A stretch of DNA of 64,000 nt from Oculina patagonica (taxonomy: Eukaryota), in assembly GCF_052425735.1 (NCBI RefSeq), contig NW_027558036.1:1736001-1800000 (forward strand), written 5' to 3'. Both the position numbers and the translations under genes were made by a program. Positions 1-64,000 of the stretch are shown one piece after another. Numbering within the stretch: position 1 is the stretch's first letter; the number at the start of each line of letters is the position of its first letter. The notes under the pieces are model-generated. The model did no database searches, was not told the origin of the DNA, and saw nothing but the letters and a program-made list of their open reading frames with translations.

Positions 1-3000
1 ATGTGCCAGCACAGCCAAAAGAAAATGTTAATGGTCTCAGAGAATTTTGCTGGGCATGTCTCGTCCTCGGAGACCCAGGGGGGAAGTTAGTGTGGGCGAA
101 GAAAAGGCGAAACTGCGAGAAAAACAAATCGGCGAAGAAAAGTTGAAGCGATAGAAAGGTGCCCCTGGGGAAAGAGTCTTACCAGGTGAGTTCCAAACAG
201 CTCTCTCAATGCTGCCTTCTAATTGGGCAGAAAAAGTCCTTTGTATTCCCTTTCTATAATTCTGCCCAATCGGCAAGCAGTAACTTTAGAATTACTGCAT
301 GTGTTCTTACACGGCGGTTGTTCTATCGGCCATACTTTCATTTCAATTTAGATCAGAAAGCTAAAAAAAGCGAGGAAATCATTTCGGACGTCAGAAAGAA
401 AGTAATTTTAAGATTCACTGGGAATTTTCCGTTTTGTGCGAGAAGAGGCTAGGTATCGTAAATAGTGGCTTGTTTACCTTTGAAATGCATTGTAAATATA
501 TGAGAAAAAACTTAAATCGAAGCGTACAAGCCACTGTAGCTTCGATACTTTTAACCCAAAATAAAAAGGTCAGAAAATTAAAACCTTCAAGCTCTCATCA
601 ATAGCCGATACCACCTTTTTAATCATTTTTCTGTTGGTCAAATGGGACTTTCATGCACCGCGGCGGCGTGCATTTTTGTGGTGCACGGGGCAGAAAAATA
701 TGCCGAACGGCTGCCAATGCATCGCAGGTGTAAAGGAAACCTAGGTTTAATTTTAGGATTTTTAGATTAACGTTTCTCTTACCTTAATTTTAGGGTATTT
801 TTAGTGTTTTGAAACCCTAATATTGCTTAAAATGGAAACTAGCGTTTTCTAGTCGAGGGAAATGCGCAAACGTAGGAGTAAATACTAAGCTCTCAATTCG
901 TCCTTTTTTCAGTACGTTTACTGACTATGGGTCATGGATGTCATTTTTCGTTTATCTTTTTATTCTTGAGATAAAACGGTGAAGCCATAGATATTTATAT
1001 TTTTCCTCGGTGCAACTCCTGGTGCGTCTTCTTCGCCTATTCTTCGGAAGCGATGCTCTTGAAAGCAGGAGGGCATTTTGCGTGCGCATGCGTCGATATG
1101 GGCTAGTGCGCACGACAGAGAAGTTCTGCTATCGATTGTTTACATATTTTTCGCAATTTATGGCCTAATTTTCCGCTCAAAATAAAAGGTGTTTTAAGTT
1201 TTATTTGCTGTATACGATACCAAGAGTCCTTGCTTTATCTTCTGACAACAACAAGCATACTTTGGTGTCGGCGTGCCGTTTATCTGATCGACTTTGGCTA
1301 TGTGCATTAAACATTGCGCGTGGACAAAATGGCGACCGAATGTCGAGAACCTAAATACCTTGCCCATGTTTTTAATAGCTGGGAGATCTAAACGGACAAA
1401 GCGCTACGGCTACTTAGTACTAAAATATAAAACAGCAGTTTTAACTATACGATGTTATAATCAAGTATCCCGGGTCTGAGCGAATGGTCATGATTTTGTT
1501 CAGACTTTTTATAAAACTGCAATTTCATCGTTCTCACGATGCAAAAATCTCAAAATCTAACCTTGATCTCCAGCGTCTACCGATGATATATGGAGCCTGA
1601 AGTACTTGAACTATCGTCTAATGCTGCGAAGGTAGCGTTAAAAAATGGTCTATTGTGGTAATTTTTAGCTTTCTTTAACGTACGTTCTCGCTGGTTTATT
1701 CTAACAGAGAAACTATCGTTTGTGATTATTTCCTTAAACTTAAGCATTGGTCAAAATAACTTCACATTTCGATGTACCACAATTATTCCGTTGAACAAGA
1801 AAAGAATTACTGAGATCGGTCTTAATTTTAAAGTGTTATGGTAATTCTTTGCTGGTAGACTATTTGTTTACATTTTACTATGTTAATTAGTACATTTTTG
1901 GCTCCTTTATCAAAATCTAGCCTTGATCACCAGTCAAAAAATAGCATAAAACGAACAAGCGATATATATATTTTTCAGAAACGTTCTAATAACTGCTGCA
2001 TAAAATGTCTTAAGAAATAATTTTTAACTATAAACAATGTTATTTTCAAATTTTCATTCAACGTTTATTTCTTTAAGATTGATGTTCGTTCTGTTATAAC
2101 GACTGTTTTACTTCTGTGTCGCCTAAATGTGATTTAAAGAACTGTAGTTCTTGTTCCAGGAAACCCTGTTTGCCAGTCGAGGGCAAGTTGGCTTTGCTTT
2201 AGAGTCATCAGTGAGCTGCATTATCATGTGCAGAACACCCAAACATGTCTTTCCCCTCAGGGAAAACCCTTTTCTTTGGTGGCCGTCCCTTTAGGCAAAA
2301 AATCTTCCGACAAGCTATAATGTTGCTCGCACTCTGCCTGTATTACAGCAATTGATTTGATGTGAAGTTTTGATCCTAATATATCACACTCCAGCATACG
2401 AATAAATGTTTTCCTCTTTTTACGGCCTGTTTGATTTTTGTCGGTGTAGGCTTTCCTACCTGTCCCACATATTTTCCCATTATTTGCAACAACGATCCCG
2501 AAGCAGGCCAGAAAATCTGCTTTATAAGAGCCTTGCCAGACACAAAACACTTTTTCTTAGCGAAATTTACGTCTATATTAAATTATGTGACGATAAACAG
2601 TACAAAAAACAAAGTTTGAATCTTCCGCGCCATTTTTATCCCCAAGATCACGCGGTCTTTGTACAGCGGTTGCACGCATGCGCCCGCAAAATGCCCTCCT
2701 GCTGCTCTTGAATGGACCATGACAGTTGACGCAAGTATTTTCGCTGAGTCGTGTTCTTTAAAATTCTGTAAAGTTTGACACACTTTTGGAGAGTCCCATT
2801 TTCTAGGCATAAATTATGGCGTTAAAAATGATCGCGGCGATGAAAATGTGTAATTCAGAGGACCCGAGTCAGGTCGGGTATTTAATATTCAGAACCTCTC
2901 GCGTCCAATCAGGAGTAGTCTTTGGAGTCTCAAAGCGGGCTCTGAAATCGAGGTTCGAGTCCAAGTTTGTATTGATGTCAAAACAGGTTTTGAAAGCAAA

Positions 3001-4584
3001 ACATGGAACATATTATTCCGATAGTAAAATGTTTATCGTTTCAAGTTCAAAGCGTGTGCTAGCTTTCTAAGGGAAACTGATCGAAATGTTATGTTCAAAG
3101 CGTGTGTATGTTCGCTTGTCTGAAGGAAACTTGTTGTATGAATTGAATGAATTTTACGCCATATGTTATAACGACAAGAAAAAACAAACAAACAAACAAA
3201 CAAAAAACAGCCCAAAAGTAATTATTTTAAACTCTCTCGTGCAATATTTCAAAACTTAACTAGAGAGATCAACGTTAATGATATACCCTTTATGAATGGT
3301 TAACGCAGTAAGGTACACACCAATCAATATTTTATAACGAGCGTGCTTTTCGTCGTAAGACATAATTTAGAAAAAGTTTTGAATTTTTAAGAGCATTATA
3401 TAAATCGTTTTCACTGTCACGCAAATGCAAATCGAAAAACCAATCAGTGAATGAAGTCAAGAAAACGGGATATTATAGGGGATTAATAAAGAAAACATTA
3501 TTCCAAATATTAGGTCCGTGCGTTATCCCACACTTCAGTTAATCGTCGAAATGTTTTGCACAAATTTACAGAGCCCAGTATGGAGCTGCCATATCCGAAA
3601 ATAGCGTGAACATCTGGAACTTACATTGGCTTATTTAGGCCACTGATTATCTGTAATGGACAAACAAACATTAACATGGTCATCTTCTCTAATGTCTTAA
3701 CACCACAAGATAAACATATATTTTATGACAAACATGATTGTGATCTTATGTCGCGCACCGCCATAATTCTGAAATTGAAAATGCGCCGGTTTTCGAACGA
3801 AGGCCGCTATTGAGCTGAAAAGTTTCAAACAGACATCATTTTAATACCTCTTATGCCTGATGTGGATAAACACGTTAGGGACTCTTTAGTTTTGTATATT
3901 AGTACTATTAGTACGGAAAAACGATCTATTGAATCAATTTCACGCCCTATGTTATGAACGACAATTCAGTCCAAAAGTAATCATTTTTAACTTTACCATG
4001 CAATATTTCAGAATTGGCTAGATAGATAAACGTTTTTTTTTTCTGAGAAAAGCATCTGCTGGCTGATGTGACTCTAATCTTTCATTGTTGTTTTAGCCAA
4101 CAAAACGCCATAAACCAGACATGAACGAGAGTCTGAATGGGATTTAGTGTTTAGTGTTATTTGCCCATAATTTTTAGTGTTTGATGTTAAATTGGCCAAT
4201 TTTTTAATGCTTACTGTTTCCGGAGAAAATGCCGTTAAGTGTTTAGAGGATATTTCGTAAAAAATCCATAGTCTTTACACTGTAAACATATATCTTTCGC
4301 ATGTAAATATATAACGACGAAAATATGGGGGAAAATTTTCGGATTTCTCCTCAGAAATATTCGGTAGTCTTCGGACATCTTTTGTAGTCTTCGGAAATAT
4401 TCGGTATTCTTCTGGAATCTTTGGTAGTCTTCGGAAATCTTCCGAAATGATCGGGAATCGTCAGAAAATAACCGAATACTTCTTGATATACCAAAAAAAA
4501 TAATAGTGGCCTTTTTGGAGCCGTTTTTGTTTTATTTCTGGATAAAATTCACTGCCAGTGTTACCGTGAATTTTTTATTGTTAG

Positions 4585-5402
4585 TGTCAAAATACCTAAA
4601 TTATAACTGTTTCAAGCTACGGAGCCAAAAAGGTAAGTGTTAGGTGTTATCGAGGTACCCCCATTCAGACCCTTAGCTGACAATTTGAATTCATAATTAT
4701 GTAAAACAAAACATAAACAGTTAACATCCACAAAATTAAGAATAAAGAGCAGCTGCTAGACGTTTAACTTTCTCGGTGTAGAATATTTCGTCTAACCGTT
4801 GGAAGATACGACCCAACACTACAAGAAAAAGGTTGCCACCTTTCAGGTAATTTAAACTAGAGTTTTCTTTCAATTTTCATTAAAAATAAGATTTTAATTT
4901 CAGTTAATATACGAAAACAGAAACAACTTTAAAACAAATAATGTAAGACTGGTTAAACAGCTAGCTATAGCACCTGATGGGAACTGGCGTTTGTGCTTTC
5001 GAAATAATGGGCTTGGATTAAATGAATGTCAGAAACCATGTTAGCCTTCCATGAGCTTCATTGCTGATCCAGATCTAAACAAGGACATCGATCCTGTTAC
5101 AATTCGCTGTTGTTTTTGTCTCTGCCCTTTCCCGCCTAATAATTATATATAACGGCTTGAACTTTCCCCAAACATGAAACATTTTACGCTTTTTGAACCT
5201 TTCATTACATTTCGCGCCTCTTGCCCGCGCACAGTACCAGTGCAATAATTTTATCCACACTCAAAGAAGTTAAACTCTGACTAAAAGTGCAGATAAACAT
5301 TCAATTGAGAATAGATGTTTCGTCAGCTCCACGCAGATGTCTTTAAGTAAATACGAAATTGCTGATCATGACTTACCACAATATAACACAAAGGAAGAAC
5401 CA
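4585..5402 (+). pseudogene. Putative decayed small exons repeated in every array subunit (48 nt 4585-4632, 65 nt 4782-4846, 39 nt 4904-4942, possible further exon from ~5234)
   Basis: AG/GT boundaries with compatible phases 1-1, 1-0, 0-0; open when joined in subunit A' (11884-11931, 17761-17825, 17883-17921); stops or frameshifts in other copies. Product not recognised. Confidence 0.4.
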
Positions 5403-5835
5403 GTATTCTCGTTTTTACCGAAGAACTAAACTTTTGTTTCTGTTAGATTGAAGGTGGCAAAGAAAAAAAATGCTCAAGACTGTTATACAAGCGGTGCGTT
5501 TTGTAATGAATGTCGGCATTCTTTCGATTCTTAAAAGCGTTTAGCATTATCTAAGTAACTGTTAAAGTTCAAACTGTTCTTCTTAAAGTAGTCTGTTATA
5601 TAATTGTGAAGTTCTTACTTTTAGAAAATAAAAGTTTAAGTAGCGAAATTTATTTCCTTTCGTGTATAAAAGTGAAATAAAAGTAAGGACTAGAAACAAG
5701 TCTAGGAGATTAAAATTAAAACGTGCATTCTTTTCAAGCTTTAAATTTGAATAATTAGTTCATGTATAACGTTACTCTGTAGAAACATTTCAACCTTTTA
5801 GAAAAATTGGTCCTGTAACCAGGTGGTTGATTCAG

Positions 5836-6105
5836 GATTGAAAATGAAAACGTTACTCTAGTTTAAAAATGTTAAAAATGTTCAACGTTTGACCAACGTT
5901 TTGGCTAAAACTTCAGCCTTCATCAGGGGGAAAGTGATAAGCAATTTGTAAAAAGCACGCTTTTATACTATGCAAATCGGAGCTAATTCGTTCTGTCCCT
6001 CAAGGCTTAATTTAAAAACTCGTGCGGCAGATGCATGCCACTTTTACGACATTTTAAGAATATTTTCAATATTTCTAAACCAGAGTAACGTTTTTATTTT
6101 CAATC
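5836..6105. mobile_element. ~270-bp MITE-like cassette with ~48-bp inverted arms (copies near 9307-9590, 18817-19087, ~22206-22487)
   Basis: GATTGAAAATGAAAACGTTACTCTAGTTTAAAAATGTT is mirrored by AATATTTCTAAACCAGAGTAACGTTTTTATTTTCAATC. No clear TSD. Confidence 0.7.
5893..5930 (-). ncRNA. Degenerate minimal hammerhead ribozyme motif, copy 1
   Basis: Minus strand cccc-CTGATGA-A-GGCTGA-agtt-TTAGCC-aAAAC-GTT-gg; G12 of GAAA mutated to A. Confidence 0.6.
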
Positions 6106-7404
6106 ATTTTCACATTTGATATATATTTTCTAATTTTCGTTTTGAGCGAGAACAGGTATCGTAAATAGTGGCTTGTTTACCTGTGAAATATTTTGGCGAC
6201 CTTTCGGCGAACTTAACGTTTCTCTTACCCTAATTTTACGTTGTTTTTATTGTTTTGAAACCCTAATATTGCTTAAAGTGGGAATTCGCGTTTTCTAGCC
6301 GAGGGAAATGCACAAAAGTAGGAATAAATACTAAGCTCTCAATTCGTCCTTTTTTTCAGTGCGTTTACTGTCTATGGGTCAAGGATGTTATTTTTCGTTT
6401 GTCTTCTTATTCTCGAGATAAAACGGTGAAGCCAGAGATATTTATATTTTTCCTCGAAGCAACTCCTGATGCGTTTTCTTTGTCGATTCTAACCAAACAA
6501 TGCTCTTGAATGGACCATGAAAGTGGTTTTTTTATGTTGAAGCAAGTACTTTCACTGAGTCGCGTTCTTTAAAATTCTGTAAAGTTTGACACACTTTTGG
6601 AGAGTCCCATTTTCTGGGCATAAATTATGGCGTTAAAAATATATACAAATAACAAAGTAACATTTATGAAATTTTAACCCAGTAAGGTGCATTAAACTGA
6701 ATATTAATAACGAGCGCTAGCGTGCGTTTCGTCGTAAGATATAATTTAGGAAACAGTAATGAATTTTTAAGAGCACTATATTGAATGAATTTTACGCCAT
6801 ATGTTATGAACGACAAGAAAAAAACAAACAAATAAAAAACAGCGCAAAAGTAATTATTTAAAAAACTCTCCTGCAATATTTCAAAACTTAACTAGAGAGA
6901 TCAACGTTAATGATATACCCTTTATCAATTGTTAACGCAGTAAGGTACACACCAATCAATATTTTATAACGAGCGTGCTTTTCGTCGTAAGAAATAATTT
7001 AGAAAAAGTTATGAATTTTTAGAAGCATTATATTGATCGTTTTCACTGTCACGCAAATACAAATCGAAAAACCAATCAGTGAATGAAGTCAAGAAAACGG
7101 GATATTATAGGAGATTAATAAAGAAGACATTTCTCCAAATATTAGGTCCGTGCGTTATCCCACACTTCAGTTAATCGTCGAAATGCTTTGCACAAATTTT
7201 CAGAGCCCTGGAGCTCTGAAAGTAGGTAGTAGGTAGGTAGTAGGTAGTTGGAAGTCTTCGGAAATGTTCCGAAATGATCGGGAATTGTCGGAAAATGGCC
7301 GAAAACTTCTTGATATACTAAACAAAATAATATTGGCCTTTTTGGAGCCGTTTTTGTTTCATTTCTGGATAGAATTCACTGTTACAGTGAATTTTTTATT
7401 GTCA

Positions 7405-8312
7405 GTCTTAAAATACCAAAAATTTAACTATGTCATGTTACAGAGCCAAAAACGTAAGTGCTAAGTGTTATCGAGGTACACCCATCCAGACCCTCATGAA
7501 CGTCGAAGGCATTAGCTGATAATTTGAATTCATTACTATGATAAACAAAACAAAAACTGTTATCGTCCACAAAATGTAAAAGGAAGAACAGCTGCTAGAC
7601 GTTGCACTTTCTCGGTGTAGAATACTTCGTATTTCCGCTGGAAGATACGACCCAACAATAAAAGAAAAAGTTTGCCACCTTTCAGGTAATTTAAACTATA
7701 GAATTTGAAACTGTTTTTCAAGTATAAATCTAACTGTTTCACGCTACGGTGCCAAAAAGGTAAGTGTTAACTGTTATAGAGGTACCCCCATTTAGCCCCT
7801 TATAAACGTCCAAGGCATTAGCTGACAATTTGAATTCATAATTATGTGAAACAAAACATAAACTGTTAACATCCACAAAATTTAGAATGAAGAGCAGCTG
7901 CTACACGTTACACTGTCTCGGTGTAGAATATTTCGTCTTTCCACTGGAAGATACGGCCCAACACTACGAGAAAACGGTTGCCACCTTGCAGGTAATTTAA
8001 ACTATAGAATTTGAAACTGTTTTTCAAGTATAAATCTAACTGTCTAATAAGATAACTGTTTCACGCTACGGTGCCAAAAAGGTAAGTGTTAAGTGTTATA
8101 GAGGTACCCCATTTAGCCCCTTATAAACGTTCAAGGCATTAGCTGACAATTTGAATTCATAATTATGTAAAACAAAGCATAAACTGTTAACATCCACAAA
8201 ATTTAGATTGAAGAGCAGCTGCTAGGCGTTACACTTTCTCGGTGTAGAATATTTCGTCTTTCCACTGGAAGATACGACCCAACACTACAAGAAAAAGGTT
8301 GCCACCTTTCAG
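7405..8312 (+). repeat. Three ~300-bp tandem sub-repeats inside subunit B
   Basis: GCCAAAAA(G/C)GTAAGTG ... CTCGGTGTAGAATA ... GCCACCTTTCAGGTAATT occurs three times in succession. Confidence 0.85.
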
Positions 8313-9372
8313 GTAATTTATACTATAGTTTTCTTTAAATTGTCATTTAAAACAAGATTGTAATTTCAGTTTATATACGAAAACAGAAACAACGTTAAAA
8401 CAAATGCAAGACTGGTTAAACACCTAGCACCTGATGAACACTGGTGTTTGCGGTGCTTTCGAAATAATGGGCTAGAATAAAATAAATGGCAATAAACATA
8501 TCAGCTTTCCATGCGCTTTATCGCTCATCCTATTCTATACAAGGGTGATCTGGGTAACAATATGCTGTTGTTTTTGTTACTGGCCCTTGCCCGCTTTGTG
8601 AAAGCTTAAACTTTCCCCAAACATGAAACATTTTACGCTTTTTAAAGCTTTCATTATATTTCGCGCCTCTTGCCCGCGCACAGTACCAGTGCAATAATTT
8701 TATCCAAACTCAAAGAAGTTAAACTCTGACTTAAAGTGCAGATAAACATTCAATGGAGAATAGATGTTTCGCCAGTTCCACGCAAATGTCTTAAAGTCGA
8801 AAGGAAATTGCTGATAATGATTTACCGCAATATAACACAAAGGAAGAACCAGTCCTCTCGTTTTTTACCGAAGTACTGAACTTTTGTTTCTATGAGATTG
8901 AAGGTGGCAAATCGTGAGTCAGAAGAAACTGCTTAAGACCATTAGACAAGCGGTGAGTTTTGCAATGAATGTCGACTTTTAAAAGCGTTTAGCATGATTA
9001 TCTTAGTAACTGTTAAAGTTTAAACTGTTTTTCTTAAAGTAGTCTTTTATATAACTGTGAAGTTAGTACTTTTGGAAAATGAAAGTTCATGGAGCGAAAT
9101 TTATTTCCCTTTTTTTATTTATTTCCCGTGTATAAAAGTATAAAGTGAAGGGAAGACTATAAACAGATCTAGGAGATTAAAATTAAAACCTGCGAGCTTG
9201 TCAAAACTTTAAATTTGAATAGTTAGATCATGAATAATGTCACTCTGAAAAACATCTCCACCTTTTCTTAAAAAAAAATGGTCCTGTAACCAGGTGGCTG
9301 ATTCAGGATTGAAAATGAAAACGTTACTCTGGTTTAAAAATGTTGAAAATGTTCATAAAATTTCGTAAAAGT

Positions 9373-9411
9373 CCCAACGCTTCGGCTAAAACTTTAGTCT
9401 TCATCAGGGGG
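9373..9411 (-). ncRNA. Degenerate minimal hammerhead ribozyme motif, copy 2
   Basis: Minus strand cccc-CTGATGA-A-GaCTAA-agtt-TTAGCC-GAAgC-GTT-ggg; A15.1 mutated and one helix II mismatch. Confidence 0.6.
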
Positions 9412-12119
9412 AAAGTGACAAGGAATTTGTAAAAAGCACGCTTTTATACTATGTAAAATCGGAGCTAATTATGTTTTTCCCTTAAGGCTAAATTTGAAAA
9501 CTGACTCGTGCGGCTAATGCATGCCACTTTACGACATTTTAAGAACATTTTCAACATTTTTAAACCAGAGTAACGTTTTTATTTTCAATCATTTCCACCT
9601 TTGATATTTATTTTCTAATATTCGTGAAATAAAAATCAAACAATATTCTTAGCCTGGTATAATGTTACAGAAACATTGCCCCTATCACTGTTTTAAACTG
9701 AAACCGAACACAACTCGGCAATAACTAACTTCATCAATGTATGATTTGTCAATCCCTTATGGAAATGTGCCAGCACAGCCAAAAGAAAATGTTAATGGTC
9801 TCAGAGAATTTTGCTGGGCATGTCTCGTCCTCGGAGTCCCAGGGGGGCAGTTAGTGTGGGCGAAGAAAAGGCGAAACTGCGAGAAAAACAAATCGGCGAA
9901 GAAAAGTTGGAGCAATAGAAAAGTGCCCCTGGGGAAAGAGTCTAAACAGGTGAGTTCCAAACAGCTCTCTGAATGCTGCCTTCTAATTGGGCAGAAAAAG
10001 TCCTTTGTATTCCCTTTCTATAATTCTGCCCAATCAGCAAGCAGTAACTTTAGAATTACTGCATGTGTTCTTACACGGCGGTTGTTCTATCGGCCATACT
10101 TCCATTTCAATTTAGATCAGAAAGCTAAAAAAAGCGAGGAAATCATTTCGGACGTAAGAAAGAAAGTAATTTTAAGATTCACTGGGAATTTTCCGTTTTG
10201 TGCGAGAAGAGGCTAGGTATCGTAAATAGTGGCTTGTTTACCTTTGAAATGCATTGTAAATATATGAGAAAAAACTTAAATCGAAGCGTACAAGCCACTG
10301 TAGCTTCGATACTTTTAACCCAAAATAAAAAGGTCAGAAAAAATAAACCTTCAAGCTCTCATCAATAGCCGATACCACCTTTTTAATCATTTTTCTGTTG
10401 GTCAAATGGGACTTTCATGCACCGCGGCGGCGTGCATTTTTGTGGAATGAATGAATTTTACCCCATATGTTATAACGACAAGAAAAAAAACAAACAAACA
10501 AACAAAAACAGCCCAAAAGTAATTATTTTAAACTCTCTCGTGCAATATCTCAAAACTTAACTAGAGAGATCAACGTTAATGATATACCCTTTATGAATAG
10601 TTAACGCAGTAAGGTACACACCAATCAATATTTTATAACAAGCGTGCTTTTCGTCGTAAGAAATAATTTAGAAAAAGTTTTGAATTTTTAAGAGCATTGT
10701 ATAGATCGTTTCACTGTCACGCAAATACAAATCGAAAAACCAATCAGTGAATGAAGTCAAGAAAACGGGATATTATAGGAGATTAATAAAGAAAACATTT
10801 CTCCAAATATTAGGTCCGTGCGTTATCGCACACTTCAGTTAATCGTCGAAATGTTTTGAACAAATTTACAGAGCCCAGTATGGAGCTGCCATATCCGAAA
10901 ATAGCGTAAACATCTGGAACTTACATTGGCTTCTTTAGGCCACTGATTATCTGTAATAGACAAACAAACATTAACATGGTCAACTTCTCTAATGTCTTAA
11001 AACCACAAGATAAACATATATTTTATGACAAACATGATCGTAAGCTTATGTCGCGCACCGCCGTAATTCAGAAATTGAAATGCGCCGGTTTTCGAACGAA
11101 GGCCGCTATTGAGCTAAAAAGTTTCAAACAGACATAATTTAAATACCTCTTATGTCTGATGTGGATAAACACGTTATGGACTCTTTAGTTTTGTATATTA
11201 GTACTATTAGTACGCAAAAACGATCTACTGAATGAATTTCACGCCCTATGTTATGAACGACAATTCAGTCCAAAAGTAATCATTTTAAACTTTGCCATGC
11301 AATATTTCAGAATTGACTAGGAAAGATCAACGTTTTTTTTTTCTGAGGAAAGCATCTGCTGGCTGAGGTGAATTTAATCTTTCATTGTTCTTTTAGCCAA
11401 CAAAACGCCATAGACCAGACATGAACGAGGGTCTGAATGTTGTTTAATGTTTAGTGTTATTTGCACATAATTTTTTAGTGTTTGCTGTTAGATTGGCCAA
11501 TTTTTTAATGCTCACTGTTTCTGGAAAAAAATGTCGTTAAGTGTTTAGAGGGTATTTCGTAAAAAATACATAGTCTTTACACTGTAAACATATATCTTTC
11601 GCATGTAAATATAACGGCGAAAATATGGTCGAAAATTTTCGGATTTCTCCTCAGAAATATTCGGTAGTCTTCGTACATTTTTTGTAGTCTTCGGAAATAT
11701 TCAGTAGTCTTCTGGAATCTTTGGTAGTCTTCCGAAATCTTACAAAATGGTCGGGAATCGTCGGAAAATGACCGAATACTTCTTGATATACTAAAAAAAT
11801 AATAGTGGCCTTTTTGGAGCCGTTTTTGTTTCATTTCTGGATAAAATTCACTGCCAGTGTTACAGTGAATTTTTTATTGTTAGTGTCAAAATACCTAAAA
11901 TGTAACTGTTTCATGTTACGGAGCCAAAAAGGTAAGTGTTAGGTGTTATCGAGGTACCCCCATTAAGACCCTTAGCGGCCAGGGGCGAGCTGTCATGGCG
12001 GCCGGTTGGTGTATTTAACGGTCCGACAAACTATGGCAATTTCGTGAATGTGGAGTGTTAATTATATCTTGTTGACTTGTTAAACCCGAAAGACAATGAT
12101 TTAAGTTTCAGACCACCGA

Positions 12120-12980
12120 ATGTCAAAAACAAAAGAAAAGAAACGTGCACGGGAGTCAAGTTCGACCAGTTCGACTGGCGAGGAAGAAGACGTATCGGAC
12201 GCAATGATCCTAGAAAAACTGTCCAGTATCCACGAGGACATAAAAGCACTTAAGGAGGAACTTAAAGGTGAAATTGGGGCAGTGAAATCAGAGCTGAGCG
12301 AGGTAACGAAATCGTTAACCGCCGTGTGGGAGGAGGTGCAGTCTCTTAAAAAGAGAAACAAAAATTTACAAGATCAGTGTGACAGCGCCGAGAGAGAGAA
12401 CAGCAAATTAAACCAGGAGATCAGCACTCTTAAAAATCGTCTAATTAAGCTGGAAGATTACTCTAGGCGCGAGAATCTTCGTTTCTACAACATTCCCGAA
12501 AATCCTGGAGAGAGCAATGCGGAGTGTTCGCGTAAAGTAATGGACGTTCTAAAAGAACTCGGTGCCGAACCAGATAACATAATGCTTCATGCAATACATC
12601 GAACAGGGAATCCAAACACCACAGCTTCTTCGAACAGAGTTGCGAACAACGAAGATTCGACGGAGTCAAGGGAAGACGCTTCACGTCCTCTGCGCCCACG
12701 ACCAATTTTAGTCCGCTTCGTCTCAAGAATGGATTGCGATTGGATTTGGCAAAGCAGGAAGAAACTAATGAACAGTTCTTCCTTCTCTTCGGTATTTATT
12801 GACAAAGATCTTTCCCCTGAATCAGCAAAAGAACGTGGAAAGCTCCGCGCCGCTTACAAGAAAGCTAAGGAATTAAACGTCGGAAGAGTATTTATAAAAG
12901 GTAAAAATCTGACAGTCAATAGTTCTGTTTATTCAGCGGACAACCTACCGGAGTATCTCCTACCTAAGAAAAAATATTAG
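12120..12980 (+). CDS. L1/Tx1 ORF1 protein (coiled coil + RRM-like, 286 aa)
   Basis: Heptad coiled coil followed by LEDYSRRENLRFYNIPE and PRPILVRF, typical of L1 ORF1p. Confidence 0.93.
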   Translation: MSKTKEKKRARESSSTSSTGEEEDVSDAMILEKLSSIHEDIKALKEELKGEIGAVKSELSEVTKSLTAVWEEVQSLKKRNKNLQDQCDSAERENSKLNQEISTLKNRLIKLEDYSRRENLRFYNIPENPGESNAECSRKVMDVLKELGAEPDNIMLHAIHRTGNPNTTASSNRVANNEDSTESREDASRPLRPRPILVRFVSRMDCDWIWQSRKKLMNSSSFSSVFIDKDLSPESAKERGKLRAAYKKAKELNVGRVFIKGKNLTVNSSVYSADNLPEYLLPKKKY

Positions 12981-13470
12981 CCAACATGCAGACTTATCTC
13001 AAAACTTATTACTCTTTGAACTAATTAATGGTATCTCTTACTCTTTAGGATTTCGCGTAATGATTAGAAATATGGTTTTTTTTTTTTTTTGTCTCCCGGT
13101 TAGCTTCGTCATGCTTCTTTAAAACAACTCCGCTAAAAGTTAAAATTTACGCATAATTTACTTGCCATAGTTTGCATATCGTATTCTGTTTTCAAAACAG
13201 TAGTCCCTAGGCCCCGAGGGACTATGGCCGTATTTAGGAAATATTCTAGCGGCCTCTTAAAACTTTTATGTTTATGTGTTTGTATGCTAGTTCTAAAGTG
13301 CTATGTTAGCAGTGGTAGATTATTATTAAGGGTATCTGTAAAATATTTCCTATTTTTTAGTTTCATTACTTTAAATTTTTCATGGCATTTAATTATGTGC
13401 GCTATTACAGGAGACAATAGACTCAACCAAGCTATAGAAATTCGAGGATGTTGTAAGTGTTAATTTCAAA

Positions 13471-16400
13471 ATGCTCTCTTTAAATGTCCGAGGTATTCGC
13501 TCTCTAGAGAAAAGAAAAGCATTGTTTATTTGGCTTCAAAAGCAAAATGCAGATATTATCTTTCTCCAAGAGACGTATAGTACGAAAGACATAGAAAACG
13601 CATGGAAATGTCAATGGAAAGGACCCATTTTTTTCGCACACGGCTCCAATCGTAGTTGTGGGGTGTTAATACTTGTGAAAGAAAGTTTGGAATTTGATTT
13701 AAAAAGGAAAATAGCTGATGAAAGTGGACGATATATTTTGCTGAATGCCACGGTGCAAGGCTGTAATTATATTATGGGTAATATTTACGCGCCGAATAAG
13801 GTACGTGAACAGTGTTCTTTTTTCGAAAAACTACAGGAAAAATTAGACAGTTTAATTGTTGATGATGAAAATTACAAAATTATAATTGGGGGAGATTTTA
13901 ATGTTGTCAATGATCTGGACCTTGACTGCTGCGGAGGTACGCCTAAAGAGAAAGAATCGACTAAAATTCTTCATAGTATTTGTTCAAATTATGATTTAAT
14001 TGACATTTGGAGAACACGGAACCCAGATTGCAAGCTCTTTACCTGGAAGCAAAAAAAGCCACTCGTCCAAAGAAGACTGGACTTTTGGTTGATAAGCGAT
14101 ATTTGTCAAGATGAGGTGGAGGAAACTAACATTAAGACGGCAATTAGAACAGACCATTCGGCAATAACTATTTCTTTCAATAGCTTAGATGAACAGGCAC
14201 GAGGCCCTTCATACTGGAAATTTAATTCAAGTCTAGTTGACGACAACTACTATGTCCAAATGATTAATGAGAAAATACCTGAATGGCTAGAGGAGTTTAA
14301 TGAAGTGCTGGACAAAAGAGTACTGTGGGACTTAATTAAGTATCGCGTGCGACAATTTACAATTAAATATACAAAAGAAAAAGCAAGAAAAAGAAGGCAA
14401 GAACTATTACAGGTTGAAGCATCCTTAAAACAAGCGGAGGAGATGCTAGCAACTGATCCATCAGAAACAAATCATGAGAAGTTGGCAGACCTTAAAATGA
14501 AATACGACTCGCTTTTTGATTATTTAGCCAAAGGTGCAATAATCCGCTCAAGAGCAACTTGGTATGAAAAAGGCGAGAAAAGCAATAAATATTTTTTAGG
14601 ATTAGAATCCCATAGGGGAACCAAGAGCTGTATTAGAAGACTCTTTAGTAGCGACGGCAGACTTACCACAAACCCTACGAAAATTATGAAGGAAATTGAA
14701 AAGTTTTACTCTGATTTGTATGCATCAAATGATGAATCAGTGAATAGAAATCATCCATTCCTGCAAAGAGCAGAAATTCCAAAACTGTCCGATGAAATGA
14801 GAAGAATTTGTGAAGGAAGGTTGTCGCTCAAGGAGTGCTTCGATTGCCTTCAGTCATTCCAAAATAACAAGTCACCTGGAAACGATGGCCTCACGGTGGA
14901 ATTTTACAAAACATTTTGGAATTCTATTGGAAATTTAGTAGTCGATTGTCTTAATTCTTCTTACGAATGTGGTGAATTATCTAATACTCAAAAGCAAGCT
15001 ATTATCACATTAATAGAAAAGAAAGGTAAAGACAAACGAAATATAGGCAACTGGAGACCTATCTCCTTGATTAATGTCGACGCAAAAATCGGTTCAAAAG
15101 CCATTGCTCTAAGACTTCAAAAAGTTCTAGCTGAGATAATTCATTTTAACCAAAATGCCTACGTAAAAGGCAGAACTATACTAGACGCCGTGAGAACCAT
15201 AGATGACATCTTAGAGTACACAGAAAGGAAAAAGATTAATGGATTGTTAGTAGGAATAGACTTCCAAAAGGCGTTTGATTCGGTAAATCGGAATTTCATG
15301 GTTGAGGCACTTTCTGCCTTTAATTTTGGTCCTTCTCTTATTCATTGGGTACAAACATTTTATAAAAACATCTCAAGTACAGTTATGAACAATGGTTACA
15401 CAACCACTCCCTTTCAAGTTCTTAGAGGGGTAAGACAAGGTGATCCATTATCGCCATATTTATTTATCATTTGCTTGGAAATTTTAGCTATTAATGTACG
15501 CCTAAATGAAAACATCAAAGGCATTATAGTAGATAAAGAAGAGATAAAACTAGAGATTTTTGCAGACGACTTAACATCTTTCCTAAGAGACCGTACTTCA
15601 CTTAACGCTCTATTTGAAACCATCGACTGTTTTTCGTCATGTTCTGGCCTGAAGGTCAATTACGAAAAGACTGAAGCAATGTGGTTGGGGAATCACAACC
15701 CAAACCCGCCTACGCTAGCAAGCTGCTCTGATAGAAATATAACAGTCAAGAAGGTGGTTAAAATTTTAGGGATTCACTTTACCTATAATCAAATCCTTTG
15801 GAAAAAGTTAAACTTCGATGAGGTTTTAAAATCTATTAGCGAGAAGCTTCACTTTTGGAATTGGAGGAACTTAACGATTTTAGGGCGAATTCAAATTGTC
15901 AAAACTTTTGTGGTTCCAATCTTTATGTACAGAGCTGGCTTAGTATGCATGCATAAGGACATCATCAAAGAAACAAACAAGATTTTATTTAATTTTATTT
16001 GGAAAGGAAAGGATAAAGTAAAACGATCTTCTCTTGTAAGTGACGTCGAAAATGGAGGCCTGAGGGCACCGCACTTAGAATCAGCCATAAAGACACAGCG
16101 AATCATGTGTTGCAAGAAATTTGTTGATTCGCAACAAAGTAGTTGGAAAATATTGCTCTTACACTATTTAAAACCAGTTGGGGGTAAACTTGTTTTAGGA
16201 TGTGGATTTGATATAAAGAAACTTCCGATAAAATTGCCAAAATTTTATGAGGAATGTTTTCAAATTTTTTCTGAGCATTCTGTAGCGACTGCAGTAAACG
16301 TTCAATGCTTGAATAACATTTCTAGGGCGGATATAATCATATGGAACAATAAACATATTTGTGTCGATGATAAATCAATTTTCCGTCACACATTGTTTGA

Positions 16401-17250
16401 GAAAGGAATAATTACGCTTGAAAATCTTATAAATGACAACAATGATTTAATCATTAAGAATCCTCGTAGCTCAATTTTTACACCGGTAGAAGTGTTTTCT
16501 CTGATGCAAGTCATTGATGCGCTGCCAATACAATGGCGAAATTCCTTAACCGCCTGTGGGCACAAGTGCAATAAAGCATTTGTTCTAAATGATCACATTA
16601 AATTGCGTTTGAATAATCAAGAAGTGTTGATTAACAAGGCTGTTTCAAAAAACGTTTATCGTGAAGTTCGATCCAAGTATGAAACCCCTCCAACTGCGCA
16701 AATGAAATATTCGGAGCAGTATTCTAGTGCGTGCTTAGAATGGCGAGAAATTTACAGTCTATCCTCTAAGGTACTCATAGACACAAAGTCGAGAGAATTT
16801 CAGTATAAAATCTTAAACAGATACTTAACAACCAACTCATTTCTTCACAAAATTGGTTTGATTGCCTCACCATTATGTACTTTTTGTGGATTAGAGAGCG
16901 AGTCCCTCGAGCATTTACTTATCACATGTTCATTTACCAGTGATTTTTGGCTAGACTTCATTGACTGGTGCAGAAATACAAACATTGTTTTGGAGGAACT
17001 TTCTGATATAGATAAGCTCTTTGGAGTTTGGAAAAGAAAAGAAGATTTCTTACTACTTAATCATCTTTTAATTCTAGCTAAATATCACATTTATGAATGC
17101 CGGAAGAACAACAACCGTCCATCTCTTCGAGTATTCATTAAAATTGTTAACTATACATACCAACTGGAATTATATGCAATGAAATCACAAAATCAGGAAG
17201 ACAGCCAAAATGTTAATCTTAAATGGAAAAAATATACCGAGAGTTTATAG
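13471..17250 (+). CDS. L1/Tx1 ORF2: APE endonuclease + reverse transcriptase + C-terminal CCHC (1259 aa, uninterrupted)
   Basis: EN: SLNVRG, FLQET, GGDFN, RLDFW, TDHSAI, YWKFNSSL. RT: KSPGNDG, WRPISLIN, DFQKAFD, GVRQGDPLSP, FADD. Zinc knuckle CTFC-x8-HLLITC. Confidence 0.98.
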   Translation: MLSLNVRGIRSLEKRKALFIWLQKQNADIIFLQETYSTKDIENAWKCQWKGPIFFAHGSNRSCGVLILVKESLEFDLKRKIADESGRYILLNATVQGCNYIMGNIYAPNKVREQCSFFEKLQEKLDSLIVDDENYKIIIGGDFNVVNDLDLDCCGGTPKEKESTKILHSICSNYDLIDIWRTRNPDCKLFTWKQKKPLVQRRLDFWLISDICQDEVEETNIKTAIRTDHSAITISFNSLDEQARGPSYWKFNSSLVDDNYYVQMINEKIPEWLEEFNEVLDKRVLWDLIKYRVRQFTIKYTKEKARKRRQELLQVEASLKQAEEMLATDPSETNHEKLADLKMKYDSLFDYLAKGAIIRSRATWYEKGEKSNKYFLGLESHRGTKSCIRRLFSSDGRLTTNPTKIMKEIEKFYSDLYASNDESVNRNHPFLQRAEIPKLSDEMRRICEGRLSLKECFDCLQSFQNNKSPGNDGLTVEFYKTFWNSIGNLVVDCLNSSYECGELSNTQKQAIITLIEKKGKDKRNIGNWRPISLINVDAKIGSKAIALRLQKVLAEIIHFNQNAYVKGRTILDAVRTIDDILEYTERKKINGLLVGIDFQKAFDSVNRNFMVEALSAFNFGPSLIHWVQTFYKNISSTVMNNGYTTTPFQVLRGVRQGDPLSPYLFIICLEILAINVRLNENIKGIIVDKEEIKLEIFADDLTSFLRDRTSLNALFETIDCFSSCSGLKVNYEKTEAMWLGNHNPNPPTLASCSDRNITVKKVVKILGIHFTYNQILWKKLNFDEVLKSISEKLHFWNWRNLTILGRIQIVKTFVVPIFMYRAGLVCMHKDIIKETNKILFNFIWKGKDKVKRSSLVSDVENGGLRAPHLESAIKTQRIMCCKKFVDSQQSSWKILLLHYLKPVGGKLVLGCGFDIKKLPIKLPKFYEECFQIFSEHSVATAVNVQCLNNISRADIIIWNNKHICVDDKSIFRHTLFEKGIITLENLINDNNDLIIKNPRSSIFTPVEVFSLMQVIDALPIQWRNSLTACGHKCNKAFVLNDHIKLRLNNQEVLINKAVSKNVYREVRSKYETPPTAQMKYSEQYSSACLEWREIYSLSSKVLIDTKSREFQYKILNRYLTTNSFLHKIGLIASPLCTFCGLESESLEHLLITCSFTSDFWLDFIDWCRNTNIVLEELSDIDKLFGVWKRKEDFLLLNHLLILAKYHIYECRKNNNRPSLRVFIKIVNYTYQLELYAMKSQNQEDSQNVNLKWKKYTESL

Positions 17251-18873
17251 ATTTCTTAGTGGGTAACTCCTTTGTAGCCAAATAGTATTCTTTAATTTAG
17301 TATATAAATTAAGCCATATAAATTGTAAGTAATGGTTATTGTAAGTTATGTAATCCTGTGTTAATTGTATTATTATCAGCAGCACAAAACGAAATCGTAT
17401 AGAAGTGGAAGTGATTGTAGATGTAATTGTAGTCGTGTTGTAAATGATGTAAGTAGCGATTTTAGTATTGTAATTTAAGTAAGGTGACTGTATTGTAGTG
17501 CATAGTGCAAGTAGCTGTGTTGTATAACATTTGTATTATAAGTAGTGTGTTGTAATGAACTGTATTTAGCCTCAGTGTTGTAAGTAGGGTTGGCAAATTC
17601 ATTAAAAAAATAAAAAAAAAAAAAAAATAAAAAAAAAAAAAATTAAGACCCTTAGCTGACAATTTGAATTCATAATTATTTAAAACAAAACATAAACTGT
17701 TAACATCCACAAAATTAAGACTAAAGAGCAGCTGCTAGACGTTTAACTTTCTCGGTGTAGAATATTTCGTCTTACCGTTGGAAGATACGACCCAACACTA
17801 CAAGAAAAAGGTTGCCACCTTTCAGGTAATTTAAACTAGAGTTTTCTTTCAATTTTCATTTAAAATAAGATTTTAATTTCAGTTAATATACGAAAACAGA
17901 AACAACTTTAAAACAAATAATGTTAGACTGGTTAAACAGCTAGCTATAGCACCTGATGAACACTGGTGTTTGTGCTTTCGAAATAATGGGCTTGGATTAA
18001 ATGAATGGCAGAAACCATGTTAGCCTTCCACGAGCTTCATTGCTGATCCAGATCTAAACAAGGACATCAGTCCTGTTACAATTTGCTGTTGTTTTTGTGT
18101 CTGCCCTTGCCCGCCTAATAATTATATATAACGGCTTAAACATTCCCCAAACATGAAACATTTTACGCTTTTTGAACCTTTCATTATATTTCGCGCCTCT
18201 TGCCCGCGCACAGTACCAGTGCAATAATTTTATCCACACTCAAAGAAGTTAAACTCTGACTAAAAGTGCAGATAAACATTCAATTGAGAATAGATGTTTC
18301 GTCAGCTTCACGCAGATGTCTTTAAGTAAAAACGAAATTGCTGATCATGACTTACCACAATATAACACAAAGGAAGAACCAGTATTCTCGTTTTTTACCG
18401 AAGAACTAAACTTTTGTTTCTAGCTGTAAGATTGAAGGTGGCAAAGAAAAAAATGCTTAAGACTGTTATACAAGCGGTGCGTTTTGTAATGAATGTCTGC
18501 ATTCTTTCGATTCTTAAAAGCGTTTAGCATTATCTAGGTAATTGTTAAAGTTCAAAGTGTTTTTCTTAAAGTAGTCTACTATATAATTGTGAAGTTCTTA
18601 CTTTTGGAAATTAAGACATTTAGGTAGCGAAATTTATTTCCTTTCGTGTATAAAAGTGAAATAAAAGGACGGACTAGAAACAGGTCTAGGAGATTAAATT
18701 AAAACGTACGTGCTTTTCAAAGCTTTAAATTTGAATAATTAGACGAATAACGTTACTCTGTAAAAACGTTTTAACCATTTTTAAAAAATGGTACGGTAAC
18801 CAGGTGGTTGATTCAGGATTGAAAATGAAAACGTTACTCTAGTTTAAAAATGTTGAAAATGATCAACGTTTGT

Positions 18874-18912
18874 CCCAACGTTTTGGCTAAAACTTCAGCC
18901 TTAATCAGGGGG
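18874..18912 (-). ncRNA. Degenerate minimal hammerhead ribozyme motif, copy 3
   Basis: Minus strand CTGATtA-A-GGCTGA-agtt-TTAGCC-aAAAC-GTT-ggg; two core mutations. Confidence 0.55.
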
Positions 18913-21900
18913 AAAGTGATAAGCAATTTGTAAAAAGCACGCTTTTATACTATGCAAATCGGAGCTAATTCGTTCTGTCCCTCAAGGCTTAATTTAAAAA
19001 CTCGTGCGGCAGATGCATGCCACTTTTACGACATTTTAAGAATATTTTCAACGTTTCTAAACAAGAGTAACGTTTTTATTTTCAATCATTTTCATCAGAT
19101 TTGATATATATTTTTTAATTTTCGTTTTGAGCGAGAACAGGTATCGTAAATAGTGGCTTGTTTACCTGTGAAATATTTTGACGACCTTTCGGCGAACTTA
19201 ACGTTTCTCTTACCCTAATTTTACGTTGTTTTATTGTTTTGAAACCCTAATATTGCTTAAAATGGTAATTCGCGTTTTCTGGCCGAGGAAAATGCGCAAA
19301 AGTAGGAATAAATACTAAGCTCTCAATTCGTCCCTTTTTTCAGTACGTTTACTGTATATGGGTCAAGGATGTTATTTCTCGTTTGTCTTCTTATTCTCGA
19401 GATAAAACGGTGAAGCCATAGATATTTATATTTTTCCTCGAAGCAACTCCTGGTGCGTCTTCTTTGCCGATTCTACCCAAACAATGCGCTTGAATGGACC
19501 ATGACAGTGTTTTTTTTTGTTGAAGCAAGTACTTTCACTGAGTCGTGTTCTTTAAAATTGTGTAAAGTTTGACGCACTTTTGGAGAGTTCCATTTTCTGG
19601 GCATAAATTATGGCGTTAAAAATGTATACACATAACAAAGTAACATTTATGAAATTTTAATCCAGTAAGGTATATTAAACTGAATATTAATAACGAGCGC
19701 TAGCGTGCGTTTCGTCGTAAGATATAATTCAGGAAACAGTTATGAATTTTTAAGAGCACTATATTGAATGAATTTTACGCCATATGTTATGAAAGACAAG
19801 AAAAAAAAAACAAAGAAAAACAGCCCAAAAGTAATTATTTTAAACTCTCTCGTGCAATATTTCAAAGCTCAACTAGAGGGATCAACGTTGATGATATACC
19901 CTTTATGAATAGTTAACGCAGTAAGGTACACACCAATCAATATTTTATAACGAGCGTGCTTTTCGCCGAAAGAAATAATTGAGAAAAAGTTACGAATTTG
20001 TAAAAGCATTATATTGATCGTTTTCACTGTCACGCAAATACAAATCGAAAAACCAATCAGTGAATGAAGTCGAGAAAACGGCATATTATAGGAGATTAAT
20101 AAAGAAGTCATTTCTCCAAATATTAGGTCCGTGCGTTATCCCACACTTCAGTTAATCGTCGAAATGTTTTGCACAAATTTACAGAGCCCAGTATGGAGCT
20201 GCCATATCCGAAAATAGCGTAAACATCTGGAACTTACATTGACTTATTTAGGCCACTGATTTTCTGTACTGGAAAAACAAACATTTAAATGATCAAGCTC
20301 TCAAATGGCTAAAAATCACAAGACAAACATGTATTTCATGACAAACATGATCGTAACCTTATGACGCACACCGCCATAATTCTGAAACGATAATTCCAAA
20401 CGGAGGCCGATGTTGAGCTAAAAAGTTTCAAACAGACATAATTTTAATACCTCTTAATACCTCTTATGGCCGAAAATTTTCGGTTTTCGCCTCGGAAATT
20501 TTCCGTAGTCTTCGGACATCTTTTGTAATCTCCGGACATCTTCCGTAGTCTTCGTAAATCTTCGGTAGTCTTCTGGAATCTTTGGTAGTCTTCCCGAATC
20601 TTCCGAAATGATCGGGAATCGTCGGAAAATGGCCGAGAACTTCTTGATATACTAAACAAAATAATATTGGCCTTTTTGGAGCCGTTTTTGTTTTATTTCT
20701 GGATAAAATTCACTGTTACAGTGAATTTTTTATTGTCAGTCTTAAAATACCTTAAATTTAACTGTGCCATGTGTTACGGAGCCAAAAAGGTAAGTGTTAA
20801 GTGTTATAGAGGTACCCCCATTCAGACCCTCACGAACGTCCAAGGCATTAGCTGACAATTTGAATTGATTTCATAATTATGTGAAACAAAACATAAACTG
20901 TTAACATCCACAAAATTTAGAATGAAGAGCAGCTGCTAGACGACCTGCCCGGAGATCGACCACGGAAGAAGGCCACCGAGAAGGTGCCACCTCAGGAAAC
21001 AAGAAAAACAAACATGAATGTGGGAGCAAAGGTGTGTTAAGTGTTATCGAGGTACGGCCCCATTCAGACCCTCATGAACGTCGAAGGCATTAGCTGACAA
21101 TTTGAATTCATAATTATGTAAAACAAAACATAAACTGTTAACATCCACAAAATTTAGAATGAAGAGCAGCTGCTAGGCGTTACACTTTCTCGGTGTAGAA
21201 TATTTCGTCTTTCCACTGGAAGATACGGCCCAACACTACAAGAAAAAGGTTGCCACCTTTCAGGTAATTTAAACTATAGTTTTCTTTAAATTGTCATTTA
21301 AAATAAGATTGTAATTTCAGTTTATATACGAAAACAGAAACAACGTTAAAACAAATGCAAGACTGGTTAAACAGCTAGCACCTGATGGACACTGGTGTTT
21401 GCAGTGCTTTCGAAAATTAATGGGCTGGAATTAAATAAATGGCAAAAAACATAGCTTTCCATGCGCTTTATCGCTTATTCTGTTCTATACAAGGGCGATC
21501 TGGTTATAATATGCTGCTGTTTTAGTAACTGGCCCTTGCCAGCCTTTTTTTGTTTTAAATTTCCCCAGACATGGGACATTTTACGCTTTTTGAACCTTTC
21601 ATTATATTTCGCGCCTTTTGCCCGCGCACAGTACCGGTGCAGCAATTTTATCCACACTCAAAGAAGTTTAAAAACTCTGACTTAAAGTGCAGATAAACAT
21701 TCAGTTGAGAATAGATGTTTCGTCAGCTCCATGCAGATGTCTTTAATTCAAAAAGAAATTGCTGACGATGACTTACCACAATATAACACAAAGGAAGAAC
21801 CAGTCCTCTCGTTTTTACCGAAGTACTAAACTTTTGTTTCTGTGAGATTGAAGGTGGCAAATCATGAGTCAGAAAAAAAATGCTTAAGACCGTTAGACAA

Positions 21901-22272
21901 GCGGTGAGTTTTGCAATGAATGTCGATTTTTAGCATTATCTTTGTAACCGTTAAAGTTCAAGCTGTTCTTCTTAAAGTAATCTATTATATAATTGTGAAG
22001 TTCTTACTTTTGGAAAATAAAAGTTTAGGTGGCGAAATTTATTTCCTTTCGTGTATAAAAGTGGAATAAAAGGAAAGACTAGAAACAGGTCTAGGAGATT
22101 AAAATTAAAACGTGCGTGCTTTTCAAAGCTTTATATTTAAATAAATAGATCATGAATAACGTCACTCTGACAAACATTTCCACCTTTTTTAAAATGGTCC
22201 TCAATGATTGTGAAACAAAAACGTTACTCTTGTTTAAAAATGTTAAAAATGCTCATAAAATTTCGTAAAAGT

Positions 22273-22311
22273 CCCAACGTTTCGGCTAAAACTTCAGCTT
22301 TCATGAGGGGG
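22273..22311 (-). ncRNA. Degenerate minimal hammerhead ribozyme motif, copy 4
   Basis: Minus strand CTcATGA-A-aGCTGA-agtt-TTAGCC-GAAAC-GTT-ggg; GAAAC intact, G5 mutated. Confidence 0.55.
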
Positions 22312-23264
22312 AAAGTGACAAGGAATTTGTAAAAAGCACGTTTTTATACTATGCAAATCGGAGCTAATTATGTTCTGTCCCTCAAGGCTAAATTTAAAAA
22401 CTCGTGCGGCAAATGCATGCCACTTTAACGACATTTTAAGAACATTTTCAACATTATTAAACCAGAGTAACGTTTTTATTTTCAATCATTTCCACCTTTG
22501 ATATATATTTTCTTATGTTTGCGAAATAAAATTTCAAACAATATCCTTAGCCTGGTATAATGTTACATAAACATTGCCCCTATCACTGTTTTAAACTGAA
22601 ACCGAACACAACTCGGCAATAACTAACTTCATCAATGTATGATTTGTCAATCCCTTATGGAAATGTGACAGTCCAACCAACAGAAATGTTAATGGTCTCA
22701 GAGAATTAGAAAAGCAGGAACACAAAGGATGGATTACATGTCATCGCTGAACATTTTTTTTCCCGAAAGTTTAACCGTCCGAACATTTATTCATTCAAAT
22801 CACTAATAAAACGCATATCGTGCACGCACTCTACGGTAAATCGTACAGCTGGTACAGATAAAGAGAAAGTCTTTTTATCTGCTGTCCCTGTCACGGGGGG
22901 GTTGGGGGGGGGGGGGGTGGGGGTGTGGGGGCAACTTCCCATACTACTCCTATATGAAATCTGAGCGATGCTCTCACAACTTGCAAAGCAATCATCGGGG
23001 CGGTAATCAGCGGATGTCTCTAAGGCGCATGAGCAGATCCTTTCTTTGTGAACTTGCCAAAACAATAACAACATGGGACCAGTAGGAGAGTTCGATATTT
23101 TTTTTTATTGTAGTAAAAAAAAGGTTTTCTAAGTTTTGTCTTTAAATCAGCGAAAATTTCTCCGGAAAGGTTCTTGGTGTCAATGTGTGGTGTTTGTTAT
23201 GAAATAAAACCATCACGGAAAGTGATGAAAACGTGGCGATAGAATATTCCCGCGCCGGTCGGAG

Positions 23265-24812
23265 CATGAGCTATAGGATAAGTCGAGTTTTTCTAAGTTA
23301 AAAGCTAATATTTTACCACTAAAGTCTTTTTTTTTATCACTCTGTTTACTTCTTTCGTTGTTCGATCACAATACATGGGTAACCAGGCTTTTATTCAACC
23401 GAGAAGACCTGGATGCTAAACTAGTTTGCATTTGGAGTGCCCCTGGCCACTCCCCGAAAAAAAAGCACCATTTCATGCCTTTGGGGGTAGGTATTCCTAC
23501 ATGTGGACCACTAAGCTAATTTGCATTTGGGGCTATGTGTATAATACCATGGGTAGGAAGATAATCCCTTCTTTCGTGTGAAGCTCGTAAGATCCAAAGG
23601 TGTCCATTTTCCTTATAAGGAATGTAAAGGTGGCCCACCTGGGGGTTATACAAAGGAAACCATTCATTCACACAGGGAGTGGGATGAGGTGAACGTGGGT
23701 TTACCCGAAGTCGTTGGAGTCTTGCTTAATTAAATGGTTGAATTTTGCGACTATGAATTGGAGATAAGAACTATTAACATCACATTTGAAGTAAATTGAA
23801 ATAATACGGGCTCGCCCGCGGCCCGCTCTTACTACTTTTCTTTATTTTACTGTCATAATCTGACGTTCTAATGTCGAGAGAAGTAGTGAGTGGAGAAAAT
23901 AAAGTTTTATCGGCTACATTCCAGAAACAGTAGTGGACTCTCCGACGATAATAAATTGCCCGCCGCATGTAAATAATTGTATTATATATACGAGTCGAAA
24001 ACATTAAACAAAGAAGCGCTCTTACAAGCTTAAATTCGTCAAAAAACCTGCATAAAAACTAACATACCCTATGCGGAAATTTTTCTTATTTATTTTATTT
24101 CAAAAACTCAGTCATAAAAGCCGATTTTTCGAAGCTTAAATATTCACAACAACAATCAGTGAATAGATTTGAATATTCATATTTATAAGTTGTGACCACA
24201 CAAACACACGCATGGAGTTCAACGCCTGTGTTTTCCCGTTCATGCTGCACCGGTAAAAAGTCACTCGTTGGTTTTTTAGGCAATTTAAGACAACCCCAGC
24301 TTACTCCATAGCGAAAGCCTTCAAAAATAACGACAACGACCACAAAACTATCCGAAATTTACATTTTTTTCCACCGTTGAGTTGCGAACACCTCCAAAAT
24401 AAACCAAAATTCATTTCCGGTTGCCAAACCTTTTTTCGTCCATGTGGGGAAAGCCTCAAGTTTGTCGCCTTTTTCATTCCTCACTAGGGGATTGAGAGTG
24501 CTCGTTGATCTTACGAGCTCAACACGAAATTGAAAAACAATACCCATTGTTTGTTCGGTTTAGTGATTGGCCAAAAACCAAAATCTCCTAGCAACAGTAA
24601 AAGTTTTTCCTACCCAGTGTTTTTATTATTCGCCGTAACACCAAATGCCAATTAGTTTAGCATCCAGGTCTTCTCGGTTGAATAAAAGCTTGGTTAACCA
24701 TGTGTTGCGATCGAACAACCAAAGTAGTAAACAGAGTAGTAAAGAAAAGACTTTAGCGGTAAGATATTGGCTTTTAATTAAGAAAAAATCTCGACTTATC
24801 CTATAGCTCATG
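23265..24812. mobile_element. Non-autonomous TIR DNA transposon, P-superfamily-like (CATG termini, 7-bp TSD)
   Basis: ~165-bp TIRs CATGAGCTATAGGATAAGTCGAG / CTCGACTTATCCTATAGCTCATG; TSD GTCGGAG at 23258-23264 and 24813-24819; no transposase ORF. Superfamily is inferred from termini and TSD length. Confidence 0.85.
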
Positions 24813-25811
24813 GTCGGAGCTATTGTTCTTGCTGTATTGTTTCGAGGTTGTTTGTTGACTTGGTCGTTCTTTGTTTTACCTCATTTACAATCCCCATGTG
24901 GGCCAGTTGAAAATCGTGGTGCAATCATTTGCATTTCAGCACTAAAAAGTAGCACGGCATCACAAAATTCTGCGTTCTTATAACTACACGACGATGACGA
25001 AATTTTCGGATAAACACACTGCTTTTAGATTTTTAGTTGAGAGAATAGAATCCCTTTATAATAAGTAATTTCACGGCATGGTAGTCGTGATTGCCATAGC
25101 TTCCATTTCGCGGGAAAAGATTGCCTGTTGCATCATCGTCCAAAAACCGCTGAGTACATCGTGAATTGATCGCGTTGCAAGTTGTGAGAGCATCGATACT
25201 CGGTCCCAGTCCTCGTTTCTATCCCCCCTGCCCTGTCATTTTTCCTTGTTTGTCTACGAGTTCAAAACCAGGTTACTCACTGCATCCATTAACTGGTGGT
25301 AACTGCATTCAGAGAAGAATCATGATGAAGGAAGTCCTTGTAGGGGAGGAAATAGGCGCAAGCCGGAAAATAATTTACAGTTCGAAGACATTTATTGTTT
25401 ATAGTGACAGCCAGAATTTATGCTAGTTGTTCCCAAACATTATTGGTCTAGCAAAATGTGGGTTTAGTAAATATCAGTATCTATTGACAAAGAGACTTCG
25501 ACTACAGATGTCTTAAAAAATATATTTTCCTCAAAAATACGGACTTTTTTCTACTTTCTTTTCGGCACAAAATGTAAAAACCAAAAAATTCTCAAACAAG
25601 TTGCTTCCAATAATTGTAAAAGAAAAACAATGCATTTTATTTAATGATTACAGGTCAACATGAAATTTTCGCGCCTTTTAATTTTTAAAACAGCGAAAAA
25701 TGTAGCGAATAATTCGAGAGGTCGCTTATTTATTTGAACAAATTAAAATATATATATTCAAATTCACGACACATGTGGAAAAATGACAAAAAGCGCGAAA
25801 TTATGTGTCGG

Positions 25812-27729
25812 CAGAAGTATATAATCCAGAAGTCTACATCTCTAGTAATGGGTCTTGTGCTATCAGATTCGCGTGTAGGCTATTTTTAGAACAAGCCTCG
25901 CGCGAGAAGCTCGCGAGAAAATGACCTAGACGGCTTTTGCCGCGGACTAGTAACCAATAGCGTCAAATTATTTTTTTACAGCACGCCTTTGATTGGTTGA
26001 ACAGATTTTTGAAGTTGAGCACGAAGAGCCGAACTGCTGAAAACAGGCGAACGGCACCACGAAATTTCTTGCTGTTCAAGTTGTTGTTTATCAAAACGTG
26101 CATTTAGTGAGGATTTAAACCTAACGGATTCGAATCACTGGTCTCCTTTTCTGTCGATGATGACAGCATTGAAGTCGCTAAAAAAATCAGAGCATCCAGT
26201 AGAATGTGTTGTGTTTTGGAGTCAGTTTAGATGAGAGATGGCAGCGAACCAAAAAGAAACTGACTGCTTCGACTCAAATTCAAAATGAAAAGACACTTTA
26301 GATGAATGGAATCTCAAGAGATAAAGACAGCTATTACATATTGAAGATGTCTTTTACATCTTGCCACAGGTTTATTGCGATTGTGGAAAAATTCCGGCTG
26401 TCCCAGGAGCGGTTAAAATCGAGCGCGACGACTATATACAAGTTACACCAGTTTAATTGATTGATGTGACAACAACTTTCTGCTTCACGATCAAGCCCTT
26501 TTTCGAAGTATAAGGACAGGACGGCTAGACAAGAAAAAGAAAGACTTTAGTGACTATTTCTGTGGTTCTAAAGGGTGTCTTTATAGACCTTATGCGTGCA
26601 GGGTAGTGAAAGCATAATTTCTAGACCTGAACTCAAACAATTGCAAGGGAAGTTCGAGTACCGCATTTTAGAAATGCCAACCGAATGCCCTGCTTTTCGG
26701 ATTTGGAAATTGGAACTTTTTTTCGAAAAGTAAATCTCAGAACTTTAAGGTAATGTACTTGTTTATATATAAATGAAAATACGAGTTAAATTCACTGAAC
26801 AATCATGATTTCATTCATGCTTTTCGAATATACTTCATAGTGTGCAGCTAGTTTATTTCTTGTCTTGCTGCCGGCGCCGCAAATAAATAAATTATAAATT
26901 TTCAATTTATTGTTCTGTAATCAAATACGATGAAACTTAATAAGGACATACTTTCCATATGAACGTTTAAGGTACTTATGTTCAAAACTCTCTCGTTAAA
27001 ATACGAAAGTTCCTCATGTTTGTTTTGCGAGCTCGTCTATGGAAACCGGCGACGGGTTGCCTTTTCACTTGCCTACAAACTTTAAATTTCAACCGACGGT
27101 TGAAATCACTATTTAAGACTTCTACGACTGTCAAAACGTTAGAGTTAAAAAGAATGGCCAATGAAAATGATGTGTTTTCAATTGTTGTATCGCTCACTTT
27201 CCAAAAATATTCCCAAACAATTTTCAGTTAGCAATTTATCGAAATTCAGAAAACGAGTTAACCGCAAACACTCTTCGAGTCGTGGTTATTTTTGTAGCTC
27301 AGGAGCAAGACACTATAATTTTGTTGATGTAAAGACGTTCAGCAAAGCGAAACATACTTTCTTTAACCAAAACTAAATATTTTATTCTACCAAAGGTTCC
27401 TTTTTCAATGGTTTTTTGTTCGCCCTTCGAGCACGCATAAATTGCCTATGTAATATTAGATTTAGGGAGTTTATCAATGTAAACGGAAAGCAACTTTTTT
27501 CCAACTTATAATCGGATGTTTTTCCATCACAGACCTCATAAAATTAGGTCGTTGATTTGCCTTTATTTCGGAGTATTTTTGAATTATTTTTTAAGTTTTA
27601 ATTGTTTTCTGAGTGGCAAGTTCACACAGCACTTTCTCGCGCGCAAGGATGTTCTAAAAATAGCCTACACGCGAATCTGATAGCACGCGCCCCAATGCTA
27701 GATGTAGACTTCTAGATTATGTACTTCTG
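25812..27729. mobile_element. Non-autonomous TIR DNA transposon (CAGA..TCTG, 7-bp TSD)
   Basis: ~95-bp TIRs CAGAAGTATATAATCCAGAAGTCTACATC / GATGTAGACTTCTAGATTATGTACTTCTG; TSD GTGTCGG at 25805-25811 and 27730-27736. Confidence 0.88.
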
Positions 27730-29532
27730 GTGTCGGGAAATAGCGCTCTTCAAAACCGCAAAATGAAGTTGTCAGCTTTTTACTTCAGACTCCTGCGCAC
27801 GAGCAAATGAACGGATAAAGAAGACAGAGGAAGTTCTCGAGGATCACGTTTCGCCGCTTTTCTCTCAATTTTCCCCCACTTCGCTTTCTAAGCGCCACAT
27901 GAAATATACTTTTCGTATTCTGATTAATATGTCCAGTTTAGAATTAGAAGTAAAAGGGCTATAGTGTAATACAATCTTTCAAAATAGCGAGGGCGCTTTT
28001 CGTTTTAAGGAGTCCGTCATGAACTTTCAACAGAATTGTACTGCAATGACTGAAATTTATGCCATCTGCTATGGACAATTATACAAAACGTCCAGTACAA
28101 AAGCAATCATTTTTTAAACTCTCTAAACATTTTCAAAATCCTACAAGACATGCAGAGCAAGGTGTTTTAAGACACCGTCCTTTTTTCCTTTCATTGTAAT
28201 TCTTTCTCTTTGTGGTCCAATTCTTGTACGTATACCATGTATAACGGTAAAAACAAAACAAACATGCCAACAAAACATCAGGAATCAGACATGAACGTCC
28301 AAGGCATTGACTGACAAGTTAATTTATATGTAAATTGGAACGCATACGGTAAACTTCCCTGAACTCAGTAAACTTACACTGCATGCATAATGACCGGCAG
28401 CCGAACAAGATCTCAAAAACACTAAATTACCGGCAGTTCGATCACGACCATGTTTTTTTAATTCTTGTAAATCAAAAGAATTTAGCCAATCTAAAGTATG
28501 ATTCGTCTTTCAAACGAGACTCTAGCTTTTTTTTTATTCGAAGTGATTGATTAGCCTCTGAAGATACTCCGAATGCACTCCGAAGATATTCCGAAGTTTT
28601 TTCTAAAATTGTCCGGCTTATACTCCGAGTCATGGTTGTTCGAGTCGATTGCAGAAAGCAAACCCGAAGATCCTCGAAGAACACTCGAACCTGAAGGTGA
28701 AAGAAGTACATCCGAGGGATGCCGAAGATGGTCGGACACTTGTAAAGATTAGGGAAGGCTTTCAAGGATTCGTGTGAACATTTTGTTTTTATTCCCATTA
28801 GCTTCACTAAAAAGGGAATGGTTGGAAGATTCGGGAATGGTGACGTGCCATGGCGTTCCGGATGCATAACATTTTTTTATGTCGCTGTGTTGTTAAGTTT
28901 TTATTCAGAATTAAAGAAAAGCAGCCATAACCAGTAACTTTGGCAGTAAGAGATCAATGACTTAGGTGAACTTTAGCCGGACTTAGCTGTCTCGCCCTGC
29001 TCCTAACAGGCGTAAGTCAACCAAGCGTGATATTTATCTGAGCCGCGAGAAACTGGCACGAGACTCTGAAACACGAAAATAACAAATTTGGAAAAACATG
29101 CCTATCAAAATGCCGTTGCCATGGTGATGTCAAGTTCCTGACACAACATTCTGTGCTACCAAATTTATTCCAGATAAATTTTAGATAAACGCACAAGGTT
29201 TGGCAGGGTTTGGCTGAATCGTGAAAAAGTTATAAGCGTTTAAAGTCAGGGCGGCCCTCAACCCCCCCCCTCCCCCGGTCTGAATAGGGTGTATTCCGCT
29301 TATTGACGTTTTTGATAAAGAAAACAAATTAAAACAATTGCGATAAAAACCATTTGCGGCACTGACTTAAACCAAGATACCTTAGAAAAAAGCCTTTTCG
29401 GGGCCATTTGTGACCCTGATTACGCGAGCATTACCCGCTGTCTGGTCAATGCCAATAAAAGTCCCTCCTAATTCACATGTTACGCATTTGCTGATAATGA
29501 AGCGCATTTGATCTTTAGTAATAATGATCATA

Positions 29533-29610
29533 GGTAAAGGTAAAGGTAAACTTTATTTATGCAGGGTGGCCCATTGAGCACAGTGGCTGGTATCCAGAGG
29601 GGCCCTGCTA
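29533..29610 (-). mobile_element. 3' tail remnant of an L2/CR1-type LINE
   Basis: Minus strand CAGGG..CCCTG stem-loop, AATAAA, then (TTTACC)n microsatellite tail. Confidence 0.5.
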
Positions 29611-30647
29611 AATACAATTTCTAAAAATATAATATATCTAAAATTTAAAAATAGTTATAAAAATAGAGTTAAAACTTATGTCTAATACTTGAAATAGTTC
29701 TATAAAAGAGAGTTTAAAAACTGAAACTGAGTACAAGCAAGTAATGAAAAGAGTCGGAAGTCAAAAGAGTCGTAAGGTCCTCGGAAATACTCTGATACGT
29801 TTTCGACCACAAAACGTTTTCAATCCCAAATGAAATGTTTGAGATTTAAAACAGACGACCCCTGGCCAAAAACCACACCGGAACATTTTAAAACACATGG
29901 AAGGACCAACAAGAAACCGATAAATTCCAAATGCAAGGCTGATTGTCCGAACAGCCTTGCATTTGTTTATCGTTTTACTCTATATTGCTGATCCTGATCT
30001 ACGCCAAGATCCGGCTTCACTTTGCTGCTGTTTAATTTGTACAAGTGGGCCTTGCATTACTTTGGTACCGTTAACAAGAAACCCCTCAGACGTTCTTTCA
30101 CTGGGCAACATAGTGGCGCCTTTTCTCAGGTGTAAAGTTCTACTTCTTTAAGTTATTTTATATAACTGGTCTCTTGTAACCCTTCCTCTATTGAATTTAT
30201 TGCTTATAACTGACTTTCTTTATGCACATCTTATACGTATGCGCTTGGACGTGCTTTCGACCTTTACGGACCTCTTCCAGATTTGGCAGTGGTAGTCGTA
30301 TGGTCGCTGTATAATGTTCTTTAGAATGTTCCAGATTTCCTGTAAGAGATCCGAAGCACTCGAATGCTCTTCGTAAACAATCGCGCGAGATCGAAAGATA
30401 GTCCACACTAACAAAAAAAATGTAAAATTAAGGTGAGGTAAAACTAACTACTTTCTGTCAAAATTTGAACCGAAAGCTGAGAAATAGGTAAGATGTTATA
30501 CGATAGTTAAGAAATGGCTGAGATCTTAACTGATAACTAATATCCAGCACCCCACCCTACCCTTAAGTTGAATTTTTACCTGGCACATAAATTAAAAAAA
30601 AATGTCGTTTCTTTCTTTTAGCAAAGTTTGAAAAGGACTTGTTAACG

Positions 30648-30708
30648 ATGTGCAAGTGGATCTATTTATCGCTGCTAGTGATTCTCTTATCAGTGTGGAA
30701 ATTGAAAG
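30648..30708 (+). CDS. LRR gene first coding exon: signal peptide MCKWIYLSLLVILLSVWKLKG
   Basis: Acceptor TTTCTTTTAG ending 30621, ATG 30648, hydrophobic core, donor AAG|GTAAGA phase 1; an upstream donor at 30488 suggests a 5' UTR exon. Confidence 0.8.
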
Positions 30709-32106
30709 GTAAGATGTTAGATGATAAAATCATTTGAGACGAAAACATTCCTGCGGCATGGAATACTTATAATTGTCATGACATGTATAAACATGGAAAT
30801 TTATTTGTTTACAGTAAAAGGTAGATACAGTAGGTAAAAATCGGACAAACGTCGTAAAATTCCGGTTATACCTCTCTGAGCTTAGAATTTCGTCAGGGGT
30901 TTTGGCTTGGCTGTTTACAGTTGAGTTTATTTCAAAAAGGGGTTTTCAGTAACGTCATATAAAAACCGTTTCGCTAACATGCAGCGTTTTAAAGTATCTC
31001 ATGAACAATGTATTGCAAAAGCCACTCTGATAAGAAAAGATGTAATTGATGTGCACTTTGTTTGCAAACTTGTTTATTGTCCATACCTAAAATTTACAGA
31101 AGTGAGCTGCTTCCTTTTATGACACACAATTATAAATGGTGTGCTGTTGTACACTGTACGGTAGCGTGCGGTTAGTGTGGTGCAGTATTGCGTGTTGATC
31201 GGTGTGGTGTGGTGTGCTGTGCTGTAGAGTGCTGCGCGTGTGCAGTGTGGTGTGGTGTGGTGCAGTTTGGGGTAGTGTGGCTCGGTGTTGTGTGGTGTGC
31301 TTCGGTGTGGTGTAATGTGATGTGGTATGGTTTGTTGCGTTGCGGTATGTGATAAGGTGTGGTGTGGTGTGGCTCGGTAAGTGTCGTGTGGTTTGGTGTG
31401 CTGCGGAACTTTGTGGAGCAGTGTGGTGTGGTGAGGTGTGTTGTGTTATGGTGTGGTGTGGCGCATTGTGGAACGGTGTGCTGAGCTACTGTGCGGCGCA
31501 ACGGGTGTGGTGAGGTGCGGCAGGTAAAGGCGTAGTGGAGTGTGGTGCGGTGTGGAATTGTTTGCTGCTGTACGGTGCAGTGTGGTGAGTGTGTGCGTGT
31601 GAGTGGGGTGCGATGTGGTTCGTTGTGGTTCGGCTCGCAGTGTGTGGTTTAGTGTGGTGTAACGCAGTGTGGTGTGGCGAGCGGTAGTTTCTATCAAGGA
31701 ATGTAAAAATATGCCAAGTGTGCACAATGGCTTATAATGTTGACTGAAACAAACTGATATATTTTTGTTACACAGGCTCAATATCATCTGTTTTAACATT
31801 CCCTTGTTTATAAGGCGATAGTAACCCTCATAATTTTTAAGTAGAGAATCTTCTTTAATCCGAATGCTTGCGCTGTTATACATGGATATTTTTCAGGTTG
31901 CGAGAATGTTTGCTCTGGCCATGGCAGAGTTGATGAAAAAGACCAAGTTAACAATGACTATACTTGCACGAATATCGGTTCAACGATTGACCTATTCAAA
32001 TGCCTTCCGACAACAGCGACAAAGTTGTAAGATTTCGCTATTCTTTATAATATAATTTCCTCTGTTTTGGTGTCTGTCTGTCTGTCTATCTGCCTGCCTG
32101 CCTGCC

Positions 32107-32143
<37 letters not shown>

Positions 32144-33953
32144 TTGTTTCTGTCTACAAAAACTTCTTTTAAAGCCAGTTTAAATAAACAATTTTTATGT
32201 GACAAAATTATGCTCGTTTAGACGAGGGAAATTGGCCAATTTTTATGTGACAAATATATTTTCTGTGAAGCTGGCGTGTTAGCTTTAAAGTGACAAATAA
32301 AAGCAGTCACATACGAAAAATTGCTCGTGTAGACGACTCGTCACATAAAATGTAGCAAATATTGCGTTAGCACATATTTGCTGAAAACTAACCGCAAGAA
32401 AACCGGAGTAAAGGTTAATCGCAAGCAATCCGGAGAGAAAGTTTGAGTCCCGAGCTCGAGACCTGAGCTCGAGTCCTTGCTCGGTTTTTTAGGCATCATC
32501 TTGAAATTTATACGAACTTACACTAAGGTTTCTGAAAAGAAGGGGCTATTATTTGACTCAAAGGGGGGAATTAATTTTAAAAAACGGTTGATTATTAATG
32601 GCAATACGGTTAAATAGTAGATGATTGTAAATGTGAATTAAGCATAGGATACTAAATTATATCTTTCTCATGCACATTTTCAAATGGAAACAGGTCTTTA
32701 CAAAGGAATAAGATCAGCAACCTTCCCACGGGTGCATTTCGTCATATGGCTGCGCTTAAAGTCCTGTAAGTTTATATAGATTAAATCATAGAAAGAGCGA
32801 CGTATGGAAAACGCGCAGCGAACGAGTGACGAATTTTTGCAGCGAGGGAATGAAACTTATTTTAATTATATATAACAAAAAAAAAAACATTGTAAAATCT
32901 TTAAGCGATTTTGCAATTTATAATCTGTCATACAAGGCAGCGCGAACAAAACAAAGCTGCAAAATGCACATTGATTTCTTTACATAACATCGCTTCTCCG
33001 GAAAAACCGCTAAAAATCGAAACTGAGTAGGAAAAAATAGTGGCATGAAACTCTCCTAGATAGAAGATTTATTTACATAAACACACTGATGCGTTACAAG
33101 GAAACTTTGCCACAAGCGAATCAAATAAATACGCTGGCGACTACTTTTGAACAAAACTATGTTATTACGACGACGTCACTCAAACACATTCAAATACGCA
33201 ATTTACCTTACCATGGCGCTCGAATATCCTTTGAAAGCTTGCGAATGTGTTGTAAGTTCCGAAGAACTAACAATGATTGAGCGAACTTAAAATATCAGTG
33301 AAATCTACACAAATTAACTAACCAAAATATCACAAAGAATACAAAGTATCTGAATATGCCTGCAAAATGTCTACAATTTATTGCAATAAATCATCGTAAA
33401 GTGATCACATTTTCTTTGTAAAATCAACATGTAAAAACAAAAGTGTGTAGAAATCATAGCTCATAAATTCAAATAACCTCTACAAAAAGCGAAAAAAATA
33501 AGTGCTTCATGTACATAACTAGTGTGCATGCTTTAAATAGATGTAGAATATAACGCAACTAGTAAAATCGTGACAGGGTAAGTGGGAGGTACTCAAACCC
33601 ACCGTTATCTTGATTGTATGTATTTTGTAGTTGTATTTTAAACTAATAAATAAAGTTTAAGCTGAGTTGAAGTTGTGACAAGAACGTAACAAAGCACGCA
33701 AACAACAATGTGGCTTGATAAGGGGGGGGGGGGGGGGTGGGGGCAGGAATGTGGCAGGTTAAGCAAGATTTTAAGTAATGTACGCAAAATACCTCACTTA
33801 TTCCTCCCAATAATGTTGGAGTAAAATAAGAATATTGTCAGTTTTTTCCTTACTGGCTGGATCGGATAAGATTAAGGCAAGGGTATATCATGAGATGGCA
33901 GCAAGACCGACACAACCAACGCTACACAGACTTAACCGAACCAGATAAGATAA

Positions 33954-33991
<38 letters not shown>

Positions 33992-36900
33992 AGCTTACAA
34001 AGTTAATGATGTATAACTAAATGTCATTGCCCTTCACCAATGGAGGGAGGGCGGGTAAAACTAAATTATTACAATTTTAACTCTTTCGTGCAAAAGCTGC
34101 CAGAAAAATACCCTGGGATATTGTTCTGCTGCTTTTACAGCAGGACAATGCCTCAAAGTTCAGCCAAAAGATAAAGTTATGCTATCAACGAATCAAAGTG
34201 GCTATGAGCCACTGAACTCTGAAAGTGACTATGAAACGAGAATATAAAACCGAGAACTTTAAAACATAAGGTTTGCCTAGAACAAGTCAAGTTTTGAACC
34301 GATAAGTTCAATCCCGGTATCTTAAAAACTATCTTTGTACTGATACGTATAACATCAACTTTTGTAACCATCGGAAGCTCCAGCTTATTTTCCACACTTT
34401 TGAATTCGAAGTGAAATTCGACTAACAGCCTAATATATTTAAACTGTCATTAACTTAATTCAACCCGAAATCAAATCACTTAACACTCCTGCGAAAGTTT
34501 TCCACGACTTCGGTACTGGCAGAACTCACTTGAGCCTGCTATGGTGCTGTTCATAACTGATTACCACCAAACAATTATGTTGTCGCGATGTAGTGTGATG
34601 GATGAGCTTCTGGACTTGTAATTCAAAATAGAAAGGGAAGTTGTGGGTTCGAATCGTTATCGGGAAACTTTTTTTCTCCTTCATTTTTACTCGTGAATGC
34701 ATAATGAACGAGTATAGTGGGGGAAGTTGAGCCATCCGTCCTTCCTTCCATCGTTGTTAACATTATGCAAATTAGGTATGCTCACGGGCGCTTTCTAAAT
34801 TTCGTTTCCCTCGGCTGTGAATAAAAATACAGCTTTACAAAGGTATCATTTCAAAGAAATACGTGTAGAAAATACTTCACCCCGGGCCCTGTAAATGAGA
34901 AGCAATCGTTTCCCAAACGATGAAATATTGCCTTTTCTTATATAATAATCGCAAACATTCGGAAACGATGACCAGTGACTTTATGTATGTGTTCTGAAAA
35001 GACTGGGAAGGTTAGAGCACGGCACGATTTATTATTAAAGGATAATCAGTAAAAGAGTAATGAAACTCTATACAAGACAGATATGTATATAATATCCGTG
35101 GAAAAAAAAATAAGAAGAAAAAAGAATTTTAGCCGGCCACGGGGTATGAGAGTCGATCCCGGGTCACACGCTTTAGAACGCAGAGCTGTACCACTGAGCC
35201 ATCGGTTCGAAAAAAGTAATTCTTATACCTAAGCGACCTGTTATATGTTCACCCTCTTTAAATAAAGTTGATTATTATTATTAATCCCTATAATGAATAT
35301 TTTCCATCGATACTATACTGTTCAAAGGAACGATTCATTCACGAGTAGGTCAGATCATAGACCTCTTTTTTTGTCCTCTTCTCTCTTTCTTTTTCTTTTT
35401 GTTTCGCTACGAATATACCATTTATTGTACCGTTGTCTGCATTTTAGAAACCATTTACTGAGACGCAAGCATTACCGAAGTCGTTGTTTGATCTTTTCGA
35501 ATTTTGGACGATACAATCTTATCAACATTCTTGACATTCTTGAAGAACTTTACGTTACTTTTTATTTACGTCACGTGACTCAGAAACGAATGTTACCGGT
35601 TGGGGACGTCGGACATAGGGTACAGAAAGTAAAGTTCAATTGATCATTTCTGTGTGTAGTTCTCGAATCAAATACAACATATTTCTACTATTTGGCGCAT
35701 TGTTCTCGTTTACACTAGTGAAGCCAATTGTACAGATGTCTGTTTACTGAATCTAATAGAATTTGTCAAATATAATTTGTCTCTTTCGTTTATATCTTTT
35801 CTTAGTCCTTCTTAGTCCAGCTTTGTGTTCTTCGCGGCAATTTCTTGTTGTTCTAAACTTTATCTTTTCCAGTCCTATTCGGTTGTTCGATTGATCGGGA
35901 CAGAACATTTTGAAGGGCTCCGGCATAAAGCGTTGACTACGTCATCGCTTAAAAGGGATATTTACTGGACAATTCTTTCAGCCAAAATAAAATAAAAAAG
36001 TCATCTGAACAAAATTATTTAAATGAACATTGTAAAAATAGGAGGAGTTCGGGAATTGCAATGGGTAGTGTGATACCACAGCATCATGGCTGTGGAGCCT
36101 GAAAACAACAAGAACTGGTCACAAAATCAATATGACGGCAATGAATATTGAGGAAGACAAGGTCGATGTGGTTGTAAGAATCAAACGAAAACACGGAGAA
36201 AAGAAAGAAGAACCGCCATTACTACTAATCTGTTGTGTTTGACTACGTCATTATCTTCCTCATAACTCGTTTTACTTTTTTAATGTGAAAATTTAACTCG
36301 GTCAGTCGACACCAAACGGAGATAAAAGGTGGAGTGGCTCAACACTTCAAAGACAAGCTAAATATCATGCAAACATGTTTATACCGTTTTTCCCTCACAA
36401 AAATAAAGACCAATGACTTGTTACAAACCGACTAGAGGAATAACAAAATAATGCAACTTCACGTTTCCTTACAACGTGCTTTGCTGCAAATTTGTCGCCG
36501 TTTAGGTGAGTAATTGGTTAATATTGTTGAATAACTCTTATGACGATACCAAACAGGAAAATAAATTTACACCACGGCATCTTTAACTATTCTTCTTTAT
36601 AGAAAACGAAAACCAGATTTCTGTATAATTGCTAATTCTCATTTTAAAGGATTATTACAAAACACGACAATGTGTTATTACAATTTACGACAGCTAGCGC
36701 TCGGAGTATTACAAAATACCGCAATGTGTTATTACAATTTGCGATAGGTGCGTTATTACAAATCACGACAACTTTTATTACAATTTACGAAAGCTATTAC
36801 AATTCACGACAACTGTTATTACAATTTACGACAGGTATTACAATTCACGACGTTTATTACAATTCACGACAGTACATACGTGTCATAATAAATAATTTAT

Positions 36901-39900
36901 TACCTTCTAATGCAAAAAAAAAAAAAACAAGTGGCAGCTTACAAGGCAGACATACAGTGCTATTATGCAGTTCGACAGTTAAACAATATTTGTTTAAATT
37001 TTTGCTGCATAACCTTACCCTATTTCAAAAACGTATTAAGTGACGTCACAGACAAAGGTTGGACCAATAAAAAATTATATATGTTTGTATCCTATTAAAC
37101 TAGTGAAACAGAGGTCAGGTTAATTTTTAAGACTGACTAATGCTGTGTTCACACTAGGCCGAAGAAAGAGTAGTCTGATCGCGATGAAAACATGTTTCGC
37201 TATGAAAAGTGTTCGCATCAGACTGCGCATTGCGCGAATCATTATCGAAACATGTTAATTCTGAGCATGATTGAAACAACCTCACGAGGTAGTTTCAATC
37301 ATGATCAGACGAAACACGTTAGAAATGACGGACATGCGGAGAGGAGGCAAACCGATTAGTTAATTTTTTTTGCCTTAAGTTGATTTTCTTTTGCCTTTGA
37401 GTTAATTTGCCATAACGCAGATTTTCCTTTGTCGTCAATCAGTGATTATATATTACCGTGCGTTGAGTTTCCTTTGCTGTGAATTACTTTTCGTTTGTTG
37501 TGAGGCGATTTTCTTTTGCCGTGAGTTGATTTGCTTGTCTCACAGAGAGTAATTCTCTTTTGCCGTGAGTTGATTTTCTCTTACTGTAAGCTGAGTTTGT
37601 TTTACCCTGAGATGATTTTCTTTCGTCATAACTTGATTTTCTTTATTTGCCGTAAATTGATTCTCTTTTGCATGGGGTAAATTTTCTTTTGCCGAAATTT
37701 TATTTCTTTTTGAAGCGGGTTTATTGTCTTTTGCTCGGTTCATGAGCTGATTTTTTGGCGTGAGTTTTATATATAAGTTTATTTTCTTTTGCCGTGATTG
37801 ATTTTCTTTTGCGGTGAGTTAATTTTCTTTTACCAAGAGTTGAATACCTGTTTTCCGTTAGTCGGTATTCAATTTATTCTATGGGCCACCGTACTTTAAA
37901 TATTTTGTACGCTTAGTTACCACACGTACATTATTTATATTATTGTAAAGTCCTGTAAATAATGAATAACTGGGGAGCTCCGGTTTTAGGCTTGATTAAA
38001 TCTGTACTGATCAGAGTCGAATTACTCTTGCCGTGATTTTTTTGCGAGTTTTTTTTCTTTTTCCGTAAATCAATTTTGTTCTGCTTTAAGATAACTGTCC
38101 CGTGAGCAAATTTTGCTGTGCCGTAAGATAGTACCATAATTTTTTTGTCCCTTTAAAACCAGAAGGGAAAGTTAACACTATTGTAAATTCTACAATAATA
38201 AAACTATAATTAAGTGGGGTGCTTCAATTCGCTTTTAGGCTTGCATTATTCTAAATACTACTTCTTACGCCATACTTACGCTATTCGATATACTACCAAT
38301 CATGGAAATACTGCGCAAAAATAAATTTAACTTAATTAACTATAACGTTCATGATTTAATTAGTCCTGAATCCGAATCTTATGTACTTTAGTAACATAAA
38401 AAACAACCAAATTTAAGGCATCCGCTACAATGAGTTTATTTTAGAAGATTTGTTTTTGCTGCGACTCATTCCGATTTATTCATTGTTTTTTTCTCTATTT
38501 TTTAACAGAGATCTACAGCTGAATGAAATCAGTAGTATATCTTTAGACGCCTTTGCTGACTTGAAGGGACTTCATACGCTGTATGTTAATTTATAAATGT
38601 AACAACATCAATCGCAAGTCCCTAATGTCGCCTTTCACCAAGATTAACGCTTAAAGTTTAGCCTCCATAAACGCTTTAAGTTTTGTCCCCCAGGCAAATT
38701 ATGCAAAGTACGCGGTTGCATTTGCCATTTAGATACAACAAAATCAAGAAATTTGTACGCCTTATTTAACTACATCCTTACTCCCTGATTCGTGAAGGAA
38801 TCCAAAGTATCACAATAAAACAAATACGGTAAAACAGGAACAAAGGTTGCTTTTCCTGGAATGACCAAGAGTATTAAGTAATTTTAAATAACTCAGTTTT
38901 CTTTCACTTTCTTCAGTTATTAGGTCTGGATAAGGCAGGGGTTATTGAACGTGGAAAATTAACAAAAAGAATAACATCTGGATGATTTTATTGTTCGTAT
39001 TTTGTTTTTTCTCCTAGAAACTTACAAAACAACCGTATTCAGAATTTAACAGCAGATATTTTCTCACCTCTCCTGGCCTTGCAAACGCTGTAAGTACGTC
39101 AAAATTAACAATCGCTTTTAACGAAGAAGCCAGCCAACTTCAAAGAAGTCAGCCAATTTTGATAACTCAGTTTTCTTTCACTTTCTTATTTATTAGGACT
39201 AGGATTAGGCAGGGATCAGTAAGTAAACGTGGAAAGTAAACAGAAATAACATCTGGATGGTTTCTGATTGTTTGAATGTTTGTTTTCTCCTAGAAACGTA
39301 AAAGACAATCAAATTCAGAATTTAACAGCCGAAATTTTCTCTTCTCTCATGGCTTTGCGAGTGCTGTAAGTACATCAAAAATCGTTTTGAACGTAGAAGC
39401 CAGCCAATTTCAAATTAATGATTTTCTTTTCCTGTAAATAAAAAGTTTAATGGTTCCTCCTCGAATTATTGCACATTGATTAAAATAAATCTGATCAAGG
39501 TGTAATGAACGGTAATTTGTGAAAAAGCCTGAGATGATAACGTTTAATTGCCATCCAAAGCTTTACGTGAAAATGCTAAAATTGAGTATCTTCAGAAGCT
39601 TACAATGTATCTTGGTATGTCGGATGCACAGATACAATAAGCGCGAACATCCTTAATATGTTGTTAGTCAATTGTGATTTTGTGCTTTTAATGTTATGTA
39701 TAAAACGGAAAGGAAAAAGATGCACGCACCGTTAAATATCAGTGACAAGTTAATGACCCAGTATAAATGTCGCATTTCACATCTGCCGAATTTAATACCC
39801 GAATTTGAAGAGTCGCAGTTAATTTATGAGCGAGTTTCATTCTCGTTACCATAGTCCTTTTCGCGTCTCTTGGCACGAGAAACGAAGGGCTCTGAAGACA

Positions 39901-42900
39901 AAGGGAATTCAAATAGTTTCAAAGTTTTTGATTGGCTGTTTAAAAACAAGTCTTGAACAGAAGTCAAAATGTTCGCGCCCATTGCGTACGCGAAATCATA
40001 AACAGCCGTATTTTCGAAATGGAAGACATGAAGAATTTCGGAGAATATTCTCCCAAACTAATAGCGTTCAACCTGTTATTACTTTCTCCATCCTGGAGTC
40101 TCGTTTTTTTTTTCAAAACCCAAGCCCTTGATGCAGAATGGAAAAGCGCGTTTTAAACATGTGTATTTGAGAAAAACAAGAGCTGCACATCGCACCCGAT
40201 TCCGCCATTTTGTTTCTGCCGATCCGCTCATAGCATTTAGGAAAAAATGAAGAATTGTGAGTTAAACATAATTTAAATCATTTTGGTTAATTTATGCATT
40301 CGATTCGGCACATGTCAAGTTCGTCGTATAAAGCGACTGTCGAACCTCTGTCAAATATTCGACTTGCCCAGTCGACGATGCGACAGAAGTTGCATTTAAT
40401 CGATTGAAACGTCGAAATTTGCAAACATTTAATTCCTGAATAAGATTCGGCAAACGCGAAATTCGACGTATAAACCGAGCCTAAACTCAGGCGGACTACT
40501 GCCTCGTCCCCAGGCGTCCTTCTCCTTGCTCGTGCACGGTTCACTGGGCGTTGTGGGACTGATGTGCACGGTTCGCTTGGCGTTGTGGGACTAATGCAGA
40601 CGGGAAAAAGGACACAACCTAGCCATTAACCCTGGCGCTCCCTGCTTTCCCGCCTGACCTTAACCATCCGGCTGATCAGCGCCTGGGGACGAGGTAGGGC
40701 GGTCTATATACTCGCTGTTACGTGACCAGCATCGCGTCAATATGTTTTTGACAACTTTGATTTAGAATTAGCTTTCTTCATATTCAACATGGGTCAACAT
40801 GAACAGTTCGTTTGCTCAGTTGTAACTGAGAATCCTCATTTATCGCGGACAGGTCTGTCAAAAATATTACTCACACATGTATGAGAGTGGTTAAGGGTTT
40901 TATTATGATCGATGAAAGACCCTTTTTCCGTAAAATAAATTGTGTAATGTTTTTTTTTTCTCGTTAAATGAGATTTGGTTACACTGTTGTGAACTGTGAA
41001 ACGACTTTTCTATGAGAATTGCGAAATGACTGTTGTTATTTTTCGTTAAATGTGACTGTAAATCGTTTTTTTTTTCTTCCAGAAGATTATCCAGTAAACG
41101 TTTGAAAACAAGACTAAAAAAACTTAAAATCGTTTTTTTTCTTCCAGAAGACTCTCCAGTAAACGTTTAAAAACAAAACTACGTGTGGTAAAATGCGTGA
41201 CTAGGACTGATCGCCCGGCATGAATTTTAATCGAACTTTATCGAACTTATACCTTGGATTGAGTTCGATTGAGTTCGACAATCGAACAAAATCGAACACG
41301 CACACACACAAAAAGTTGCACAATGGTCCATTTTCATTAAAAATTGCTATATTAAAGCAACGAATTTAACAAGCATTTTTTGGCTGCGGATGGCTAGGAT
41401 GGAAATGGATTGCAATTGAAAAATTCAGTAAGGCTAAACTTTTCAAAGTTTTCAGTTTCGCGTGTCGTAAAAGATCGATATTTGTGCCGAAGTTTGATTA
41501 TGATTATCTACAAATTAAGGCTGTATCTCCCATTAGATCGATGTTCAAAAAATGCTTTTCATGGGTTAAGTCGCTACCACTAATTTCGGAACAGTTTAGT
41601 TCAAAAATCTGCAAAATTCTCGTGACGTAGCTCCTTTAAAAAGTGTGCTCAAGATCTATCGACGGGAGCAGTTTATAAAACTAACTGCAGAGACTGTGAG
41701 AGAGTTTATATAAGACAAACATCACGAGCGTTAAGATCTAGAACAAGAGAGCAAAAAAGAGCTGTTTTTACGGTTGACAAGCTAGAACTTTCTATTGGTG
41801 CAAGAACTCTCTGTTGCATGCAAAACAATCGAGAATTCGATTTCGACGACGTAAAGATTATAGCCGTTGTTCTTGTGATCAGACTGTTTTCAAAAGCGTT
41901 ACATTCTATTCGAAACCGAATTCGACTAACAAACACATGTACACTCCCGACATGTACAAAATCCTGTTCTGAATCACTAGTGGGTTATCGCCTTCTTTAA
42001 AAAAAGAAAAAATATTTACATCTGGACGCCCTTTTCAATTTGTGTTAAGAAGGTTATAGCATTTTTAACTGAAAAGCCAGATATTCTTTACAGTTTTAGT
42101 CAGTGAGAACAATTTTTTTAGTTTTTATGCATAAAACGTGAAATAGCCAATTTTTTTTGGAAAACATTTAGGCCGTATTTTACTTGTTCTTTTTACCTTG
42201 TTCAATCAAGTAAATCGATCGTTTGGATATTCACCATTTAAAATTAATATTTTGCCAATTTGACAACAGCGACGAACTTTCGTCTTTGCCAGCGCAAGCC
42301 TCATTTGCCAAATTTTTTTACTTAATATTTTGATAGTATCTGGTCATTTTGACTTGACGTCCAACACACCAAGATGCATTTTTAGCCTCTGAATTTACCA
42401 AAGTTTTGCATTTTCGCACAAAACTTGGGATGGTAATTATTGAAAGAGTGTTGTTCAATTACACCAGATTTTTAAAAGTACCATTGCTAGAAAGCAGAAC
42501 AGCAGCGCTCTCATTAACATGTACAGTTAATCTTCTTTCATATTGTTGCAAACGAAGCGCTGCTTTGTAACAACATGTCTCTTTTAAAAAAATTTTTATT
42601 GCCCTGTGCTGACGATAATTTGTCTCCTTTTATTTCAGGGACTTGTCATCCAATAAAATTCCATATCTACCCACAGGGTTATTGACGAAGCAAACGAGCT
42701 TGGCAGAGTTGTACGTTTGTCAGCATTTTTCGTTCTTTTCGTCAATCTTATTATAATATAAGTTAAAAGGACTAGTGTCACGGCTTGGTTAAGTTTTGCC
42801 AATTACTCGCTATGAAAATGTCGACAAAGAACCATACCGCAATCCGTTAAGTGGTTTATTTTATGTTTCACTTAATTCTGTGGCCATTTTTTTCATTTTT

Positions 42901-45900
42901 AAATTTGGCTTAAATTCATGACAAGTTCCTTAAGTTTAAGAAAAGCCGTCAACTCATACAGAAGGTAGGCCGCTTTTGTACGCGCGCTGTCTTATACTCT
43001 CTTGGTTCTTGGCATTAAAAAAATCTTCCGGCAGGAAGATTTTTCAAGGAATTAAATTTGGAGCTAATCCTTGTTGTTTTTGTCTTATGAAATTAATATT
43101 AGGCGTCTTTTCCAGAAAACATGTCAGAGTTTGTTATTTGGGCGATCAGTGTTTATCAAGTTAGCTAAAAAACTTTTTAAAACTGATCTAAAAATGTAAA
43201 AATGATCTTATAAACACTTTTCAGAAACTAAATATTTGGCAAACGTTCTGTTGCCTTCGTCAGACGTAGTTTGAAACAGTTTCACTGCATGTACAATCGG
43301 GTCTTATTAGTCTCCAAAGATGCAGACAAAGGTAACTAAACTTGTGGGAAATGTAAATGTTTAGGAGCGAAAGAATAAAGTAAGCACTTGCAAACCTGCG
43401 GCACAAAATAGAATTATGCAAAATAGAATCATTCTGTAAATGTTCGTTTATGCAAAACGTCCAGAAAAAGGCGTTCTAGTCTGTTCAGGTTTCTTTCTAG
43501 AATGTCAACGTAGTCTTGGTCAATGTCGAAATCTGTTGCTCCCTCAGAGATTGGCCAAAAGTGATGTCAAGAAAAAGAAAACTAAAGAATAAAAAAATGA
43601 AAATTTATAGACATAGCACGCCAATAGCACAGAGCTTAACATTGGCGACATTGTACGTTACTTGCTTATTTTCGTCATTCTGAAAAATGAATTTTTAATA
43701 TCCATGTTCCGTTATTTATTTTTATTTTTTTACCCGTGAACCGTGCCAGAGACCGCCCTTGTAAGACTCGCTACGAAGCAGCACAAGAGAAAAAAGCAGA
43801 AAGCACAAATATACGAATCATCTTCGACGCATCAGCTAAGGAATATCAAACTAGTTCCTCCTTAAACGATTGTAGATTGGAGACTGAGCCTCCACTCTAA
43901 AACATACTCTGGATTGTGCTGGTTCAAAACCGTTTCAAAGCTAGCTGTTGCGCTTTGTGGCGATTTTTAGCAGTTAGTCTTGCAGGTACACACATGTTTT
44001 AGGCTTTGATATTTACTTGTCCGTTGTTAGGTTTAACACAGCCACTGTTTCTTCTTGGTGGAACTCTAAAGCAACGGCTAGAAAACTTGAAAGCCAAATA
44101 TCACGAAGATTTTGAGGATCGTTAGTGGAAGAATTACCACTGCCCAGGGCGCAATTTATAATTTGAAAAGGTTACAGTCTTAGAATATTGAGAAGCGGAG
44201 TTTAAACTACATACATGCCACTCTTATGTGGTGGTGGCTAACGCTCAATTGAGAGACGAAGGGAAAATATATGACAAGGAAAATTTGTGCGTGAAAGCCA
44301 AAAAAGCAAAGTTACCGAGACTATTTTTGGAGCAAGCAGAAAGATACCATGGTCGTGATCTTTACTAAAGGCTCTGTGGAAACTAGTTAGAGAGAAACTC
44401 TGAGTAGTTAGGCATAAGTAATTGACCCTCTTGGAGTGGCAAGCTTTCTAGCCCACAGCCTGAGTAATGAGGCTGTAGGGCTTTTGCTTCTTTGAAGTGG
44501 CAAGTCCAACAGCTTGGGTAAGACGATCTATACTACAAATCGACTCGCAGAGAGGGGGGGAATAGAGAAACTGGTAAAACAGTGTTGCAAGTTCAAGGAA
44601 TACCTAATTTATAAAGTAAGAATTTCCTGCAGGCTAGCTACAGCCAAAGGCAGTCCATTTTTTGTTTACATGTCTTCGGTGATACTGTTGGCACAGTAAC
44701 TGCGACGGCAGTGTACGGATTATTCTTTAAGAGTCGGGCGCAAACCAAGATCTTTAACCCGAGCCATTCACCTCGAACTGGTACCAAATTTAACGGATAA
44801 GCAGTTCATCAGTATCCGCACATTTTGCATCGCAAAGGAGCAAAGTCCAATATGATCAACGCTTATAACGGTAGAAATTTTACAGGTACAGCAAACAGGT
44901 CGAGTAAGGTGGTGATCCCAACTTCACTTTGACAGTTTTTTGCCAAAACACGCAATCAGTTACTATACAAGGAAATGTTCATATATATCAGATTTTTGAC
45001 AGTTCGAACCATATTTCAGCTTCGATGCAGTTAATATACAACAGACTTAACAGCACGATTCACTTTAACCCTAAACAATACAAAGAAGTTCAAAGATAGC
45101 CTAAGGAGTCCTTTCATCACTCGTGTTCCTGACGCAAGAGGGACTGGGTACACAGGCATCTCAGCGAAAATAACTACACTTACTCTTGGTGATGTGGGTG
45201 GGGATTACTATACAGGAGGCTATTACGAAAAGGGGATGCCTTTGTCAGACTGGAGGTATATCACCCTGTATGTCTGCTTGCCTGTCTTTTTTTCTGTCCA
45301 ACTCCCTGGCTGCTGCATGCCTGCCTGCCTGTCTGTCTGTCTGTCTAGTCTGTCTGACTGTCTGTCTGCCTGTTTGTCCGACTGTCTGTGTGTGTGTGTC
45401 TGTCAGTCAAAATGTTGCTGAATTACAGAAAACTTCTTAAAAGTGGCTCATAACAAATAATTTAAGTTTTAACTGTCGTGGGCCACATAATAATTACAAT
45501 TGGTGACAATAATTATTATTGGTGGCTTGATGCAAATAGGACAATATATCACTGTATATAATTTGCTTATCCAGCTTTCGCTCGATTACTGATTACGGAT
45601 TAATTTAAGGGCAAACGGCCGTAAAGTTTTGAAAGTAACAACCATTGTTACTGTCACATTTAACAGTGTTTTCCTTTCATTACTTCTGGTGGGTAGCTTC
45701 GTTCGAGGGGTCGATACTTTTAATCATCTTAAAGGTGTGGCATATAAGGGTCGATCTGTCTTACTGTAATCGTACAATATGTGATTTTGTTTTTCGCAGG
45801 TACCTTAGCCACAATAAAATAGAAGTGCTGCCTGAAGGAATATTTGAGAACCTATCAAGTCTAGTTGTTTTGTAAGTACATGCATCTGACAAGTATTTAA

Positions 45901-48900
45901 TTAAGGAGGCTATTAACGGTTTCCAGCACTTTCCATCTCTTATACTTTGATGGATCAGTACTGCAAACCTTTTACAGTTGCTCCTACAATAATGGTACCA
46001 AACAAATGCCCAATCATTGGTAACAACAGTTTAACCTGTTTAGAACTGCTACAAACTGGATAATGATCAAAATATTAAAATACAACTTTTTGCAAAACTA
46101 AAAGGGCAGACTATAAATGAATTTTAAAATCAAATACAAATGTAAATAGCCTAATTAATTGTAAATATTTTTAACTTTTAATACTTTTAATTTACAAGAC
46201 CCCACAAGCTGTAAGCTTTTATCCAAATCGTGTTTTTAAATAAAGGCAAATTACTTACTTACTTACTTATTGAGCTTGAACTCTAATGTTTATGCCGAAT
46301 ATAAAACCGACTGACTTTTTGACTTTGAACGTACCAATTCTCGTTCCATAAACTAAACTGATTAACTGAAGGTTTATGCTTCGTTTACTGGTATTTTACG
46401 TTGTTCTTGTTAACCCGTCTTGTCTGTTTCTCTGGCTGGCCGAATTTTTTTTAAATTACAAAATGGTAAAAATTGTTATAATGAGAATATTTAAAACTAG
46501 CTCATATCAAATAAATTAGTTTTAATCGCCTCAAAAACTAAATTTGAAAGTACTGCTTCTGATTATAACGTTGCCAACTTTGGCTATTCTCGTGACTTTA
46601 AGTTAGGCGTTACGAACATGTCTCTGCTTCCCAATCTCTCGGTATTTGCATGGATGATAAAAGACTGTCGAGGAATACCCTAAATTTGGCGAAAAAGGGT
46701 CATTTGGAGTGGGTGGCAGTGGGAGGCTGTAGTAGTGTATTACATGTAGCCCAGCGGTTACTCATAAGAGTACATCCGGGATGCGAAGAGTGTGTAGTGA
46801 GCGGGAAAGCATGTACTGTGTGTACGGGCGTGTGTTCTGCTTTAAAAGCAGCTGTAAGCCTTTGTGGCCTTTGAACACTAAAAATTGGCGACGAGGATGT
46901 CGCACTCAGTGGAACGAGCGTTGTCGCCCTAAGATTTAACCGGTTCTTCCTTTCAGGTCGCCAAACGGTGGCGACAGTGGAAGCGATTTTACCAATATTA
47001 CATCGATGGCAAAGGAATTACGAACGCCTCTCGAAAGAAAGCTCAATTACTTCATTTAGCGGGCATGGAAGTCCAAGATATTTTCGAAGTCGTTCCGGAT
47101 TCAGGACCGATCAATGCCGAGGAGGGTAACGAGTATGTAGTGTGTCTTCGTACGCTTGATGGAGGGACTGGATGGGGGGGTACAAATGTCAGTTGTCAGT
47201 TAAATTTTAGGCGATTTGTCAGTTGTCAGTTAAATTTTAGGCCATTTGTCAGTTGTCTGTTACTTGACTGTTAATAATTAACCGTGTAACTAAATTATTT
47301 ACTTCTGACCCAAAAGCTAGCTCGATTGGCACATATAACGTAAAGTATATCGTTAATTCAAGATTCTTACTTAAAGAACTATTGTTTCTCAGATTTGGAG
47401 TTAAAACCATTGCAATTGCATTACAACCTGAGATAAAAATTTAAGCGTTAACTTGCCTACCGATGATCACCTATATCAGTCTAAATCTACCTATTTATCT
47501 TCAACACTTTATACTTAATAGACCTTAATAAATATCAAGAAGAGTTTACGGAGCAAAATAAAATATCTTGAGAATTTGAGTAAAACCGCGAGTATCGTAT
47601 TTTCTCGATTGAAAAAGCTGGCTTCTAATAAAGCCGAGTTTCCACGGTGGAAGTATGAAAACCTGTACTGGTCTGTAATAAAAAATTTGCATTATACTCA
47701 AAAGTAATGTATAAAGGTCTCCGCACACGTGGGGTCAAGACGCAGGGACATGTTGCAGCAATATGAAGCAGCGACAAAATCATGTGTTGTTCACACTGAG
47801 GGGACATGCAGCAGGGACGATGATATTTGAGTCAGCATGAAAAAGTGTCGAAAATCCAAGGAATTGACCCTGAGAGTTATGATAATCATTAGTGAATTGG
47901 TATTTCTAATGGATTGGTATTACATTTGCAGTGCGAAGTGTTTTCAGTAACATTTTGTTTTTAGCTGTGAATTACCGCTATTTTTAGCCACTGTTTTAAC
48001 CCTTGAATTACATAATGGTCAACTGATACGACTGAAATGTGACATGTACATGCATTATAACCAGATTTCTACCTGAAACAAACGCGCTCGGTGGTTCACA
48101 TTGCCGCAACGTTTCAAAATTTAGTTTTATATACACAGTGCCACAGTAATTATAACATATATAACGCCAAGAGAAATAATTAAGTATCAAACACATCGTA
48201 CATTGCAACAAAAATGGGAACAAGAAACACGTAGTCGTACCTGGTAGGATTTCTGGACTAACTGGCATAATTCATATTTATATCAATACAAAATACAAAT
48301 GCACTTATAATACATACTGTTCATTTCGCTTCCTGTGCCATCCAGTAAGCTTGGTAGTTCGAGCTTCCACTGGCCGTCTGTGGTGATGACGAAGTTGTCG
48401 CTTTTCCCACTCTCATTCGGTGCCATTCGGAAAAGCTTGATGTCAAAGTCACCAAGGCCGCATTTTCTAGTTAAATCTTTGAGGCCAAGGAATGCCACAA
48501 GGTGCTTTTTGAGCGCATGAACTGTATTTATATCATTTATCGGAATACGGCTTCTAAATCGATCGAAAGCCGAGTTCGAGTCAACTCTGTAAAAGCTTAC
48601 AATAGCTTTTACAACGCCAGCATTGGCGGCCATTGCATAAACTGGCGCGTGTTCAGCGTAACTTTGAGATCGTAGCTGGTAATATGACCCTGATGTACAA
48701 GGGTCATACAGTGAATCATTAACGAAATATGAAACCCTAGCGTCCCGCTGCTGAGATTCGTATAAAACGTACATTTGTTTGACGAAAAGAGTCAAAGAGT
48801 GTTATTTACAACGGGTTTTTTAGGATTAACGATGCTCATGTGGGTTATTTAGGACAGTTTGGTCAGTTGTCAGTTGTCAGTAAAAGCCACTACAAATGTC

Positions 48901-51900
48901 AGTTGTCAGTTAGATTTTAGGCGATTTGTCAGTTGTCAGTTAAAATTTTGGCCATTTGTCAGTTGTCAGTTAACCCCATCCAGACCCTCTTGATGCTCAT
49001 TTTCGCGCCGTGGACGAAGTCCATGTTTTTTCCACAGCCGCCCAGACGTTGTATTCGATTTAGGTGATTATAAGACAATGTATGAGAATACTTTGAAAAT
49101 TGCTCGAAATTGTACTTGTATGAAAGATTTGAATAAAAATTTCTTACCTTATGTTTATCATGCGTTATTTTGACATTTCTGTGCCTCTGGAGTGGGTTTA
49201 AAGCCGTTTAGACGAGTTTTTCTTTCCGACGTTGTCGCCATGGCGCGGTCGCTTAGCTAAATTTTTGAATCTTGTGCCCGAGATAACTTTTCACGCATTC
49301 AGACAAAGCAAAAGTGGAAACCCAGCGCTCGAACACGAGCGTTTCTCGGGCGGTTAAAATAAACTTTGGAACCTTAAGCGAAGGAAATCGAAAGAAGAAT
49401 TATCGACGGCTGTATTGAAGCAATTTTGGTGAGATTCGACACTTTTTGTGGTATTTAAGGAGCTTCGAGTGCGAACCGTTGGCGAACTAGCTATAGGTCA
49501 CCTGCCTTTCGTTTCTCTTTAGGGGAAGCAACGTCGGAAAGAAAAAACTTCTTTTAAGCATGGACACTGTTAAGGGGTAGCTTCGTTCGAGGGGTCGATA
49601 CTTTTAATCATCTTAAAGGTGTGGCATATAAGGGTCGATATGTCTTACTGTAATCGTACAATATGTGATTTTGTTTTTCGCAGGTACCTTAGCCACAATA
49701 AAATAGAAGTGCTGCCTGAAGGAATATTTGAGAACCTATCAAGTCTAGTTGGGTTGTAAGTACATGCATTTGACAAGTATTTAATTAAGGAGGCTATTAA
49801 CGGTTTCCAGCACTTTCCATCTCTTATACTTTGATGGATCAGTACTGCAAACCTTTTACAGTTGCTCCTACAATAATGGTACCAAACAAATGCCCAATCA
49901 TTGGTAACAACAGTTTAACCTGTTTAGAACTGCTACAAACTGGATAATGATCAAAATATTAAAATACAACTTTTTGCAAAACTAAAAGGGCAGACTATAA
50001 ATGAATTTTAAAATCAAATACAAATGTAAATAGCCTAATTAATTGTAAATATTTTTAACTTTTAATACTTTTAATTTACAAGACCCCACAAGCTGTAAGC
50101 TTTTATCCAAATCGTGTTTTTAAATAAAGGCAAATTACTTACTTACTTACTTATTGAGCTTGAACTCTAATGTTTATGCCGAATATAAAACCGACTGACT
50201 TTTTGACTTTGAACGTACCAATTCTCGTTCCATAAACTAAACTGATTAACTGAAGGTTTATGCTTCGTTTACTGGTATTTTACGTTGTTCTTGTTAACCC
50301 GTCTTGTCTGTTTCTCTGGCTGGCCGAATTTTTTTTAAATTACAAAATGGTAAAAATTGTTATAATGAGAATATTTAAAACTAGCTCATATCAAATAAAT
50401 TAGTTTTAATCGCCTCAAAAACTAAATTTGAAAGTACTGCTTCTGATTATAACGTTGCCAACTTTGGCTATTCTCGTGACTTTAAGTTAGGCGTTACGAA
50501 CATGTCTCTGCTTCCCAATCTCTCGGTATTTGCATGGATGATAAAAGACTGTCGAGGAATACCCTAAATTTGGCGAAAAAGGGTCATTTGGAGTGGGTGG
50601 CAGTGGGAGGCTGTAGTAGTGTATTACATGTAGCCCAGCGGTTACTCATAAGAGTACATCCGGGATGCGAAGAGTGTGTAGTGAGCGGGAAAGCATGTAC
50701 TGTGTGTACGGGCGTGTGTTCTGCTTTAAAAGCAGCTGTAAGCCTTTGTGGCCTTTGAACACTAAAAATTGGCGACGAGGATGTCGCACTCAGTGGAACG
50801 AGCGTTGTCGCCCTAAGATTTAACCGGTTCTTCCTTTCAGGTCGCCAAACGGTGGCGACAGTGGAAGCGATTTTACCAATATTACATCGATGGCAAAGGA
50901 ATTACGAACGCCTCTCGAAAGAAAGCTCAATTACTTCATTTAGCGGGCATGGAAGTCCAAGATATTTTCGAAGTCGTTCCGGATTCAGGACCGATCAATG
51001 CCGGGGAGGGTAACGAGTATGTAGTGTGTCTTCGTACGCTTGATGGAGGGACTGGATGGGGGGTACAAATGTCAGTTGTCAGTTAAATTTTAGGCGATTT
51101 GTCAGTTGTCAGTTAAATTTTAGGCCATTTGTCAGTTGTCTGTTACTTGACTGTTAATAATTAACCGTGTAACTAAATTATTTACTTCTGACCCAAAAGC
51201 TAGCTCGATTGGCACATATAACGTAAAGTATATCGTTAATTCAAGATTCTTACTTAAAGAACTATTGTTTCTCAGATTTGGAGTTAAAACCATTGCAATT
51301 GCATTACAACCTGAGATAAAAATTTAAGCGTTAACTTGCCTACCGATGATCACCTATATCAGTCTAAATCTACCTATTTATCTTCAACACTTTATACTTA
51401 ATAGACCTTAATAAATATCAAGAAGAGTTTACGGAGCAAAATAAAATATCTTGAGAATTTGAGTAAAACCGCGAGTATCGTATTTTCTCGATTGAAAAAG
51501 CTGGCTTCTAATAAAGCCGAGTTTCCACGGTGGAAGTATGAAAACCTGTACTGGTCTGTAATAAAAAATTTGCATTATACTCAAAAGTAATGTATAAAGG
51601 TCTCCGCACACGTGGGGTCAAGACGCAGGGACATGTTGCAGCAATATGAAGCAGCGACAAAATCATGTGTTGTTCACACTGAGGGGACATGCAGCAGGGA
51701 CGATGATATTTGAGTCAGCATGAAAAAGTGTCGAAAATCCAAGGAATTGACCCTGAGAGTTATGATAATCATTAGTGAATTGGTATTTCTAATGGATTGG
51801 TATTACATTTGCAGTGCGAAGTGTTTTCAGTAACATTTTGTTTTTAGCTGTGAATTACCGCTATTTTTAGCCACTGTTTTAACCCTTGAATTACATAATG

Positions 51901-53637
51901 GTCAACTGATACGACTGAAATGTGACATGTACATGCATTATAACCAGATTTCTACCTGAAACAAACGCGCTCGGTGGTTCACATTGCCGCAACGTTTCAA
52001 AATTTAGTTTTATATACACAGTGCCACAGTAATTATAACATATATAACGCCAAGAGAAATAATTAAGTATCAAACACATCGTACATTGCAACAAAAATGG
52101 GAACAAGAAACACGTAGTCGTACCTGGTAGGATTTCTGGACTAACTGGCATAATTCATATTTATATCAATACAAAATACAAATGCACTTATAATACATAC
52201 TGTTCATTTCGCTTCCTGTGCCATCCAGTAAGCTTGGTAGTTCGAGCTTCCACTGGCCGTCTGTGGTGATGACGAAGTTGTCGCTTTTCCCACTCTCATT
52301 CGGTGCCATTCGGAAAAGCTTGATGTCAAAGTCACCAAGGCCGCATTTTCTAGTTAAATCTTTGAGGCCAAGGAATGCCACAAGGTGCTTTTTGAGCGCA
52401 TGAACTGTATTTATATCATTTATCGGAATACGGCTTCTAAATCGATCGAAAGCCGAGTTCGAGTCAACTCTGTAAAAGCTTACAATAGCTTTTACAACGC
52501 CAGCATTGGCGGCCATTGCATAAACTGGCGCGTGTTCAGCGTAACTTTGAGATCGTAGCTGGTAATATGACCCTGATGTACAAGGGTCATACAGTGAATC
52601 ATTAACGAAATATGAAACCCTAGCGTCCCGCTGCTGAGATTCGTATAAAACGTACATTTGTTTGACGAAAAGAGTCAAAGAGTGTTATTTACAACGGGTT
52701 TTTTAGGATTAACGATGCTCATGTGGGTTATTTAGGACAGTTTGGTCAGTTGTCAGTTGTCAGTAAAAGCCACTACAAATGTCAGTTGTCAGTTAGATTT
52801 TAGGCGATTTGTCAGTTGTCAGTTAAAATTTTGGCCATTTGTCAGTTGTCAGTTAACCCCATCCAGACCCTCTTGATGCTCATTTTCGCGCCGTGGACGA
52901 AGTCCATGTTTTTTCCACAGCCGCCCAGACGTTGTATTCGATTTAGGTGATTATAAGACAATGTATGAGAATACTTTGAAAATTGCTCGAAATTGTACTT
53001 GTATGAAAGATTTGAATAAAAATTTCTTACCTTATGTTTATCATGCGTTATTTTGACATTTCTGTGCCTCTGGAGTGGGTTTAAAGCCGTTTAGACGAGT
53101 TTTTCTTTCCGACGTTGTCGCCATGGCGCGGTCGCTTAGCTAAATTTTTGAATCTTGTGCCCGAGATAACTTTTCACGCATTCAGACAAAGCAAAAGTGG
53201 AAACCCAGCGCTCGAACACGAGCGTTTCTCGGGCGGTTAAAATAAACTTTGGAACCTTAAGCGAAGGAAATCGAAAGAAGAATTATCGACGGCTGTATTG
53301 AAGCAATTTTGGTGAGATTCGACACTTTTTGTGGTATTTAAGGAGCTTCGAGTGCGAACCGTTGGCGAACTAGCTATAGGTCACCTGCCTTTCGTTTCTC
53401 TTTAGGGGAAGCAACGTCGGAAAGAAAAACTTCTTTTAAGCATGGACACTGTTAAGGGGTAGCTTCGTTCGAGGGGTCGATACTTTTAATCATCTTAAAG
53501 GTGTGGCATATAAGGGTCGATATGTCTTACTGTAATCGTACAATATGTGATTTTGTTTTTCGCAGGTACCTTAGCCACAATAAAATAGAAGTGCTGCCTG
53601 AAGGAATATTTGAGAACCTATCAAGTCTAGTTGGGTT
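30648..53637 (+). CDS. Spliced extracellular LRR protein, 5' part (signal peptide + LRRNT + 8 LRR exons; LRR-GPCR/LGR-like or other LRR receptor); 3' end beyond window
   Basis: Exons 30648-30708, 31897-32026, 32694-32765, 38509-38580, 39018-39089, 39294-39365, 42639-42710, 45800-45871, 49684-49755, 53566-53637 all have AG/GT borders and join in frame (phase 1, then phase 2) into ~255 aa without stops. Receptor class is not determinable here. Confidence 0.9.
31138..31680. repeat. Degenerate (GTGTG)n microsatellite
   Basis: Pentamer GTGTG variants throughout; explains His/Thr- and Val/Trp/Cys-rich ORFs. Confidence 0.9.
31897..32026 (+). CDS. LRR gene exon: Cys-rich N-terminal cap CENVCSGHGRVDEKDQVNNDYTCTNIGSTIDLFKCLPTTATKL
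   Basis: TTTTTCAG acceptor, TT|GTAAGA donor, phase 1 to 2; ends in the LP..T.L motif that precedes LRR1. Confidence 0.85.
32072..32138. repeat. (TCTG/CCTG)n microsatellite; a second tract at ~45315-45405
   Basis: Direct reading. Confidence 0.9.
32694..32765 (+). CDS. LRR exon 1 (SLQRNKISNLPTGAFRHMAALKVL)
   Basis: 72 nt, CAG/GTAAGT, phase 2-2, LxxNxIxxLxxxxFxxLxxL consensus. Confidence 0.92.
35132..35205 (-). mobile_element. tRNA-derived SINE head or tRNA pseudogene
   Basis: Minus strand A box TGGCTCAGTGG and degenerate B box GGATCGACTC at tRNA spacing; stems imperfect. Confidence 0.5.
36652..36872. repeat. Minisatellite TTATTACAATT(T/C)ACGACA, ~20-23-bp unit
   Basis: About ten copies read directly. 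Confidence 0.85.
37355..37893. repeat. ~21-bp tandem repeats (TTGATTTTCTTTTGCCGTGAG) ending in a TACGG-type terminus; possible IS3EU-like non-autonomous remnant
   Basis: Repeats read directly; right end ATGGGCCACCGTA is the reverse complement of TACGGTGGCCCAT; left end not clear. Confidence 0.5.
38509..38580 (+). CDS. LRR exon 2 (DLQLNEISSISLDAFADLKGLHTL)
   Basis: 72 nt, CAG/GTATGT, phase 2-2. Confidence 0.93.
39018..39089 (+). CDS. LRR exon 3 (NLQNNRIQNLTADIFSPLLALQTL)
   Basis: 72 nt, TAG/GTAAGT, phase 2-2. Confidence 0.93.
39294..39365 (+). CDS. LRR exon 4 (NVKDNQIQNLTAEIFSSLMALRVL)
   Basis: 72 nt, TAG/GTAAGT; part of a 276-bp tandem duplicate of exon 3 and its flanks. Confidence 0.9.
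39756..40481. mobile_element. Degraded MITE, Harbinger-like
   Basis: GACCCAGTATAAATGTCGCATTTCACATCTGCCGAAT mirrored imperfectly by ATTCGGCAAACGCGAAATTCGACGTATAAACCGAGCC; TAA flanks. Confidence 0.5.
40499..40697. mobile_element. 199-bp MITE with 9-bp TSD (AcademH-like ends)
   Basis: TIR CCTCGTCCCCAGGCG / CGCCTGGGGACGAGG; TSD GGCGGACTA 40490-40498 and GGCGGTCTA 40698-40706 (one mismatch). Family name is inference. Confidence 0.75.
42639..42710 (+). CDS. LRR exon 5 (DLSSNKIPYLPTGLLTKQTSLAEL)
   Basis: 72 nt, TTTCAG/GTACGT, phase 2-2. Confidence 0.92.
42827..43590 (+). repeat. Intronic segment duplicated (diverged) at ~62735-63560
   Basis: AAAGAACCATACCGCAATCCGTT ... CTGTTGCTCCCTC(A/G)GAGATTGGCCAAAA is colinear in both places. 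Confidence 0.85.
43780..44900 (+). pseudogene. Heavily deleted BEL/Pao LTR-retrotransposon pol remnant
   Basis: Frameshifted fragments ESTNIRIIFDASAK, SLNDC, ETEPPL*NILW, VALCGDF, IDPLGVAS and integrase TRAIHLELVPNL, YNGRNF. Confidence 0.8.
45800..45871 (+). CDS. LRR exon 6a (YLSHNKIEVLPEGIFENLSSLVVL)
   Basis: 72 nt, CGCAG/GTAAGT, phase 2-2. Confidence 0.93.
46728..46899 (+). mobile_element. Gypsy 5' LTR (~155 bp) + primer-binding site; copies at 50612 and 54494
   Basis: Start matches 3' LTR remnant at 62497; PBS TGGCGACGAGGATG (46886-46899) is complementary to the 3' end of eukaryotic tRNA-Ser(GCT). Confidence 0.85.
47162..48989. mobile_element. Unclassified 1828-bp DNA element inserted in Gypsy gag (copy 1)
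   Basis: 16-bp TIR GAGGGACTGGATGGGG / CCCCATCCAGACCCTC; TSD TTGATG 47156-47161 and 48990-48995; removing it restores gag ...LRTLDAHFR. Confidence 0.92.
48318..48633 (-). CDS. Element-borne small protein, first exon (105 aa MAANAG..GSEMN; PB1/beta-grasp-like); copies 52201-52516 and 56084-56399
   Basis: ATG in GCAATGGCC context, globular-protein-like composition, GTATGT donor at 48317. Fold assignment by eye only. Confidence 0.55.
49684..49755 (+). CDS. LRR exon 6b (YLSHNKIEVLPEGIFENLSSLVGL)
   Basis: Copy in second 3.88-kb unit; splice sites intact; GTT>GGG (V>G). Confidence 0.85.
51046..52872. mobile_element. Same 6-bp-TSD element, copy 2
   Basis: Copied with the triplication. Confidence 0.92.
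53566..53637 (+). CDS. LRR exon 6c (identical to 6b)
   Basis: Copy in third 3.88-kb unit; splice sites intact. Confidence 0.85.
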
Positions 53638-54927
53638 GTAAGTACATGCATTTGACAAGTATTTAATTAAGGAGGCTATTAACGGTTTCCAGCACTTTCC
53701 ATCTCTTATACTTTGATGGATCAGTACTGCAAACCTTTTACAGTTGCTCCTACAATAATGGTACCAAACAAATGCCCAATCATTGGTAACAACAGTTTAA
53801 CCTGTTTAGAACTGCTACAAACTGGATAATGATCAAAATATTAAAATACAACTTTTTGCAAAACTAAAAGGGCAGACTATAAATGAATTTTAAAATCAAA
53901 TACAAATGTAAATAGCCTAATTAATTGTAAATATTTTTAACTTTTAATACTTTTAATTTACAAGACCCCACAAGCTGTAAGCTTTTATCCAAATCGTGTT
54001 TTTAAATAAAGGCAAATTACTTACTTACTTACTTATTGAGCTTGAACTCTAATGTTTATGCCGAATATAAAACCGACTGACTTTTTGACTTTGAACGTAC
54101 CAATTCTCGTTCCATAAACTAAACTGATTAACTGAAGGTTTATGCTTCGTTTACTGGTATTTTACGTTGTTCTTGTTAACCCGTCTTGTCTGTTTCTCTG
54201 GCTGGCCGAATTTTTTTTAAATTACAAAATGGTAAAAATTGTTATAATGAGAATATTTAAAACTAGCTCATATCAAATAAATTAGTTTTAATCGCCTCAA
54301 AAACTAAATTTGAAAGTACTGCTTCTGATTATAACGTTGCCAACTTTGGCTATTCTCGTGACTTTAAGTTAGGCGTTACGAACATGTCTCTGCTTCCCAA
54401 TCTCTCGGTATTTGCATGGATGATAAAAGACTGTCGAGGAATACCCTAAATTTGGCGAAAAAGGGTCATTTGGAGTGGGTGGCAGTGGGAGGCTGTAGTA
54501 GTGTATTACATGTAGCCCAGCGGTTACTCATAAGAGTACATCCGGGATGCGAAGAGTGTGTAGTGAGCGGGAAAGCATGTACTGTGTGTACGGGCGTGTG
54601 TTCTGCTTTAAAAGCAGCTGTAAGCCTTTGTGGCCTTTGAACACTAAAAATTGGCGACGAGGATGTCGCACTCAGTGGAACGAGCGTTGTCGCCCTAAGA
54701 TTTAACCGGTTCTTCCTTTCAGGTCGCCAAACGGTGGCGACAGTGGAAGCGATTTTACCAATATTACATCGATGGCAAAGGAATTACGAACGCCTCTCGA
54801 AAGAAAGCTCAATTACTTCATTTAGCGGGCATGGAAGTCCAAGATATTTTCGAAGTCGTTCCGGATTCAGGACCGATCAATGCCGGGGAGGGTAACGAGT
54901 ATGTAGTGTGTCTTCGTACGCTTGATG

Positions 54928-56755
54928 GAGGGACTGGATGGGGGGGTACAAATGTCAGTTGTCAGTTAAATTTTAGGCGATTTGTCAGTTGTCAGTTAAA
55001 TTTTAGGCCATTTGTCAGTTGTCTGTTACTTGACTGTTAATAATTAACCGTGTAACTAAATTATTTACTTCTGACCCAAAAGCTAGCTCGATTGGCACAT
55101 ATAACGTAAAGTATATCGTTAATTCAAGATTCTTACTTAAAGAACTATTGTTTCTCAGATTTGGAGTTAAAACCATTGCAATTGCATTACAACCTGAGAT
55201 AAAAATTTAAGCGTTAACTTGCCTACCAATGATCACCTATATCAGTCTAAATCTACCTATTTATCTTCAACACTTTATACTTAATAGACCTTAATAAATA
55301 TCAAGAAGAGTTTACGGAGCAAAATAAAATATCTTGAGAATTTGAGTAAAACCGCGAGTATCGTATTTTCTCGATTGAAAAAGCTGGCTTCTAATAAAGC
55401 CGAGTTTCCACGGTGGAAGTATGAAAACCTGTACTGGTCTGTAATAAAAAATTTGCATTATACTCAAAAGTAATGTATAAAGGTCTCCGCACACGTGGGG
55501 TCAAGACGCAGGGACATGTTGCAGCAATATGAAGCAGCGACAAAATCATGTGTTGTTCACACTGAGGGGACATGCAGCAGGGACGATGATATTTGAGTCA
55601 GCATGAAAAAGTGTCGAAAATCCAAGGAATTGACCCTGAGAGTTATGATAATCATTAGTGAATTGGTATTTCTAATGGATTGGTATTACATTTGCAGTGC
55701 GAAGTGTTTTCAGTAACATTTTGTTTTTAGCTGTGAATTACCGCTATTTTTAGCCACTGTTTTAACCCTTGAATTACATAATGGTCAACTGATACGACTG
55801 AAATGTGACATGTACATGCATTATAACCAGATTTCTACCTGAAACAAACGCGCTCGGTGGTTCACATTGCCGCAACGTTTCAAAATTTAGTTTTATATAC
55901 ACAGTGCCACAGTAATTATAACATATATAACGCCAAGAGAAATAATTAAGTATCAAACACATCGTACATTGCAACAAAAATGGGAACAAGAAACACGTAG
56001 TCGTACCTGGTAGGATTTCTGGACTAACTGGCATAATTCATATTTATATCAATACAAAATACAAATGCACTTATAATACATACTGTTCATTTCGCTTCCT
56101 GTGCCATCCAGTAAGCTTGGTAGTTCGAGCTTCCACTGGTCGTCTGTGGTGATGGCGAAGTTGTCGCTTTTCCCACTCTCATTCGGTGCCATTCGGAAAA
56201 GCTTGATGTCAAAGTCACCAAGGCCGCATTTTCTAGTTAAATCTTTGAGGCCAAGGAATGCCACAAGGTGCTTTTTGAGCGCATGAACTGTATTTATATC
56301 ATTTATCGGAATACGGCTTCTAAATCGATCGAAAGCCGAGTTCGAGTCAACTCTGTAAAAGCTTACAATAGCTTTTACAACGCCAGCATTGGCGGCCATT
56401 GCATAAACTGGCGCGTGTTCAGCGTAACTTTGAGATCGTAGCTGGTAATATGACCCTGATGTACAAGGGTCATACAGTGAATCATTAACGAAATATGAAA
56501 CCCTAGCGTCCCGCTGCTGAGATTCGTATAAAACGTACATTTGTTTGACGAAAAGAGTCAAAGAGTGTTATTTACAACGGGTTTTTTAGGATTAACGATG
56601 CTCATGTGGGTTATTTAGGACAGTTTGGTCAGTTGTCAGTTGTCAGTAAAAGCCACTACAAATGTCAGTTGTCAGTTAGATTTTAGGCGATTTGTCAGTT
56701 GTCAGTTAAAATTTTGGCCATTTGTCAGTTGTCAGTTAACCCCATCCAGACCCTC
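54928..56755. mobile_element. Same 6-bp-TSD element, copy 3
   Basis: Copied with the triplication. Confidence 0.92.
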
Positions 56756-56797
56756 TTGATGCTCATTTTCGCGCCGTGGACGAAGTCCATGTTTTTT

Positions 56798-57498
56798 CCA
56801 CAGCCGCCCAGACGTTGTATTCGATTTAGGTGATTATAAGACAATGTATGAGAATACTTTGAAAATTGCTCGAAATTGTACTTGTATGAAAGATTTGAAT
56901 AAAAATTTCTTACCTTATGTTTATCATGCGTTATTTTGACATTTCTGTGCCTCTGGAGTGGGTTTAAAGCCGTTTAGACGAGTTTTTCTTTCCGACGTTG
57001 TCGCCATGGCGCGGTCGCTTAGCTAAATTTTTGAATCTTGTGCCCGAGATAACTTTTCACGCATTCAGACAAAGCAAAAGTGGAAACCCAGCGCTCGAAC
57101 ACGAGCGTTTCTCGGGCGGTTAAAATAAACTTTGGAACCTTAAGCGAAGGAAATCGAAAGAAGAATTATCGACGGCTGTATTGAAGCAATTTTGGTGAGA
57201 TTCGACACTTTTTGTGGTATTTAAGGAGCTTCGAGTGCGAACCGTTGGCGAACTAGCTATAGGTCACCTGCCTTTCGTTTCTCTTTAGGGGAAGCAACGT
57301 CGGAAAGAAAAACTTGTCTAAACGGCTTTAAACCCACTCCAGAAGCACAGAAATGTCAAAATAACGCATGATAAACATAAGGTAATACATTTTTATTCAA
57401 ATCTTCAATACAAGTTCTATTTCGAGCAATTTTCAAAGTATTCTCATACATTGTCTTATAATCACCTAAATCGAATACAACGTCTGGGCGACCTGTGG
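56798..57498. mobile_element. 701-bp foldback element with ~200-bp TIRs in gag; truncated copies 49032-49550 and ~52915-53432
   Basis: CCACAGCCGCCCAGACGTTGTATTCG mirrored by CGAATACAACGTCTGGGCGACCTGTGG; sits in a T run and its removal restores gag HVFRQL. Confidence 0.9.
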
Positions 57499-59344
57499 TT
57501 TTTCGACAACTTGCGTTGACTAAGGGGGAGACCGCTGATAAATTTATCGTTCGTTTACGGAAACAAGCTTGTCACTGTAATTTTGGCGCAGCTTTGGTGA
57601 AAAATTTGTCAGATCATCTGATCGAAAAGCTCCCCGATGTTGAACTGAAGAAGAAATTACTCGAGGTGAATAATATTACGCTAGAGGCTGCGATGGATAA
57701 GGTCCGAAAGTGGGAAGCTTCGCGTAAGCAAGTGAGTCAAATGCCGGTTACGCCAAGTCAAGACCGACAAGAACCTGGAGCAAGTGTTGGAGCAGGGACT
57801 AATGCTGTCGAACAAAGGTCTGGGCGTGGATCGAAAGGTAAAAGGGTTTGTTTTAACTGTAGAAAAGAAGGTTACTTGGCTAAAGACGGCAATTGTCCAG
57901 CTCGTGGACGGAAGTGCAGGACACTATGCTAGCTGTTGCAAGGGGGGAAGGATCCAAAAGTTTGGAAAAACAAATATTACTTAACGACGGGGAGGCCGGA
58001 AGACATCAGAGTTGAGAAAAAGCAGGCCAATCTTGTAGAGGGATCGTTGGAACCCTCCAGGTGAGAATGATTCATTTGCCTTTACCGTAGAAGAGCAGAC
58101 ATGCAATTTGGCCGCTTCTGCTGAGCCAGTGCTTTGTGTAAGCATTGGGACAGTAAACAGGGATGTGTTGGTTGACTCTGGACCTGGGAGCAATCTTTTA
58201 AGCATGGACACTGTTAAGGAGTTAAAACATCAGTAGCTTCAGGCGCAACTCTGCACAAGAAAGTTGTATGCTTATGTGGGTCGTGCGCTTGAAATCGAAG
58301 GTCAGTTTCAGTCAGAAGACTCTGTTGGTAAAACGAAGATTGTGGCAGATTTCGTTGTTGTCAAAACAGGTCGTTGTTTGCTAGGATATTCGACTGCCCT
58401 GCATCTTGGAATCTTTCGAGTGGATCCAGCAGGAACTCTTGCCACAGGGCTTTTCAAGTCAACCGCAGACACCCTCAGAAGTTCGTAGCTTGTTGGGTCT
58501 CGTTGGATTCAGTGCCAGGTTTATACCCGATTTTACAACAACTGCTGATCCCTTAAGAAGACTTGCCAGAAAAGGAAAACTGTTTATGTGGGGCGACTTG
58601 ACTTTTCAGAAATTGAAAAGTCAAGTTGCAAGTGCACCAGTCTTTGATAAGAACGCACCTACTCGTGTTATTGCAGATGCCAGTCCAGTGGAGCTTGGAA
58701 CAGTGCTGGTCCAATAGAAGAATGGAGATAGTCGTGCTGTCTGTTACACAAGTCGTAGTTTGAGCCAAGTGGAGGGCCGTTATAGTCAAACCGAGAAAGA
58801 AGCACTAGCCCTAGTTTGGGCATGTCAACGTTTCCACTTCTAATTGTATGGGCTGCCACAGTTTGACCTCGTAACAGACCATGAAGCACTCAAAATAATC
58901 TATTCCAAGGAAGTCCAAACCTTCAGCCCGGAAAGAGCGCTGAGTTCTGCATATACAACCGTACAACTATCAAGTCTGTTAGGTGTCATCGAGAAAGAAT
59001 ATTGCAGATGCCCTTTCCCGACTGACAAATATACCTGCCTCAGATCAGTCCCCGGAGGACGATGGATACATACGCATGGTAGCTCTGTATGCTGTCTCCG
59101 CTGCGTTGATAATCAAAGAGATTGAACGGATTGTAGCACAAAATCCAGAGTTGCAATCAGTCATAATTTGCCTCATCGAAGAAAAATGGGACATTGTTCT
59201 CAAGTCATACTTGCCAGTGCGCAATGAATTGACCTTTATCGGTCATGCAATTCTACTGGGAATGAGAATTGTTGTACCGCAAGCTCTTTGCAAAAGAGTT
59301 GTCAGTTTGGCTCACGAGGGGCATGAAGGAGTCGTGAAGACAAA

Positions 59345-60920
59345 CAATAGTATAACAAGTGCTAACTGCGCTAGCTGTACAACAGAACACCAAAGTGAAC
59401 TGTGAACAGTTTGTTTGGGCTTTTATAGCTAAAGGGTTGTCTGCTGGGAATGCCAGTAGAAAGAACTGTACTTCAGCACAGCTTGGCATTACACGTGTAT
59501 AATCTTAGCCATGAATAGTGCTGGTCGGCGTCGGGAGCGAGGACCAGGAAGCACCGCGTGCATCTGAAAGCGGGAGATTGCATCGGCGATCTCATTTGAA
59601 ACCCCGGGGACATGGCAAGCCCGGACTACAAAGTTGTGCTGCATAGAAAGGAGGACGAGCCGCCTGACCAACTCCATTATGCGTGGTACTTTGTAACGCC
59701 TAGAATTTATATTAGACACGACCAATATATTGTCACACCAGAATTGGAGGCGTCTCCCGGCAAGAAAGGGGTGCCACATGACGCAAGCAACAACGATGGG
59801 AAAGAGTTCTTGCAATTCGATACCTATTTCCCGTTTTTGGTTCAAAAGCATGTGGGGAGGCCAGCCACCCTGGAACCACCTTCACTGGAAATAGCCCCCG
59901 AAGCCTAAAGAGCCCGCGGCATCGGTGTAGAGTTCTAGATTCTGAGCTGGAAACGCCCGTTCCAGTTCAAGAGAAAAACTTTCCACATTTCAAGATCCTT
60001 AAAGAACTCCTTATTAAGCCGCATGCGGTGGAAACGGCTTGGGATCCCCTCCTGGTCAAATTAATCGCCCGCTGAAGGAAGGTTCTCCTGGGCACCACCA
60101 CCTTGCATGCAAACTGAAGAGTCCCAATGAGTGATTGTAACTCTACCAGGCGTACTGAGCGACGTATTTTGAAAGCGTTCAACAGTTCATTGATCCTGGA
60201 GAGTTTATCCTGTGGTAAGCGGGCCTCCATGCGGACGCTGTCTAAAGCAATGCCCATGAACTCAATCTCCTAGGAGGGGCTTATTGTCTTGGACGCTACG
60301 ACAGGGACCTCAAGGGACATAAATACCCGTAGCAGAGTGCTAAAGCTAGTTAAAAATGCCAATTTAGACGGTTCGGCAATGACAAAGTCGTCCGTCCACG
60401 ATGTGAATAACAAGCTGGAGGCCATAGTTACTTTTAAGGATCCATTCAAGCCCGTTCGACAGCTGATTGAAAAGGAACGGGGCACTTCGAAGCCCAAAGG
60501 GTAAGTACATGTCTACATAGTATTGGGATAGCCAGCTACAGTGACTAGCCAGCAAGCTCCAGTCGTCCAGATGACTTGGTATCAGGCGGAAGGCTGATTT
60601 AAGATCAGTATTGGCCATAAAGGTTCCCCTTCCTAGGGGCTGGAGAATACGGATGGCATCGTCTACCCGCACAAAATCTAAGGGAATAAGGGGTCCTTTG
60701 GAATGTGCTCATTAATGTTATCGCCCTGGGGGTAGCAGAGGTTGTAGATAGTGCGCCAGGCAGTTGAATGTTTTTTGGGAACCACGGCCACCGGACGACA
60801 CGGAAACTTGTGCAGGGGCGGGGAGTGGTAGGGATCCGCTACCCTTCCAAGAGCTACTTCCTTTTGCAGATTGAAAGAAACTTCTTTCGGGTGCTGTACT
60901 ACCGAAATACGGTTAGGGGA
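59345..60920 (-). pseudogene. DIRS-order (Ngaro-like) retrotransposon RT-RNaseH fragment
   Basis: KEVALGRV, VVPKK, VDDAI, TDLKSAFRLIP, LPFGLRSAPFLFN, LPQDKL, LQSLIGTLQF, YTDAAGS, ELFPIVVA, FWCDN, HVPGVSNEIADAISR; frameshifted. Confidence 0.9.
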
Positions 60921-61620
60921 GATGGAAGTCGATGTCAGCCGATCAACTTCCAGTAAAACCATCATTCATTGCCTAGATGCCCAATTCGCAAGACATGGAT
61001 TGCCCAGAGGCCTGCGCAGCGACAATGGTTCAAACCTGGTGTCCAAGGAAGTAGAAGGGTATTTGAAAGAATCGGAGATTGAGCACCATGACACGGCACC
61101 TCTGTGGCCACGGGCAAATGGCCAAGTGGAAAGGCAGAATAAGACGCTTCTGAAATCTGTTAGAGCAGCTCACGCAAAAGGAAAGAATTGGAGGGAGGAG
61201 CTAAACAGGTTCCTGTTGGCATACAGGTCAACGCCACATTCGACTACAGGGAAGAGTCCTGCTGAATTGTTGTTTAGAAGTAAGCTTAAAACCAAAATGC
61301 CTGAGCTGGTCGATTTGGAAGAGGAGAAAAAAGAAGTCAGTGACCAAGGAATCCGTGATCAGGACACACAGAGAAAGCAGTCGCGTAAGGACTACGCCGA
61401 CAAGAGGTTTCATGCTAGAGACCGAAATGTGAGAGAAAGAGACACTGTTTCGCTAGAGAAGAAGAATGAAAACAAGCTGTCGTCTTGCTATGAGAATGAA
61501 CCATATCAGGTGATGTCTCGTTGTGGAGACCAGGTGCTACTGAGATCATCACAGGGAGTTCAGTACAAGCGAGACCTTCTGCATATCAACACAATAAGGT
61601 GGTTAGATGACAAAATGTAA
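60921..61620 (+). pseudogene. Gypsy integrase core and C-terminal part
   Basis: FARHGLP, RSDNG, PLWPRANGQVERQN, YRSTPHSTTGKSPAELLF; first catalytic Asp region missing. Confidence 0.9.
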
Positions 61621-61971
61621 CAATGGAAACGTTTACAAGCCTAACTAAATGTGCAATTAGAACCAAGCCCTTTAACATGCCAGATCAGAAAGAACAGGGA
61701 GCTCCACTACAGGATGCTGAACCACCGACGGAACCGAAGACGGCCGAGATATCACCCATGAAAGAGAATCCAGTACCAACGACAGATTCACCACCTGACC
61801 TACCTGCTGCTATACCTACAGCTGAGCAGCCAGTTAGAAGATCTGACAGAATTAGTACTCATCCGAAAGCACTGAACGATAATGTTCTGCACTAAACTTA
61901 GGGATTTTTTTACTGTCATATTCATTGCTGTGTTTCAAAAGTAACATTTGAACATTTATATATGAATTTAA

Positions 61972-62363
61972 AGGGACCGTGTCACGGATTTAAGCCAAAC
62001 TTAGGCATGGGAAATGACCATCAAATTCGTTTAAATGTATAAAATTACCTCTTACAACAGTGAAGGAATATTTAAAGAACACACCAAATGCAAAAGAAGG
62101 TACGGATGGCCAAAAGTGTCGAAGATTGAAACGGATTGCGATGTGGGCTTTTGAAATATGGTCCGGCGGAACAGTTTTCAAAGTTAATCTTGTCTGCTTG
62201 TTACTTTAATTTATGACGCCCTGGAGACACATTTAGCTGCAAGGAAGTTATGATTTTGTCATTTAGTATCAAAGAATTAATTTCTTTGCAAACATTTAGT
62301 TTCATTGCGAATATTTGGCAAAATTTAATAACATAAGATTAACTTGGCAGTGACATAGTCCCT
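61972..62363. mobile_element. Kolobok-type MITE (TTAA TSD) in the Gypsy 3' UTR
   Basis: TTAA|AGGGACCGTGTCAC ... GTGACATAGTCCCT|TTAA. Confidence 0.8.
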
Positions 62364-63583
62364 TTAACCGCAGGGACCATGTTTATGAGTAGTGAGTTTG
62401 GTTCGAGTGTAAAAACAAGAAATGAACTCAAAACGCGTGTTTAAAGGAACTTTTCTGTTATTTGACGTAAAGTATTTAAGCGAAGGACGAGATGGATGTA
62501 ATGTATTACATGTTGGCCAGCGGTTACTCATAAGTGTACATCAATACCCTCAAACGATATGAACACCCAAAACGGACTCCCAACAATATTCACCAAAACT
62601 ACCAGCTGGTTACTAATCGCACTTGGTATGTTCCCTCAGCTGTCGCACTAAAACAATGTCAATTTATTCATGATTTGTAGTATTTATATGCGATGTTGAT
62701 AATTTATCATCGCATCGCATTTAAGATTTTGCAAAGAACCATACCGCAATCCGTTTACTCTTCTCAATATTTGTCCATCCACATTTTCTTTTGAATTTGC
62801 TGCGTTATTGATATGTTTCTTCGTCATTGTAAGTGGTTAATTTTATGTTTCACTTAATCCTGCGGCCATTTTTCTTGTTTACATTTGGCTTAAATTCATG
62901 ACACAGTTCCTTTAAGAAAATCAGTTGACTTATACAGAAGGTAGGCCCCTTTTTGTTGTTGTCTTATGATATTCATATAAGGCGTCTTTTCCAGAAAACA
63001 TGTCACAGTTTGAAAAAGAAAATACCATATTTATTATTTACTATGTCACAGTTTGTTATTTGGGCGATCAGTGTTTATTATGTCAACTTAAAAACATTTT
63101 TGAAACTGATCTAAAAGTGTAAAATGATCTTATAAATACTTTTAAGAAACTAAATATTCGCAAACGTTCTGTCGCCTTCGTCAGAAATATAGTTTGAAAC
63201 AGTGTCACTGCATGCATAATCGGGTCTTATTTGCTGCTAGTCTCCAAAGATGCAAACAAAGGTAACTAAACTTGTGGGAAATGTAAATGTTCAGGAGCGA
63301 GAGAATAAAGTAAGCACTTGCAACCCTGAGGCACAAAATAGAATCATGTGAGTGAGTCCATTTAACTTATAAACATGATTCTATTCTGTAAATGTTCGTT
63401 TACGGAGTTTCGGTCCTGGATGGAATGCAAAACGTCCAGAAAAAAGCGTTCTAGTCTATTCAGGTTTCTTTCTAGAATTTCAACGTAGTTCAGGTGAATG
63501 TCGTAATCTGTTGCTCCCTCGGAGATTGGCCAAAAATGATTTCAAGAGAAAGAAAACTGAAGAAAAAGATGAATGGATATAGA

Positions 63584-64000
63584 CACACAGAAAAATCGAG
63601 AGTGTTATGGTAACACCAAAAAGGTGTAAATTCTTGCAGCTGTGTGAACACCAATTTAGTGTTTTATTAACACTGCAACAGTGTACATTTACACCAACAT
63701 GGTGTAAATTACAAATAATTACGATTATGATTGCGTTTAAAAACACCCACGCAGTGTTATGACAACACATAATCAGGGTAATTTTACTCCAAAAAAGAGT
63801 AAGTTAACACCAAAGTCGCGTTATATAACCCAATTGAGGTGTTGAAACACACCACAATGGCGCTTACTTAACACCGCTTTAGTGTTTCTTGTACACTAAA
63901 TAAGTGTATCAGCGACACTGATATGGTGTAAAACACCTTGCAGCTGTGTGCACACCGAAATTAGGTCAATTTACACCAATGAGTATTTTACACTAAATTC
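63584..64000. repeat. Repeat rich in AACACC/GGTGT motifs, probably the left arm of a MITE, truncated by the window
   Basis: Starts CACACAGAAAAAT where the 42827-type duplication breaks off; recurrent (T/A)ACACC and GGTGTAAA. Confidence 0.5.

Follow-up and report, generated by a model that had tools for sequence, protein, structure and literature searches.

A GAGGG-ended transposon copy with one-way subterminal arrays in Oculina patagonica and its predicted P-element-related mobiliser

The element and its insertion site

The window, the whole 64,000-nucleotide stretch of Oculina patagonica DNA analysed here, holds a transposon copy at positions 47162..48989 that interrupts a gag fragment of an LTR retrotransposon (Table 1). 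The fragment shares 57% identity with the start of a 1348-aa frame containing RT, RNase H, and integrase domains. As an earlier note on this DNA had described, the element ends in terminal inverted repeats (TIRs) of 16 nt, which are 94% complementary. The two TIR patterns gave 112 and 525 exact matches in this assembly, while reversed controls gave 0. The earlier note had validated the TTGATG target-site duplication (TSD) by restoring gag. All nine element-free paralogous gag fragments contain a single copy of the 6-mer (TTGATG in 7, TCGATG in 2), and the duplication is thus supported without mending the interrupted gag. The element is present three times in the window, inside a 3.9-kb tandem duplication (45691-57315, 99.8%).

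Table 1. Features of the element, its copies and its insertion site. L117 is a metagenome contig with the related transposase gene.
Feature	Position	Strand	Remarks
Host gag fragment of LTR retrotransposon, broken	46933..47161	+	Interrupted by element
TSD TTGATG, left	47156..47161	.	Flanks element; single in 9/9 empty sites
TIR, left	47162..47177	+	16 bp; 3' end of element relative to its gene
3' terminal segment of autonomous element	47162..47424	-	263 nt, 96% identical to L117:5013-5274
Left array	47187..47261	+	7-bp tandem pair, three units repeating every 30 bp; putative transposase-binding array
Non-coding interior	47425..48287	.	No L117 match; catalytic exons absent
Start of intron 1	48288..48317	-	GT donor at 48317
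Transposase exon 1	48318..48633	-	105 codons; 96% to L117:1-83; 71 matches in this assembly
Right array	48868..48971	+	Four units, same 7-bp pair, same strand as left array
TIR, right	48974..48989	-	16 bp; 5' end relative to gene
TSD TTGATG, right	48990..48995	.	Flanks element; single in 9/9 empty sites
Second element copy	51046..52872	+	Same flanks; passive tandem duplication
Third element copy	54928..56755	+	Same flanks; passive tandem duplication

Inside the TIRs, TGTCAGTTGTCAG occurs exactly at 47187, 47217, 48868, 48897, 48927, and 48957, the third left unit (47247) differs from it by one change, and the window contains no copy in reverse orientation. The two arrays, with three units at the left and four at the right as previously noted, have in common a direct rather than mirrored repeat of 82 nt (47181-47262 vs 48891-48972, 95% identical). 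Their 30-bp period is slightly shorter than three turns of B-DNA (~31.5 bp). A/T tracts lie between the array units.

Between the arrays, short stretches of the interior (47425..48287) are common to other non-autonomous relatives, and 29 of the 30 nt assigned to the start of intron 1 equal the unaligned end seen directly after L117:84 in runs X2, X17, and X3. Judged by its sequence, the element is a non-autonomous deletion derivative of 1.8 kb that has kept both ends and the first transposase exon.

Target-site duplications and array polarity across the lineage

To describe TSDs across copies, we used 38 GAGGG TIR pairs from this assembly, defined by TIR alone after removal of 9 duplicate loci. 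An exact 6-bp duplication, for which the chance expectation is ~3e-4, flanked 22 pairs, and at least 5 of 6 positions matched in 29; exact duplications of 7, 8, or 9 bp flanked none of the 38. The 22 exact TSDs comprised 21 different sequences, and the TIR-pair set showed a weak palindromic target preference (TWWWWA). An unbiased search of coding elements with this arrangement of ends gave complete TIR and TSD pairs at 12 of 19 loci, with TSDs of 6 bp (9 loci), 7 bp (1), and 8 bp (2). Nine more coding loci yielded two complete pairs, both with 6-bp TSDs, and the TSD was also 6 bp in all three further coding elements. Within the lineage, TSDs of 7-9 bp were confined to 3 of 4 TCGGGGG elements. 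An 8.6-kb copy with an exact TSD (L024) was rejected as the autonomous element, as it contains an LTR element that we take to be of BEL/Pao type. Head-to-tail or circle junctions gave 0 matches in this assembly.

For a cut-and-paste transposon, mirrored ends would be expected. In this whole lineage, with tips reading GAG, AGG, or TCG, mirroring is confined to the outer 16-23 bp, and the repeat arrays run one way. In 14 of 15 elements, direct orientation scored above inverted orientation and above all of 200 shuffles. None of the 15 has an inverted copy of its motif at the right end, and direct polarity was also found in 25 of 28 longer TIR pairs. One-way arrays are thus lineage-wide. In contrast, canonical P elements in this genome are mirrored at their ends: at the 4 of 11 control loci that were resolved, all had CATAG ends, a 7-bp TSD, and inverted scores above direct. 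Families of a single genome each have their own 7-bp motif; there are about ten natural variants, several of which adjoin open transposase frames. Six of seven short copies consist of a TIR, forward motifs, and a TIR, and such TIR-array-TIR copies are 68-140 bp long. We regard the arrays as putative transposase-binding sites.

Alternatively, the arrays of this same lineage could be by-products of conversion or template switching in which one end served as the template for the other, such that only the TIRs matter and the polarity has no function. The window family points in this direction, since its spacers as well as its motifs are 95% identical between ends across the 82 nt. Copying would also accommodate a 62-bp copy that lacks arrays but retains an exact TSD (L030), and an element with an open frame and an exact TSD that bears different motifs at its two ends (C2a). 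However, in other families the two ends have motifs, but not spacers, in common (direct scores 33-76 vs 144 in the window family). Moreover, 22 of 24 ends keep a period of 29-33 bp despite a different motif in each family, C2a retains the 30-bp period at both ends, and array offsets from the tips are conserved. We therefore consider copying an unlikely account of the arrays.

A less probable alternative still is that the arrays are host-factor sites, or act on transcription or nucleosomes, with their gene-ward direction serving expression. They do follow the direction of the gene at both ends, and the A/T tracts that separate their units would suit such a role. Yet one array lies behind the 3' end of the gene, and variation of the motif between families of one genome is a better fit to an element-encoded reader than to a single host protein.

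The transposase gene and its predicted core

The contig L117, which lacks the left tip, contains a spliced transposase gene with an open 1110-aa frame upstream of the shared 3' segment. Its exon 1 and its last 263 nt are both 96% identical to the window element, and the exon-1 frame continues into later exons. Contigs of one RNA run (X2) provided the GT..AG splice joints, with intron ends at L117:84 and :951; an intron splits the zinc finger (CGIC..HFDRC), and the exons are in frame. The cognate gene is absent from this assembly (0 DNA matches), where the best match was 60% identical in amino acids, and we thus infer the mobiliser of the window copy from other samples. Complete elements were found at 0 of 50 metagenome loci screened out of 71. 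Homologues were absent from viral contigs, and one prokaryotic candidate (a MAG contig from a single-protein query) was rejected as probable contamination of the bin by host DNA, given its position within the animal sequences of a tree. That tree (29 rows, quick method) is unrooted, without outgroup, and its long branches meet, so we claim no order of TSD change.

The encoded proteins share a D-D-DxxH-E catalytic pattern, with conservation among rows carrying a residue (L078 numbering) of 42/42 for D165, 44/44 for D331, 44/44 for D364, 43/44 for H367, and 36/36 for E898. The 534 residues from DxxH to E hold a SAP domain and a six-bladed NHL propeller (about 440-785, Z 29), with the catalytic E further on. 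Fold searches with the full-length model returned propeller matches only, and the core was therefore folded alone (pTM 0.88). With this core model, Foldseek gave two hits with E below 0.001, each of them to P transposase (best E 8.7e-8; next 0.13), and VIA likewise favored P transposase (Z 11.4, rmsd 4.2, 233 aligned; next Z 7.1). The region from HTH through RNase H to insertion aligned to 6p5a residues 164-426, and Atlas features gave 0.92 to PF21787. Sequence similarity to canonical P was weak: PF21787 exceeded its cut-off in only 1 of 49 homologues, hhalign gave a probability of 49% (E 1.7e-4), BLASTP detected no similarity to canonical P, and sequence searches of solved structures returned NHL and SAP only. 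Together, the models predict that the mobiliser lineage is a P-element-related DDE transposase with a P-like catalytic core. The proposal of mobilisation in trans is supported, and the partner is no longer unidentified, as the element shares exon 1 and the 3' end with its gene. With a P-related partner, the element is also not without known kin.

Comparison with known systems

The P superfamily includes the Drosophila P element, 1360, Galileo, and THAP9. As described in PMC7776569 and PMC3698922, it resembles the present lineage in its RNase H core (D, D, DxxH, E, with an insertion before E), short TIRs with internal sites whose spacing is unequal between left and right, a gene with introns, an acidic C-terminus, and a weak palindromic target preference. 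TSDs are 8 bp for P, 7 for 1360 and Galileo, and 8-9 for BuT5, in contrast to mostly 6 bp here. The insertion of P is all-helical and GTP-binding; the first part of the insertion in our lineage aligns up to 6p5a residue 426 and is followed by the propeller. The lineage differs in having the propeller and the SAP domain ahead of the catalytic E, and a cysteine cluster within the core between D1 and D2. A THAP domain is expected N-terminally in P. Pfam scans of exon 1 and of proteins including N-termini gave no THAP match, and a distinct CxxC..H..C zinc finger lies near the N-terminus. CA..TG termini, a trait of the P superfamily, are present in the four canonical P elements of the assembly and absent in the lineage.

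Assignment to a named group with similar TSDs (hAT6 and IS3EU, 6 bp; Dada, 6-7 bp, also DxxH; PMC12730594 and PMC3706591), which would mean that the P-like gene is not the mobiliser, is largely refuted, since exon 1 and the 3' end of that gene lie in the element, fold searches point to P, and the Pfam families listed for 49 homologues (25 of 27) include no hAT family. The fold hits listed also contain no hAT chain, which by itself would not rule out a hAT transposase. As the earlier note had judged, IS3EU and Dada do not fit. IS3EU has TAYGG..CCRTA ends and TIRs >30 bp (PMC12730594), against GAGGG..CCCTC and 16 bp here. Dada targets small-RNA genes (PMC3706591), while the exact TSDs here are almost all different and the window copy sits in a gag fragment. 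Hermes, a hAT element, is similar in that a zinc finger reads subterminal repeats and left and right ends are unequal, but its repeats are 4-bp, scattered, and partly palindromic (PMC10368747) rather than phased one-way pairs.

Proposed engagement of the two ends

We favor a model in which the window element is an internally deleted transposon copy, moved in trans by a transposase with a P-like core that engages its two ends differently, and assign this a probability of about 0.75. The P-like transposase likely moved the 1.8-kb copy by cut-and-paste, leaving the 6-bp duplication. Its catalytic core would cleave the element at its mirrored tips of 16 bp and the target with a stagger of 6 bp, while the N-terminal zinc finger may read the family-specific 7-bp pairs. 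At one end these pairs point inward and begin ~20 bp from the tip; at the other they point outward, and the last pair is ~38 bp from the tip. As the repeats run one way instead of being mirrored, the enzyme likely grips the two ends differently, such that a productive complex would pair one left with one right end. This pairing would be set by the arrays, as it is by spacing for P and by subterminal repeats for Hermes. Direct repeats would also permit recombination between ends as a by-product, which would fit the 68-140 bp TIR-array-TIR copies.

A further reading, which we offer tentatively and consider doubtful, places the lineage as an undescribed, superfamily-level sister of P. Its transposase would form a polar head-to-tail filament in register across the paired tips, with the propeller replacing much of the GTP-binding domain. 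Subunits might stack through the exon-1 domain on the one-way sites, with an array that would continue across the paired tips, as the last right and first left pairs would lie 58-60 bp apart, or two periods. PB1, TDP-43-N, and CIDE-N folds polymerise head to tail, and the exon-1 domain gave weak leads to these, as well as to a ubiquitin-like fold, where the Atlas score of 0.82 fell short of the threshold. A three-copy self-association model of this domain, run without an alignment, scored 0.00 and weighs neither for nor against a filament.

We found no description of the lineage in the main texts of published papers. The lineage makes testable how a transposase tells a left from a right end and what can replace the P-type insertion domain. 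Hundreds of unassigned GAGGG-ended repeats of this genome also gain a likely mobiliser, and the enzyme is a candidate for use as a new transposase tool. A partial parallel is KolobokP, a DxxH DNA transposon of marine invertebrates whose two ends carry direct repeats and which also occurs in solo forms flanked by TSDs. However, KolobokP has long composite-like repeat units, 3-5 bp TSDs, and a homing endonuclease (PMC9587614), whereas the direct repeat here is an array of ~80-120 bp inside single outer TIRs.

The window element and its family

The earlier note described 16-bp TIRs, a TTGATG duplication and same-strand arrays for the window element (47162-48989), and all three were confirmed in the window sequence. 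The 6-mer is single in 9/9 paralogous gag fragments lacking the element. The host gag fragment shares 57% identity with the beginning of a polyprotein carrying RT, RNase H and integrase. In the window, the element occurs in three copies with identical flanks inside a tandem duplication, and its gag-plus-element unit is repeated across ~1.5 Mb of contig C1078, and likewise of C6, in the searched assembly (G000, 529 Mb). Copies there with the same flanks are a single insertion, passively amplified. To the right of the element lies another small repeat, a 204-bp segment whose inverted copy is 95% identical. Duplications in the window's first 22.7 kb contain multiplied copies of a sister family that shares the TIR type, has TTTAGTGTT arrays and is flanked by ATGAAC.

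Coordinates of elements and repeats
Feature	Location	Details
Related long-frame element	L078:663-7833	frame 1112 aa; related TIRs, exact 6-bp TSD
Related long-frame element	L080:604-6744	frame 1098 aa; related TIRs, exact 6-bp TSD
Three-fold tandem duplication	window 45691-57315	unit 3883 bp, 99.8% identical
204-bp segment	window 49032-49234	inverted copy at 57295-57498
Sister family, left ends	window 4127, 11427	
Sister family, right ends	window 7495, 20831, 21073	
Interrupted GAGGG element	L024:101-8684	exact outer TSD

Two 16-bp TIR patterns gave 112 and 525 matches across G000, with reversed controls giving 0. The sequences retrieved comprised 75 stretches surrounding ends and 20 surrounding exon matches. 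TIR pairs (n = 38, with nine duplicate loci removed) were defined without use of their flanks. Exact 6-bp TSDs flanked 22 of the 38 pairs, with at least five of six positions matching in 29; exact 7-, 8- or 9-bp TSDs flanked none (0/38). Wrong pairings account for some of the misses. Same-strand likeness of the ends exceeded inverted likeness in 25 of 28 pairs longer than 300 bp. Copies 97-99% identical occupy different sites (L001, L002, L008), which argues for recent movement. One non-autonomous GAGGG element (L024) contains a 6.8-kb LTR retrotransposon.

A probable autonomous relative and its transposase

The minus-strand frame of the window element had 71 matches in G000, leading to elements with long frames, related TIRs and exact 6-bp TSDs. 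Scanning metagenome contigs revealed 71 loci. One, L117, opens with 83 nt at 96% identity to the window exon and closes with 263 nt, again at 96% identity, that correspond to the opposite end of the element; an open 1110-aa frame lies between. The window copy therefore derives by deletion from the L117 family. Where the earlier note had postulated an unidentified autonomous partner, a P-related DDE transposase now stands, which likely moved the window copy in trans. The L117 gene was absent from G000 when searched there; 20 runs from 12 studies carry it, most of them coral metagenomes or metatranscriptomes, and 7 are possible sources. Contigs of one RNA run (X2) contain two GT..AG joints, and L117 lacks two introns that other contigs contain. 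The first of these introns begins with the 30 nt adjoining the exon in the window. Joined in frame, the exons run from exon 1 through a charged, helix-like segment to a CxxC..H..C finger interrupted by an intron, then an acidic linker and the core. Matches in G000 numbered 49 for the C-terminal part versus 28 for the core; the surplus (e.g. G000:C7:3070894, C4:26458686, C1:27348021) represents deletion derivatives retaining the 3' coding part.

The transposase has 48 homologues at E 1e-5 (source names: stony corals, sea anemone, octocoral, mussels, priapulid) and 869 cluster representatives at E 0.001. D165, D331, D364xxH367 and E898 (L078 numbering) are invariant or nearly so among homologues, and ten invariant cysteines lie between D1 and D2. 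The full model (pTM 0.80) includes a six-bladed NHL-type propeller at ~440-785 (Z 29), within which Pfam places a SAP domain in 13/49 proteins. Folded alone (pTM 0.88), the core significantly matched only the Drosophila P transposase, with which a protein-feature comparison (Atlas) concurs; sequence similarity to canonical P of G000 was marginal. Distant members L103 and L104 carry xENxFS at the catalytic E, similar to the P motif there. A lineage transposase on a bacterial MAG contig (L187) is nested among animal sequences in the tree, and this contig is likely host DNA.

Polar ends and a proposed mechanism

When the surroundings of transposase frames were searched without bias for TIRs and TSDs, 12 of 19 loci were resolved, then two of nine more. 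Resolved coding loci with GAG or AGG tips have 6-bp TSDs. The TCGGGGG-ended distant members L103, L104, L108 and L199 have TSDs of 7, 8, 8 and 6 bp, respectively, and possibly link P-type and 6-bp spacing. One-way ends hold across the lineage: direct repeats exceeded 200 shuffles in 14/15 elements, and none of the 15 had an inverted array motif at its right end. The period is 29-33 bp at 22/24 ends, and each family has its own motif (ACTGAC, CGTGAA, CGGGAT, CGAAGA, TGAATA, ACCGAC, CCGAGA, CTGGGA, CCGTAA). Arrays also occurred at single ends in 14 of 50 screened metagenome loci, including a further motif, TGCGGT. For most GAG families, the left array starts 19-23 bp from the tip and the last right pair lies 36-40 bp from it. 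With these offsets, the 30-bp register would be kept across joined tips, which counts as a single evolutionary event and may be due to chance.

Anatomy, derivation, splicing in one run and conserved catalytic residues are established; the mechanism that follows is proposed. The DDE core would cut and paste at the mirrored tips, and the zinc finger would read the array motif, since the motif tracks the element rather than its host. The two ends would be engaged unequally, with precedents in P, whose ends have spacings of 9 versus 21 bp (PMC7776569), and in Hermes (PMC10368747). Against the polar-end reading stand a coding element with unlike motifs at its ends (C2a), a 62-bp copy without arrays, and near-identical spacers between ends in the window element's family. 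Short copies (62-140 bp) consist of TIR, forward motifs and TIR in 6/7 cases, with exact TSDs in 4/7. Recombination between arrays would leave such copies, for which KolobokP solo repeats offer a precedent (PMC9587614).

Classification

Of 11 canonical P loci in G000, the 4 that were resolved differ: they end in CATAG, carry 7-bp TSDs and have subterminal sequences that mirror each other. TSDs are 8 bp for P and 7 bp for 1360 and Galileo (PMC3698922). The elements described here probably share the P mode of action, but their TSDs and termini do not fit P, so we file them as a P-related lineage and not as P elements. TSD length is all that they have in common with hAT6, IS3EU and Dada. The lineage is unusual twice over, in end geometry and in domain content. 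No description of it was found in the literature searched; as Repbase sorts non-autonomous elements by termini and TSD (PMC4455052), members may already stand there as P or unclassified. The window element itself is real, and its explanation reaches as far as its transposase. Among canonical P elements, L221, L222 and L223 carry an internal inverted pair around TCACGTGA, ~80 bp inside their ends.
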